Shown here one piece after another: positions 1 to 64,000 of a stretch of DNA of 64,000 nucleotides. Source of the stretch: Vicugna vicugna. Its lineage: Eukaryota. The stretch spans positions 372,001-436,000 of the forward strand of contig MU057801.1 in assembly GCA_013265495.1 (NCBI GenBank), written 5' to 3'. Position 1 is the stretch's first letter, and each line of letters opens with the position of its first letter. Made by a program: the position numbers and the translations under genes. The notes under the pieces were generated by a model. That model was given only the letters and a program-made list of their open reading frames with translations, was not told the DNA's origin and ran no database searches.

Positions 1-34
1 GTGTGGGGATGAGCACTAGGTACCGGCCGCCTGC

Positions 35-459
35 TTTTTTTTAGAAATTGAAGTAGAGTCAGTTGCAGCGTGTCAATGTCTGGTGTACAGCGTCCTGTCC
101 TGGTCATGCACATACAGACATACATTCGTTTTCTTATTTTTTATCAAAGGTTATTACAAGATGCTGAATATAGTTCCCTTGCTATACAGAAGAAATCTGT
201 TTTTTCTAATCTTTTTGTATATATAATGGTTATCATTTGCAAGTCTCAAACTCCCAAATTTGTCCCTTCCCGTCTCCTTTGCCCTCATAACCTACCATAA
301 GATTATTTACTGTGTCTGTGACTCTGTTTGTTTTGTAGATCAGTTCGTTAGTGTCCTCTTCTGTTTCTTTTTTTTTAGATCCCGCATATGAGTGATATCA
401 TGTGGCATTTTTCTTTCTCTTTCTGGCCCACTTCACTCAGAATGACGATCTCCAGGTCC
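35..459 (-). mobile_element. 5'-truncated L1 3' end (artiodactyl/camelid type)
   Basis: Poly-T followed by aattgaagtagagtcagtt...cttcactcagaatgacgatctccaggtcc. Possible TSD ccggccgcctg (23-33) / ccggccccctg (471-481). Confidence 0.85.
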
Positions 460-3432
460 GCTTCTGTCTCCCGGCCCCCTGTATACGTTCACCGCGGCCG
501 GGCTTCCCCTGCACCCAGAGAGAAAGTGGGCAAGTCCTGTGATTTTCCTGGCCAGTATTAGGCTTTCACAGTTGTGTGGGCCACTCCAAATCACAAAACG
601 TAGTTCCATAAAATGTCCGGTTTCATTCCATGGATCAAATCAAGACTCAATTTTCGTCCAAAGATGAGAGGCCACCCGCGCCCCCGACTGACGCCCGTGG
701 CCGGGGAAGGGGGGCGGGGCCTCCTCGCTCTAACTCACCAGGCCCCCACCTGCTGAGCATTTATTTAGCTTATAGTTTAGGTCTATTTATTTTTTAAAGC
801 TTGTTCATTTCTTAATTATATTTTGGCTCTATTTCTGGTCCTTCTGGAATTGGGGCCAGAGCAGGGAGGGAGAGTCGGGGAGCAGGCAGGTCTGCACTGG
901 ACCCAGCACAGTGTCGGGGGGTGACTCCTGCTCTGCGGCCCTGCGCCCCCCTCACTGTGGCTGGGGCGCCTTCGGAGATTCTTGTCACCCGGCCCACCGC
1001 CTGCGCTTCCATGCTGTGGGCAGGCACCCTCCAGCTGGGCGGCCTGAGTCTTTCTCGCCCCTTGAGGCGGCCCTGCAGGAAGAACCTCTGGTAAAAGCTG
1101 AGGTCGTCTGTCGGGCAGACTTGGCCCCTTCCCCTCGGGGACCTGGCAGCGGGCCGGCCCATGGAATCTCAGCATCCTTGGGTGGGAAACGCACACTGCT
1201 GCGCCGAGTCCGCTGACGATGGGAGCTCCCTGCAGGATCCCGGGGGCTCCCAGACACCTTTCTTGTGACTTGAAGTGGAAGACGAGCCCCCCTCCTTCCT
1301 CCTAGGGGTGGAGTGGCTTGGGGCCCAGAGTGTCCCAATAGTTCTCATTGAGGAAGTTTCCAGAAAAATCCCTTATGCCCATTCTTCCAACCCTTTCATA
1401 GCTTCACAGTCAATCAGGGGTTTAAAAGCCACTCAGCCCGTGCTTGCCCACCTGCTTTGCCATTTTCACCGGAGGAGCTCCTTTGCAATGTAGCATCCGC
1501 ATCTTCCTACCTCATGGTCCTGTGTGACATCAGCCTCCCTGAGGCCATGCAGCTGCCCGGCTGAGGCTCTGGGACTGCAGCCCAAGGACGCCAGATCCCA
1601 AGACCCACCACTGTTACTTGTAACCAATTTCCTTTCAGTGAATTCCTAGAAACGGTTCTGCTAGGTTGAAGGTAAAGCTCCTGTCTCTAATCGAAAAGCA
1701 CAATGTTTTAGAATTTGAAAATGAAAGCTGTGGCTCCCGACTTGAAGAAGATGGCTTCCCCTCGCAGGGTGTTTGCTTTCACTCAGCAGACCGTCGTCAG
1801 CCCGAGGAACTTGCTTTTATCGTGAGATGTAGATTTTTAAGACAGGTAATCAGGCGTGCAAATGGCCAGTGGTCTTCCATTTCCCTGTGTTCCTCCAGCT
1901 CGACAGAACCTCTGCTCGGAGCCTCCACTCCTGCTGATGGGAGCAGAAGTCATCTCTGTCAAGCCTGGGTCAACTTGGCCAGTCAGTGTTTAAACGGAGT
2001 CCATTCTGGAATTTCCCTCTTATTTTTGGGGGGCGGTTCTCAAAGCTCTCAGGTGTCACAGCATCGCGGACAGCAGTTGTCTGGTGCACGGGTCGTGCCT
2101 GTCCTCCCAGGCACCCCCTGGGTATCAGGCCTTCAGCTTGTCTTCAGCCATCCCTCCCTTTGGTACCCAGGTTCCCACCCAGCCCTCACTGCTCACAGCA
2201 GAGCATTCCAGCCTCTTCACAGCCTGGATATCTCTTTGGGCCTCCCCTGTCTCTCTGGCCCTTCCTCCCTCTGCACCCTTCTGGGCTTTGGGGAGCTTCC
2301 GACCTGCCTCATCCTCTTTCCTGCCCTGGCCCCACCCTCAGCCGGCGCCACTCTTCCCAGGACAGGTGGCCGGGCGTCCCCGTGCTCTACAGAGCTGCTG
2401 CGGGGTCCTGTTCTCCCTTCCACTTCACGGCCTTACCCGGGGGAAGGAGGGCCCTGTCCTGCATTTCTCTGTCTCTCTCTCTCCCCCTCCGACTTTCCTC
2501 TGCCTCCAGTCTTGCGACCACAGACTCTGCCATCACCATGTGCTCTTCTGACATCTGTTGTTGGAAGCACCAACTCTGGCTTTTGGGCTCAAATTCAGGC
2601 TCCTGTGAGACTCAGAAGCCTCTCAGCCTGCTGTCTGCCTTGAAACGAAAAGGCATGTCTGTCCAACGCCTGGTGTCGCCTGGCTGCTGCCGGAAGGGTC
2701 AGGAGGGGCCGTGGGTCAACAGGGACTTGGCAGGAATGAGCTGCATCTGTTAATATTAACAAGACCCGCCTATAGCGGTAACAGTAACATGCGCGCAGAG
2801 CGCAGATCGAGAAGCCCCTCGTGGGCTGGCCCGCTCCCTCCGGCCCCTGGAGGAATTATAAAAACACAGCTCCGTTCGTTACGAAGTGACTTTATGTCAA
2901 CAGATGCCCGCGTTATAAAGTATCCTAAGTCTAACTATTAGGTCTTTTGTGAAAGCTTCTAGATGTTGTATCTTGTTAGTAAATTCTAGTTGAAAAATGG
3001 TAAGATACGATTTCTCGGCGGATGTGAAAGACTAGGAAAAAATCCCCAACAGACCAAGAACCTTGAGAGGTTTTATTCAAACTGAGCTCAGATGGATTAA
3101 AAGCCTTGCACATTTTAGGAATTTTCATAAAGCTGCCTGGGTTTATCACCATTTACACGCTCACCAAATCTGAAGGGGAAACGGCATTTGTGTTCATCAG
3201 CGGCAAAGGATTACCTGAGCCCTAGAAGCTGAAGTTCGGGGTGTCTGGAGGCGTGGCCTTCCTGGCCGCCTGGCCCAGGGAGCTGGTGTGCCCCCCGCTC
3301 CCCCCTCGGGGTGTACCCCCCCACCTCCATCACACAAGCAGCCTGAAGCCCTCGGGCCTCACTCCTCAGGCCGCTGCTGTTCTCTGGGGCTGAACCCCTT
3401 TCAGGAAGAATAAAAACCTTTACCCTGTCCGC

Positions 3433-3488
3433 TGCGTCAAGACCGTTAAGCTGAGTCAAGATTACTGACGTCAGATCTCCATAGTAAC
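3433..3488. promoter_or_regulatory. Motif cluster: half-CRE, AP-1, full CRE and RFX X-box
   Basis: TGCGTCA 3433-3439, TGAGTCA 3452-3458, TGACGTCA 3466-3473, ATCTCCATAGTAAC 3475-3488. Function is inferred only. Confidence 0.45.
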
Positions 3489-4610
3489 TAACCTAATAAG
3501 CAAGAAGAAAACAAAAAGGATGCCTTAAACACAGGGGAGAAAACAGACCAAGTGAGGTATGGAAGGAGCATGGGAGCGATAGAGGGTTCTTGCGGCTGCT
3601 TGTGTGAGATGTCAAAGCGGACTCAGCCGCCCCGGGGCCGGGTCCCGCCAGCCCGGCGCGGGCCGTGTGATGGCCGCTTGATGACCACCAACTACCGGCC
3701 ACCCCGTTGCTCCTGCCTTCGGTGCTTCAGTCGCGTCCCAGGTTTTGTTTGTTTTCTGTGTGTGTTTTTAGATGTAACTCAGTGCATTGAAATGATCCCC
3801 GTGGTGGTTGTTACAATCCGAGTTTTCATGGCAGTTTATGTATTTACCCCAGAGGAGCTGAGCTTCCGGGAAGCGGTCTCGGGCAGCTCGTTCTGGTGCC
3901 CACAGTGAAGCTCTGCTGGTCGAAAGCTCCCCCCCAGTTTCACCACCAGGCCTCAGGCCTTGGTGTGGTGCCTCCTTGACGCCGGAAGTGACTGTCAGTT
4001 TTTAAAAGTGGCCGGGTATTAGAATTTACCACAAATTACACTTTGTGAGCAGGTCGAGGAGATGGCCTGAGCGCGCATCCCCTGGAATGACGGACAGCTG
4101 ACAACTGCATCCATTTGCTGCCGATGGCCTTCCTCCACACACCCCGGGTCTTGGGTCATTCTGTGCTGGTAGGACTGAGGTTAGAGACAGACACATAGAC
4201 AGTCAGACACACACCCGGGTGATCTGATTCACCCCGAAGGCAAGAGCACATCCCAGAGGCTGACGGAGTTTGGACGGGGGTGCTTCAACCTGCCCTGCCC
4301 TGGCTCGTGTCCCTCTGCCGCCTCAGGGGGAGGTGCCGTCTGTCCCCCACCCCACCCCCCACTGTGCGCAGCCCCCTGAGAGCTGCTTGCCCTGGAGGAT
4401 GCTGCCCAGGAGCCCTTGGCTCCACTCAGGGCAGCCACGCCGAGACCCGTGTTCCCTTGAGTCCCAGGAGAGACGGGACACTAGGGGCCTGGCTTCTCTT
4501 TCCCAGCTGGCCTGGCTCGGGGGACCCGCCCCGAAAGGAGAGCAGATGGGGGATGCAGCCCAGCAGGCCCAGATTCCAAGAGCACCTCCAGGCCCTGAGT
4601 GACCAAATGC

Positions 4611-4613
<3 letters not shown>

Positions 4614-4657
<44 letters not shown>
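4614..4657. repeat. (TG)22 microsatellite
   Basis: Perfect TG run read directly. Confidence 0.98.
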
Positions 4658-4658
<1 letters not shown>

Positions 4659-7600
4659 TTTCACTATGCGCTCACTTCAGCTACATAGAAGTAAGCATGC
4701 ATAAGACACAAACAGGAAGGAAATATACATAAACAAAGACGATTGTGTCTAGTACTGGTGTTAGAGGGAATTAAAACATTTCTTCTGAATATTGACTTTG
4801 TAGAATAGAACATAAAGCAGTCTGTAAGTGAACGAGACTATCCAATTAGTTTCATTATATTTCTTTTCAAAATAAAATATGCCAAAAGTCAGAACGACCG
4901 AGTGAAGTCAGGAAAAGTATGAATAGCTACCATTTGTTCCGTGTTAGACGTGAAAGATGCTGTTCTATGTTCTTTATATGAATTAGTTCATTTAATCCCC
5001 ACAACCACTGGTGGTCTCGAAATTCATCCTGTTGATAAACCACATCATTAGGTTTCAAACTCAAGTCTTCTCAAAAGCTGCTTATGAACCCACGAGCCTC
5101 TCTCTCTTCTTCTCTCTTTCTCTCCCTCCCTCTGACACACACGTGCACACACAGAACAACACACACCATCCGAAACGGTCCTAGAGAAGTGCTCGATTTC
5201 CAAGCATGTTTCCCCGTCGTCAACCCCGAGACCACAGCGGGTTGCGACAGCCTGGTCCCGGAGTTCTGTTCCTCACCTGCCTCCCCTACCCAGGGTCCTC
5301 CCCCACCCAGGGTCTCCCCAAGAGCCAGGCAGGCCCCTGCCCCGCCACGTCACGTGTCCAGGTGTTCCGTTCTTTGTCCCCAGCTCTGACGCACACCGTG
5401 GTTTGGGCTTGTCTTTCCCAGGGTCACGCCAGCCCCTGTGTGCCCAGGATCCTCTGCCCCAGCTCCTGCCTGGACCACGGGCCTGGGTCTGCTCCACGTG
5501 GCTGTTGGGAAGCTTGGAGGTGGAGAATTAATGTACGTCATTTGTTCCATCGAGACTCGCTGTGTGCTGGCCACGTGGTGGGCCCATCCTTGGCACTGGG
5601 GCCGCAGCAGTAAGAAAGCGGACAAACCCCTGCTGCCTGGTGCCTGTGAGCCAGTGGGAGGCAGACAGTGGAGAGACGGACAAGGACGCTCTGTGCCAGG
5701 CGGGGCAAGAAGGAAGCCCGGGCGGGGATGGAGGGTGTGGCGCAGGGGCAGGAAAGAGCTCCCGGGAAGGTCACTGAAGCCTGATCTGATGGGGCAGGGA
5801 GGCACTGTGAGGGCCGGGAGGAAGGAGCTGGTTTCACTTCTGTCACCCCCCCCAGCAATACAACGTGTCCCTGCGCGGGAGCCCGCCCTCTGTGGGCGCA
5901 GCCCCAAGGACCCGGCACTGTTGCTCTGTCTCTTACGTCACGGCTGTTTTAAAAGAAGTTCATGCAAGAAGCCCATCAGGTGCAAAGCGACCTCCACCCC
6001 GTGTGTTTTCCACAGTTTGCTCAAAGCAGAATTAATGCCACGTGGGACTGTAATTCTCCTTAAAACCATGATTTCTATGTTTTAAGAGGCAGGGGAAACC
6101 CGGGGACTAAGATGAGAGTTTAGAATTTCATGTATCCAAATGTCTGGAAAAGGTCAGACGTTTTACCTGATGGCAGTGGGCCGCCCACAGATTCCTGGGA
6201 GGGCGCTGTAAGAAAAAAAATGGCAAAGTAACTGCTGTTTTGAAGGCTCTACTTAACAGATGTGTAGAGTATAGAAATCTATGTATTATTAAATAATTCT
6301 TTGTAATCTGCTCAAGAATAAGCAATTTGTCAGCCTGTTTACGTCCTCCCCATCTGGGTGCGCTCTGCCACCCATCTGTCTCATGTAATTATGTAATTAT
6401 CAATACAAGGAGAGAATAGGTGATACAATTAACAAGAAAAACCGGCCCTGGCCGAAGAGCAGAAATGACATGCATCTGTTGAATTGCTTTTTGTTTCTCT
6501 TTCTTCATTGTTAACTGTTCTTTTTTTTTCTCCCTCATTTCCCAGTTGCACTCAGACTGTCAGCTTGTATCTCACCCTCAGGAGAGCTGCTTCTGCCTTG
6601 CCGCACATGCTGTCTCTGCCCCTCCGTCTGTCTGTCTCTGTGTCTCTGTGTCTCTTGCTCACGCACAGGCGCACACACACATGCACGCACACACGTGTGG
6701 AGGCGGATCGGTTCATCCGGGCGCCGGCGCCACTTTGGAAGAAAAGGGCAGGGCTTTCTTGATGTTGTGTGTCCCTCCTCTGCTCCGCCCGGGGGCGCTG
6801 ACAGCCACTTCCAGCATGGGCACCACCGCAGCTGGAGCCCTGGGAAGGGCTGAAATTACTCAGGACCGATGGAAGGGCAGGGCGTGCATGCTGAGCCTTC
6901 TCAGGATAGTAGGCAGAGGAACTGCTTGAGTCCAACCCCCCGCCTCGTGCTTTTGTTTGAAGGTCAAGTCTCAAGCAATACCTGTCACGTCGTAACAGGA
7001 CCACAGTCCCAGTGGACGGGGTTCACGTCCACATGACCCAGCAGAGCGGTGGCTGGGGTCACTCCCTCGTGCAGTAGGGACCCATGGGCGTGCGGATGGG
7101 CGCCTCCGTGGGCACTTAGGACGGCAGTGGGCGGTGGTGGCCACCCGCCCCCTGTCTGCCCTGGCCGGGCTCTGAAGTTCTCTAAAGGATGGATGGTCCT
7201 CCTTGACAAGCAGGGAAGCCGCCCTCACAGTGTCATCTTGACAAAACCTGGGATTCCAACCCTCAGGCGCACAGTGGGGCAGCCCCTGGAGTGGTCGGGG
7301 TGCCGGTCAGCACTGGGGAGGAAGGTGGAAATGCCGGCTCGCCTTTCCACTGACGCAGCGATGGCAGCGGGGCTCGCGCGCGGGCCTCCGGACTGTCCTG
7401 CAGACCGTCCCCTTCCAGAGAGCCCTCCCTGGCCTCCTGTCCAGGGGGTGTGCCTGGAGGGGCGGGGGAGTCGAGGGTCTCTAGTTCCATCATTTCTCGA
7501 GGTCTGCCTAAAACTATTTTTTTGAAACACAGTGCTGCACACTAAGCACCGAGCTTCCTCTATCTCCTCTCGCTGGGTGACCTCTTACGTGTTGAGGTGG

Positions 7601-10479
7601 TGCTGCTCTGGGAATGCCTCCCGGTCGTAGTCTCCCACGGTGGAGCCTGAGTCCGGGCTTGGTCTGCTGGTCCCCCTCCTCGGGGACGCGTGGGGAAGGG
7701 CCCTGGCTCCACGTCTTCCCTGTTCCGTGGCCAGAAGAAGGCAAATCAGTCCCCGCCTAGTTCCCACCTAGGTTTCTCTTTGTTCCTTCGAATCAAACAG
7801 TATTGTTTGATGAATCCTCGGTAAAGCCGACAGCCATCCCCCGCTCTGTCTGTGTTTTCAATTGTTGTTTCCACGGATTTTTTTAAAAAGCCGTGGATCC
7901 CCATAGCACAAGCAGAAAGGAGAAAATGGCTGGGCGCCCTGTGGGGAGAGCATTTTAAAGGACTAAGTAAAGGGGACAAATGTGGCTGGGTCCCTCGAGG
8001 GATCTGGTCGGTTTTGACTTTATACTTACTCGTTTCCTTAATTCAAAGTTAAAATGATTTAATTGCAGCCACAACTGACTAATCCATTAAGGGTTTTAAA
8101 GGGAAGACTGGCCCCCTGGAAGCTTTCTTTTGTCATTTCTGGTTTTGAAAAGCTTTTAACAATGCTTCTTCTCATGAAACATTTCAGTTTATATTTTTGA
8201 GTATTTTTTTTAGACCAAAGAGCCTAGACTGGTAGTTTCTCAAGAGAAAATTATTATGAAAGAGCTATTTGCATGCACGTATCATATTCAACTAAAAAAT
8301 AAGAATGATAAAATCCTTGTATTCTTTCCTGAACCATGTTAAAAGTCATTAAAGCTTAGACTAAACGGTTTTCATTTAAGCCTCAAAAGTGGCATTAATT
8401 TTTCAAGTGGTAACTGTTGCTTAAGATGCTATTGTCCCTGCGTGATAAATGTTTAATGATTTGGTAGAACATGCATGGCTTAAAATCCATTATTTATTGC
8501 ACCTTCTCTTGCCTGGCAAAGGTGATGATTTTATAGCCCCAGCAGTCATGCAAACACATTTATACAAACCGACGGCGGATAATAAATTTCCTTACTGTAA
8601 ATGTCAGTGGGTTTCATGTGTTGCTGCCATTACATCTTGTTTGGAAGCCGAACGCCACACAGTTATGGGAGCCGCCAGATGGTGTCATTAACACGAGCGC
8701 TGGGGCTGTTTGCCGCTGACGCGCATGTGAGAAATGAAAAGTTCTGGGCTGTCTTTGCACTGGAGCGTGAAGCCAGCCGTGCCCAGGTGTGAGGACCGCG
8801 CAGCACGCGCGCCTCTTCCCTCATGTTCCACCAAGGGAGATTTTAGTTGTTGCTGTGTTGTTGTTTTCCATATATAGTTTGTGTTTGAATATACAGCAGA
8901 GCAAGCCAAGGGGGACACTCTCCCAAGGACTGCTGCTTGGCCCTGTATGTGGAGTCTCAGACACCCTGCAAGTGACACCTGCCGTCCCAGGGGTGGCTCC
9001 CACAGGAGTTCCAGCCAGCCCCCCTCTTAGGCCCTCCAGGCATGGCCTGGCCTTTTGTGCTGATTAGCTGCCGCAGGATTGCCGTTGCCATGCGTGTGCA
9101 CGCGTGTGCCTGGTGACTTCAGATGCCGTAGACACTCACTGTCTTACTGTGAGGGAGACGCTTCCGTGGAGAGCGCGGGATTAGTGTTGCCCCGCAGTGC
9201 TGCCCCAATCGTCAGAAACTGATTCAGAGAATGAGGAGAAGGAAAGGCGTGGGCAGTTCCCGCGCCAGTTTCTTCCGTGCAGTTAGCTCCCCTTTTCCCC
9301 GAGAATCCGCAGTGGAGCCAAGACGTTTGCTTTCCCTGATCTGATGCGAGGCATCTGAGTGGCTGGCATCGGCCTCCATGCGTTCCTAAAACCTGTCCCC
9401 ACCTGTGCTGGGCACTGACCGCGCCCACTCGCACTTGCCTTCCCGTAAAGGTTTCTGCTTCACTCTCTTTTCATTTCAGTTTTCAGAGACGCTGAGTCTG
9501 TTTATTCCTCCCTGCCAGTCCTTCCCTCCAACCAAGAGACCTGCCCATGGATTCTGACCAGGTTCCTTGGAACTTTGTTTTGAGCCTTAGAATTCACGCT
9601 TCGTCGGAATTTTCAGAAAGGCTCAGCCTTTCAAAACAGTCATTGTGTTGCTCTCACAAAAGCCGAGCGAACCTTCCGGTGTGCAGAAATTTAAAGTCAC
9701 GTGAAAGAGAATCCAGAGATGAAAGAGGAATGCAGGATTGCTTCAGACCAGCTCCGAGACACAATTGGATGTCGGGGGAAATAATGAGCCCGATGGAAAG
9801 ACTGAGGCGTGCGTGCTGGAAGGCACACCTTAGAAACGAGAGCGCAGTCGTGCGCTCCAGCTGGCTTGCGGGACATGCAAGTGTGCGTGGAAAAGGGTCC
9901 AAGAGTGAACATAAAGAAATGCTGGGGAGACAGCCAGCTTGAAAAGTGGGCTCCGTGGAGCAGCGCTCGCTCGGACAGGAGATCTCAGGAAAGTGAGCTC
10001 CTCCTGCCCCGGCAGAGGAACCGAGACCTAAACCAGCCGAACAAACAGCCGTGGACCCGACCCGAGCACGCAGCCCGTCCCCAGCAGAACAGAAAGCTCC
10101 CATCTCACTCTGCACCCAGAGGCACCAGAGGTTTTCCTCCCTCCCCACCTGTCCCCTCCATGCCTGCTTCCCTGGGCCCGGGCGGGACCAGTCTGCCTCT
10201 GAGGACATCATCTGAAAACGCATGTGTGGAGACTAATCTGTCCTTCCGTGGGACGTGTCCCCCTTCCAGACGCGCACACCGGCTTTCCCCTCCCATCTGG
10301 AGAGTTGTTCTTGCCCTTGTCCACCGGGGAACATCTTATATTTATTCTAAATCCCACTCCGCTGCCACTCCCTCCATGAAGACCTCCCTGACTTCCCGCC
10401 GTCATGAGTCCAGTGAGTGCTTGTTCTTTTAATCCGCTCGATCCCAGGTTGGTTTGTTACACGGTCACAGCTCCCTGAC

Positions 10480-10640
10480 ACACTGCCTTTATCACACACA
10501 CTGCCTTTTATTTGTTTACATGTCTGTCTGCTGACCGAAGGAGAATTCCTTAGACAGGAGCCATGCCTGATTCTTACCTCAGCCCCAAGGCTGAGGTGCA
10601 TGGCAGGTGCTCAGTATGAATTTGCTGAATTGAAATTTTT
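10480..10640 (+). mobile_element. L2 3'-end remnant
   Basis: ...gcatggcaggtgctcagtatgaatttgctgaattgaa resembles the L2 terminus. Confidence 0.6.
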
Positions 10641-12829
10641 GAATTAAGCTCTACGTCAAAGTAGATGGGAGAATTTCAGGCACCAGGATTCTGAATAAAT
10701 TATCCCAGTGCCCTCAGAATCACTCCATGTATTCAGCTGCCTTCTCCACCAGCAAGTCAGACCGGCCTTGTTGCTAGAATATTGATTTCATACAAACATT
10801 GTTTTCCCTGGTATTGCTTCTCACACTGGGGAAATGACTCTTTGCTACAGAAACTCCTTGTTGTATATTTGTAAGTTGCTTCTATGGGAATGAAGGCAGA
10901 TTCCAGTCTACTGCTGGGATATTAAATGTGAAATATTTTAAAGCCTGTGGCTGATTATCCGCTGTTCTCACACCCCTGGTAAGCCACGGGAACCACCCTT
11001 TACGAAATGGGATGGAAAGAGAAGGATGGATAACCCGAAGTCCTCTCTCTTTAATCCAGTAATGTCCAGACAGATGACACCTCACACATTCCCCATAAAC
11101 ATTTTTTTAGGAAGTGAACACAACCAACAGCACAACTTTTTCACTTAGCAGAAGTCTCAGGAGAATAAACTTACCTCCGATCGTTTCCTATATTTCTCTG
11201 ATTCATTACCTGTCATTAAGGCATCCAAATTCCGTACTATAAACACACACAAGTGCATGTTGTGTTTAATATGTGGAGGCCCATTTTCACCCTCAGACAG
11301 CTCGAGGAAGACGCCGTCATTTCGGACAGGCATTGTTTCGCAGGAAGAATGCCATCCATCGCCTTGGAATTGGAGTGTTTGCGAAACCTCTGAGGCCACG
11401 CCTTCCTTTCATTCCATTCCAGGTGGCTCTTTCATGGGCGTGTGGGAGCTGAGAATGGCTGGGCAGCTGGATGTTAAGTCAATGAATTCTTTCAGGAGAC
11501 ACAGATATCATATAGTAGCAACCCGTGCTTTCAGAGCAACGCAGGGCAGATCACTGGTACTGAGAACCATCTCCCTGCGCGGATCTGCTTCCTGCCTGCC
11601 TTTCCCCATCTGCTCGCCCCAGAGTGTGTGGCTGACACTGTCCCGAAAATGATGCGTGGACCCTAACGGACAGGATCCGCTGGGCATGACGTGGGGGCCC
11701 AGAGGATGTTTCTAAACACGTGGCATCACTCCCTCCAGGTGGGGAGGGAGGGCGTGGAGCCAGTTCTGGGTATCCTGGCGCGCGTGCTGGCTGGCTCCAC
11801 GCTGTGGATCTGTGGGACTCCGTGTCTGAAAAGCCAACGGTGCATCTCCCTCACCAACGTTCACGTATCGCATCAAAGCCATCACGTTCCCGATGATCAC
11901 CTGAGCTACTTGTTTCTGCTGTTATTTAATTAAAAACCAGTGAACTTAATCACCTTTATCAAATCTAAGATGTCATTATTATAAGACTGTACCTTTCTGT
12001 ACCACTAAGAAAAAAACATGGCCAATTAAACTGTGACACAATGTCTTCATGAGAGCCCTGAACGGAATAGGAATCAATCATGGAAGTCTTACTGCTTTGA
12101 AATGTCTCTCGTCTACTCAGACAGGAGAGCCAGTCTACGTCCCCAGCAGCTGCATTGCTTGCCGTGTGATGGGAAAAAAATTTTGCATGTGTCTCAGAAC
12201 CAGAATGTGACACAGCTTCATCTGCTTGTAGGTACCTGTCATCCTTGATTTGTTCCTGTAAGGCACTTGATTGTTGCATTGCAAGAAAATATGGAATTAC
12301 AGCCATTCCTCCAATGACTAATATTTGCTTCGCTAATGTCAAATTTGCACCCTGCCGCTCGGTTTCCGGGCCTCTTTGGGAACACAATAAGTGTTCATTT
12401 CGATGCCAAATCATGCTGTAATCATTTTGAAGGCGTTGTCAGCAGCAGTTAAACTCAACGCATGTTGTCACATAATGCACATGACTTTCCGGAAATGATG
12501 ACAGTACACAGCCATAACCAAGCCACCCGTGCCCAGAAAGGACAACTGTGTCACTGCTGACACCTGACTGATCCCAGCGGCTGAGATGGCATCATGCATG
12601 AGGCTGATTTCAGGGATGCTGATGCAGGAAAAAAATGCATCCTAGAACTGAATGTCGCGGGATGGCAATAACTTGAGCTTTTTAAAACCTTTGCAGAATA
12701 ATGACAATTGCCAGGTGGGGATTATGGGTGTAGGAGGGATGGGGGAAATGGAGTTTATAAGAAAAATGCAAGTTAAATGAATTTCCTCATTGAATTATAA
12801 AGGCTTAAGGAATGACAGCAAAGACCAAG

Positions 12830-13343
12830 CATTGCCTCCAATATCCATTTCTTCCTTTAGCCTTAGTAATGGGATCTCAATTTTATTCAAGGCAGCAATG
12901 CACCAACTAAGAGAATATGCTTCTCAGCCTACCTTGCATCTGACTTGACCGTATGACCCAGCTTTGGCCACTGAGATGGTGATAGAAGTAGTTGGAGGGC
13001 CATTTTGAGAAGGCAGCTTGAAGGGAGCGGCTCACTGGAAAGAAGGCCCTTTTTTTCTTTCCTCCCTTCTACTTCCTGCTGCCTGGAGTGAGGACATGAT
13101 GGCTGGATTCCCAGCAGCCATCCTGGGCCATCCATCCTTGAGGATGCAAGCCTTGCACTAGGATGGGGAGCTAGGCAGGTAGAAGTCTGGGTCTTTGATA
13201 AGTTTGTGGCTCTGTCTCCACAGCCCTGGGCCGTGCGTTTCCAGATTTCTTTTGCAGAAGAGAGAAATGATCTTCTGTCCTGTTAAAGCCACTGTTTCCC
13301 ATTTAAGCTGCGTTTTCTGTTGTACTCAACCCTACCTGAAACA
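12830..13343 (+). mobile_element. MLT1-family (ERVL-MaLR) solo LTR
   Basis: Typical MLT1 blocks gatggctggattcccagcagccatcctgg and ttaaagccactg...ttttctgtt. Confidence 0.7.
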
Positions 13344-14879
13344 GGAATCTTCTTTTTTCAGCTGAGATTCAAGCTCCCACTGGTTGCCCGGAATCACATG
13401 AAGAATGAAAAGGAATTAAAGGCATCATAGTTCTTTAAAGAATCCTTCATGGGTAGTGTTGCTAATAATTTTGCAGAGGCCAAATTCATGCCTCATTCTC
13501 TTCCCAGACCTTTCCTGAGTGCCCGGAGTGTGCCTGGGGCAGCGGCAGGAGTGCCGCGGTGAGCCCAGCCCAGCCTCGGCCCCACGTTGCACCGTTTTCA
13601 GTGTGCCCGTCCCCATGACAGGAGAGACAGCCTGAAAGGGTCCTGGAGTCATCGTCACTCTTAGCAGGAGACAGAGACAGAACAGTGTGCATTTTCCCCA
13701 AGGGCTGGAGCTGCAGAAACCGTTAGTAACGAGCTCCCCTTTCCCTGACAAAGAGAAAGTTAAGAAAATCCTTCATAAAACGAGGCTTAAAACCGCGGCA
13801 CTGTCTTGACAGCCCCGGCTCTGCTGGGACAGAGGTGACGGACTTCCTATCATGCTTTTGAGTCCTTTTAATGATTTTCGCAGAAAGGCTTTTCAGAGTT
13901 GCATGTTGGATCTGCGGAAGAGCTTTGCGACTTACCGGTCCTTGTTCACGCGTCCATATCTCCCTACTCTTTACTTATGTGGTAAATATTGCGGTACTTT
14001 GCCCCAAAGAGGTCAACTTATGAACTTTGACCTCTGAAACTGACACTGATATTTATAGCGCTGTCAACTGGTCATTATTTACTTTGGTCAAATTGGGGAA
14101 CGGGGCTTCTGAAAAAGAAGAGAGAGAATGGAAAATCATAGGGAGGAAAAAATTGCATTTATAAAGCAAAAATAGGCTTATTAAGAATTTCAGAAATCCT
14201 TCTCCTAATGGCGCTGACTCTCCATCTTCCATTTCCTTGCATGGACAGAGCTCCCTTTGAAGTCGTTGGCAGCTTTCTGTAAGGAAAACCATATCCACGC
14301 GGGTGTGGGGCTGAAAACGGAGTGCCTTGTTTTGCCCTTTTAAAATGTGTTTTTCGAAGATTTGCCTTTCATATTGCAGATGGGTGAGAGGATGTGCAAT
14401 TTTACCGCGTGTAACATCTTCGCCTGCAAAGCTCCAAGTATTGGTGGGCGTTTTTTAATGAATAGTTCCCATGTTTGCCTGCTGAGGAAGGCAGAGGTTT
14501 GTGTAATTTACTTCCATTTTACACCCGAGGAAACTGATATTTAAGGAAAAGAGGCTCAGAATTTCAACCAGTAGCAGAATTAAGGAAACAAGCCCAAACC
14601 TTGCCACTAGGCTACTGATGCCCGGTCCAGTGACCCTGGAGGCTGAACGTGACCCCCAGACGAAATGGTATTGTTAGACAAAGTTCACCACACATGTTGT
14701 TACGTCCCATTTCAGTGTGAATTGGGTTTACTGTGTGGGATCATTTGTATCTATTTGGACTGCTTTCTAGTTCAATGGACTGTTTATAATTTTAGAAACT
14801 TCTGATTTGAGATCTGTTGTTGAAATTGAGTTTCATAATGCTTTTGTTGTCATTCCAACTCATTTAAAAAAAACTGAGG

Positions 14880-14992
14880 GGGAGGGGGAGGTAAATTAGG
14901 CTTATTTATTTATTTTGGCAGAGGTACTGGAGACTGAACCCAGGGCCTCGTGCAGACTAAGCACACGCTTGACCACTGAGCTGCACCCTCCC
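14880..14992 (-). mobile_element. Camelid Vic-1-type tRNA-derived SINE
   Basis: Reverse complement is gggagggtgcagctcagtggtcaagcg...ctgggttcagtctccagtacctc with an (aaat)n tail, containing Pol III A/B boxes. Degenerate TSD tcattccaactcatt / tcattctaattcatt. Confidence 0.88.
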
Positions 14993-17369
14993 TCCTCATT
15001 CTAATTCATTCTAAGTGTACAACAGACACCAGACCAGAAGGGGAAACACAGAACTCAGGTCTGTGTATATCAGATAAAATATATTTTGACCGATCGTTTG
15101 TACACACGGGACAGTTAACAAGCATGCAGAAAACTCAGAACTCTGTGTTATAAGGTCTGTTGATAAATGTATGTGAATCACGGCATAAACTCACGTGAGG
15201 ATGCACGCCAGTATCATTTTTACTAAAAAGATCAAACCTAATCCGAAGTAGATCTAATTATGTCTAAATCATTTGTTTGGTCATTTAAGCAACTGAAAAA
15301 GAACCAAGAGAAATAATTTGAATCAGTAGAAATTATGTCAACGCCCTTATAGAAGGGCTCACGGAAGGCAAAGTCAGCATGTCGCATGTCTGTTTTCTCA
15401 CCATTTATCGAACGTCCAGCAGTGTTACGGAAGGACTTGTGCAGAAAAAAACCAAAAATAAACTAGAACAAAAGTGCCTCAGAAAACAAAGATGTAGCCC
15501 CTGATCTCAGAAAGCAAACTGTCTAGGTGGAGGGCGATGGACAGACCTGATGAATGAAGGGAACAGACCTCCTGGGCGGCTCACGCACTCACGTGTACAT
15601 GGTGTTCTGTTCCAGAAGCTCGTAGGAAACTGCAAATAAATAGGTCAAAACTTAAACATGTGCTCATTTCTATTCCTTATTTTCTCATCTCAACAGCCCC
15701 CTACCAGACTTCTATCATCATTTCCCTCCAGGTTCTGCATTTTCCCCCTTCCCCCCAAAGTTGTCTTTCTTTCCTCTCCTGTCTAAGGGATGGGACTTAA
15801 AGCTTGCGTTTCAAACTCACTGTGAGAGCCATAATCCATCTTAAGGAACATTTCTTTTAGCCCTAAAAGGTCAGCTTGTGCGTGATGCATGGTTTATTCC
15901 TTCTCGCTGGGGTACCTGTTGTTCTCTATATTTTAAAATCATCCTTTTGTCTAAAAAGGCTAACTTCATGTCATTAGGAAAATAGAATCATAAATGTCTC
16001 AAAAGGCCACGGAGGTAAGAATCTGCTTTCTCACCCATAGTATCGCTGGCACGGTATCTAGTTAAATAGCTTATAGAGACGCCTCTGATTTTTGGTAATT
16101 TACCATCACAAGGGATATTTAATTTCTGTCTATAAAATATGAGTCAATAGATATGGCTTTTATTTTTACTCTACTATTAAGGAAATAAAAAACAAAACCA
16201 AAAATCTAAAACAGGGCCTCCAGTGCCCGGGACATTTTTGGTAGGTGATCAGACCGAGTAGAGGGAAAGCTGGCTTGGCTTGGAGGGTCTTCCGTGTCTG
16301 TTTTTCTTGGCTGTGAAAACGCGTAGTTTGAAGGAACATGAAAGTGGACACATTCTGCTCTCCTCCCACGATGCCTCGCGCCTCCGGCTTCCGGGCAAAA
16401 CAAGCCCTTTGTGAAGCAGCAGAAGCAGTTTTCATTCGCAGTTATCACTGAAAGAGATTTCCAGGCTGGAAAGAATTTTTTTTCACGGTATTTAAAAACC
16501 ATCTATCCTAACAAAAGAAAAAAATAATGCAGCTTTTTCAGGTCACTTTTTCACACCTGACGATGAATCTGTTTTTAATTACAGCCTGGGCACAAAATTG
16601 GGTTCCTCGAGAATCACTGTGACGTCTGATCACCCTCCCGAGACGCCCACCGTCGTTGGTGCTGATGCTAACTCTTGACACCCGAGGCCACTTTGTGTAT
16701 TCAGCGGTTAGGAAGGTGATTTCTGAGGCCTGGCAGCTGTCGGTGTTGAAGCTATTGTGCGGAAAACAAAGGCCATTCTGTTCTGTTCCCCAGGCCTTTG
16801 TGTCGTTGATTCAGGAGCCGTTTTCGTAAATGGGGTTTAATTCTTTACCAGGGAATTTCATTACTGCCCGTGTTTCGATGTTAGCATATGCTTCAGGACA
16901 GCAGAGGCGAATGTCTGAGCACACTGCCTATGGCAGGAATCTTGGGTTCTGACCTCTGTGAGGATGCTTGCATCTTACGTCTGTTCATTAGACCTGCGAT
17001 TGGATGCCATCATCCCGCCACCTCGGCTTCCTGTCCTCTGAACTCTGCACCACCGGACCCAGTCTGCTGCCGCCACCCTTGCCTTGGGAATTAACCAGAA
17101 CACAGTACACAGTGGCACCCACGTGTACCAGTATTGACTATTTCCTCGCAGAATTTCTCATTGACCTGTCCAGGGAAATTCTCATGGGACAGATCAGAGT
17201 CATATTTATTTGAAGAAGAGATATTCACTCTTTCACCTAAACTAGATACATTCATTGTTGTCATTTAGAAAGTGATCAGTTTAGGAAGGTTTTAGTTGCA
17301 TGGAAAAGAAGCAAACCAGCCTAAACAATTGAGGGAACACAGTGGGCTGCATCTTTCTCCCCAGCTGTG

Positions 17370-17770
17370 CCTCCCCCACCCCCCGGGGCTGTGCCCTTGC
17401 TGTGTGCCTCTGAGGGTCCTCCCACTACAGGTGAGACTGCCTCCCCACCTCAGGGGTGTTGGGCTCAGCCATGTGACTTGCTTTGGCCAGGCTCAAGAAG
17501 TATTGCTTACTCTCACTTACCCTTGTTACACTGTTAAATTTGCCTTGAGAAGGACAGCCCCAACTCTCTCTCATCAAAAGAGATAAAAGCGATGTGAGGC
17601 CAGTCTGGAATCTGCAGGCTAGAGCCAAACCCAGATGAATCCAGCCGACATCAGCCTTCTTCCAGCTGACCCAGTGTTACATGAGTGAGAATAGATGGCA
17701 GTTTTTTCAAACCAATGCATTCGGGTTGGTTTGTTACACAGCACTGTTTTGGCAACAGCTGACTGATATT
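17370..17770 (+). mobile_element. MLT1-family LTR remnant
   Basis: Contains gccatgtgacttgctttggcca and ends ttgttacacagcactgttttggcaacagctgactgata. Confidence 0.65.
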
Positions 17771-18944
17771 TATTGCTCATGTAGCTGAAGAGTCCCAGGT
17801 AGCATGGGCTTCAGGTCAGGTTTGAAAAGAATTCCCGTTCTGTTGCATTGTGATTCACTTGGGGCTTCACTGCAGGATGGTTTCCCTCTTGGTGGCATGA
17901 TGACTGTACCATTTCAGGCTTCATATCTATACCTCATACCATCTGGAAAGCAAGAGGCTTTTCTTCTTAAACCATCACACAGAAGCCTGGGGCTTCACTC
18001 TGATTAGGCCAGCATATGTCACATGTCTATTATGGGCCAACGAGGGTAGGATTATGCGACTTGGTTTATGTCAATCAGAGTCCCCTCTGAAAGATGCAAG
18101 AGGGTTCTGTATTGTCCAGAATCCACCATGTGCCTCGTTAGAAGTGGGAGTGGGGGTGAAGCAGATGCCGAGAGGCACCAGCAATGCAAATTATGGAGAC
18201 AGTCTAAAACCTCCAAACTTTGTTTTGAATTTCTATTAATACATTATAATCAAGACGCTTTTCTAGCTCCATGTTACTGGGCTAGCTAGAGCTAGAGAGC
18301 GGGCATTTATCCTCTAGATTACACAGGTTGACCTGGTAAATGGCAAAGCACGTGGCCACAGCCATGCTGCTGTAGGCACTGGCGGGTAGCTGGTAGCTTA
18401 GTTTTCTATAGGACTTTGCCATCAGCCTGCTGGACTTCCAACTCCTAATATCTCAGGAGTTTAAGAAAATTAAAAATAAGTTTGATCTACTAGAATTTGA
18501 AGATCTCTGGCCTAGAGAATGAGTTAATGCTAATGGAATGAGAATTTAACCCAATGGGGTGCATTGGATGTCGCTCCACTGACTTCTGGGTTCCATTGCT
18601 TCTGATGAGAAGTCAGCTGTCAACCCTGTTATTGTCCAGGTATCACAGTAAACATCACATAAAAATGTGTTGAATTTATGAATTAAAAAAGAGAACCAAG
18701 GTCTTCTAACACAATCTAACATTCTTTCAAGAGCATCCCGACTACCTCTTTGTAAAACCTTCCTTTGTACCATTCATGCTCCCACTGAAGCCTCTGCAGG
18801 AAAGTGAACCAAACGAATCAATTCAGGTAATTTTTTCGAACCTGGACAATAAAATGATCTCCAGTTACTTTCTGTGCTTCTAAGAGTCCTCCGTGACCCT
18901 CAGTTATTCAAAAGACTGAACATCCCTTATTGTTCAATATGTTT

Positions 18945-19090
18945 TTGTCATTCAACATGTTTGTCATTTTACAAATATTTCTCCACACCTCCTGTGCACA
19001 AGGCACTGTGCTGAGTAGTGTGAGAAACGCAGAATTGGAGGTGAGTTAATACCTGGTGTCAGGCACCCAGCTCCTGAAATCTGATTGTTC
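18945..19090 (-). mobile_element. L2 3'-end remnant
   Basis: cattcaac...aaatatttctccacacctcctgtgcacaaggcactgtgctg is an antisense L2 terminus. Confidence 0.6.
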
Positions 19091-19484
19091 AGGGTTTCAG
19101 GGAGACCTTGTACAGAAGGGAAGATGGGGCCTATGATAAAACTATAGATTCTCAGGGAGCAGCTTGTCTGTCTTCTTGTGTCGTTACCTTATCATCTGTA
19201 GTCATAGGGGGCCTCAGCTCTATATGCACCATCTGTCAGCAAGAAGACAAAAATGATCTAAATCAAGAATTTGATGCGAACCAGCCTCGGTAGTATGTGT
19301 ATTTCCATATTCTTACCTGAGTTTTTTTAAAACTGCCTTCCCGTAAATTTCCTCAGGGCTGCGCACGGGCACCCTTCACTTTGATTTGCTGGTAATGTCC
19401 TGGCTACATAATCACCATTTTGGGAGTGCAGACTCAACTACGTTTTCCTCAAGTCCCTTTTTCTCTTTGTATTTTTTTTTCCAG

Positions 19485-19612
19485 GTGAGTTACGCCTTGA
19501 ACCATACAAACAGAAAACTAACGTTGGAACCGAAAATAACTATCAACGCCAAGATTGTCGTGGTCGGTGCGTCCAGCGTCGGAATTTCCTTCCTAGACAC
19601 ACTGGTGTTCTG
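19485..19612 (+). CDS. CFAP61: CFAP61 internal coding exon A (128 nt; [42 protein letters not shown] + TG)
   Basis: Long polypyrimidine tract ...ttttttttccag| acceptor and TG|gtgagt donor. The translation matches CFAP61 as I recall it ([42 protein letters not shown]). The phase-2 end joins the next exon to give TGC (Cys). Confidence 0.95.
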
Positions 19613-19751
19613 GTGAGTTGTTTTACTTTATTTATTCACTTGTCTTTAAAGGGTTCTGTCTCTTCCTACACCTGAGAGGACAGACCCGAGTTGTTTTGCT
19701 ATCGCACATACCTTGCCTATGTGGATAAATGAACCAGTGGAACATTCTAGA

Positions 19752-19955
19752 TCGGGGTTGGCCAACTATGGCCCCCAGGCCAAATCTGGCTTTCCACTTG
19801 CTTTAGTAAATCAAGCTTTATTGGCACACAGCCGTGCTCCTTTATTATGTGTTGTCTCTGTCCCCTTGATACAGAGGTGGACTTGAGCAGCTGGGGCAGA
19901 GACCGTGTGGCCTGCAGGCACTCTGACCCTTTCAGAAGAAGTTTTCCAGCCCCTG
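19752..19955. mobile_element. MER58-like hAT-Charlie DNA transposon relic
   Basis: ggggttggccaactatggcccccaggccaaatctggc...aagctttattggcacacagcc...ccagcccctg, with inverted termini. Confidence 0.75.
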
Positions 19956-19959
19956 CTCT

Positions 19960-20150
19960 ATACCTGTACTCCCCGTATTGAGCTGGATTGTGAGCATGGC
20001 TGAGAGCATTTGTCAAAGACGTAGATTCCCAGGCCGCACAGATGTACAGAATCAGAGACTCCCAGGCAAGGTCCTGGGATCCAGAGGATTTGGGAGCCGG
20101 GTCTGACTTCATGCGTCCCGAGTAGGCTTTCAGAAACAGCAGGTGGGACA
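19960..20150. mobile_element. MER5-like hAT-Charlie relic
   Basis: gtagattcccaggccgcac...agaatcagagact...tcagaaacagc. Confidence 0.5.
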
Positions 20151-20482
20151 GGACCTTTCTTTCAACCCCTGCATTTTGGGTGCCAGGGACCAGAGTAAGC
20201 CCCCAGGAAGCAGGTCTGTGCATCCCATTGATGTGCTTTCTGTTACCCTCAAAGCACTGCACAGTCTCCTTGAAGAGCCCATTTTCCTGACAGGTGCTTC
20301 CTGAGGACGGTCAGCTTCCCCAGGCAGCTTCCCTAGGGCTCCGCGAACTCCAGCCCCTCTTTCCCGGGAGGGGCCCTGGGGCGCTGTCCAAGAGCTTGGG
20401 CTCGCCGCCTGGCAGCGCCACCACCAACTCAGAACCCTCAGTGTGCACCTGGCTTCTCTCAGACCCAGTTTCCTCATTCATT

Positions 20483-20622
20483 TTTTTTCCATTTTTTGGG
20501 GGGGGATATAATTAGGTTTATTTATTTATAATTATTATTTAAATGGAGGTGCTGGGGATTGAACCCAGGACCTTGTGCATGCTAAGCATGTGCCCCACCA
20601 GTGAGCTATACCCGAGCCCCCC
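20483..20622 (-). mobile_element. Camelid Vic-1-type SINE with TSD
   Basis: attaggtttatttattt...ggaggtgctggggattgaacccaggaccttgtgcatgctaagcatg...gagctatacc. TSD tttcctcattcatt (20469-20482) / tttcctaattcatt (20624-20637). Confidence 0.92.
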
Positions 20623-20660
20623 ATTTCCTAATTCATTGTTTAAAAAGTGTCATAGATGTT

Positions 20661-21585
20661 TTTTAAATTTTATTTTTATTTATTTTTTCATTGAGATATA
20701 AATTGATTTACAATGTTATACATGTTTCAGGTGTACAACATAGTAATTCACAATTTTTAAAGGTTATAGTCCATTATGGTTATTTTAAAATATTGGCTGC
20801 ATTTCCCGTGCCATATAATATATATATCTTTGTACCTTATTTATTTTTTTTAATTTTTTTTATTGTAGTTGATTTACAAAGTTAGTTTCAGATGTACAGC
20901 AAAGCAATTCAGTTATCCATAGACATACATATACACACACATATTTTCATATTCTTATAAGTTATTACAAGAAATTGAATATAGATCCCTGTGCTATATT
21001 GTAGGTTCTTGTTTTTTATCTGTTTTGTATATAGTATTGCATATCTGTTAATCCCAAACTCCTTATTTATTCCTCCTCACCCTTTCTCCATTGGTTATCA
21101 TAGTTTGTTTTCTATGTCTGTCAATTTCTGATTTGTAAATAAAATTTGTATCATTTTTTAGATTCCACATATAAGTGATATGTATTTGTCTTTCTCTGTC
21201 TGACTTACTTCACTTAATATGATAATCTCTAAGTCCATCCATGTTGCTGCAAATGGCATTATTTTATTCTTTTTATGGCTGAGTAGTATTCCATTGTATA
21301 AAGATACCACAACTTCTTTATCCAGTCATCTGTCAGTGGACATTTAGGTTGTTTCCATGTCTTGGCTGCTGTAAACAGGGCTGCTGTGAACACTGGGGTG
21401 CAGGTGTCTTTTCAAATTATAGTTTTCTCCGGATACAAGCCCAGGATTGTATGGTAACTGGACTTTTAGTTTTTTAAGAAACCTTCATACTGCCCTCCAT
21501 GGCGGCTGCACCAAATTACATCCCCACCAACAGTATAGGAAGGTCCCTTTTTCTGCATACCCTCTCCAGCATTTATTATTTGTAT
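20661..21585 (-). mobile_element. Composite of two tandem L1 3' ends
   Basis: Two poly-T/L1 terminus blocks at about 20661-20840 and 20842-21585. Outer near-direct repeat tcatag(a/g)tgttttt at 20650 and 21597. Confidence 0.85.
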
Positions 21586-22548
21586 AAAAGTTCTTTTCAT
21601 AGGTGTTTTAAAAGACGCTGGCTTTGGGGAACCACAGACTCCTAAATTAGGAGAATGCAGTTTTCTCTGGATCTTTTTGCTCAGGATCACATGAGAAACT
21701 TTAGCTACCGTTCAAAACTGTAGCTACTAACAGGTGAGTGGAAGATGGGGAAAAGCATCCCCACGTGACTCCTCCAGAAGGCGTCGAAGTGTGAGGGGTC
21801 AGGCAAGACAAGGGCTTGTCCCTGGGGGATATGGAGATGCGCTAACTCCAGGTGGTCATTTTGCTTGTTTGACGTCACATTTAACCAGATGAAGATTTTT
21901 TCACTTTCCAGCCAATTTGTTCAACTCTCCTCAGTTAACCAGAAATAAGTCCCATGTCATCATTGAAATCAGCACTGAGTTCACATGCTTTAAATTTTGC
22001 GATCAGTCTTCAGCAGTCTTTCATTGCAAGAAAGGAGTAATGTGAAGCAGCCAGGAACATCTATTTTTCTGCGCAGGCTGCGCTGTAGTCGGAGGACGTC
22101 CTTCGTCCTGACGGGTCTCTTCACCTGCGACTCTGAACGGCGCGCTGTGTGCAGCTGTTTCTGAGCGATGAACGATCTGGCTGGAGCTGTGAAATCACAG
22201 CAGTCAAGGAGTTATCATAAACAGGTCTTACGTCTTAATTTAGCTACATACCTAGTCATTATGTCTTATTTGAAACGATTCCATTAAGATATACACATAT
22301 AATTTTCTTTTTTGTGGAATCAACTTAGATTTAATAAAAGCAAGTATAAATTTTGATATAAGTACTTGGTTGATTAAATTTCTCAATCAGACAGACCTTT
22401 TTAAAGCATTTTAAAGTACCCATAATTCTCTATCATTGTCACACAGATTACATACACTAAAAATAGACCGCTGTCAGTTTACAGATCTCTAATCCTTAAG
22501 AGAGGAAATCGTTTTCTCATTATTTTCTCTCATTATTTCAAATTAGCA

Positions 22549-22562
22549 ATCTCCATAGTAAC
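22549..22562. promoter_or_regulatory. RFX X-box candidate
   Basis: ATCTCCATAGTAAC, identical to the 14-mer at 3475-3488. Confidence 0.4.
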
Positions 22563-24719
22563 CCGCTGCATATTTTACTTTACCAGTTTTGCTGCCGTTT
22601 GAGCTAGATTTTATAAATGATTTGAGCTCGAATGAAATTGAAGAAATGCAGTTTTCACCAAACACGGGCCCCCAGTGAGGATCAAATCCACATTTTGGAG
22701 GCAAGATTTAGGGAAATCACCCTCCTTGTGCGCCTGCACGGCATTAGTAAGCTCAGCTGGGGCACCCTGGCTCCTGGAAAATTCATCTGAGGCCCAGGAC
22801 AGCAACCCCTTTTACCAGCATATCTGGTAATCGTGTCATCCAGTGATAAATCAGACGCAAGTCTTTATTCTTACGTTATTACATGCCAAAAAAATTACAG
22901 AGCACCTTAGGTCTCCTCTTCAAAGGCACCAAAACAGTCCATGCATAAGCCCTTTCCCCTTGTCACACTCTCCCTGCCCCAGGAGCCAAGGTGCCCCTGG
23001 GGGCGTTGACGTGATTTGCCCAGAGTAGGCGCCACGTGCGGAGGGACTGTTGACGGGATGTTTTGGGGTTTTTTAGTGCAACCTGCTGTCTGGTCCTCAG
23101 CCGCTCCCTGGCCACAGCTGCCCCTGTGGGGACACACCTTCTTGTCTGGTCATCGGGGCTGTGGGTCACCCAGCGTCTTCTCGTCCCTACGAGAGCAAGG
23201 CTTCCTGGGCCCTCCAGTGCCTGGCAACATGGTGACAGGCGTATTCTAGGGACACACACCAGCCACCCTTGTGGTTCTCCCCGTCCTCCTGGCCCTGGTG
23301 AGTCCTCCAGGACTGGGCTGAGGGGCCCTTGGACTTTCTGCAGGCCCTCCCGAGGCCCCTGGCAAGCTGACACAGGAGGGCAAGGGTGCCGGGGACGCAG
23401 GGGTGGATGCAGGGCGGAGGTGAGGCTCAGCTGGTTTGTCCCCACACCCAGGTCTTGAGCGTTTGTCTTCTGAGGGTGCTGTGCCCAAGCCACTCCTCAG
23501 GGAGTGGAGGAGGGAGCGGGTCCAGGCCCCTGCCCTGTGGGCACACCCGCCCTGGCCTTCTTTCCTCATCACCTGCCTTGCGGGGGTGCGCACCCCCACG
23601 GTGGGGAGCAGAAGCTGGGCAGGGGAAGGACAGTGGCACAAGAACCAGGGTGGGGGAGCTCCCTTGGGGTAGGGGCGTGGAGGAGGCAACCCCCACTCTT
23701 GCTATGGAATAGAGGGCAGTGAATGGCAGGGAAAAGGCAACACTTAAGACGCTTTGCTGTGAATTGTCTGTGTTTCTCATCATGCCCAAGGCATCAGGTG
23801 GCAGATCTGAACTATTTAAAAATTGCGGTTCTCACGATTGATAGGTTGGTTGTTGGGCTGCCTGGCTCTCTGGGACAGAAAGGTGTTGACTTGGACAGTG
23901 GTGGTTCATGTACATATTCTTTTTGGTATTTCTATTAATAAGACTTCTTTAAAACCCCAAACACTGGTTTTTGGCGGAAAGATCTTGGCCCCCTCTGCTG
24001 TGGTCCCCCCACCCCCCCGCTGAGGTGCCCTCACAGTAGGAGCCCCACCAACCATACCACACGTCTAAAGGAGACCTGGATCGACAGCCAGGAGGGGAAC
24101 CTGTCTCATCCGTCAAGTATGTGCCGTTTCCTGCAGGAGAGCTTTGCAGTGAAGCTGGAAAGCTCTTTCCAGAAAGCAAGGGGCCTCCTTCCACGTAGCT
24201 CAGCGGGTCATGTTTGTACCAGTTGCTCTGCACACCCACCGTAGCCCTGCTGAGCTCCCCAAATGGAATGCTTGGACTATGTCAGGCTTTCTATAAAGAA
24301 ATACGGAAATGCTACACCAAGAAAGGGCCAGGAACTGGATCTATGAACCTGTCTTGGGTTTTCTGTCCTCTTTACTCAAAAGTTGGGTCCGGACTCCAGC
24401 AGGACCAGAGTCGCCTGGAAGCTTGTTAGAAATGCAGGATGTCAGGCCCCGCCCCAGTCAGCGTCCTAAATAGACACTGTAGACACTCTATTTTTCTTTA
24501 TTTTATTTTGTTTATTTTAAATAGAATAGCTTCTTTCCTGTCTCTTGGGCATCAGCTCATGGAGCTGAAGCTGCTACCGTTTTATTCTGTTTCGAATGGT
24601 GTGTCTCTACACTTCCGTGTGTTGCGTCATCACTCCGAATTATGGAGCAGCTCCTTTTAATCCATCACTTTAAAATCTTTCCTAATTCGATTCCGATGTA
24701 AAGAATCTCTTGAAGAGCC

Positions 24720-25060
24720 TGTAAGCGCGTCCCGGGATGGACGACAGTGTCCGCGCGCAGCCCCGGGCGGTGTCCCCACGGCCCCGGTTAGGAGGCGACG
24801 ATGCGCTTCGTGCGCGGAGAGCGCGGCGGGCGGTGCCGGCCTCCCCCGGCCTCCGCTTCCACCGCGGGAAGTTTTCTCAAGACAGCCACCAGGTCGCGGA
24901 TCCCTCATCCGGTGGGCGTGTTGAGGAGCGAGCAGGGCACGTCTGTGTGCGAGGCTGCAGCTGCGGCCGGACGACCGTGACTCGTGCCACCGGCCGCGCA
25001 GGACCACGGCCCCCGGCGCAGCTGCCAGGCCTGGCGGCGGCAGCCGGGCGCTGGCGGCTT
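24720..25060. other. Small intronic CpG-rich island
   Basis: Very high GC and CpG density by eye (cgcgcgcagccccgggcgg..., gcgcggcgggcgg). Confidence 0.6.
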
Positions 25061-25590
25061 AATTAGGCTTTTTATCTTTACGCTGGTCCGAGGACATCTG
25101 AAGCCTTCAGTGTGGCCTGTCACTAATTAGGTGACTAATTAAATAGTCCTCGCTTCCTTGCTGATCTCAGAGCTAACCCCCCACGAGCAGGTTGGTGGCT
25201 GTCACTGCTGCGCACTGTCGGGCTCTGCCCATGGACTGATGGGCGTGCTCTCTCGCCCGCTGCCCGTTTGGTACCAGGGAGAGGCAGGGTGGCGACCAGG
25301 CGCATGGCACGTGCCTCCGGAGCCGGAGGAGAGCCACGGAGGGGGGGTGGTCACATCGCACCATACTGTCACGTTGGCATCACCATGGGGCCTGTCGGGG
25401 CTGATGCAGGGGCCCCTCTGATGGCCTGGGGGGCCAGGGGAGTGGGGACAGTTTTGTGTCAGGCTCAGTGCCCCAGCCTCCCCAGGCAGAAGGACCTGAA
25501 ATTCTGCCTCCAAAAAATACTGCCCGAAACTCTGCCTGATGTTGCTGATCATTGTCCGGTTTCCTAATCTGATTCCAATATTTAAATGTA

Positions 25591-25912
25591 CAGGCAGACT
25601 TTCTTTTATTGCATTTTGCGGATAATGCCTTTAAAAAAATTTTTTTTTTTTTTACAAACTGAAGGTTGTGATCACCCTTTGCTGTCAGATGATGGTTAGC
25701 ATTTTTTAGGAAAAAAGGTATTTTTTAGTCAATGCGTGTACGTTGTTCGTTTAAACATAACGCTATTGCGCACTGAATAGACTACAGTGTAGCTTAAACA
25801 TAACTTTTGTATGCCCCGGGAAACCCAAAAAACTCCCGTGACTCACTTCATCGCAATATGTGCTTTATTGTGCATCTGGGACCGAACCTGCAGCGTCTCC
25901 CGGTGTGCCCGT
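25591..25912 (+). mobile_element. Tigger1-derived non-autonomous TcMar element
   Basis: ta|caggcagact...ttttattgc...acaaactgaaggttgtg...gctattgcgcactgaatagactacagtg...gaacctgcagcgtctcccggtgtgccc. Tigger1 ends with an internal deletion. Confidence 0.78.
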
Positions 25913-28900
25913 GACTAACGTGAAGTGAAAGTATCTTCATTCGCGGACGTGATTCACGCCTGCTCACTTCCGATGACTTTTCTCATCTCCAGGGACTCAC
26001 TTTGCAGACTCCCAGAACAAAAGAAAAGCAGGCCTCTGTGAGCAGGGTCAGACCTTTTTTTGGAATCAGCTTATTGTCACTTTTTATGGGCTCGCTGTGA
26101 GTCTCTGGGGTGAAGGATCTTAAATAGGTCATGCGCTCTTCTCGATGGCACAGAACAGGCTAGGGCCTTTGCATCGAGACCCCGGGAGCCGTCCTCTCTA
26201 GGGAGAGTAGCACTTGGGGCCACCGTGTGAGACCGAGACTGGGCAAGGCCGTCTCCTGAGCCGAGATTTCACCTTTAACTGTAGTTCTCCGAAGACTCCT
26301 TTCAAACAGAGCTGACCAGAGTCCTCCCCACACTCCCAGCTGAGTAAGCTTCCCAGACATCAGGGTTAATGTTGATTTACTCTTCCTATAAGCAACAGAT
26401 TGTGACCATTCCAGAGTCTACTATTCTGTACATCAGGGGGAGGGGGAGGGTGGGGAGGGGGGTATTATAAAAAGACGGCTTCCTGGGTCCCTGTTACAAC
26501 TCAGTCGAGCTGGGCTGGGCCCTAGGAAGGTATGTTTTTAGCAGACTCTCCAGGTAATTCTGACCTGCAGCTGGGTTTCATAGCCACTTATGTAGACATT
26601 TCCGCAAACCCGCAATCTTACCTGTAAGGAAACCTATTTCCTCCTGTGACTGCTCGTTGTAACTGAACCCTTTTTATGGGCTGGTTTTTCCCAGCCATAT
26701 TTTCTAATTCTCAACAAATCATGTAACTTCTGAGACACATCATTACTTCAGGGCTTGCCAGGCGTAATTATTACCGTATCATTAAACATCGCATAGCTGA
26801 AATCATCACTCCAAGTTGAGAGCACTTACATGCTGAATTGGACCTAGCAGAAGGCTTCCTGCTTAAACTGTTCACCAGTAAGAATGAGGCCCAAGAAGAT
26901 GTGTCTGCCAAGCCTGAGGAGACCTGCCCTCGTGGTGTTAGCAAAGCCTTCGTAACCACCAGCATTTGCTCAAAACGGAAAACCCTCCCTCAGCTCCCCC
27001 GCCCCGACTGGAAGCGGTCTTACTTGCTTCTGAATTCCCACGACGCTTTGTTTTCCCAGCCCTGTGGAATAATGGATTTCGTCTTGTACTTTGCCATCTC
27101 CTGTGTGCGAAGGCTGTCTGACTCATCCTTTATAGCCGCTGTCTTGTATATGCTCCAGGGACAAGTGTGAAATATTTTTGCTTCAAATGTAGCGAGATGA
27201 AAACATCATACATCTTTTCCCATAAGTCTTAAAGTAAAACTCAGTTTCATTTTAGCCTTTTTTGCCAGAACTCCCAAGTTTTCTTCTTATTTGTTCAATA
27301 GACATTTCAAACATGACACTCATTTTCTCTTTTTCAGTAAGGACTTACGTTTCACTTTGATTCAGAGATACATACACTTTTCATCGGAAATCCTGAATCC
27401 CCAGATCTTCCCCCCAACCCCTTACCCTGGCTACCAGCCCCTGCCCCAGTTATGCCCAGTTGTGCCTTATTGTTGGGTCCAGTGCTGACTCGAGATTCTT
27501 GCCCGGGGACACAAGCCTGGACTCGGGCAGGCTTAAGAGACTTGCTCCTCGGCCCGTTTCCCTGGGCTCCGTCCCGGTTCCTACTGGGGTTCCAGCAGGG
27601 AAGCCACTCAAGGTGGCGCCCGCCCCAGGAACACTCCACCCCTTCTAGAAGTGCTCGGAATCCTTGACCCCACGCCTCTGTCCCTCTGGTCTCCTGGAGG
27701 TGCCCTTACCTACAGCGTCGTGGCCACGAACGCAGCTGCTGTGTTATTTTTACTAACACAACAAAAACGAAGTAAGTAGCCAGCTATGTCCAGAAATCTC
27801 TTTTGTGATCTAAGCAGGCAAACTAGTGCTGAAGACAGTTAAACACTTTTCAAGTAAAAACTACATTCTCTTCATTGGTTCTATGCTTGTCATAAACATT
27901 TCATTGTGGTTTGCTTTGCCCTGTATTTTCCCTCTAATGTTGGAAATTCACACAGCTCCTGACTTTTATTTTGTGTATTTTTTGTTATTCTGAGTGTTTT
28001 TATGTGCTTTCTGAACTCGTCACCTCTGTGGAGATAAAAATCACTCCCACGAGAAGCAGAGTCCATCTGCCATAACTCCTGACTTTTCAATCCTATCATT
28101 TTATCATTAATTTTGTGAAATTGTGTGGTATCACTGAACCAAGTTAAATCTGAGTTATTCTTTGACTAGTAAAATACGCAGTTAGGTAGAGTGTCTTTCT
28201 TGAGCTGAGATTTACTGTCACTTGGCAAGTATTTTTGTCATTTTTTTTTGAAGAATTCAGAAAGCAGAGATTTTAGTAAATTAAACTGTAACCTTTAGAT
28301 TGATGTGGGGTAATTATTTTCCCTCTGCATTATCTGTGTGTTCAAATAAAAGCGTTAATGAGAACAGTCAGTAAACCCCGTGCTTTGGTTGTCCTCGCTA
28401 TGCCCCTCCCCCCCCAAAGCAAATCAGCAAAAACGTAAAAACGAAACACAATAAGCATCCACCTCGCCGCCTGGCAGGCTTCTAACGCCCAGAAGGGTAA
28501 GCGACGTGGAAAGTTTTTGTGTTTCCTTTATCATGTTCACCATAAATTGGCCACGTGCCCCTCTCCGCACGGAGGGTGAGCATGTTTAGACCTAATCTGG
28601 TAGCTGTCCTCCCGAAGCCGGGAGTGAAACGCAATACCTCTCACTCATTTCCCTGGACACTCTAATCCCGCCCTGCTTTACAAGTATCTTTGAGCTGTTC
28701 CTTCCTTTGTATCCACAGCAACGAGAAATCCCCACTGGAATTACCTGCTGTGAAAATGCAGGTGTGCTTGTTTCATGTTTCATTGGCCTGAGCACTTCAC
28801 TCCAGCTTTTGTGTGTGTTCCACGACACGGTGACCTCTGATTTCGGAGCAGAGGGCTCACAGGATGTCAGATTCTGCTTGTTTACCCGAAGCCGCCGGCG

Positions 28901-29394
28901 TCAGATCTGAGACCACGCTTTCACCGAGATGCCGCTGTCCTGCGCCTCGTCTGTCCCGGGTCCAGACCCGAGATTCACCCCGTGACCTGGTCTTCCAGGT
29001 GCAGGAACTTCTCTGAGTGTTCAGCGGTAGTCACGATAAAAGTCCTCAGTGTTTCATCTCCATGTTTCATCCTCAGAAGAGCTGAAATGCATTTGTACGT
29101 TATAAATGCTGTGATTTTTGGACCGATACTCTTAGATTGTTATAAATGTAAGAAATGAAATGTTTGGGTGCTTCTAAGTCAGATTTCAGAGATAACCATC
29201 ACAGCAAAGATGGGGCTGGAGGAAGGAATGGAGGTGCTGATGGTCACTTCGCGTAAAGCCGTGGAAGCGGCTGGGAGCCTTTGGAACAGCAGGAGGGTGG
29301 GTGTCACAGAGGAGCCTGGGGAGGCGAGGTTACGCCCCCGCCGCCAGGGCCTGATAGGCCACGCTCGTGAATTTGGACTTCATGTTTTGGTTGC

Positions 29395-29655
29395 AAAAAT
29401 AGTTAACGTTCATTGGAAGTGTTCCACGCAGCAGGCCGTATCTTAAGCATCTCACAGGTACTGTTTCACTTAATCCTCACGGCGCCCCTGCGAGGCCCCG
29501 GGCTCTGTGGCTCCCACTTCTCAGGCTGTGGAGCCGAGCCTCAGAGGGGTTAAACAGCCCGCCCGAGGTCAGGGAGCTCGAGGGGGCCGCAGCCTGGAGG
29601 CCGGCCGGGCGGCGCGCCCCCGAGCCCCCGGCCTGAGCTGCTCTGCCCTGCTTCC
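29395..29655 (-). mobile_element. MIR SINE, strongly GC-shifted
   Basis: ttaatcctcacggcgcccctgcgagg...gagccgagcctcagaggggttaaacagcccgcccgaggtc aligns by eye to the antisense MIR core. Confidence 0.75.
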
Positions 29656-30076
29656 GCCGAGGGGGGCGGCAAACTCGGGGCCTTCACGTCCTCTCGCTAA
29701 CTGATTCACTCGTGCTGCCGCCTGTGTACAGTGCTGTGCCGGCTTCAGGCGTACAGCACAGTCAGCCAGTCCCGCACGGACCTTTATGTCTTTCTTCTCG
29801 CGTTCTCATGGGGCCTTGAAAACCAGGAACGACTGAGATTGGATTTAATTTAAAGAGTTTTCCAGTAGCCTGTGTGAGAGCTGGGCCGCAAAGGGAGACT
29901 CCTTCCCGGGGGACTGGCCCTGCGGCCGTTCTCTCTGGACGGGAAGGTTCGCTAAGGCCGCGCGTCCCAGGAACAGTCGGGCATTCAGAAACCGCTGAGG
30001 TAAAAGCGCCTGGACCAGGCGGCCAGTTGTGGGAAGGGAGCAGGTGGGTAAAGGTCTGCTGAGGTTGGCTCCCCAA

Positions 30077-31080
30077 TTTTTTTTTTAATTAAAAAAATTT
30101 TTAGTTGAAATATAGTCAGTTTACAATGTTGTGTCAACTTCTGGTGTACAGCACATGCTTCAGTCATACATGAACACACATCTATTCTTTTTCATACTCT
30201 TTTTCATTATAGGTTGCTACGAGAACCTGAATATGGTTCCCTGTATGTAGGACCTTGTTGTTTATTTTATATATAGTAGTGTGTACCTGCAAATCCCAAA
30301 CTCCCAATTTATCCCTTCCCACCACCTTTCCCCCTTGGACCCACCATAAGATTGTTTTCTATGTCTTTGAGTCTGTCTCTGTTTTATAAATATGTTCATT
30401 TGTGTCAATTTTTTTTAGTTCACATATAAGTGATATGATATTTGTCTTTCTCTGACTTACTTCACTTAGAATGGTATCTCCAGGTCCATCCATGTTGCTG
30501 CATATGGCATTATTTTATTCTTTTTTATGGCTGAATAGTATTCCGTTATATAAATATACCACATCTTCTTTATATAGTCATCCGTCAATGGACATTTAGG
30601 TTGCTTCCATGTCTTGGCTGTTGTAAATAGTGCTGCTGTGAACACTGGGGTGCAGGTGTCTTTTCCAGTTAGCGTTCCCTCCAGATAGATGCTCAGGACT
30701 GGGATTGGTGAATTGTATGGTAACTCTATTCTTAGTTTTTATTTTCCTTGAAATTCAAACATTTTTATATTATTTAAATTACAATTTGGGACTTGTCAAA
30801 GTTACGTTTCATAAATCTTTAAGGAACAAAGCTTTTTTTTTAAATTGGAGTACAGTCAGTTACAATGTGTCAACTTATTTTTAGTTTTTTAAGGAACCTC
30901 CGTGCTGTCCTCCCCAGTGGCTGCAGCACTGCATCCCCACCAGCAGTGCGGGAGGGCTCCCTTTGCTCTGCAGCCTCTCCAGCATTTATCGTTTGTGGAC
31001 TTTTGAGTGATGGCCATTCTGACTGGTGTGAGGGACACCTCATTGTAGTTTTGATGTGCATTTCACTGATGATTAGCGAT
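30077..31080 (-). mobile_element. L1 3' end, interrupted at 30741-30875 by a nested insertion
   Basis: Poly-T followed by gttgaaatatagtcagtttacaatg...gccattctgactggtgtgagggacacctcattgtagttttgat. Confidence 0.9.
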
Positions 31081-31699
31081 ATGGTAAATTCTTAACTTGA
31101 GAGGTGGTCGGTTGCCTGTGCCTTTGGTGGAGAGAAAGGAGGAGGGGGTGGGGCTGTGAGGGCCTTTGTTTGGACACGTGCTGACGTGGGGTGCCCGTGG
31201 AGCGGCCGTGTTGGGACTGACGTGCATTCAGTTTCTCAGAGAGCTGCAGTGTAAAGGTAGAGATGAAGTCATGGGGTTGACAGCAGCCCCAGGGGAAGCG
31301 TGGAGAAGGGTAGATGGGCTGAGGAGGTGAAGCCGCTGAAGAAAGCAGCTAGAAAAGAGAACCTGGAGACAGTGCTGTCCCTGGCAGCTTGTGCTCTGGC
31401 AGGAGCACCTGGCGGGGCCTCCCCAGGGCCCCGCTCGCACCCTTTCCTCCGCCCCTTGCTGCTCAGGGTTCCCGTCAGCAGTGGCGCCTCACCCAGCATT
31501 GCTGGTCCCTGGATGACTCCTGAACCCTGCACACACCAATGCTTTGTTCTGTCTGACCCTGCGGAGTCAGCCATCTCCTTCCTGCCTGGACCCTGGTTGA
31601 TACAAGGGTCCTCCCTCATCCCTGCCCACCTTCCCTTTATGAGTCAATGAATAGAGACTTTTAGTTGCCTCCCAGTATTTATTCTGTACTTTGTCCTTG

Positions 31700-32090
31700 A
31701 TTTTTAAAAAACCCTGGGCAGTGTGGTTCCTGGAAAAACTACTGTTTTTCTTCGAAAAACCACATTTTCTAGCCTCCCTTGCGGCCACATTTGGCCGTGT
31801 CACTAAGTTCTGCCTGCCAACAGAAATATCACGCGAGACTTTCAGGAAAGCTCCTTAATGGGTAGCCCTTCCTAGCCCATTCCTCCTCCCTTCTGCCTGT
31901 AACGTGGATGTAGGATGTGATGGCTGGAGCTCCAGGAGCCACCTTGGACCTGAGGTGACCTTGAGAACAGAAGGCACACACTGAGAAGTAGAGATGCAGG
32001 GTCGTGGCCCTGCAGACACCCTGGCTCCACCTTATCAGCACTAGACTGGTTACTTCCAGGTTTCCTAAGTACAGCTGAAGAGAAGCTTAC
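31700..32090 (+). mobile_element. MLT1-family LTR remnant
   Basis: ctagcctcccttgc...gatgtgatggctggagctccaggagccaccttggacc. Confidence 0.65.
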
Positions 32091-33759
32091 TGGCATAGGG
32101 ATAGGGAGAGACAGGAGGGGAAGTTGAGGAGACAGGGTTCATGGGAGACCCTTCTCTTCTGAATCAGGGGGAAATGGAAGACACCCTTGTAGATGCGTCC
32201 AGGGGAGGCAAGAAGGGAAATGGAGGTGGGGGGGGTCTTCTTGCCAGGGGGCTGGTTTCTGTTTTCCTTATGACATGGGAGAATGAGGAAGGGTGAGGTA
32301 GGGACCTTGAAACATCCACAGTGAAGGATGCAAAAAGGATTTGGCCAAAAAGAAGAAGGGTGAAAAACTGGTTCCTCTGTAGATAAAAATTCGGAAAAGG
32401 CCCCTCCCCTGATCTTTCGGCGAAATCTCTAATTGCGCAACAGCGTACTTCAGGGTAAGACAGTGTGGTAATTCGGCAATTTACAAGTCATTTGACAAGT
32501 GACCCACGTTGTTAGATTAAATTATCAGAGACAAAGAGATGGCTTTTGCAGTAGAAGATAGAGCTGGGTTCACACAGAGATGTGCAAGGGCCGGCAGATA
32601 GCTGCGCTGTTAGCACGACACAAACCACATTCTGGTCACACGGTCTCCAAAGCCAAAATGCATGTGAACACGTGTTATTGTTTCTGTTTTCCGATAAGCA
32701 GCAATACATCGAAGGCCTGTCGCTGGGTTTGATTGTGACCTTTATGTTCCTTGGACATACTCAAAATTTCTGTTCTGATTAGAAGGTAAGATGTGCTTGG
32801 TATTCTTTGCATCAAATAAGAATATTCATTAGTAAATGACACACATCCTCAGGGACTTTACAGCAAAACCTTGCATAATATTTAGCTATTTTTAAATGTC
32901 AGGTGCAGTTGAGTTTATTACAGCGCCGACGGCACCGTCACCAAAAGTCTCCTGCTTTTAGTGGCTCGTACTTAACAGATTGTCCGTAAACTGATAGCAC
33001 TTCCACGTTTGGAAAATTTCCAGTCCCCTCCTGGGAGAGGAGGGCAGGTGTTTCGCTCTAACTTGGAGAAGGTTTCTTTTTTGGTATTTGGTTGCTTTAA
33101 GGGGACATGTGAACTAAGAAGAGATTTTTAGGGAAAGAAAAAGCGTTCTCATCATCCTGAAGGCTGGAAGATGCGCTCAGCCCTGAAATGCGGCCGGCTC
33201 CAGCTGGAGGGCAGATCTGCCGCAGGAGTGTTTTAAGCACCGAAGGGAAACGCGGAGGGAGGGGGTTTCCAGGAGCCTGTACATATGCTGGGCGAGCTGC
33301 TTACCGCCTGTCACCGCGGGGCTGGTTCCAGGGCAGCCTGGGTGAGCGGGGAGGGCTCTCCTGCGGTCAGGGAAGAGGCTTTCCTTTCTGGCCCTGCTGC
33401 TCCTGAGCTTCATGACCGCAAACGGACTGCCTACCGTTTCCAACCTTGATTTTCTTCTGTATGAAGTACGGGTAACATGAACCTGCCTCCCGCCTCCGGC
33501 AGAAATCAAGGGAGGTCAGTCTCCGTGGTGTTGCTCATGGGCACGCCTCGGGCCACGAAAAACCTGATGAAGAGACAAGGCAGCTTTGCTCTTAAAAGGA
33601 ATCCTCTAGAATTCTCTCCCTGTGATGCTGCGGTGTCCTGATTTGGGCGGCTACGTAGATCTATAAGTAATGCAGCTGATGTTGACCCATGAGAATTAGA
33701 TGATCTTTGGATCCCTGTCAACAATTCGGGGTCTACAGGGCCGTGGGGGCCGGGGTCAG

Positions 33760-33950
33760 ATGAGACACGCTGGCCAGACGGCCCGGGTTCACACCCTGCC
33801 TCCAGACTTCCCAGCTGTACCATCTTGGGCAAAACACTCTGCCTCCGCTCCACATAATAAAACGGGATAGCAACACTGCTGACCTCACCGCACCGCTGCA
33901 AGGGTGGAGTGAGGGCCAGCAGAGCCCCTGGCCGCAGGCACTCAGCAAGC
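33760..33950 (+). mobile_element. MIR remnant, GC-shifted
   Basis: ggccagacggcccgggttcacaccctgcctcc...cagctgtaccatcttgggcaa...taaaacgggatagcaaca. Confidence 0.6.
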
Positions 33951-34334
33951 TTTCACCGTGGCGGCTCGGATTCCAAGCAACTCCTCAGAGCTAGTCAGAA
34001 GCTCAGACTTTGCATTGGCTATACTAAATTTACCAGCCTCCTTCCAATGTGAGGTTTTATTTTGTTTTACTCCGAGAAGCAAATTTGAAAAAATGAAACA
34101 GCGTCTGCCTTTACAGAGTCGCAGCTTCTGGAAGTTTCCGCCACCTGCCGCCCAGGGCCACCTTCCTTCCTTCATTCACACGGTCGGTTCTCTTTGAAGC
34201 TTTGTGCGGGAGGAGCTACTCTGTGCAAAGGAGCAGTGCACAACTGGACGGCACGTGCAGTAAGGGAGAACTGAATTTGAATAAACTTCCCCGGAATCGT
34301 ACCTCACCTTCCTTTCTTCTTTTTTCCTCCTTAG

Positions 34335-34433
34335 CTCTCACCTGAAGTTTAGCAACCTCACCCTGATTTCAACGCACGGACTCCCAGGGAAAAAACTTCT
34401 GGGCAGCGAGCAACGAAAGTTTCTAGCAAGCGA
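34335..34433 (+). CDS. CFAP61: CFAP61 internal coding exon B (99 nt; C + SHLKFSNLTLISTHGLPGKKLLGSEQRKFLAS + GA)
   Basis: Acceptor cctttcttcttttttcctccttag| and donor GA|gtatga. Not in the ORF track. Continues the frame from exon A and matches recalled CFAP61 SHMKFNNLTLISTHGLPGKKLL..EQRKFLASD. Confidence 0.94.
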
Positions 34434-35639
34434 GTATGAACTCCATTTGCGTTTTTCACGCTGAAGCTGCGTATCCTGGTCGGTGCACCGTCAAGTCTAG
34501 GCTGGTGGGGGGTGCTTTTCTCCTGGGTTCAGGCCTTCCTTAGGGGACACTGGCAGGGCTGGGAGGACGCCTGCCCTGTTCCAAACACCGGGGACGGCTC
34601 TGCTGACCTAGACGCTGCTCCCCCACGCCGCCCCCTGCATTCGGGTTCTGAGTGACAGTCCAGCGCAGGGGAGCCTGGGGACTATTTGCATCAGACCAGG
34701 CGCCCCCAGCCCTTTCTAATCTGGGGCTGATCAGGCCGAGGCCTTCTGAGCTGGTCCTTCGTGGCCCCCATCCCAGAGTCGCTCTTTGACAGCGTCCTTC
34801 CTAAAAGATGGCATTTCATTATCACACAGCTTCCACGTTCACTTTAATTTCCTGGAGCAAAGCGCGGGCACAGGAGTGGTCAGGCTCCCTGCCTCTAGAA
34901 ACAATGTCCCAATTTTCCCGGCAAGGAGGGAGGAAATTGTTCTCTCTCGGGGACTTTTCGTTTTAGATGCGTGACGAAGGGTCCTCCTTACGCTGTGAAG
35001 AGGCTTACTTTGCCCTCAAACAGCGAGAAAATCTGCAGCTTCCTTGCCAGAAGCACTGGGCTCATTTCGACCTAATACTTTTATCAGACTATAAACTTTG
35101 GTGGATTTTGGAGGACATGGTCGGGTGCAGTGAAAAAGGCATGGCTTTTGAGCCAGGTCAGTGTGGATTCAGATCCCCCTGCCCCGCCCACGAGGGGGAG
35201 TCCAGCTCTCTGAACTGTGGGCTTTTTTGACTGTTAGACCATATGATAAGCCAAACTTTGCTGGATTTTTTGATTAAAATTAGTCTAACGCCAGCTTCTG
35301 GCCAAGAGTAGAGAATCAACATGGGTCTCCCCCTGCCCTCATTTCCCTCTTTCCAAGTTACCAATTCCCTGGAAACGCTGGTGTTAATCCCACACGTCTC
35401 AGGAGGAAATGAATTCAGCCGGCTTGGCAGAGGTTTCCTTCAGTCCCAGGTCAGGTGTGTAGTGGTGAGGACGGCTAGTGTGTGGCCTTGTGCTGGTGTG
35501 ATTGTACGCAGGGTCCGCGTGTGGCTGGGTGGACTGTAACCTGGTGTCCCTGCCTCTGTCCTTGCCTCTCCACCATCTCAGCCCGGTTGCAGAGCAAGGC
35601 TGCAAAGATGAGAATCAGATCATGTCACTTCCTGAGCAG

Positions 35640-35808
35640 CCTAGAACCACACTGTCCAACGTGGTGGCAGTGAGCCGCACGTGGCTGCTTTGATTTAAAT
35701 TAATTGAAGTTACAGGAGATCAAAACTCGGCTCCTCGATTACATTAGCCATAATTCAAGTGCTCAGATAGCCACACGAGGCTGGTAGCTGCCACGTCAGA
35801 CAGCACTG
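35640..35808. mobile_element. MER3/MER33-like hAT relic
   Basis: cactgtccaacgtggtggcagtgagccgcacgtggct...caagtgctcagatagccacac...gacagcac. Confidence 0.65.
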
Positions 35809-35849
35809 CTGCCGAACAAGTCTGTCATCACAGGAAGTTCCAGATGCCC

Positions 35850-36265
35850 CAGCCCCAGCCTGGCCTTGTTGTGCTGGCTTCTCCGACCTCCTCTTTCACT
35901 GTTTTGGCCTTTGTTCCCCCGACAGTGGCCGTACCAGCCTCCCCGGTGTTAACGCAGCAGCCACGTCCCCACCGTGGGGTCTTTGCTTCTCTCTCTCTTT
36001 GCTGAAATGTCACCTTTTCCGTGTGACCTACTCAGACCACCTGATCATTTGCAACCAACTCTCCGGCACACTCCGGTCCTCCTCCCCTGCTGCTGAAATC
36101 CTTCTGAGTAGTCACATAATCTGCCTTTGAAGCTGTTGACGTGGAGTCCTTCTGCTGTAGGCAGACCCCACGCGGGCAGGCGCTTTCTGCCTTTTGCGCA
36201 CTGATGAGCCCCGGCATCTAGGACAGTGCTTGGCACTTAGCAGGTGCCCAGGAAACAACGTCAAA
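35850..36265 (+). mobile_element. L2 3' portion
   Basis: Ends ccccggcatctaggacagtgcttggcacttagcaggtgccc. Confidence 0.65.
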
Positions 36266-38245
36266 TAGATGGCAGTTCCCTCCGGAAGACCTGCAGGAGT
36301 CCCCTCCATCAGGTGACAGACGGGGCCAACATGGCCAGATGCCTCTGGATGGGTGCCTGTGTGTTTTAACTCTTAGAAGCCTGCCAGCGAGCCAGAAACC
36401 GGATGCTGCCTTTCAGGTGGCCCTCCCACCCCAATACAGGAAATGTTGTCTGGTCATGGAGTTTAAAATTTACAAGTGCATTGACATCCGTAAATTTAGC
36501 AGTCCTCGTGCTGAATACAAATTTGGAACTTTTCCATAACCAACGTTTTGATATATTATTGTGGTTACTAGTTTTTGAATAGCCGTTTTTTGCCTCCTCC
36601 CCCCGCCCCCCGTCCAGCCGCTGGTGGAGGTGCTAATGATGTGCCCGGGCTGCCGCAGGAAGGAGGCGGTGGGAGGGAGGAGGAACATCAAGCGGGGCGT
36701 CCACTAACTGGACACTCAGCCCGAACACCCGAGAGTTAACCACGGCGCTCCGTCTTCTCAGAGTGGTGTCACGGTGCAGCCTTGGTGAGAACCGGGAGGT
36801 TCTTTCTGGTTCTTTCTGGTTCTGACACCCCGACGTGCAGCCCTCAGCGCGCTCACCATCGCTCCCCTGGCGTTTGCTCCTAATTGTGCACCTGGAACTT
36901 TGGGCTAAATCTTCCAACCACCGGGTTTGGGGTCCCTGCAACTCTGAGCAAGCAGCTCCCTCTTCACAAATACCCTCTTCCAGGAATTTCCCCATCCCTT
37001 CTTCTTCTGCCTCCTTATTGCCTGTCTGCAGAACGTCCTATGAAGACAAGCTTTCACATGACTTTTGAGTTAGGATCAAGTGCACTTAAGAAACGTGAAG
37101 TTTCATGGACCTCCCGTCTTTGGTTCCTTCTCTCCCTTCCAGAGAGCCCTACTGGAGACGTTTCTCTTGTCACCAAGCCTTGAGAGGGTCCCTGCCACGT
37201 TAGAATCTTAACACTCATTAACTCTGCTTAGGAAATAATTTAGGAGAAATAGCACTTACAGTCTCCAATGTCTAGTTTCACCTACCTGATCGGTAAATTC
37301 AAAAAGGTCCAAATGGATTCTAATATCTAAAACAGATAGGAATCACCGACACAGTGACACTGGAAGCTGGGAAATGTCCCCAGTGCGGTAACAAGCTGGA
37401 AAAGCAAGCCTCCCCCATTTTCCGATGCTTCTTAAGGGCCCTAAAATCCCAGTGACCCCAGGTGCCAGCTCTTACTGGACAGAGCTGCAAGTTTTGCCCT
37501 GGGGTACGCACTGCTGTCCTGCTGCCGTTAAAATTGACCCTGTCCCAGCCCTCCCCAGTTTCCCCTGAGAACTTTGATCTTTGAGCAAATCCTCATATGA
37601 CTAGTCCCGTGCATTAACTGTATTTAATTCTCCCCCGTCGCGGCCGGCCGGCAGTACCGTCCCCACCGTGGAGGGCCCATGGCGCAAGTTAGAACAGCCT
37701 TCAGTGGGTCTCTCGCGAACGTACGAAATCGATGAAGTCCCTTTTTCCCTCTAAGGCCGCCCAAATGGCTCTTTAAAAAGAGGATTTCATCTCACTGTCT
37801 GTTATTTTCCTGTGACGGGGCACCCCCGATTTTCTTTCCTTATTAAAAGGAAATTTTCTGGGTTTTCAGCGCCTTTCCGTGGAGAGACACAAAGCCCGGC
37901 CTCCGTCCGCTTCCGCTGGCGCTGTGACGGGGTCTAATGTGTGTGCATTATCGGGCTTCTTTCTCTGTGGTGAGAGTAGACTCGTGCATGGATCAAAAAG
38001 AAAAACGCTCTCATCACCGCTTCAGAATCCTGTTTGCCTCCAAGGAGAGTAAACAGGATTATGTGTCATCAGTGTTACTTGGACTACTACCCACCACATA
38101 CGCGTCCCACCTGACAAAACAGTATCGCAGTCTGTGTCCGGCCCGCGTGGTGCTCAAGGCATGTCTGGAGGGGTAGTTGTCCCACGTTGAGAGGTGAGGA
38201 GACCATGGCATTGAAAAGGCACTGATGCTGAGTCCCTGGGGTCCG

Positions 38246-38259
38246 GTCTCCATGGCAAC
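38246..38259. promoter_or_regulatory. RFX X-box candidate
   Basis: GTCTCCATGGCAAC, a near-consensus RFX palindrome about 0.9 kb upstream of exon C. Confidence 0.5.
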
Positions 38260-38886
38260 AGAGCAGGGACACAGACCGTGCATGGCCCGGGGACGCCCGT
38301 ATGAAAACAGATACTCTTGGTCTCCAGAACAGGATCAGTAAAAAGTCAGGTATGTGAGGTCAGACCTTCCAGAAAATTCAGGAAACAACCCTCAAGAAAC
38401 TCTAAATAAACCCAAAGCCACGGGAAACCCACTTTCCTCCTGACGCAGCATTGTGTTCAGATTCAGCTAGAACCCAGAGGAGGAAGCCCGTCCACCCCGA
38501 CCTGCTGCTTGTGAAGTGGTTCCCCAAAAATCACCTTCGCCCTGAGGAGCGAATCCCAGAAGTCTCCAGTGACTGGCCTTGACGCCAGCGTAATTCCTTA
38601 ATTGACATTTTCTCCAAATAAAATGTGTCTTCTTGTTTGGGTGCAGGTCCATACACTCATTCTAAGAATGAGTCATTTATTGAAAAGCGTTAGCAAATAG
38701 GCAGAGTTCTCAGTGTTCTCTGGACCTTGACCCCTGCCTCCGGGGCTCCTCAGATGTCGCTTTCTCCTTCCTCATTCGCTTTGAGTCAATATCACAATAT
38801 GACAGTTGTCCATGTGACAGTTTAACAGCTGAAGTAGATTTACACCCACCATGAAGTGGAAACATGAGTGTCCACGAATGATCACT

Positions 38887-38912
38887 CACACACACACACA
38901 CACACACACACA
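38887..38912. repeat. (CA)13 microsatellite
   Basis: Perfect CA run read directly. Confidence 0.97.
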
Positions 38913-39154
38913 CCCTCCCTGTTGTGGACCAGCCTGCCCCAGGCAGAACAACTTAGCATTAATGGGAAGGTGTCAATCTGTGACTAAGTGTCTTGGAACG
39001 AAAAGGCTCCCAGCCAGCCTAGGTGCGGGTAGATGCCCAGCAAGAGCACAGACTCGGCCCGCTAGGGGACTGGAACCAGCTCGCCAGATGTCCGATTAAT
39101 GCGCACTGTCAGCTGCTCAAATGTCACTGACGGAGCCCCCACCTGTCTCTGCAG

Positions 39155-39323
39155 CCACTGCTTTAATGACCGAGATCACGCGGTGCTGTCGCTGTGCTCC
39201 TGGGTCAGCGTGGTGGTCGGCAGGATGACCGCCATAGACCGGGCAGCCAAGCGCGTCATGGTGTCCGGAGAGGAAGTCGTTCTCTACGACCACCTCGTCC
39301 TCTGCACCGGGCTGCAGTACCAG
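39155..39323 (+). CDS. CFAP61: CFAP61 internal coding exon C (169 nt; C + HCFNDRDHAVLSLCSWVSVVVGRMTAIDRAAKRVMVSGEEVVLYDHLVLCTGLQYQ)
   Basis: Acceptor cctgtctctgcag| and donor CAG|gtgagc. GA+C across the junction gives Asp. Lies within ORF 39099..39458. Confidence 0.95.
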
Positions 39324-39882
39324 GTGAGCCTCGGGGACAGCGGGCCCTCGTCGGGGGGAAAGGGCGGGCACGGCCAGGCGCGCACCCGTGACCAGAACGG
39401 CGTCCAACCCCACCTCCACACCCCCGGAAACCCCCTCCAAGAAAAACATCCTGCTTGAGGAGAAGAATCGCAGCGAGTGGAGAGAAATGTCACTCTTTAA
39501 GCCGTTGGCCAGCAGTCTAGCGCCTACTGCTCACAGAGCGGAATCCAGACACAGCCCGGCAGCATCTGTGGGAAATTAGTTTCTGCCTCGAAAGGCTAGC
39601 ATTTGGCGGCGGTGATGGGCTCCCGCGGAAGTATTTCAAACATGCGCACCTTCTGTCAGCCCTGACTTTATTTTGTCTCTCGGTTGCAAAGCTGAGAAAC
39701 GTGGCTGGTTGGTTTCCAGGGGCCGGGCTTTCCGTCCTGATTAAATCCTCAGACCGCGCTGGAAGGACGCGGTGCCACCGCCCGGCGGAGGCGCGTTTCC
39801 GTGTGGCCGCCTCGCGCCCAGCAGCCCCTCTCGCGAAGTGCCGCCGACGCAGGCGTCTCTGTGCCGGGGCGGGGGGGGGGGG

Positions 39883-39927
39883 NNNNNNNNNNNNNNNNNN
39901 NNNNNNNNNNNNNNNNNNNNNNNNNNN
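39883..39927. other. Assembly gap (45 N) flanked by G runs
   Basis: N run read directly. Confidence 0.99.
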
Positions 39928-40184
39928 GGGGGTCAGACCGTGGGGTCTTTTCACTGCGTTTTCTCCCGGGAACCGCCGAGGCTCCGTGGTGGCTTTGCGA
40001 GGAGTAACCCGCTCGCCCACCCCACCCCCAGGCACTGCCGTGTCCTGTCCGGTTCTGTCCCGCGGTGGTGGCCGGTTCTGGGGGCCGTGCTGCCGGCTTC
40101 CTTCCCGGGACGAGCCGGGAGCGGGCAGCGACGGGGGCAGAGCCCCGCCGCTCTGCGCGTCACTGACGCAGCGCGCGCTCTGGG

Positions 40185-40347
40185 CCCGCGCTGCCCGCTG
40201 AAAGCACCGGGGGCGCTTTTGAAATATACCCGGGCCCGGGCCCCGCCCCCAGAGGCTCCGTCTTAATTATTCCAGGGCAGGTGGGGCCCGGTCATCAGCA
40301 TTCCCCCCAGCTCCCAGATAATGCTAAGCTAAGGCGGAGAACCACTG
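40185..40347. mobile_element. MER5A-like relic, GC-shifted
   Basis: ctgcccgctgaaagcaccgggggcgcttttgaaatatacccgggcccggccccgcccccagaggctccg...ggagaaccactg. Confidence 0.65.
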
Positions 40348-42109
40348 ACTCGGACTTTTGCGACCTAGAGTCTCGCCTGAACCTTAAGTGCGCTCCCGTG
40401 CCCTGTGCCCGGCAGATTGTGACGCAGATTGTCATCAGGGATAGGGTGGGGGGCGTGGCAGGGGCGCCCCCGTTCGAACGAATTTCCAGGTGAACGGACC
40501 ACGGGCGAATCTAGCTGGGATCAGCCCCTGAGCGGTATCTCCTCTTTGCTCTTTCCTTCCTAATCCAATTCCAAAGTGTGGGAAAGGCCTTTTTTTTTTT
40601 TAATTTTTGGATAAAGGATAAAAATAAACTGGCAGGAGATTTCACTTGGACACTTAAGAATTCCTGTTTCTAACACATTAACCAGCGGAAAACACCAAGC
40701 ACCCCTTCGGCTTGTCCCCTCACCTGCCCCTCCAAGCTCCAGCTGCTGCCTGTGACCGTGGACGTTGGAAAGTGTGAGTGGACATCACGCCAGCTGTGCA
40801 GAGACCCGGGCGTCTGCCCATGTGAGCCCAGCTGCCCCTGCGGCTTTAGTCTGCGGCACATTAAGCTCTTGCCCTTTTCACAGTGGGAAACACGGAGTGA
40901 AGAAGTGATAAAGGGAGTTCCAATTTAATTTTTCCAAAAGGACATAAAAATTAACGGTACATAGACTGATATGAAAAAGGCAGCTGAATTCACTGAGAGC
41001 TTCCAGCTCTTATTTCTTGCCCTGCTTCCTACTACTCCACTCTCACATTTTTGTCCAATTTTGGGGGGAGGGACAAAAAACAAAACAAAACAAAAAGCTA
41101 ATAAACTAAAATGATGCAAATAAGCCAGAAGACTACCTGTTACACAATATAATCACACGCCTTAGGCTGTGATCTGGCGGTAAATGGCATGCATCATTAT
41201 TAGATATCATGCAATATTTTTGATGTCCAAATACATATCATTTTTTTTAAAATCAGAAAATCCCTGCACATGGTACAACCTCCAGTCCTGCTGCAGGAGC
41301 ACATGTGAGGAGGGCTGGTCTCCACTCCCAAGCCCTCTCTTAAGGGTCAACCATTTTGAGGCATTTCTATTGTTAGTTCTTCACTGATTACTCTCCCCCA
41401 CCTCCCCAAACTCCAAATAATGTGTTTATAGAAGCTTCCCCCTTGATCTGTCAACTTCTGACATTACCTATGACCTTTTCGTTTTAGAAGATGAAGACCT
41501 ATCTGGGTCATGTCCATGCCCTCTAACTCCCTTCCCCCGCCTGCCTATAGATTTGGTTATTTTTTGACTAGCGATGAAGAGCTTATGCCTGGGGTTCCCA
41601 AGCCCCATCCATGGCTTATGGAGCATCATGCAGAGATGGGGAGATGCCCACCCCACACCTGGGCTTGGGTCGTCCCCAAAGAAGAAGAGTAGAAGTGTGT
41701 CAGCTCGAAGTCAAATGAGTCTGGCATTGGTATGAGAAAACTGGCTGGGACTCTCAAAGGGTGACACTCCCCGGGGGCCAGCAGACGAGGCAAGAACATG
41801 CAGCCAGGGGAGGGAGGAGCAGGATGCTAGTTACCGTCAGCTTGATGTGGGGCAACCACGAGAAGTGGTCTCCGAGGAGGTGAATGATGTCCTAGGCGGG
41901 GAATGTAAGAGCGCGGCATCCAGGACAGCGCAGCCCCAGGCGGGGGCCTGCCACAGAGGGTGGGGAAGAGAGCGAGCCCGCCAAGGGGCCGCCCCGTCGT
42001 CCTTCAGCAGCACTTAGCAAGAAGAGGCTGTCGGTGTCGAGGACGATTAAAGGGGACAGGAACAGCAGGAAGTCAAAGAATGGTGGCCACTTTAAAACAA
42101 GACTGCAAG

Positions 42110-42593
42110 TTCCATGAGGCTCCTGCCACCAGAGTTGATGTCCCCTCCCCTTGAATCTGGGCAGGCTTGTGACCCCCTGACCGGTGGAATATGAAGGAAG
42201 TGACATGGCTGTGCAGCTTCTCTTTGTTTGTGGGAAGAATGGCCCCTGGAACCTGGAGCTGCCACACAGGAAGCCCTGACGGCCGCCACGCTGGAGATGC
42301 CATATGTGGGTTCTCCAGCTGACGGTTCCAGCCAAGCCCAGCCTCCCAGCCTTCCCTGCCAAGGCTCCAGACACCTGAGTGAAGCCATTGTGGACCCTCC
42401 AGACCAGACCAGACCATCCACCCACTAAATGTCACAAGTGACCTTTACCCATAACACGTGGAATAAAAGGATCGTCTAGCCAAACCCCTCGCAAACTTGT
42501 GACCCTCAAAATCATGAAAGTGATGAAATGGTGGTGGTTTAAACCACTAAGTTTTGGTGTGAGTTCGTTGCACAGCAAGAGACAACTGGAACA
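42110..42593 (+). mobile_element. MLT1-family LTR
   Basis: ccctccccttgaatctgggcaggcttgtgac...tttaaaccactaagttttgg...gcacagcaagagacaactggaaca. Confidence 0.75.
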
Positions 42594-42599
42594 AAAAGA

Positions 42600-45100
42600 T
42601 AACACAGAATAAGAAAAAGGGAACACTATCTAGAAAAATCAGAGAAAGAAAGTACTTCTGAAAATATTCCAGAATGCAGGATCCTCCCTTTGTCTCCACA
42701 GCAAACTGTACCAACCTCAGTACAGCCTCCGACTTGGGAGCTGAAGGTGTTCAAAGAGCAGAGATGAGCTGAGGAGGCCACAGGGCAAGAGGAAAAGGGA
42801 GATGAGGGTGTGAAAAAGGATTGATATTAAGTCCCCATCAAGAGACAGAACGGTGTCTGTACGAGTTGGTGGTGTTGGCTGAAGACAAAGCACAAAGTTT
42901 CCCTGGAGGGCAGGGGCCAAAGGGCAAAGGGACACATTTGGTGAGAGAGGCAGGGAGATACAATAGAGGTGAAGGGGACAGGTAGACACTGGTTTTGCCA
43001 AAGAGGCCCAAACAAACAGAACAGAGGTGATAAAGATATGCTAGAAGAAAACTTCCCTTACCTGAGCACGTGGTCTACATTCTGGGCAAAATCAAAGGGG
43101 AAATTTCTCAGCAAGTCACATTCTGACGAAATTATCTATAAGAATGATAGGGGGAAAAATCAGCAAACTTCAAGAGGAAAATAGCAGATTACCAACAGAA
43201 GAACAGAAATAAAGCAAGGGTCAAAAAATGACCTCTCCAGCATTAAATGGCTTAAGAAAATGAAACTGGCCACACAGAATTTTGAAGAAAATGGGTGATT
43301 CAATAAGGACATGCCCACCGAGTTCTCTCCTGTTGGCGGATGGCAGGAAGCTGTTCTTTGTGAGCAAAGCCTGAGAAAAAGGGTCTTCCGTGTTCTTTAA
43401 TTCCCGCTCCGGATAAAGGAGACAGAAAAGAAAAATTCACAATAGTATAAAAGGACATGTGGCAAGCACCACCACCAATTTAAAAGGTAATCTAAATCAT
43501 TTTAATTAATCTGAGAATAAATGCAAGATAGGAACTAATGAATCTTAATCTAAAGTAATCAAACAAAACCAAATTGTTGAAAATAGAAAGAGAGGTAGTT
43601 GGGGAGGCATGTGAAGTGTCTTAAACAAGGAAACCCAAGGCAGTGTATCAGTCTTGATGCTTATATTTAGAGGGAGTATGGCTAAAGCATGCTTTTGAGC
43701 AGCATAAATAAACTCGCCATCCAAAAACCGAAGATGAAATGGAAGGAAACATCTTTAATGTAATCAAAGGGAAGGAAAGAAAATAAACAGCTGCAGTGCT
43801 TAAGTGTGAAAGTATCATGGCATAAACCAACAGTCATAGCAGCGAGAGTCGTGGTTTTAAACCACCCTGTCAAAAGACCAAAGGTCTCTCCTTACACGGA
43901 CTTCAGAATGCAAGAGGAATGCAGTGTTCATTCATAGCAACACCATTTACAGTAGCCAAGACATGGAAGCAACCTAAATGTCCACTGACAGATGACTGGA
44001 TAAAGAAGATATGGTACATACATACAATGGAATACTACTCAGCCATTAAAAGAATGAAATAATGCCATTTGCAGCAACATGGATGGGCCTGGAGATTGTC
44101 ATACTAAGTGAAGTAAGTCAGAAAGAGAAGGAAAAATACCATATGATCACTTATATGCAGAATCTAAAAAAATTAGACAAATAAACTTATTTACAAAACA
44201 GAAACAGACTCACAGATGTAGAAAACAAACTTGTGGTTACCAGGGGTTTAAGGGGGTGGGAAGGGATAAATTGGGAGTTCAGGGTTTGCAGATACTAAGT
44301 ACTGTGTATAAAATAGATAAACCACAAAGTCCTACTGTATAGCATGGGGAACTATATTCAACACCTTGTAATAAGCTATAATAGAAAAGAATATGAAAAG
44401 GAGTATGTATGTGTATGTTTAAATGAATCACTGTGTTGTAACACCAGAAATTGACACAACATTGTAAACTGAGTATATTTCAATTTTTAAAAAAATTTTT
44501 TAAAAAGTTTGAAAACACTAAAAAAAAAAAAGAAAAAGAAAATACAACCACAGTATCTCTAACAACAACAAAATAAAAGTAAAAGAGGTGTACAAAAACA
44601 AGCACGCCCAAGCCGAAGAGTGAAGAGATAGTTACACGTACGCCAGCAGAAGGCGCCAAGCGCGTCAAGCAGCTGGTAGGAGCGGCAGCAACACTCACAT
44701 CCAGTGAAGCAGAACGTCCGAGGGGGATAAGAGCACAGGTACCGACAGAGGGTGAAATCGTGATGATGGCGCGGAGGTCGCGGGCCTGTTCTGTGCTGAA
44801 CGTGGCTGTGCCAGGGGCTGTGTCCCAGAGCAACAGTCCACCTGGAGTGTGGTGTGCGTTTCTGGGCATCGCACGTAAGAATGAGCAGAAACCCCTCCAG
44901 GGACTCAAGGTCACCCCAGATGTTTAGCCGGGGGGCAAAGGCTCCGGGTGGCCGTCCTCAAATATGTGAAGGGTTTTCGTGTAGAAATGAATGGACTTGG
45001 GCAGCGGGGCCTGGGATGCAGATATACTACAGACACCAGAAATGATGGGACCACAGCACTCACTCATCCTGAGAAACAACTTCCTGAGGGTCAGGGCCTC
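42600..45100 (+). mobile_element. Highly decayed old L1 (ORF1 to ORF2 endonuclease remnants), interrupted by a younger L1
   Basis: A-rich sense-strand sequence with ORF1-like (43100-43330) and endonuclease-like (44620-44800) stretches. Confidence 0.5.
43925..44545 (+). mobile_element. L1 3' end with poly(A), sense to CFAP61
   Basis: catagcaacaccatttacagtagccaagacatggaagcaacctaaatgtccac...aattgacacaacattgtaaactgag followed by an A-rich tail. Confidence 0.92.
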
Positions 45101-46160
45101 CCCTAGGAGGGAAGGTCAGGGCCCCGGGGACAGTGAGCAGGTGGTGCTGTGGTGCCAAGGAGGGGCAGAAGCATCTGACCCCGATCGAGTGCTAGCCTCG
45201 TGCCACGTGTGTGTTCACTGACGTCACCCTTGCAGTGACACCCTGAGCTCCGTGCCACTTCCATCCCCATTCCACAGAGGAGGGAACCGAGGTGCACTAA
45301 GGCTGAGGTACCTTGTCCATATCTGACATGTGGTTTCCATCCTCAGCATCTTGTGGTAGCTGCTGTGGCTCCAGCCATTTCATTTGCAAGAAGCAAGAAG
45401 GAAGAACAACTAGAATATAATGAATTTTCACATCCTCCACTTCCACCAGCTCCCCACTGCCCAAGGACTCTCTTGACCATCTCTAAGGTCGTGAGTTGGG
45501 AAATGTTCCAAGCGGGCATATGTCCCAGGAGTCTGTTGCTAAGAAAGAAAAGGAGACAGAATGTGCCACCAGCAGCCCCTGCTGTCATGTTAACTTGCCC
45601 AGGAAAACGGAGCAGCCAAGGGGCTCCCCAAAGCAGTGCTGGCACTGCTAAGGCAGTCCTGAATCATCTGATGGAATGGTTGAAAAGCCATCCGCTTCTC
45701 TCCAGTCCCAAATCGGTGCCAGGTTGGTTGGTAGCAGAGGACTCTCTAGTTTGAACAGCCAGCGCTGATGGCGCTTCTCCGTTAAAGCCATGTCCTCCTG
45801 TTAAACTTCATACCCTTCCTTTCGTTGATGACATAATATTTTTCCCCCATAGATCCTTTTTTTATTGAGTTCTGCTAAACTCTTTGTGGACAAATTAATT
45901 GGCTGTGGGATTTAAAATCCTAGCTCCAATTTTGCCTATTTTGTGAAAATGACATTATGTGAATATGAAAACTATATTAGCCCATTAATTTTCCTTTATT
46001 TTCTCTAATTCTTTATAGTTTAGAAATGTACAAAACCAACCCCACACACTGAAGATCACAGGAGAATTAGATGGGTTATGAGAATGCAGTGTCAGGACTG
46101 TAGAAAGCTCATTTTTGTTTCTGACCTAATTCCATTTCCTTATTTTCCTTCTCTTCCTTA

Positions 46161-46694
46161 TTTCTTTTTAATTGACATACAGTCAGTTATAATGTGTCAG
46201 TTTCTGGCATCCAGCATCATGTCCCAGCCATGCATATACACACATATATTCGTTTTCATATTCTTTTTCATTAAAGGTTATAACAAGGTATTGAATATAG
46301 TTCCCTGTGTTGTACAGAAGAAATTTGTTTTTCATCTACTTTTATATATAGTGGTTAACATTTGCAAATCTCGAACTCCCAAATTTATCCCTTCCCAGCC
46401 CCTTTCCCCCAGTAACCATAAGATTGCTTACTGTCTACAGCTCTGTCTCTGTTTTGTAGATGAGTTCATTAGTGTCCTCTTTTTTCTTTTTTCTTTTTTT
46501 TTTTTAGATTCCATATTTAAGCGATACCATATGGTATTTTTCTTTCTCTTTCTGGCTTACTTCACTTAGAATGACGATCTCCAGGTCCATCCATGTTGCT
46601 GCAAATGGCATTATTTCATTCTTTTTTATGGCTGAGTAGTATTCCATTGTATAAATATACCACATCTTTATCCAGTCATCTATTGATGGACATT
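46161..46694 (-). mobile_element. L1 3' end
   Basis: Same family as 35-459. The reverse complement includes the ORF2 C-terminal [28 protein letters not shown]. Confidence 0.92.
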
Positions 46695-47134
46695 CTTCCT
46701 TGTTTTTTAATCTAAACACTCACTGTTTGGCATGATAATTCATTGAAAGTTTTATAAATTGAAAGCTCTCTATTAGTTCTTCAGTCTTGCCTTTTTCTGC
46801 AAGGACTTTTCCTGATTTGTTAAAGCATGATTTACTATACTGGCATAATATTACCTCAATTTTATTTTATTTTATACTATAACACTTACTGTAGTTCTGG
46901 TCAAGTTTCAAATCTCCAAAGCTTGGTAGTCAATATTGTGCACTTTAAAACATTCATCAAAATCCTCAGTGGACTGCTTTATGGTAACTAGTGGATAATA
47001 ATTCCAAAATTTTAGTGTGATGTTGCTAAACAAATTATAGTGCTAATGAGAGGTTTTTTAACCTCCACAGTTTTAGTTGTAGTAAATGATCACTACTTTT
47101 GGGTTGTCCTTTAGTATAAAAATTATATTTAAAT

Positions 47135-47251
47135 TATTTAGGGGGGAGGTAATTAGGTTTATTTATTTTAATGGAGGTCCTAGGGACTGAACCCAGAACC
47201 TCATGCATGCTAAGCATGCAGTCTACCACTGACTGAGCTACACCCTCCCCC
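47135..47251 (-). mobile_element. Camelid Vic-1-type SINE
   Basis: ggggggaggtaattaggtttattt...gactgaacccagaacctcatgcatgctaagcatgc...gagctacaccctcccc. Confidence 0.92.
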
Positions 47252-48239
47252 TGCAGCTTCTTTATAGAGAAGGGACGTCCATCTTTTAAAAATCGATTCT
47301 GCATTTTGGTTCTAGTCCCATCTGAAACTGAATTCAATACAGCACAGCCATGTACCGAGACTTTACCATCTCTATTGAGAAAGGATGTAACCAAGTTTTC
47401 CAGACATCACCTGGGGTTCAGTGAAGCCGCACGTGTTCCTGCCCCGGCAGCACTCACGCCTCCCCAGTGCAAGAAAGCATTGCCTGCGCGGGTCAGGAGA
47501 GGAGGACCTGCCCCTGCACCCGTGTCAGCTCCTGCTGCACCACAGGTGCAGAGCGAGTCCTGCCCCGGGCCCCATCCTCACACCACGAGCACGCAGGACA
47601 TCCGGCGCCGGTCTTCCAGCAGAGACCCAGTTGCCTGCAAGTCTTGCTCTGGGTTCCAGCCTCATTATCTCCCCAAATCTCCACCTGGCCACCGCGTGCA
47701 AACCGGAGGGGCGGCGTGGGGGCCACTGGGCAAACTCACGCCGCTGTGCCATTTGACTTGGCTTCCACGGTGGCATCTGCTTGTTTGGTTTTAATTTGAA
47801 CCAAATAATTAAAAAATCAGGAGCCCCCGTAGAAAAAGTCCAAGCAGCTGGCATTTCTCGAGAAATCAGATCGAGCCCCGCCCGAACCCACACTCCACCC
47901 TGGCGACAACTGGATGGAGTGGAGTCACGGCGGAGCGCTCTGGCCAGGCCGGCCCTCCCGGTAGCCGCGGTCTCCCTGGCAACCAGGACGGGCGTCGGCC
48001 TCATCCTTCATCGTGCTTGCACGGCCGCCTCCCTAGCGGAGGACGGTTTCTGCCTGCGCTCCCGTCTGCGTCAAAAGTGTGGGAGCAGTGGAAGGGCTCT
48101 GTGTTGAGAGAAAGAACGTTCTTTGACAAAGGGGAGAATAATGCTGGAATTTTCACGAGTAAATAGTAGCCCACTTTCTTTTCTTCCTGAGCCCTGTATA
48201 CACTTGAATTTCACCCCCTGGTGTAATTGCTTCTGTACA

Positions 48240-48945
48240 CATGGTTTTTACCCAAACTGGCCACATCCAATCCAGTTCCACGTGCTCTTCCATGATCTCA
48301 CCACTCCTGCACGACAGGTGGATTCTGGGTTCCATCTCCTTGACTCCAGGCAGGCCTCTAGGGTGACCTCCGTGAATAGAATATGGCAGGAGAGGCTCTG
48401 CTGGGCTTCCAAGGCTAAGTTAGAGAAGAATGTGGCGCTCTCTGGACTTCTGCCCCCTCTAAGGACGCATGCCTGGGAGCCCAGCCACTGTGTTGTGAGG
48501 AAGCTCAAGTCCCATGGGGAGGCCACATGTGGTATTCTGGCCAGCGACATCCGCTAGACCTATAGTGATGGCTTCACATTTAAAAAAGATACCCAGCATG
48601 TTTTCTTGGGGAAGGAAAAAGGATTGAGAGTTTATCTCCAGGAGATTCCAGCCCCCAGCCATCAAGTCACCCCCAGCCTTCAAGTCTTCCCAACTGAGGC
48701 CTCCCACATCGTGAAACAGAGACAAACTTGCCCCACCTTGCCCTGTCTGAATTGCTGACCTATGGAATCTCTGAGCCTGTTTGTTTTGTTTTGTTTTTTA
48801 AATTGAAGTACAGTCAGTCACAATGTGTCGATTTCTGGCGTGCAGCACACTGTCCCCAGTCCTGCATGTACAGACATTGAGCCTGTTGAACAGTGGTTTG
48901 CACCACTGAGCTTTGGAATCATTTGTTATGCAGCATTAGATGACC
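48240..48945 (+). mobile_element. MLT1-family LTR interrupted by a short L1
   Basis: gagcccagccactgtgttgtgaggaagctcaag...ccactgagctttggaatcatttgttatgcagcattagatgacc. Confidence 0.75.
48782..48877 (-). mobile_element. Very short (about 95 bp) L1 3'-end insertion with perfect TSD
   Basis: TSD tgagcctgtt at 48772-48781 and 48878-48887. (ttttg)n tail followed by aattgaagtacagtcagtcacaatgtgtc. Confidence 0.9.
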
Positions 48946-49150
48946 AGGGCCAGTGCCTTCTGAGAATTGACTCCGAGTGGTCATTCCACCCATTTGGTTT
49001 TTTTCAGTGAAGACCTGATTATATCTGGAGACAGGAAAAAGCACACCAGTACCGGGGCATTGCTATGTTTATTTTTATCACTTGATTTATTGCTGTGTAA
49101 GTGCTTACCTGTTACCTCTGAAATAAGTGTTGCTCTGTAACACACCTCAG

Positions 49151-49325
49151 GTCCCATGCCCTACAGGGGCTGATATTAGCCAACACCCAACGAACAGAGA
49201 GGTTCTGGACAGCAGTAGGCGGAGGTACACCGGTCCAGTTCCCCGCAATCATTTCACCCTCAACGACGAAGAAGATTGCTTAAGGGCCCTGACTTGGATA
49301 AGGAACAACTCCATCACCGCAGAAG
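49151..49325 (+). CDS. CFAP61: CFAP61 internal coding exon D (175 nt; VPCPTGADISQHPTNREVLDSSRRRYTGPVPRNHFTLNDEEDCLRALTWIRNNSITAE + G)
   Basis: Acceptor cacacctcag| and donor AAG|gtaagg. The phase-0 start fits exon C. Lies within ORF 49127..49378. Confidence 0.95.
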
Positions 49326-50782
49326 GTAAGGATGCTGGTAACTGTGCATCTTTTCAGAACCGTGTTTTATTCTTATAATGAGTCTCATTCTTTGTCTAGT
49401 TCCAGTATATAATTAGTGCCTAATTAATTCCAACCAAATCATTCATCTGTCATGCTTTGTTTTCCAGATTAATTTACAACTTGTTGTCATTTTTGGATAC
49501 CCAGCATGTTTGCTGGGGGAAAGAAAAAAGCTTGAGATAGTTTAATTATCTATAATTATTTTATTACACAAAATGAATATCTGAAGAGCAAAGCATGGCT
49601 AAAATCATTAACTAATTAAAGAATAATTTAATAAGCAAACATGTTTAGCAATTATATGGAAAATATGCCTCCTTTTGTGGAGCTTTTGAAAAGACCTAGG
49701 AAGAAAAAGAAAGGTCTGAGTCGGAAGGGCTCTTTTCTTTCAGCATCCATTGTTCCCCTCGCTGTGCCAGCTCAGTCCTTCCCACAAACGCACGTATTCG
49801 GGTTCCATGCCGCTCTCTGAATCCAAGTGAGAGAGTGAAACATTTGAGCAAGTAAGTGCCTCTGCCACTCAAAAGTGCTTTCTCCAGCATCTTCCTCTCT
49901 ATTGCTGGGATTAGCGGAAATTATTTGACCAGTAAAATAACCAGAACAGGGCCTGGCTGCCTGTTTGTGTTCACTGAAACTTGGGAGTTGAGTTTTTGAG
50001 ATGAGACTCACTGCAGCCCCTTTCTTTTATCGAAAGTGCAGACAGGATCAGCAACTTGGTTGGGTTATGTGACCCCCTGTTCTGGGCTGGGCTTCTGACC
50101 CAGACCTTCAGTTCAGTCCAGGATCACTAAGTGTCTGGAGTGTGGGGACCGATATATAAAATTAATGTATCACTTTATTTAATGTGTTTATTTAAATATA
50201 ATTTAATTACATTACTTACTATAATTAATCTATTAAAATTAAATACATTCCTTCTGATTTTTTTGGTGGATGATTTAGGCATGAGTTAACTTTTTGTCAA
50301 GTTCCTACATTTGCTTCATTAAAAATCAAAACTACTTATCAAAGGACATTCAATACATTGCTGAATTCAATTTGTTAATACTTGTAGGCAGTTTGCATCT
50401 AAATTCACAAGTGAGATTGGCCTGTTTTCTCTTTTATGCTTGACTTGTCAAGGTTTTGCAATCAAGGGAGTGCTAGCCTCACAAAGGGTTTTGGGGAAGC
50501 TTTCCATATTTTTCTGGGGTCAGAAATACTTTGTGTAACCTAGAAGTTGGACAGAAATCACCCATAAAACCAGCTGGGCCTGGAACTTTTGGGCAGATGT
50601 TGGATGTGTAGATACATGTCAGAAATGCAGATTGAAAACTTGTCAAAGAATTTTAATATTTGCATTATAACTTGGTATTATTTTCAGTTTTGCATCTGTG
50701 TGTGTTTAAACCTGTTTCAACATTTTAGTCATTCTTTAACCACTGCCCTATGACCTAAGTACATTTAGGGAATTCTCTGATC

Positions 50783-50950
50783 TGGGGCTCAGCAGACTTT
50801 TTCCATAAAGGGCCAGATAGACTTGGCAGGCCATGTGGTCTCTGTCCTGACTACCCAGCTCTGCTGTTCTAGCAAGAAGGTAGCCCCAGACAGAATGTCA
50901 ATGAACAGAAATGGCTGTGTTCCAATAAAACTTTATTTATAAAAATAGGG
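50783..50950. mobile_element. MER58-like relic
   Basis: ggggctcagcagactttttccataaagggccagatag...atggctgtgttccaataaaactttattt. Confidence 0.75.
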
Positions 50951-53900
50951 GATGAGTCCCTGTCTGCAGAACTCTGCTTTTATCCATACAATTAGTGACC
51001 AATCATTACCATTTCATCAAGTCCAGACTTCAAAATGTAACTTAAACTCGCTGAAAGCACAAACGCCAATGAACAGTTCAATACAACGTAGACATCGTGT
51101 CCTAAGACTGTGTCCAGTCCTGTTACAATGCAGTGTTTTAATCGGAATGTTGGCTGTTTTGAATGTTAGGATTAAGGACCATTTTGACCAAGAAAAGGGC
51201 CTTTGAAAGTGGCAATGCAAGTTCTTAAGGTTGAATGTTCATGGCAGAGAATTTAGAAATCCCAAAGCAAGAGGCTCTTGGTTTTCGGATGGGGAAGAGC
51301 GTTAGTGTTATTTGTTGCTTTGACTGGTCGTCAAAGCTAGTGGTGGTCTGGTGTCCACTTAAAGGGAAACGCTTTTGCAAGAGTTAAGAATGTCTTGCAT
51401 TAGCCATTGCACAAAACCCCTGCGTGCCTGCCTTTGTGCACTGAACAGCCAGGGGAAGAAGTCTGTAGAAATTAGTTTCTTGTCTTAAATGTAGGCTGTT
51501 TTCACTGGGTCCAATGCTTAATGACACCTCAGGGCACCTCCCAGGTAGGTGGTCTAAACACACAGGTGCTGGAGGCATCTGAGAAAGTGACTCAGCCAAG
51601 TTAATTCCACTCAGGGTAGTGGCCCTTTTCAATGACTTGTCATGTAAGGAAAACTGGGAAGAAAAACGTTAACTTCCTGCCTTGTGGAAGCTCTTTTCCT
51701 GTGTAGCTTTTTCATCATTAGAGTCATGTTCAGACTCGAATTTAATTAGTCCCAGTCCAGATATTTCCCTCTTGTGGGTTGCTGTGAGGATTAAATAAGG
51801 TTTTACACATCCAGTTCAGGACAGACAGCATCTCATACGCGTAGGCTGTGGTTGTACTCATGGTTGCTTCTGCTGCCACATGTGTTGTTGCTGTGCACGG
51901 GAGGTTCGCCAGACTGTTGGCCTCAGCCCCTGCCATCCTGGGGATGGTGCACGGGGATCTGTGCACACCAGGTACCAGTCTGGTTGCAGAGAGGCACTGT
52001 GGCCTGAGCAGGAGCCTTGGAGGCTGCAGAGTTTGGAGAAGGCTTCCCCAAGAAGGGAGGGTTTGCGTTCAGCCTTTAAGAGGAGGTTGAGGGAGTTTGA
52101 TTTGTATCCAAAGACAATGACCTGTCACCTTGGGCCAGGCAGACTCTGAAGGGCAGTAGTGGGAGAGGCGGTGGAGGACCTCAGACCAGGTTCAGCGCGT
52201 GACCTTTTAGAGGATGGGGAGCAGGGGGCGAGGCTTGCATTAGACAGCCCTGGATGAAGGTAGACCTCCTCACCTGTGGCACCCATGGCGGTAGAGAGAA
52301 AGGCATTGGTAAGGGCGGATTAGGGAGACGGCAGTGGCCAGTGGAGGCGGGGCAGCCGCGTACGCAGTGCAGCGCTGGGAGGAGCCACCTTTGATCCATT
52401 CGGTGGTCCTGCCGGCGCAGCTGTCTAGCTGACATCCGGGTCCCTTATGGGCTGATGGTGTCTGAAGCTGGAAACCAGAAGTAGGCACTTGATGAAAACG
52501 AGGAGCAGGGCTCTGTCCTCACATCCATCATCACCGCTCCGCCTGTCAGCCCTCCTTCCTAATTACTCCAGAAGGAAGGCGGGCATTTCTCTTGACAGTC
52601 AGCTTTTGCTCCCTCAGGGCTAATGTTCCTTTTTCTCGATAGTTCAGGGTGGGGTTAGCGGGAGGGAGCTGAGGGCAGAGCCCTTCTCCCAGAGTCTGAG
52701 AAAAAAATCCCCAGTGTCTCACTGGCTGTGACTGGGTGGAATGTCCTTTCCCGTCCATCTGGTGGGAATCACACCCCAAACCCTGGGAAGCTCCAAGCCT
52801 AACTTTGAAGCACAGGGACTTGAGAGGAGGGGCTTGTTTGCTGAGGACAGTGGAGGGATTGTTCTAGAAGGACAGACAGATGCTGGTTAGCAGAAACCAT
52901 GGGCGGTCACTAGGAGGCGGTTGGCTGTCCTCTGAATTTCTGCCCCTGGAGAACGCGCAGGGACCTGCGGGGAGAGTGCCACCACTCCCCGCCACGGTCT
53001 CTATTCTGTCGTGCCTTCCTCTGCTCCCAAAGGGGAGACAGTTCTTCTGTGATGGAATTCATCCAGTCTGAAGGAAATTGTTTCAGGGGCTCTGGAGTTG
53101 GAGGGGTTTGTAGATGTAAATTGTCCTAAACCATGAGGACCACTCCAGTACCCTGGAGCCCAGCTGACGTCACTGGCTTCCAACTGCAAGCAAAACCTGG
53201 AGGGTTGAGATGGGACTTCACATAGACCCCTACTAACATCATGACGGTTTTCGGCATTAACTGAAACTGATTGAAATGCATCTGCTAGTACCTCCGTACC
53301 TGCCATGAAAATGAAAAGTAGGGTGAAAGTGAAAAACACTGCCTTAATGGCCCCAAATGGAGCAATCGTTTTCATCTTTAGCTAAATACAGTTTACTGCC
53401 TTGTTAAAATATGTTTGTAAGAAAAGTATAACATGAAAATTCTGGTGCGTGAGTCACTGAACAAAGTCTTTGTCCTGCTATATCTAATACATTCTCCCTT
53501 TTTATTTGGTAGAGCAAAATGGACAGGTCAGGTTTGGGTCATAGAAATCTTATGCTCTGACTTCTAAAAAAATAAAAAGAGTATTTGCTGGTCTATTCTT
53601 GGACATAATATGTTTTTAAGTGAGTGATTATTTCACTATTTATTACTATTCTGTGATATCTATTTAAAATCCTTTCATTATGTGGTTATTTGCTAAAGTT
53701 AATTATCCAGATAAAATGCCAATTAGAGGGTTTTTTTTTAAGGGAACATGTTCATTCATCTGCAAATATAGTGTAGTGGTGTGCACACTGGTTCTGAGAT
53801 CAGAGTGGGCAGGTCTGATTCTGCTGAACCATCCTCTACTGTGTGACCTGAAGCTCATTACATAACCTCTCTGTCCTCAATTTGAGCATAATGAAACTTG

Positions 53901-54859
53901 TCTCATATTCCTGTTCTGATCATACATAATCACTGTTTCTTTTGAAGTGGAAAAGGAAATATAATTCTTCACTAAAGTACAATGGAATATGTAAATATAC
54001 ATACTTAGAAATAATTTAAAATACATAAATTACAAAATGTAGTATATAATTCTTGTTTTCTCTGTTCTTAAAAATATAGTGACAATGAAGAAAAACTCTT
54101 ATTAATATCTGTGTACATAAATCCTAAGTTTATTTCTTATCCTCTTGAGATGTGATTTCCTGCCCAGAATAGCAGACCAGGAAACCCTTCTCGTCTCGTC
54201 TTTTCAGTTGATGCTTTTCTTCCTGGAGAACCCTTCATCTCTACCTCTCGTGTGCTTGCCTCCTTTTGGCGGTCCCGCAGTCCGAGTCGCTGGTGTGAAT
54301 GGTGTAATCACCCGCACCTTCAGCGAGCAGGTGGCAGAGAGCAAAAGCACCACCGTCACCTTTATGCCGATGTTCCAGCGGCAGGTCTCAGTGCTTTTGC
54401 AGCCTGAGGTGGAGACTTGCCAGCTCGAGAGGTGGTGCTATGAATCATCCGGTCCCCTCTTCCTCCCCAGCTGGGCTGTCGCCACGAAGCCCCTCTTCCC
54501 TCTTGGAGGCGCCCTTGCACACCTCGCCTCCAAGGTTGCTGCAGGTTCACGTGAGAGAATGCCTGGGTGCTCTTCCTGCCAACTTCAATTCCGGGAGCTT
54601 TCACACGGTCCTCTTTTTAACCTGCCCTCCTTGCACTCTGCTTCCCGATTCAGATCTGCAGTCTCAGTAATGCATAATTTATTCCCTAGGAGGAGCAACA
54701 AAGATTGGCTTCCCATGCAAACTGCCATGGTTAGATTCCATTATCCCTTTTGTGAAAATGCACCCAGACTGTTCTCATCATCAGTTCTCATTTGCCATTT
54801 CAAAGTAGGGCAGCCCATGCTTTCCCCTGTCACCGCTCAGATCAAGTGCAGAAACTCAT

Positions 54860-54956
54860 TTCTTTCTTTCTGTTTTTTAGCGGAGGTACTGAGGGTTGAA
54901 CCAAGGACCTCGTGCATGCTGAGCACGCCCTCTACCACTGAGCTCGTTCCCTTCCC
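54860..54956 (-). mobile_element. Camelid Vic-1-type SINE (short-tail form)
   Basis: ggaggtactgagggttgaaccaaggacctcgtgcatgctgagcacgccctctaccactgagct. Confidence 0.88.
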
Positions 54957-55542
54957 ACCCTCTCCCCCCCAAAACTGGTTGTTTCTTATTCATTAAATAA
55001 ACTGAGCTGCAGAGAAGACAGTGACCAGATCTTTGAACAGAAAACCAACATCCAGGGAAAAGCTTCAGCTTTTCCACCCTATTTCTTCCATCTATTCATG
55101 GAAGCTTCCAAAGAGTGCAGACGACACCTCAGGAAGATGAAGGACGCCCCTGCAGTGTGTCACCTCCTTCTGAATATTTGCAAAGACTCCGAGAGGTACA
55201 AAGCACCTAAGGGGTGGAAATGCATCGACTAATTAATCTTTAATGAACTGACATTGTCTGACCTCTTAAAACCTGCTGTGGGTGAACAGATGCCATGGGT
55301 CCCACAGACCCTGGGGCCGCCCTCACCCCCGCCCCACCCCCACCCCGACAGCCGTTAGGACGCTCTGCGCCGGGCGGACCCCAGCCACCAGTCTGGTCCA
55401 CCTGGGCTGGGACACACTGTCAGGCCCAGCGCCGCCTGTACCGAGCCCTTTGCCCGGTTGCTGTTCACGGCCCACTTCACCCACCCCCGCCCTCACCCCG
55501 CAACCACTGTCTTTCACCTACTTTTTTTTTTTCATTAACACT

Positions 55543-55660
55543 GATGGACCCAGAGATGATCATACGAAGTAAAGTAAGTCAGACAGAGGAAGACAAATAC
55601 GCTTTGCTATCATGTGTGGGTGGAACCTAAAAAAAAGTAAATGAGACAAATGAACTTATT
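55543..55660 (+). mobile_element. Internal L1 fragment (ORF2 end/3'UTR)
   Basis: gatggacccagagatgatcatacgaagtaaagtaagtcagacagaggaagacaaatac...acaaatgaacttatt. Confidence 0.8.
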
Positions 55661-56199
55661 CACCTGTTTTTTTCCCCCCACGTGTCCAAGATTTATTTGG
55701 GTTACTTATGAAAATGCATGTGCCTGGACCATGCCCCTGATGATTCTGATTCATCTTTATTCACCTACTTTTAAACTCTTTCTTCTCGCTCTGAGCCAGC
55801 GATTGAAGGAGATCCGTCTCTCTGAGGCCCTGTCAGTTCTCTCTCTGCCCTCCCTTTCTTTCTCTATTTCCTTTCCTTTCCATCTTCCTCCTTGATTCAG
55901 CCCCAGATCCAGCCAGCTGTCACAATGTGATGGCCCCACACAGAGTGGAAACGTTTGAGAGAAAAGGGATCGCACTGGCAAAGAGTAACAGGCTGACTCT
56001 GTTGCATCAGGCTTGTGTAGGGATGTGTTTTGACCTGTGATGTGTTCTTATTTATGTAGTAAAAAAGCTATCCCAAAATTCTTCTGTGTTTTGTGGGTAA
56101 TGAGAGAATGTAAGTAAATAATCATCTAAAACATGTTTAGGGGGAAAAGTTTCATGACATCACATAGGCATTTATTTGCTATGTGCCCAGTATCACTGT

Positions 56200-56610
56200 A
56201 ACTTTGGACTTTTGTTCAGCAAATATCCATACCCCTCCCCTCCACTGTGGGCAGTGTGCTCACCCTGCCTGGGTGTGGGTGTGGCTGCGGGACTTGCTTT
56301 GGTTAATGGTTAGTGGATTTGGTTAGTGGATGTCATGTCTTCAAGGAGAGGCTTGAAGGCTGCCTGAGCAGTGGCATCCTCCTGCTCCTGCATGGCCCCC
56401 TGGATAGAATATGCCTCAGGTATCAGTTGGTCCACAGAGGATTCGAGACATATGGTGCAGGCCTGACCCCAACCACAGCTTGGACCAGATCAGCAAGTAT
56501 CAGCCCACCCACAGATGTGTGAGCCCACGTGCACAGGCGTATGCTGTCTGGCATTGTTTTGGGGTATTTTGTTATGCAGCATTATCGTGACAACAGCTGA
56601 CAGTTACACA
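56200..56610 (+). mobile_element. MLT1-family LTR remnant
   Basis: ggctgcgggacttgctttggttaatgg...ttgttatgcagcattatcgtgacaacagctgacagttacaca. Confidence 0.65.
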
Positions 56611-58250
56611 TTTGGGAGGTGGGAGTTGTTTCCAATTAAACTTAAAGACAGACAAAACTATTTAGAAGTTAGCATACCTGTAAGTAAACGTCTAATTTAG
56701 ATATCAGAGGTTTTATGAAATATGTTACCTTTTGAATTGAACGCATCCTCCTCCCTAGCTGCCTGCAGTCTGTGGCTCTCCAAACCGCAGTGGCACCGCA
56801 GTGCCTGGGCTTCCATGAGCCCACAGTGGAAGTGCCCATCTCACAGGGCAGTTGTGAAACACTCACATGAAGGGGACTGGAAGAATATTAAACTCCGAGT
56901 TGCATGGGGCCTCAGTGCTTAGATCTGTGTCACTGGAAATGAATACTGTTTTTGCGTGCATATTTTAAAGAGGCAGAAGAACTCACACCTTGGACAGTTT
57001 TAGGTTCACGTGTTGACGCTCGTGGAGGCTGGCTCTTTGCTGCATCAGCCAGCCAAGAGTCACACTTCACAGCAGGTGGGAGCTTCAATAATTTAAGCAA
57101 AATGTTGGCTCTTTCAGCCAAAGGAGAACGCAGCTCACCAAGGGATGCTGACAGCAGCATCTGAACAGAGCGGCACCCCTGCCACAAAACTGGGGCGTCC
57201 TAGCCAAGGCAGGAAGGAGGGGCCTGGCATCCCAGGTCTGAGCCCCAGGAAGTATGGGAGCACTTCCTGGATGCTCTCGCCCTCAGGGAAGCAACCTGAA
57301 AGCTATTCTGGTTCCTTTTCTTCTAAGCAAATAAGATGAGCCATTATACTTCCTTTCAGTTTTGGATAGAAAGAAATTTTTGCATAATTTATTCCACCCA
57401 GTTGAATAAATACAGTTGCCATTTATTTTGTCTTGCAAAATTCATTTTCATACCGTTTCATAAAAGGAGAAAAGAGAGAGATTCACAAATCCATCATTTT
57501 GCGGTAAAATTGTTACGGCTTGCCTGAAACGTGAGTCTACACGTTTCTTTTCTAGTGAAAAGGTAATAATGCCAATTCAATGTCAAAAATATCATATGGC
57601 ACATCTCCCTCATTTTAATAGGATCAGTGGTTTTTAAGCTTACATAATTTGTACAAGAGCGCATCTCACTTCTTCTGTAGTATTTCTAAGAGATATAAAT
57701 AAATGGCATAGAGTGTTACCATCAAAATGCTCTTACACAGAGGAAATCTTTCAAGATTATTTTGTGATTTTTTATTTTTACTTACCAAAAGGACACCCTG
57801 CAGTCTCCTTTGTTAGGTGTTGACAATTTATATCCCAAAAATCAGAATTTGAATCTTTATAAAATTGTCTATTACAAGCAGAATGTACAAGTCTTTAGTT
57901 CTCAAAAAAAGGGCAAACTTCCCTTGAAGTCGACATGACTTAACAATTACGTATTAAAATATCTGTACCATCACCTACAGGAATAATTTTTTTCTTACTG
58001 CCGTCCTTTTCATCCCTTAGAAAGAACTCGTATTTATTGCAAACTTTTGCAATTACTTTTTCCTTAATGAGTATAGCAAACAGGGAACAAAAACAAGATA
58101 AAGGGTTTTTATTCTAGACAGTTTCATTTAGCATAATTTCAACTTTCAAATTACAGGAACATAAATGAATGGCCTACTTCTGTGTTAAAAGTACTTGACT
58201 ACTTTGTGGGATGTTTTGTGCCAATTCTTTAGGAAATCATCTTGGTCGCC

Positions 58251-58263
58251 GTTGCTAGGAAAC
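58251..58263. promoter_or_regulatory. RFX X-box candidate
   Basis: GTTGCTAGGAAAC, about 140 bp upstream of exon E. Confidence 0.45.
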
Positions 58264-58400
58264 ACCGCTGGCTTCCCGCAGCTGAAAAAAAATGAGAGGG
58301 TTACAGGGAGCAATTCAGCATTATGAGCCTTTGACTAATAAGGTTGTTGGGTTTTTTTTTTTTTTAACTACGTATCTTAGCATGTCACCCCCCGTTCTAG

Positions 58401-58693
58401 GGCATGTCATTGTCTACGGGAACACAATTGACACGTACACGACGGTGGAGGTGCTCCTGAGCGTCGGCGTGCGGGGCTCCCACATCCACCTGGTGCGGCA
58501 CCCACCCACCTCCACCATCACCTGCATCAACAACTACTCAGTGGAAAGCGCGGTGGAGGACGCGCTCAGGGCAGCGGGGGTGACTGTGTACCGGGACGCG
58601 CTCCTGGCTCAGTGGAACGACGGCCAGGACCCTGACCCCATCCGCAGCGCCAGCTTCACCACGCCCACCAAGCCCTTCACGCTCCCCTGCTCA
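58401..58693 (+). CDS. CFAP61: CFAP61 internal coding exon E (293 nt; GG + HVIVYGNTIDTYTTVEVLLSVGVRGSHIHLVRHPP...SFTTPTKPFTLPCS)
   Basis: Acceptor cccccgttctag| and donor TCA|gtaagt. G+GG across the junction gives Gly. Exons A-E total 864 nt, or 288 codons with no stop. Confidence 0.95.
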
Positions 58694-58800
58694 GTAAGTG
58701 GGTCCCCCCAAACCTCACTCACCACCTGCGAGAGCCGCCACCTTCCTGGGACGTGGGATCTGGAAGGCGGTGGGCGGTGCATTTATAGTTACAGGGTTTG

Positions 58801-59333
58801 TTTTTTCATTTGAGAAAAGGTAGATTTATTCAGAGAGATACATAGTCCATAGGCAGAGAGCAGGCTGTTGCCGAAGGCAAGAGAAAGGCCACAGAGGTGT
58901 GCGGGGGGTGCTTAGTTTAAAGTAAAAGCAGGTCCACACTCCTTAGACCAAGTGCAGGTCATCTCAGAAGGGAGGGCGGCCGCGAGGTGCGGGGGCTGTT
59001 GGTTTTTATGGGCTCGGTAACAAGCGGGAGGGCTAGTCCAGCTACTTTGGGGGAGGGGCTGGGATTCCTAGGAGCTGGGCTGTCACCTGCTTGCTGACCT
59101 CTTATGGTCAGCCTCAGGACTGTCGTGGCGCCCGTGGGAGCGCCACTCACCATGCTAATGTATTACAGTCAGCATGTAATGAAGCTCAGGGTCAAACCTC
59201 CTGGAAAAGGAAGTCAAACCTCCCGCCATCTTGGGCCTCAAGGCCTCCGGGGAGTTGAATCTCCGCTTTCCTGCTGTTAACTGCTGTGCCCTTCCTTCAA
59301 TAGCGGTGCCCTGCCCGCTTCCTTCCTGTCTCA
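58801..59333 (-). mobile_element. ERV1-type (MER41-like) LTR, U3-R only, ending in poly(A)
   Basis: The minus strand starts TGAGACAGGAAGG at 59333. It has a YY1-like aagatggcgg, a TATA-like cataaaa near 59005 and AATAAA at 58830-58825, then 18 nt and an A-run. The subfamily name is tentative. Confidence 0.75.
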
Positions 59334-59579
59334 TATCTTCCTGCAGAACAGCTTTCTGAGACCTGCTCAGACTGTCCCAAGGCTTCTCTGCCCTTTCCAT
59401 CATAAAACCCAAGTGCCTTGGCTTGGCATTCAAGGCCCCACCCCATGCTCTCTGCTCTCAACTTCAATTTCCAGGCTTAGCACTTGCCACTTCCCACCTG
59501 GACTGAGACCCTCTTGAAGACAGGTCGCATCTGGTTCGCCTCTGGGTGTAGTTACAGGGTTTGCTCCCTAAATGTTCAG

Positions 59580-60100
59580 ATTTTCTATTGCTAAATAATG
59601 AGCCACCCAAACTTAGCGGCACGGAAAGACAACCATCATTCGTTAGTATCTCTCGTGGTCCTGGGGTTTGACCGGGCCCAGTGGGCAGCTCCCCCTGGAG
59701 GTCTCTCATGTGGTTGGCGTCACACGGGGGGCGGAACCGGAAGCATCGAGAAGGCGTGCTCACCTGCTCGTCCGGCTGTTGACGCTAGGGGAACTTCAGC
59801 TGAGATTTTGCCCCGAACACTTATAAATGATCTCTTTATGGGACCGAGCTGCCTTTCAGCATAGTTGGTTCCAAGAGCAAGTGGAAGAGAGAGACCCAGA
59901 GACACACAGAGAGAGGGAGGGACACGCCGTAGCCAGAGACACACAGAGAGACGGAGGGACACGCCGTAGCTCCTTCCACGACCTAGCCTTCGGAGTCAAG
60001 CAGATCACATCTACCACCCCTGTGACTTAGCGGCAGGTCACTAAGGCTCAAAGGGAGGGGACCCCGCTCTTCATGGAGGGGCTGCCAGGATTTGAGGGCG
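59580..60100 (-). mobile_element. MLT1-family LTR
   Basis: ctattgctaaataatgagccacccaaacttagcggc...tccacgacctagccttcggagtc...gtcactaaggc. Confidence 0.7.
59896..59970. repeat. 37-bp tandem duplication (2 copies, 1 mismatch)
   Basis: ccagagacacacagagaga(g/c)ggagggacacgccgtag x2. Confidence 0.92.
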
Positions 60101-60457
60101 CCAGCACTGGCTCAGAGCTTCCTTGTCCCAGGCCCCTTGCTGCGTGCTCGCAGGGCGTTCTGTCCCTCCTCACAACAGCTCTGTAAAGGGAAGCGTCCCC
60201 ACTGTACAGATGAGAACACCGCGTCCCCCCGCCAGCAGTGTACTGAGCTCCCCACCCAGGCCAGCAAGACCCCAGAGTCTGCGCTCTCCACCTCCTAAGC
60301 TTCTGGAAACAGCAGTGGTGGGTCTTTCCCCGTGGGGTAGAGACTTGGAAGATACGCATAGAGAGAGCGCTGTGCGCTGGGGCGTGTGACAGCTCAGCTC
60401 GCACCCAGAATACACAGCGGCGGCCGTTCCGATTAGCAGAGGCCCGGGGCGGGGGAG

Positions 60458-60516
60458 NNNNNNNNNNNNNNNNNNNNNNNNNNNNNNNNNNNNNNNNNNN
60501 NNNNNNNNNNNNNNNN
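60458..60516. other. Assembly gap (59 N) flanked by G-rich sequence
   Basis: N run read directly. Confidence 0.99.
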
Positions 60517-61416
60517 GGCGGGGCGGGCGTGGGCGGTGGGGCTGGAGAAGCCAGCAGAATCCCGGGGCGGGGGGAGGATGGGGGGGTCCTCTGAACCCTC
60601 ACCTGGGAGTAGGGGCCGGTCAGCCTGCGTCGGGGCTTCTCGCCCACATGCCCCTCGGGGTGGGTGACGGTGACCCTCATCCCCTCGAGTCTAGGCAGGA
60701 CCTCATCCTGCCCCGATCACCCATGGATGATGGCTTTACGCCCTGCCCTTCAGTGTGCTCACTTCACCCTCCGTTCCACAAATATTTATCCACCACCTGC
60801 TACGTCTCAGGCCCTGTCCTAAGTGGGAGGGAGATGGCAGTGAAATCAAAATCTTTTCACCAAAATTTCCCCCCAAAATGATCCTGGGATATGTGTGCTA
60901 GGTTTATCCCGGGGAACCTCTGGAGGCGAGCACGTGCCCTGTTTAGGAAGCAGAGGTGTAAGAACCCCCTCCCCCCATTTCCCATTGAACACAGGTTCTC
61001 CAGCCGCCCCCGCTGGCCTGCAGCTTAGAGCTCAGGTCAGACCTGGAGTCACGGCAAGGACACCTTGCAGACAGATACCCTCATGTGCTTTGATCCAACA
61101 CACTTTCCTGCCCGAATGTCCCCCTGAAGCCTTGAGTCAGACCCCGGCCTGTCTGCTGCCAGGTCCCACCTCTTGCTTCCCGCTCAGCTCTGCCCCACGG
61201 GAGCGGCCCCTGCAGATGACACTTCCGGCCCCATTGCTCTCTGACACGTAACTATGCTCCGCCGACAGTAGGTGCCGGTAGGAGGTTGGAAATTGCAGGA
61301 AGAGAGATGTTAGTGTGTTTATCCCCCCGACCGTTGGCTCTGGGCAGTGCCTCTGTCAGGGCACCGGGAGACCTTTGACAGGGTGAACATATTCATTATC
61401 TTGACTGTGGTCTTGG

Positions 61417-61710
61417 TGTTGCGGCTTGAATCCGTGCCGGCAGAGACGTGGTCCTGATCACCAGCGCCTGTGAATGTGACGCCGTTTGGAAGCAGGGTCT
61501 TTGCAGTTGTGATTGGGTCAAGAGAAGGTCATCCTGGAGGGGGTGGACCCTAAGTCTAAGGACTGGCGCCCTTACACAGAGAGAAGGATTTAATGGCCCA
61601 GAGGAGGCCCGAGAGGGAGGAGGCCACCTGCTGACCGAGGCAGAGCTGGGGCGACGCGCTGCAGGGGCCGCTGGCAGCCGCCACGAGCTAAGACGACGCA
61701 GGGGACGGTC
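61417..61710 (+). mobile_element. MLT1B/C-like LTR, partial
   Basis: cctgtgaatgtgacgccgtttggaagcagggtctttgcagttgtgatt...gaggcagagctgggg. Confidence 0.7.
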
Positions 61711-62669
61711 TGAAGTTCTCTGTCTAGCTAGACAGTTGTCAATTTCATTGATTTTTTTTTCCCCAAAGATCCAGCTTTTGAATTTGCTAATTCTCTCTGT
61801 TGTCTGTCGGTTTCCTCTCTCATTGACTACTGCTCTTAATAATCATTTCCTTCTTTCTGTTCGTCTTGGATTTGCTTCGCCTTTCTTTTTCTAGTTCCTT
61901 AAGGCAGAACCTTAGGTCATTATTTATACAAGCATTGAAAGCTCTGCGGTTTCTTCTGTTTGGCTGCATCCCGTGTGTTTAACATGTTAAATTTTCATTA
62001 TCATTTGGTTCAAAATGTTTTCCAGTCTCCCTTGTGATTTCTTCTTTGTCCCTTAGATTATCCGGAAACATGTTGTCCTCAGATATCATGTTTTTATTGA
62101 TTTCTGATTTAATGCCATTGTGATCAGAGACATATGCTTTGTGATTTCAATCTTTGAAGATTTACTGAGACTTGTGTTATGTCCAGGCCAATGGATTATC
62201 ACTGTGAACATGGAAGGAACGCGGAGTTTGCGGCTCCCGGGTGTAGTGTTCTGTGTTACCTGTCAGCTCGCTGGGGCTGATGGTTATGTCTGAATCGTCC
62301 ATGTCTTCACCGACACTGTTTTGTCTAATTCTATCCATCACCAAGAGAGGGATATTAAAATCTCTTTCTATTATTGTGGAATTTTCTATTTCTCCCTGTA
62401 ATTTTTTAAATTTTTGCTCCTTTTTGAGACTCTGTGTTAAGAATGTGAACCATTTATAACCGTTATCTCTGCCTCCTGCACAGTGCTAATAATGATTATG
62501 AAATATCCTTCTTTATCTCTGGTAACACTCCTTTATATTAAGGTCCACTTTATCTCATATCCTTCTTAGGTTTGCTGTTTGCATGGTATATTTTTTCCTG
62601 TCCACTTACTTTCTACTTATCTGTGTCATTATATCTAAAATGTGTCTCTTATAGATATTGTAAAGTAGC

Positions 62670-63200
62670 TTGTGTTAGTATTTTTATTGCTGCAAATACT
62701 AGACTTCGCAGCCTGACAGCACATGTCCGTTAGCTCATGGTTCTGTGCGTCAGAAGTCCTGGTGTGGCTGGCTTCTCTGCTCAGGGACTCTCGAGGCTAA
62801 AATCAAAGTGTCAGCCAGCGCTCTATCCAGAGCTTGGAGCTGCGGTAGAACTTAGTTCCTTGCAGCTGAGGACTGAGGTCCCTGTTTCCCTGCTGGCTCA
62901 GACAGAGTCCACTCTCAGTTTCTGGAGGCCACCCACATCCCTTTCCACATGGCCTCTTCCATCTGCAAGCCAGTGATGTAGAATCTCGTGGCAAATCCCC
63001 CTCACTCTTCCAATCTCCTTCTTCAGGAAAAGCCTGGTCTCTTTTTCAGGTCTCATCTGACAGATCCACAGGGCATATCTGAAAGCCAGCTGTGCCATAG
63101 GGCATTGCCCAGTCTACCCATCTCATCACGTTCACACTCAAGTTCATGCTGACATTCAAAGGGAGGGGTGAGAGTCTTGGGGACCAACCTAGAAACCTAT
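62670..63200 (-). mobile_element. MLT1-family LTR nested in L1M
   Basis: aggctaaaatcaaagtgtcagcca...gttccttgcagctgaggactgaggtccctgtttccctgctggct. Confidence 0.75.
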
Positions 63201-63245
63201 TTACACATTTTTTTTATCCTTTCTGACCATCTCTGCATTCTACTT

Positions 63246-63400
63246 ATTTTATTAAAAATTTTTAAAATTTATTTATGTTTTGTTGGGGGGAGGTAATTAG
63301 GTTTATTTATTTATTTATTCCTTAATGGAGGTGCTGGGGATGGAACTCAGGAACTAATGCATGCTAGGCATGCACTCTACCACTGAGCCACACCCTCCCC
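63246..63400 (-). mobile_element. Camelid Vic-1-type SINE with TSD
   Basis: ggggggaggtaattaggtttatttatt...ctctaccactgagccacaccctcccc. TSD atctctgcattctactt (63229) / atctctgcattttaatt (63403). Confidence 0.92.
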
Positions 63401-64000
63401 ATATCTCTGCATTTTAATTGATGTATTTAGACCATTAGTATTTAATGTAATTATTCATGTGGTTAGATTTAGGCCTACCATCTTATTTGTTTACTGTCTC
63501 CACTGTTTTTTCTTATTCTATTCGCCTTTACCTACTTTTTAAAAAATTAAGAGTATTTTCAGTATTCAATTTCAACTAGCTTTTTAACTATATCTTATTT
63601 TATGTTTTAGTGGTTGCTCTATGGATATAATATACATCAGTAGTCTTTCGTATTCTCATTGGAGTTAATATTGTACCATTTCACCTAAAATATAAAAACC
63701 ATATACTTATACCAGCCCCTTCTCCCTAGAAATCCCTTTCTCTTACAGTTGCCATGTATATTATTTCCACACACATTGAAAAACCAACAAAACAGTATTA
63801 TAATTTTTGTTTTAAACAATCATGTATATTTTAAAGAACTTAAGAAGAAAAATAGACTTTTGTATTTCCCCAGATATTTTCCAGTTTTATTGCTCTGTCT
63901 TCATTTCTGAAGATACAAGTTTCCCTTCCATGTAACTTCCCTTCACCCTGAACAACTTCCTGAATCACCTACAGCAAGTCTGATTCTGTAGTCTTCTTCC

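What the first reader, a model, noticed from the sequence alone, without database searches (positions are those of the whole stretch)
58786..59563. LTR apparently moved by L1: U5-less ERV LTR plus foreign flank, poly(A) tail and perfect 15-bp TSD
Seen: tagttacagggtttg occurs exactly at 58786-58800 and 59549-59563. On the minus strand the enclosed 748 bp reads, in order: about 215 bp of non-retroviral, L2-like sequence with no polypurine tract before the LTR; the LTR from its TG at 59333; AATAAA; 18 nt; and an A-run abutting the repeat. Established: retroviral integrases make 4-6 bp TSDs and insert complete TG...CA LTRs, whereas L1 target-primed reverse transcription gives 7-20 bp TSDs and poly(A). 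Inference: a transcript from another locus read into a solo LTR, was polyadenylated at the LTR signal and was retroposed here as a 5'-truncated retrocopy or orphan transduction. This rebuilt an antisense U3 promoter about 100 bp downstream of exon E. Caveats: the A-tail is short and the inferred nick site (TTTG/CT) is non-canonical.
Basis: partly seen in the sequence, partly recalled or inferred. Interest (0 to 1): 0.7.

Follow-up and report, generated by a model that had tools for sequence, protein, structure and literature searches.

The report
Viral end-piece copied through RNA
Inside a sperm-tail gene of a camel-family animal sits the end-piece of an old virus plus some neighbouring DNA that was most likely copied there through an RNA by the cell's LINE-1 machinery; the structure is real, but this kind of event is already known.

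Summary
The anatomy is real. An exact 15-mer (58786, 59549) brackets 748 bp in a CFAP61 intron of a camelid. Laying public genome contigs on the stretch shows that 58810-59333 belongs to a high-copy LTR family. Other copies run on past 58810 with shared sequence (U5), where this one turns into a short A-run 15 nt after AATAAA. The 215-bp flank is not family sequence, and it has a second copy, about 96-97% alike, at half the normal depth in 3 of 3 DNA runs. Best reading (0.78): an RNA that read through unique DNA into a solo LTR was polyadenylated at the LTR signal and pasted here by L1-type target-primed reverse transcription. Not shown: an empty site; a donor with flank joined to a whole LTR (the second copy seems to part from this one at the LTR edge); a consensus L1 nick site (absent); any promoter use. 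HERV-W processed pseudogenes and the mouse Lama2 dy-Pas allele, an L1 transduction polyadenylated inside an IAP LTR, are precedents. One locus, known kind, no shown effect: low interest.

The parts
58401..58693 (+). CFAP61 coding exon (host gene; matches residues 837-932 of a 1237-aa CFAP61 chain)
   Evidence: phmmer E 3.6e-47 to PDB 8j07_d0; AG at 58399-58400 and GT at 58694-58695 seen directly
58786..58800 (+). left copy of the 15-bp direct repeat (inferred target-site duplication)
58801..58809 (-). short decayed A-tail (7 A in 9 nt) where other family copies continue into U5
   Evidence: loose ends at 58810
58825..58830 (-). AATAAA polyadenylation signal of the LTR, 15 nt before the end of family likeness
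58810..59333 (-). U3-R part of an LTR of a high-copy family, antisense to CFAP61, starting with TG at 59333, U5 absent (ERV1-type class recalled, not tested)
   Evidence: 1816, 1976 and 1887 contigs laid in three DNA runs, depth profile and loose ends
59004..59010 (-). TATA-like motif of the LTR, with a GC box at about 58979; promoter use not shown
   Evidence: motif scan; function inferred only
59334..59548 (-). 215-bp non-family flank carried with the LTR; resembles an L2 relic lying on the + strand (recalled); has a second copy about 96-97% alike at half depth, perhaps a third
   Evidence: table 8 (123-nt contig, 4 other letters and 4 gap letters over 59344-59470, in X1, X5 and X2)
59549..59563 (+). 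right copy of the 15-bp direct repeat; inferred first nick after 59563 (TTTG/CT)
   Evidence: crossed by a 97%-alike contig of run X19 (59210-59598)

Best explanation
A germ-line RNA from another locus ran through about 215 nt or more of unique DNA into a solo LTR, was cut and polyadenylated at the LTR's own signal (so U5 was lost), and was copied into this CFAP61 intron by L1-type target-primed reverse transcription. The + strand was nicked after the 15-mer, its T-rich end primed on the A-tail, synthesis stopped 215 nt past the LTR, and a second nick 15 nt away gave the duplication. Shown: repeat, tail, U5 loss at the poly(A) site, intact U3 edge, a second copy of the flank. Inferred: L1 as the enzyme, the 15-mer as a true TSD, the second copy as the donor locus or its relic, and what drove the RNA (a host gene, or an upstream L1, which would make it an orphan 3' transduction). 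The result is most likely a neutral antisense relic.
For: Exact 15-mer touching the A-run, chance about 4e-5. Family copies continue with shared sequence at exactly the base where the tail begins, in 4 of 4 runs. Depth drops about a hundredfold past 59339, so the flank is not the family's internal sequence. A second copy of the flank exists in 3 of 3 DNA runs and shares exact words with the window only between about 59335 and 59506; no DNA contig was laid in 59540-59880 or 58700-58779. These hallmarks (U3-R end, poly(A), 5-15 bp TSD) are those given for L1-processed ERV copies (PMC5016936, passages). Polyadenylation of an L1-moved RNA inside an LTR is documented for mouse Lama2 dy-Pas (PMC6466679, passages).
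Against: The nick site TTTG/CT is not the 5'-TTTT/A consensus (consensus from PMC4476161, passages). The tail has only 7 A in 9 nt. The flank's second copy does not appear to carry a near-identical LTR: the window LTR is one unbroken contig at single-copy depth (58822-59364 in X1, 58816-59364 in X2; X5 has one break at 59209-59238), and all three runs break at 59364, implying a difference at 59334. Sharing no 31-mer over 484 nt has probability under 0.002 at 6% divergence, 0.03 at 8% and 0.13 at 10%, whereas the flank copies differ by about 3% (interval 1-7%). So the donor LTR is lost, was never fixed, or has diverged faster. A recalled 12-nt L2-tail motif matches with 2 mismatches at 59562, just outside the right 15-mer (1 of 12 such hits in the window; about 0.3% for a given 40 nt, chosen after looking), which would fit a native flank. 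No empty site was seen.
Confidence: 0.78

Rival explanations
1. Native flank: the 215 bp is an old L2 relic that always lay in this intron. The U5-less LTR came in by an RNA route with a local rearrangement (a long target duplication, or a local retro-duplication later trimmed by deletion), leaving 15 bp that mimic a TSD. The half-depth second copy would be a leftover or separate duplicate.
For: A recalled L2-tail motif falls just outside the right 15-mer, in the right orientation. The second copy parts from the window at the LTR edge and seems to lack the LTR.
Against: It needs several rare steps and does not explain why the LTR starts at its exact first base. The second copy's shared words stop near 59506 and none were seen beyond 59540. 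The motif hit is weak, post hoc and overlaps the start of a neighbouring repeat. No tool confirmed L2 likeness.
Confidence: 0.08
2. Two-source chimera: reverse transcription began on a U3-R poly(A) RNA and switched template, at the LTR's first base, to an RNA or DNA from the locus that holds the flank's second copy, which never had this LTR.
For: The second copy's likeness appears to end at 59335, one base short of the LTR, and it shares no 31-mer with the LTR. Template-switch chimeras flanked by TSDs are known (PMC4476161, passages).
Against: No natural RNA starts at the first base of U3 (established retroviral biology: transcripts start at R). A switch at exactly that base is about a 1-in-500 event, whereas read-through explains the junction for free.
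Confidence: 0.07
3. DNA-level templated insertion: a 748-bp DNA piece from the donor was captured at a staggered break during repair, and the cut at the poly(A) site is coincidence.
For: Non-consensus nick site and short tail.
Against: Family likeness ends 15 nt after AATAAA and is followed by A-rich letters that the family lacks; a clean 15-bp duplication is typical of target-primed reverse transcription.
Confidence: 0.05
4. Ordinary solo LTR inserted by integrase, U5 later deleted, 15-mer a chance repeat.
For: Solo LTRs are the commonest ERV state (PMC6466679, passages); the TG edge is intact.
Against: Chance of the repeat at that position about 4e-5; the A-run sits at the poly(A) site; the flank has a recent second copy.
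Confidence: 0.02

Closest known systems
HERV-W processed pseudogenes (L1-mobilised ERV RNA; PMC5016936 and PMC5537654, passages read)
   Same: 3' end has U3-R without U5, a poly(A) tail and a 5-15 bp target duplication.
   Different: Those are colinear with proviral mRNA (R-U5, internal genes, U3-R) and show TT/AAAA sites. Here the LTR is preceded by low-copy non-viral DNA with no polypurine tract, and the nick site is not consensus.
Mouse Lama2 dy-Pas allele: L1 3' transduction polyadenylated inside an IAP LTR (PMC6466679, passages)
   Same: An RNA reads into an LTR, is polyadenylated there, and is moved by L1 into an intron.
   Different: That insert keeps a nearly full-length L1 and has a mapped source and a phenotype. 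Here no L1 sequence is in the insert, the source is not mapped and no effect is known.
Orphan transductions of L1 and SVA (PMC12593883, passages)
   Same: Only the transduced flank is inserted, after early 5' truncation, with tail and TSD.
   Different: An orphan transduction is defined by a source element upstream of the donor; none could be looked for here.
Retro-DNAs: DNA-transposon pieces moved passively by L1 inside host transcripts (PMC11195612, passages)
   Same: A repeat of another class is copied by L1 as part of a host RNA; parents are often not found (715 parent sites for 1,750 entries).
   Different: The cargo here is an LTR, which supplies its own poly(A) signal.

Membership tests
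Integrase-made solo LTR | complete U3-R-U5 ending in CA | tested here: not met
   family continues past 58810 in 33, 33, 36 and 6 contigs; the window copy does not
Integrase-made solo LTR | 4-6 bp duplication directly at both LTR ends | tested here: not met
   the duplication is 15 bp and lies 215 bp from the TG end
HERV-W-type processed pseudogene | 3' LTR reduced to U3-R | tested here: met
   loose ends; AATAAA 15 nt before the end
HERV-W-type processed pseudogene | colinear with proviral mRNA (internal viral sequence and polypurine tract before U3) | tested here: not met
   flank is low-copy, 10 of 18 purines before TG, 0 Pfam families in 5 of 5 flank frames tested (weak, since the CFAP61 exon control also gave 0)
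L1-mediated (TPRT) retrocopy | target-site duplication of about 5-20 bp | tested here: met
   exact 15-bp direct repeat bounding the insert
L1-mediated (TPRT) retrocopy | empty site with one copy of the duplication in an outgroup or allele | not testable with these tools
   no genome held; flanks not shown; no mammalian outgroup collection
L1-mediated (TPRT) retrocopy | 3' poly(A) tail not templated by the source | tested here: met
   7 A in 9 nt where the family has other sequence; short and decayed
L1-mediated (TPRT) retrocopy | endonuclease site resembling 5'-TTTT/A (usual, not universal) | tested here: inconclusive
   TTTG/CT, or GTTT/GC one base over: T-rich but not consensus, so L1 as the enzyme stays an inference
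L1-mediated (TPRT) retrocopy | parent locus holding the same sequence and running on past the poly(A) site | tested here: inconclusive
   second copy of the flank found, but no matching LTR seen beside it
Orphan L1 3' transduction | source L1 upstream of the donor | not testable with these tools
   donor position unknown
L2 relic (the flank) | alignment to an L2 consensus | not testable with these tools
   no repeat library; nhmmer against the rest of the window best E 2.7; Rfam best E 0.56, unrelated families; resemblance recalled

The most novel reading that the evidence does not exclude
The insert is a two-source chimera: the flank comes from a single-dose (probably X- or Y-linked) locus that never carried this LTR, and reverse transcriptase joined it to a U3-R poly(A) template at the LTR's exact first base plus one extra A. 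That would point to capture of a retroviral cDNA end or of a U3-initiated RNA during L1 target-primed reverse transcription, a junction type that my searches did not turn up.
Probability: 0.07. Interest if true: 0.55.

Novelty: new member of a known kind. Interest (0 to 1): 0.25.

Why it matters
It is a clean camelid example that an LTR can change address without integrase, by lending its poly(A) signal to a read-through RNA that L1 then copies. Repeat annotation would count it as an ordinary truncated LTR. One review abstract calls HERV-W the sole human ERV group specifically mobilised by L1 (PMC5537654), but passive capture of single loci is expected and has precedent (PMC6466679). It would matter more if the U3 promoter fires antisense into CFAP61 in testis, if U5-less tailed copies are common in this LTR family, or if the flank's source never had the LTR. 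None of these is shown.

Tried and rejected
Own-genome search: no genome held, so no BLAST for the donor. Motif scans for other LTR copies gave 2 hits each in viral, metagenome and prokaryote contigs; all 6 of 6 match only the 18-21 nt motif and are chance. No second LTR or flank copy lies in the window (best other hits E 0.19 or worse). L2 identity of the flank: not confirmed by nhmmer against the window or Rfam. Viral coding in the flank: 0 Pfam hits in 5 stop-free frames, but the exon control also gave 0. Presence in populations: 18 of 24 listed runs hold 0.90-0.99 of the words of 58300-60400 (16 organism A, 2 organism B, 6 studies; 4 may be the source); the list is ranked by best holders, so it does not show fixation. 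Absence of DNA cover outside 58780-59539 may be due to the human-likeness filter and is not read as a hole. RNA run X19 is unstranded contigs and may contain DNA, so it is not used as evidence of promoter activity. RNA editing as the source of the LTR's private changes: rejected, since G-for-A and C-for-T rows are equal (10 and 10 among the 40 of 148 rows shown). How many family copies end in an A-tail at 58810 could not be counted (912 loose-end rows not shown). Earlier findings of this scan: nothing relevant. Literature searches found no report of this locus; subscription papers such as the original HERV-W pseudogene studies and all supplements were not seen.

Full report
Setting. The window is mammalian. 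It carries tRNA-Ala-derived SINEs that I recognise from memory as the camelid Vic-1 type, and the runs that hold it assemble to about 2.0-2.15 billion letters. The exon at 58401-58693 encodes part of CFAP61 (E 3.6e-47 to PDB chain 8j07_d0, residues 837-932 of 1237). The finding therefore lies in an intron, 92 nt after the splice donor. No whole genome was available.

Observation. The 15-mer occurs exactly twice, at 58786 and 59549, enclosing 748 nt. For a repeat starting within 20 nt of the LTR's cut end and recurring within 2 kb, chance is about 4e-5; the window has only one other non-tandem exact direct repeat of 15 nt or more within 2 kb. On the minus strand the insert reads 215 nt of flank, TG at 59333, one AATAAA at 58830-58825, 18 nt and A6.

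What the LTR is. I laid assembled contigs of three DNA runs (X1, X2, organism A, both possibly the source; X5, organism B) and one RNA run (X19) on 58700-59880 at 80% likeness. 1816, 1887, 1976 and 414 contigs were laid. Depth is very high from 58780 to 59339 and falls about a hundredfold after it. At 59333, 38 contigs of X5 leave with unrelated sequence (agreement 0.37): the LTR's 5' edge. At 58810, 33, 36, 33 and 6 contigs leave with one shared sequence (agreement 0.73-0.92): the U5 that this copy lacks. Family likeness thus ends 15 nt after AATAAA, just after a CA, and the remaining 9 nt hold 7 A. This rules out the possibility that the family simply ends here. The class ERV1 is recalled, not tested.

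The flank. It is not family sequence (low depth, no polypurine tract). In 3 of 3 DNA runs, 59344-59470 is covered by two contigs: a 127-nt one identical to the window (depth 22.4, 28.3, 37) and a 123-nt one with 4 other letters and 4 gap letters (depth 9.3, 16.3, 16.1). The second is 0.42-0.46 of the median depth of 13 other contigs per run. A single-dose locus (X or Y in males, or heterozygous in all three) fits; contig depth is a rough measure. Depth sums suggest the two copies share sequence to about 59506 and leave a steady residue (8.6-9.1, 15-18, 13.7-14.7) that may be a third half-depth copy (not listed as a piece, so unconfirmed). A recent second copy confined to the stretch between the LTR edge and the right 15-mer is what a moved flank predicts.

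The result against the simple donor picture. In Logan contigs all 31-mers are distinct (10.1101/2024.07.30.605881, passages), so a near-identical donor LTR should break the window's LTR contig. It does not: 58822-59364 in X1 and 58816-59364 in X2 are single contigs at single-copy depth; X5 has one break, at a place where many family contigs begin. All three end at 59364, most simply because the second copy differs at 59334 and does not rejoin. Simulated chance of no shared 31-mer over 484 nt: below 0.002 at 6% divergence, 0.03 at 8%, 0.13 at 10%, against about 3% (1-7%) in the flank. So the second copy has lost the LTR, never fixed it, never had it, or the LTR has diverged much faster. Faster change is possible: among the 36 shown rows where most family depth differs from the window, the window has G/C for A/T in 26 and the reverse in 5 (p 2e-4; only 40 of 148 rows were shown). 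This is an inference from graph shape, with assembly simplification as a caveat.

A second caution. From memory the flank resembles the 3' end of an L2 on the + strand, and a recalled 12-nt tail motif matches with 2 mismatches at 59562, just outside the right 15-mer. It is one of 12 such hits in the window, about 0.3% for a given 40 nt, and chosen after looking. If real, the L2 could be native to the intron. No tool could test L2 likeness.

Age. X19 holds a contig over 59210-59598 with 10 other letters and 3 gap letters; it crosses the right 15-mer and is not the second copy (net +3 against -4). Organisms A and B differ from the window by 0-1 letters in 424-549 nt, so the filled site also exists in a record 2.6% away. 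With 2.5e-8 per five-year generation (PMC8605555, passages) 3% means about 3 million years; with slower long-term rates (recalled) 8-15 million.

Mechanism. Most likely (0.78) a read-through RNA was polyadenylated at a solo LTR's signal and copied by L1-type target-primed reverse transcription, stopping 215 nt past the LTR. The nick site TTTG/CT departs from the 5'-TTTT/A consensus (PMC4476161, passages), so L1 as the enzyme is inferred. Rivals: native flank with local rearrangement (0.08), template-switch chimera (0.07), DNA capture at a break (0.05), ordinary solo LTR with chance repeat (0.02). A TATA-like motif (59010-59004) and a GC box survive, but nothing shows promoter use.

Comparison. 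It works like the 3' end of a HERV-W processed pseudogene (PMC5016936, PMC5537654, passages) but is not one: no internal viral sequence precedes U3. The nearest case is mouse Lama2 dy-Pas, where an L1 transduced an IAP LTR and was polyadenylated inside it (PMC6466679, passages); early truncation of such an RNA gives an orphan transduction (PMC12593883, passages). Passive L1 copying of other repeat classes inside host RNAs is also described, often without a findable parent (PMC11195612, passages). General retrocopy hallmarks are as in PMC7692494 (passages). Seven searches showed no report of this locus; supplements were not read.

Verdict. Observation confirmed, interpretation partly supported, a new member of a known kind. 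Interest 0.25; the open point is the apparently LTR-less, half-depth source of the flank.

Noticed in passing
window 58810-59333: The LTR copy differs from the family majority with a strong A/T-to-G/C bias (26 against 5 among 36 majority rows; 21 against 5 without CpG-type rows; 40 of 148 rows shown). The exon beside it is 64.5% GC with CpG o/e 0.77, while 57000-58402 is 38.7% GC. Suggests local GC-biased gene conversion.
   Followed up: partly
window 59344-59499 (contigs): One, perhaps two, extra copies of the flank at about 0.4 of normal depth in three animals of two organism labels; X- or Y-linked copies would fit.
   Followed up: partly
window 59191-59201 and 59213-59223: An 11-nt local direct repeat inside the LTR, at a place where about 40 family contigs per DNA run stop matching (loose ends at 59209): probably a private insertion in this copy.
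   Followed up: no
window 58994-59187 (run X19, record 13): An RNA-run contig 94% alike to the LTR centre (12 differences in 194), closer than the other long family pieces listed (about 81-88%); could be the orthologue or a sister copy.
   Followed up: no
window about 59573-60030: Looks like an MLT1-type MaLR LTR on the + strand starting about 10 nt after the right 15-mer (recalled, not tested); it holds a 37-bp tandem duplication at 59896-59970, 97% alike.
   Followed up: no
window 48588-48634 and 49496-49544: A 47-49 bp direct repeat, 86% alike, 908 nt apart, with a 16-nt exact core; origin not worked out.
   Followed up: partly
window 14884-15010, 20480-20637, 47119-47250, 54859-54944, 63264-63400: Five related tRNA-Ala-derived SINE copies, recalled as camelid Vic-1; two are called tRNA-Ala by ARAGORN.
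   Followed up: partly
window 36-459, 20910-21583, 30089-30996, 43931-44503, 46165-46694: Related 400-600 bp repeats, 69-80% alike, recalled as L1 3' ends.
   Followed up: no
PDB chain 9fqr_Xg: A 1236-aa chain labelled CFAP20 is the best match to this CFAP61 exon; the label looks wrong.
   Followed up: no
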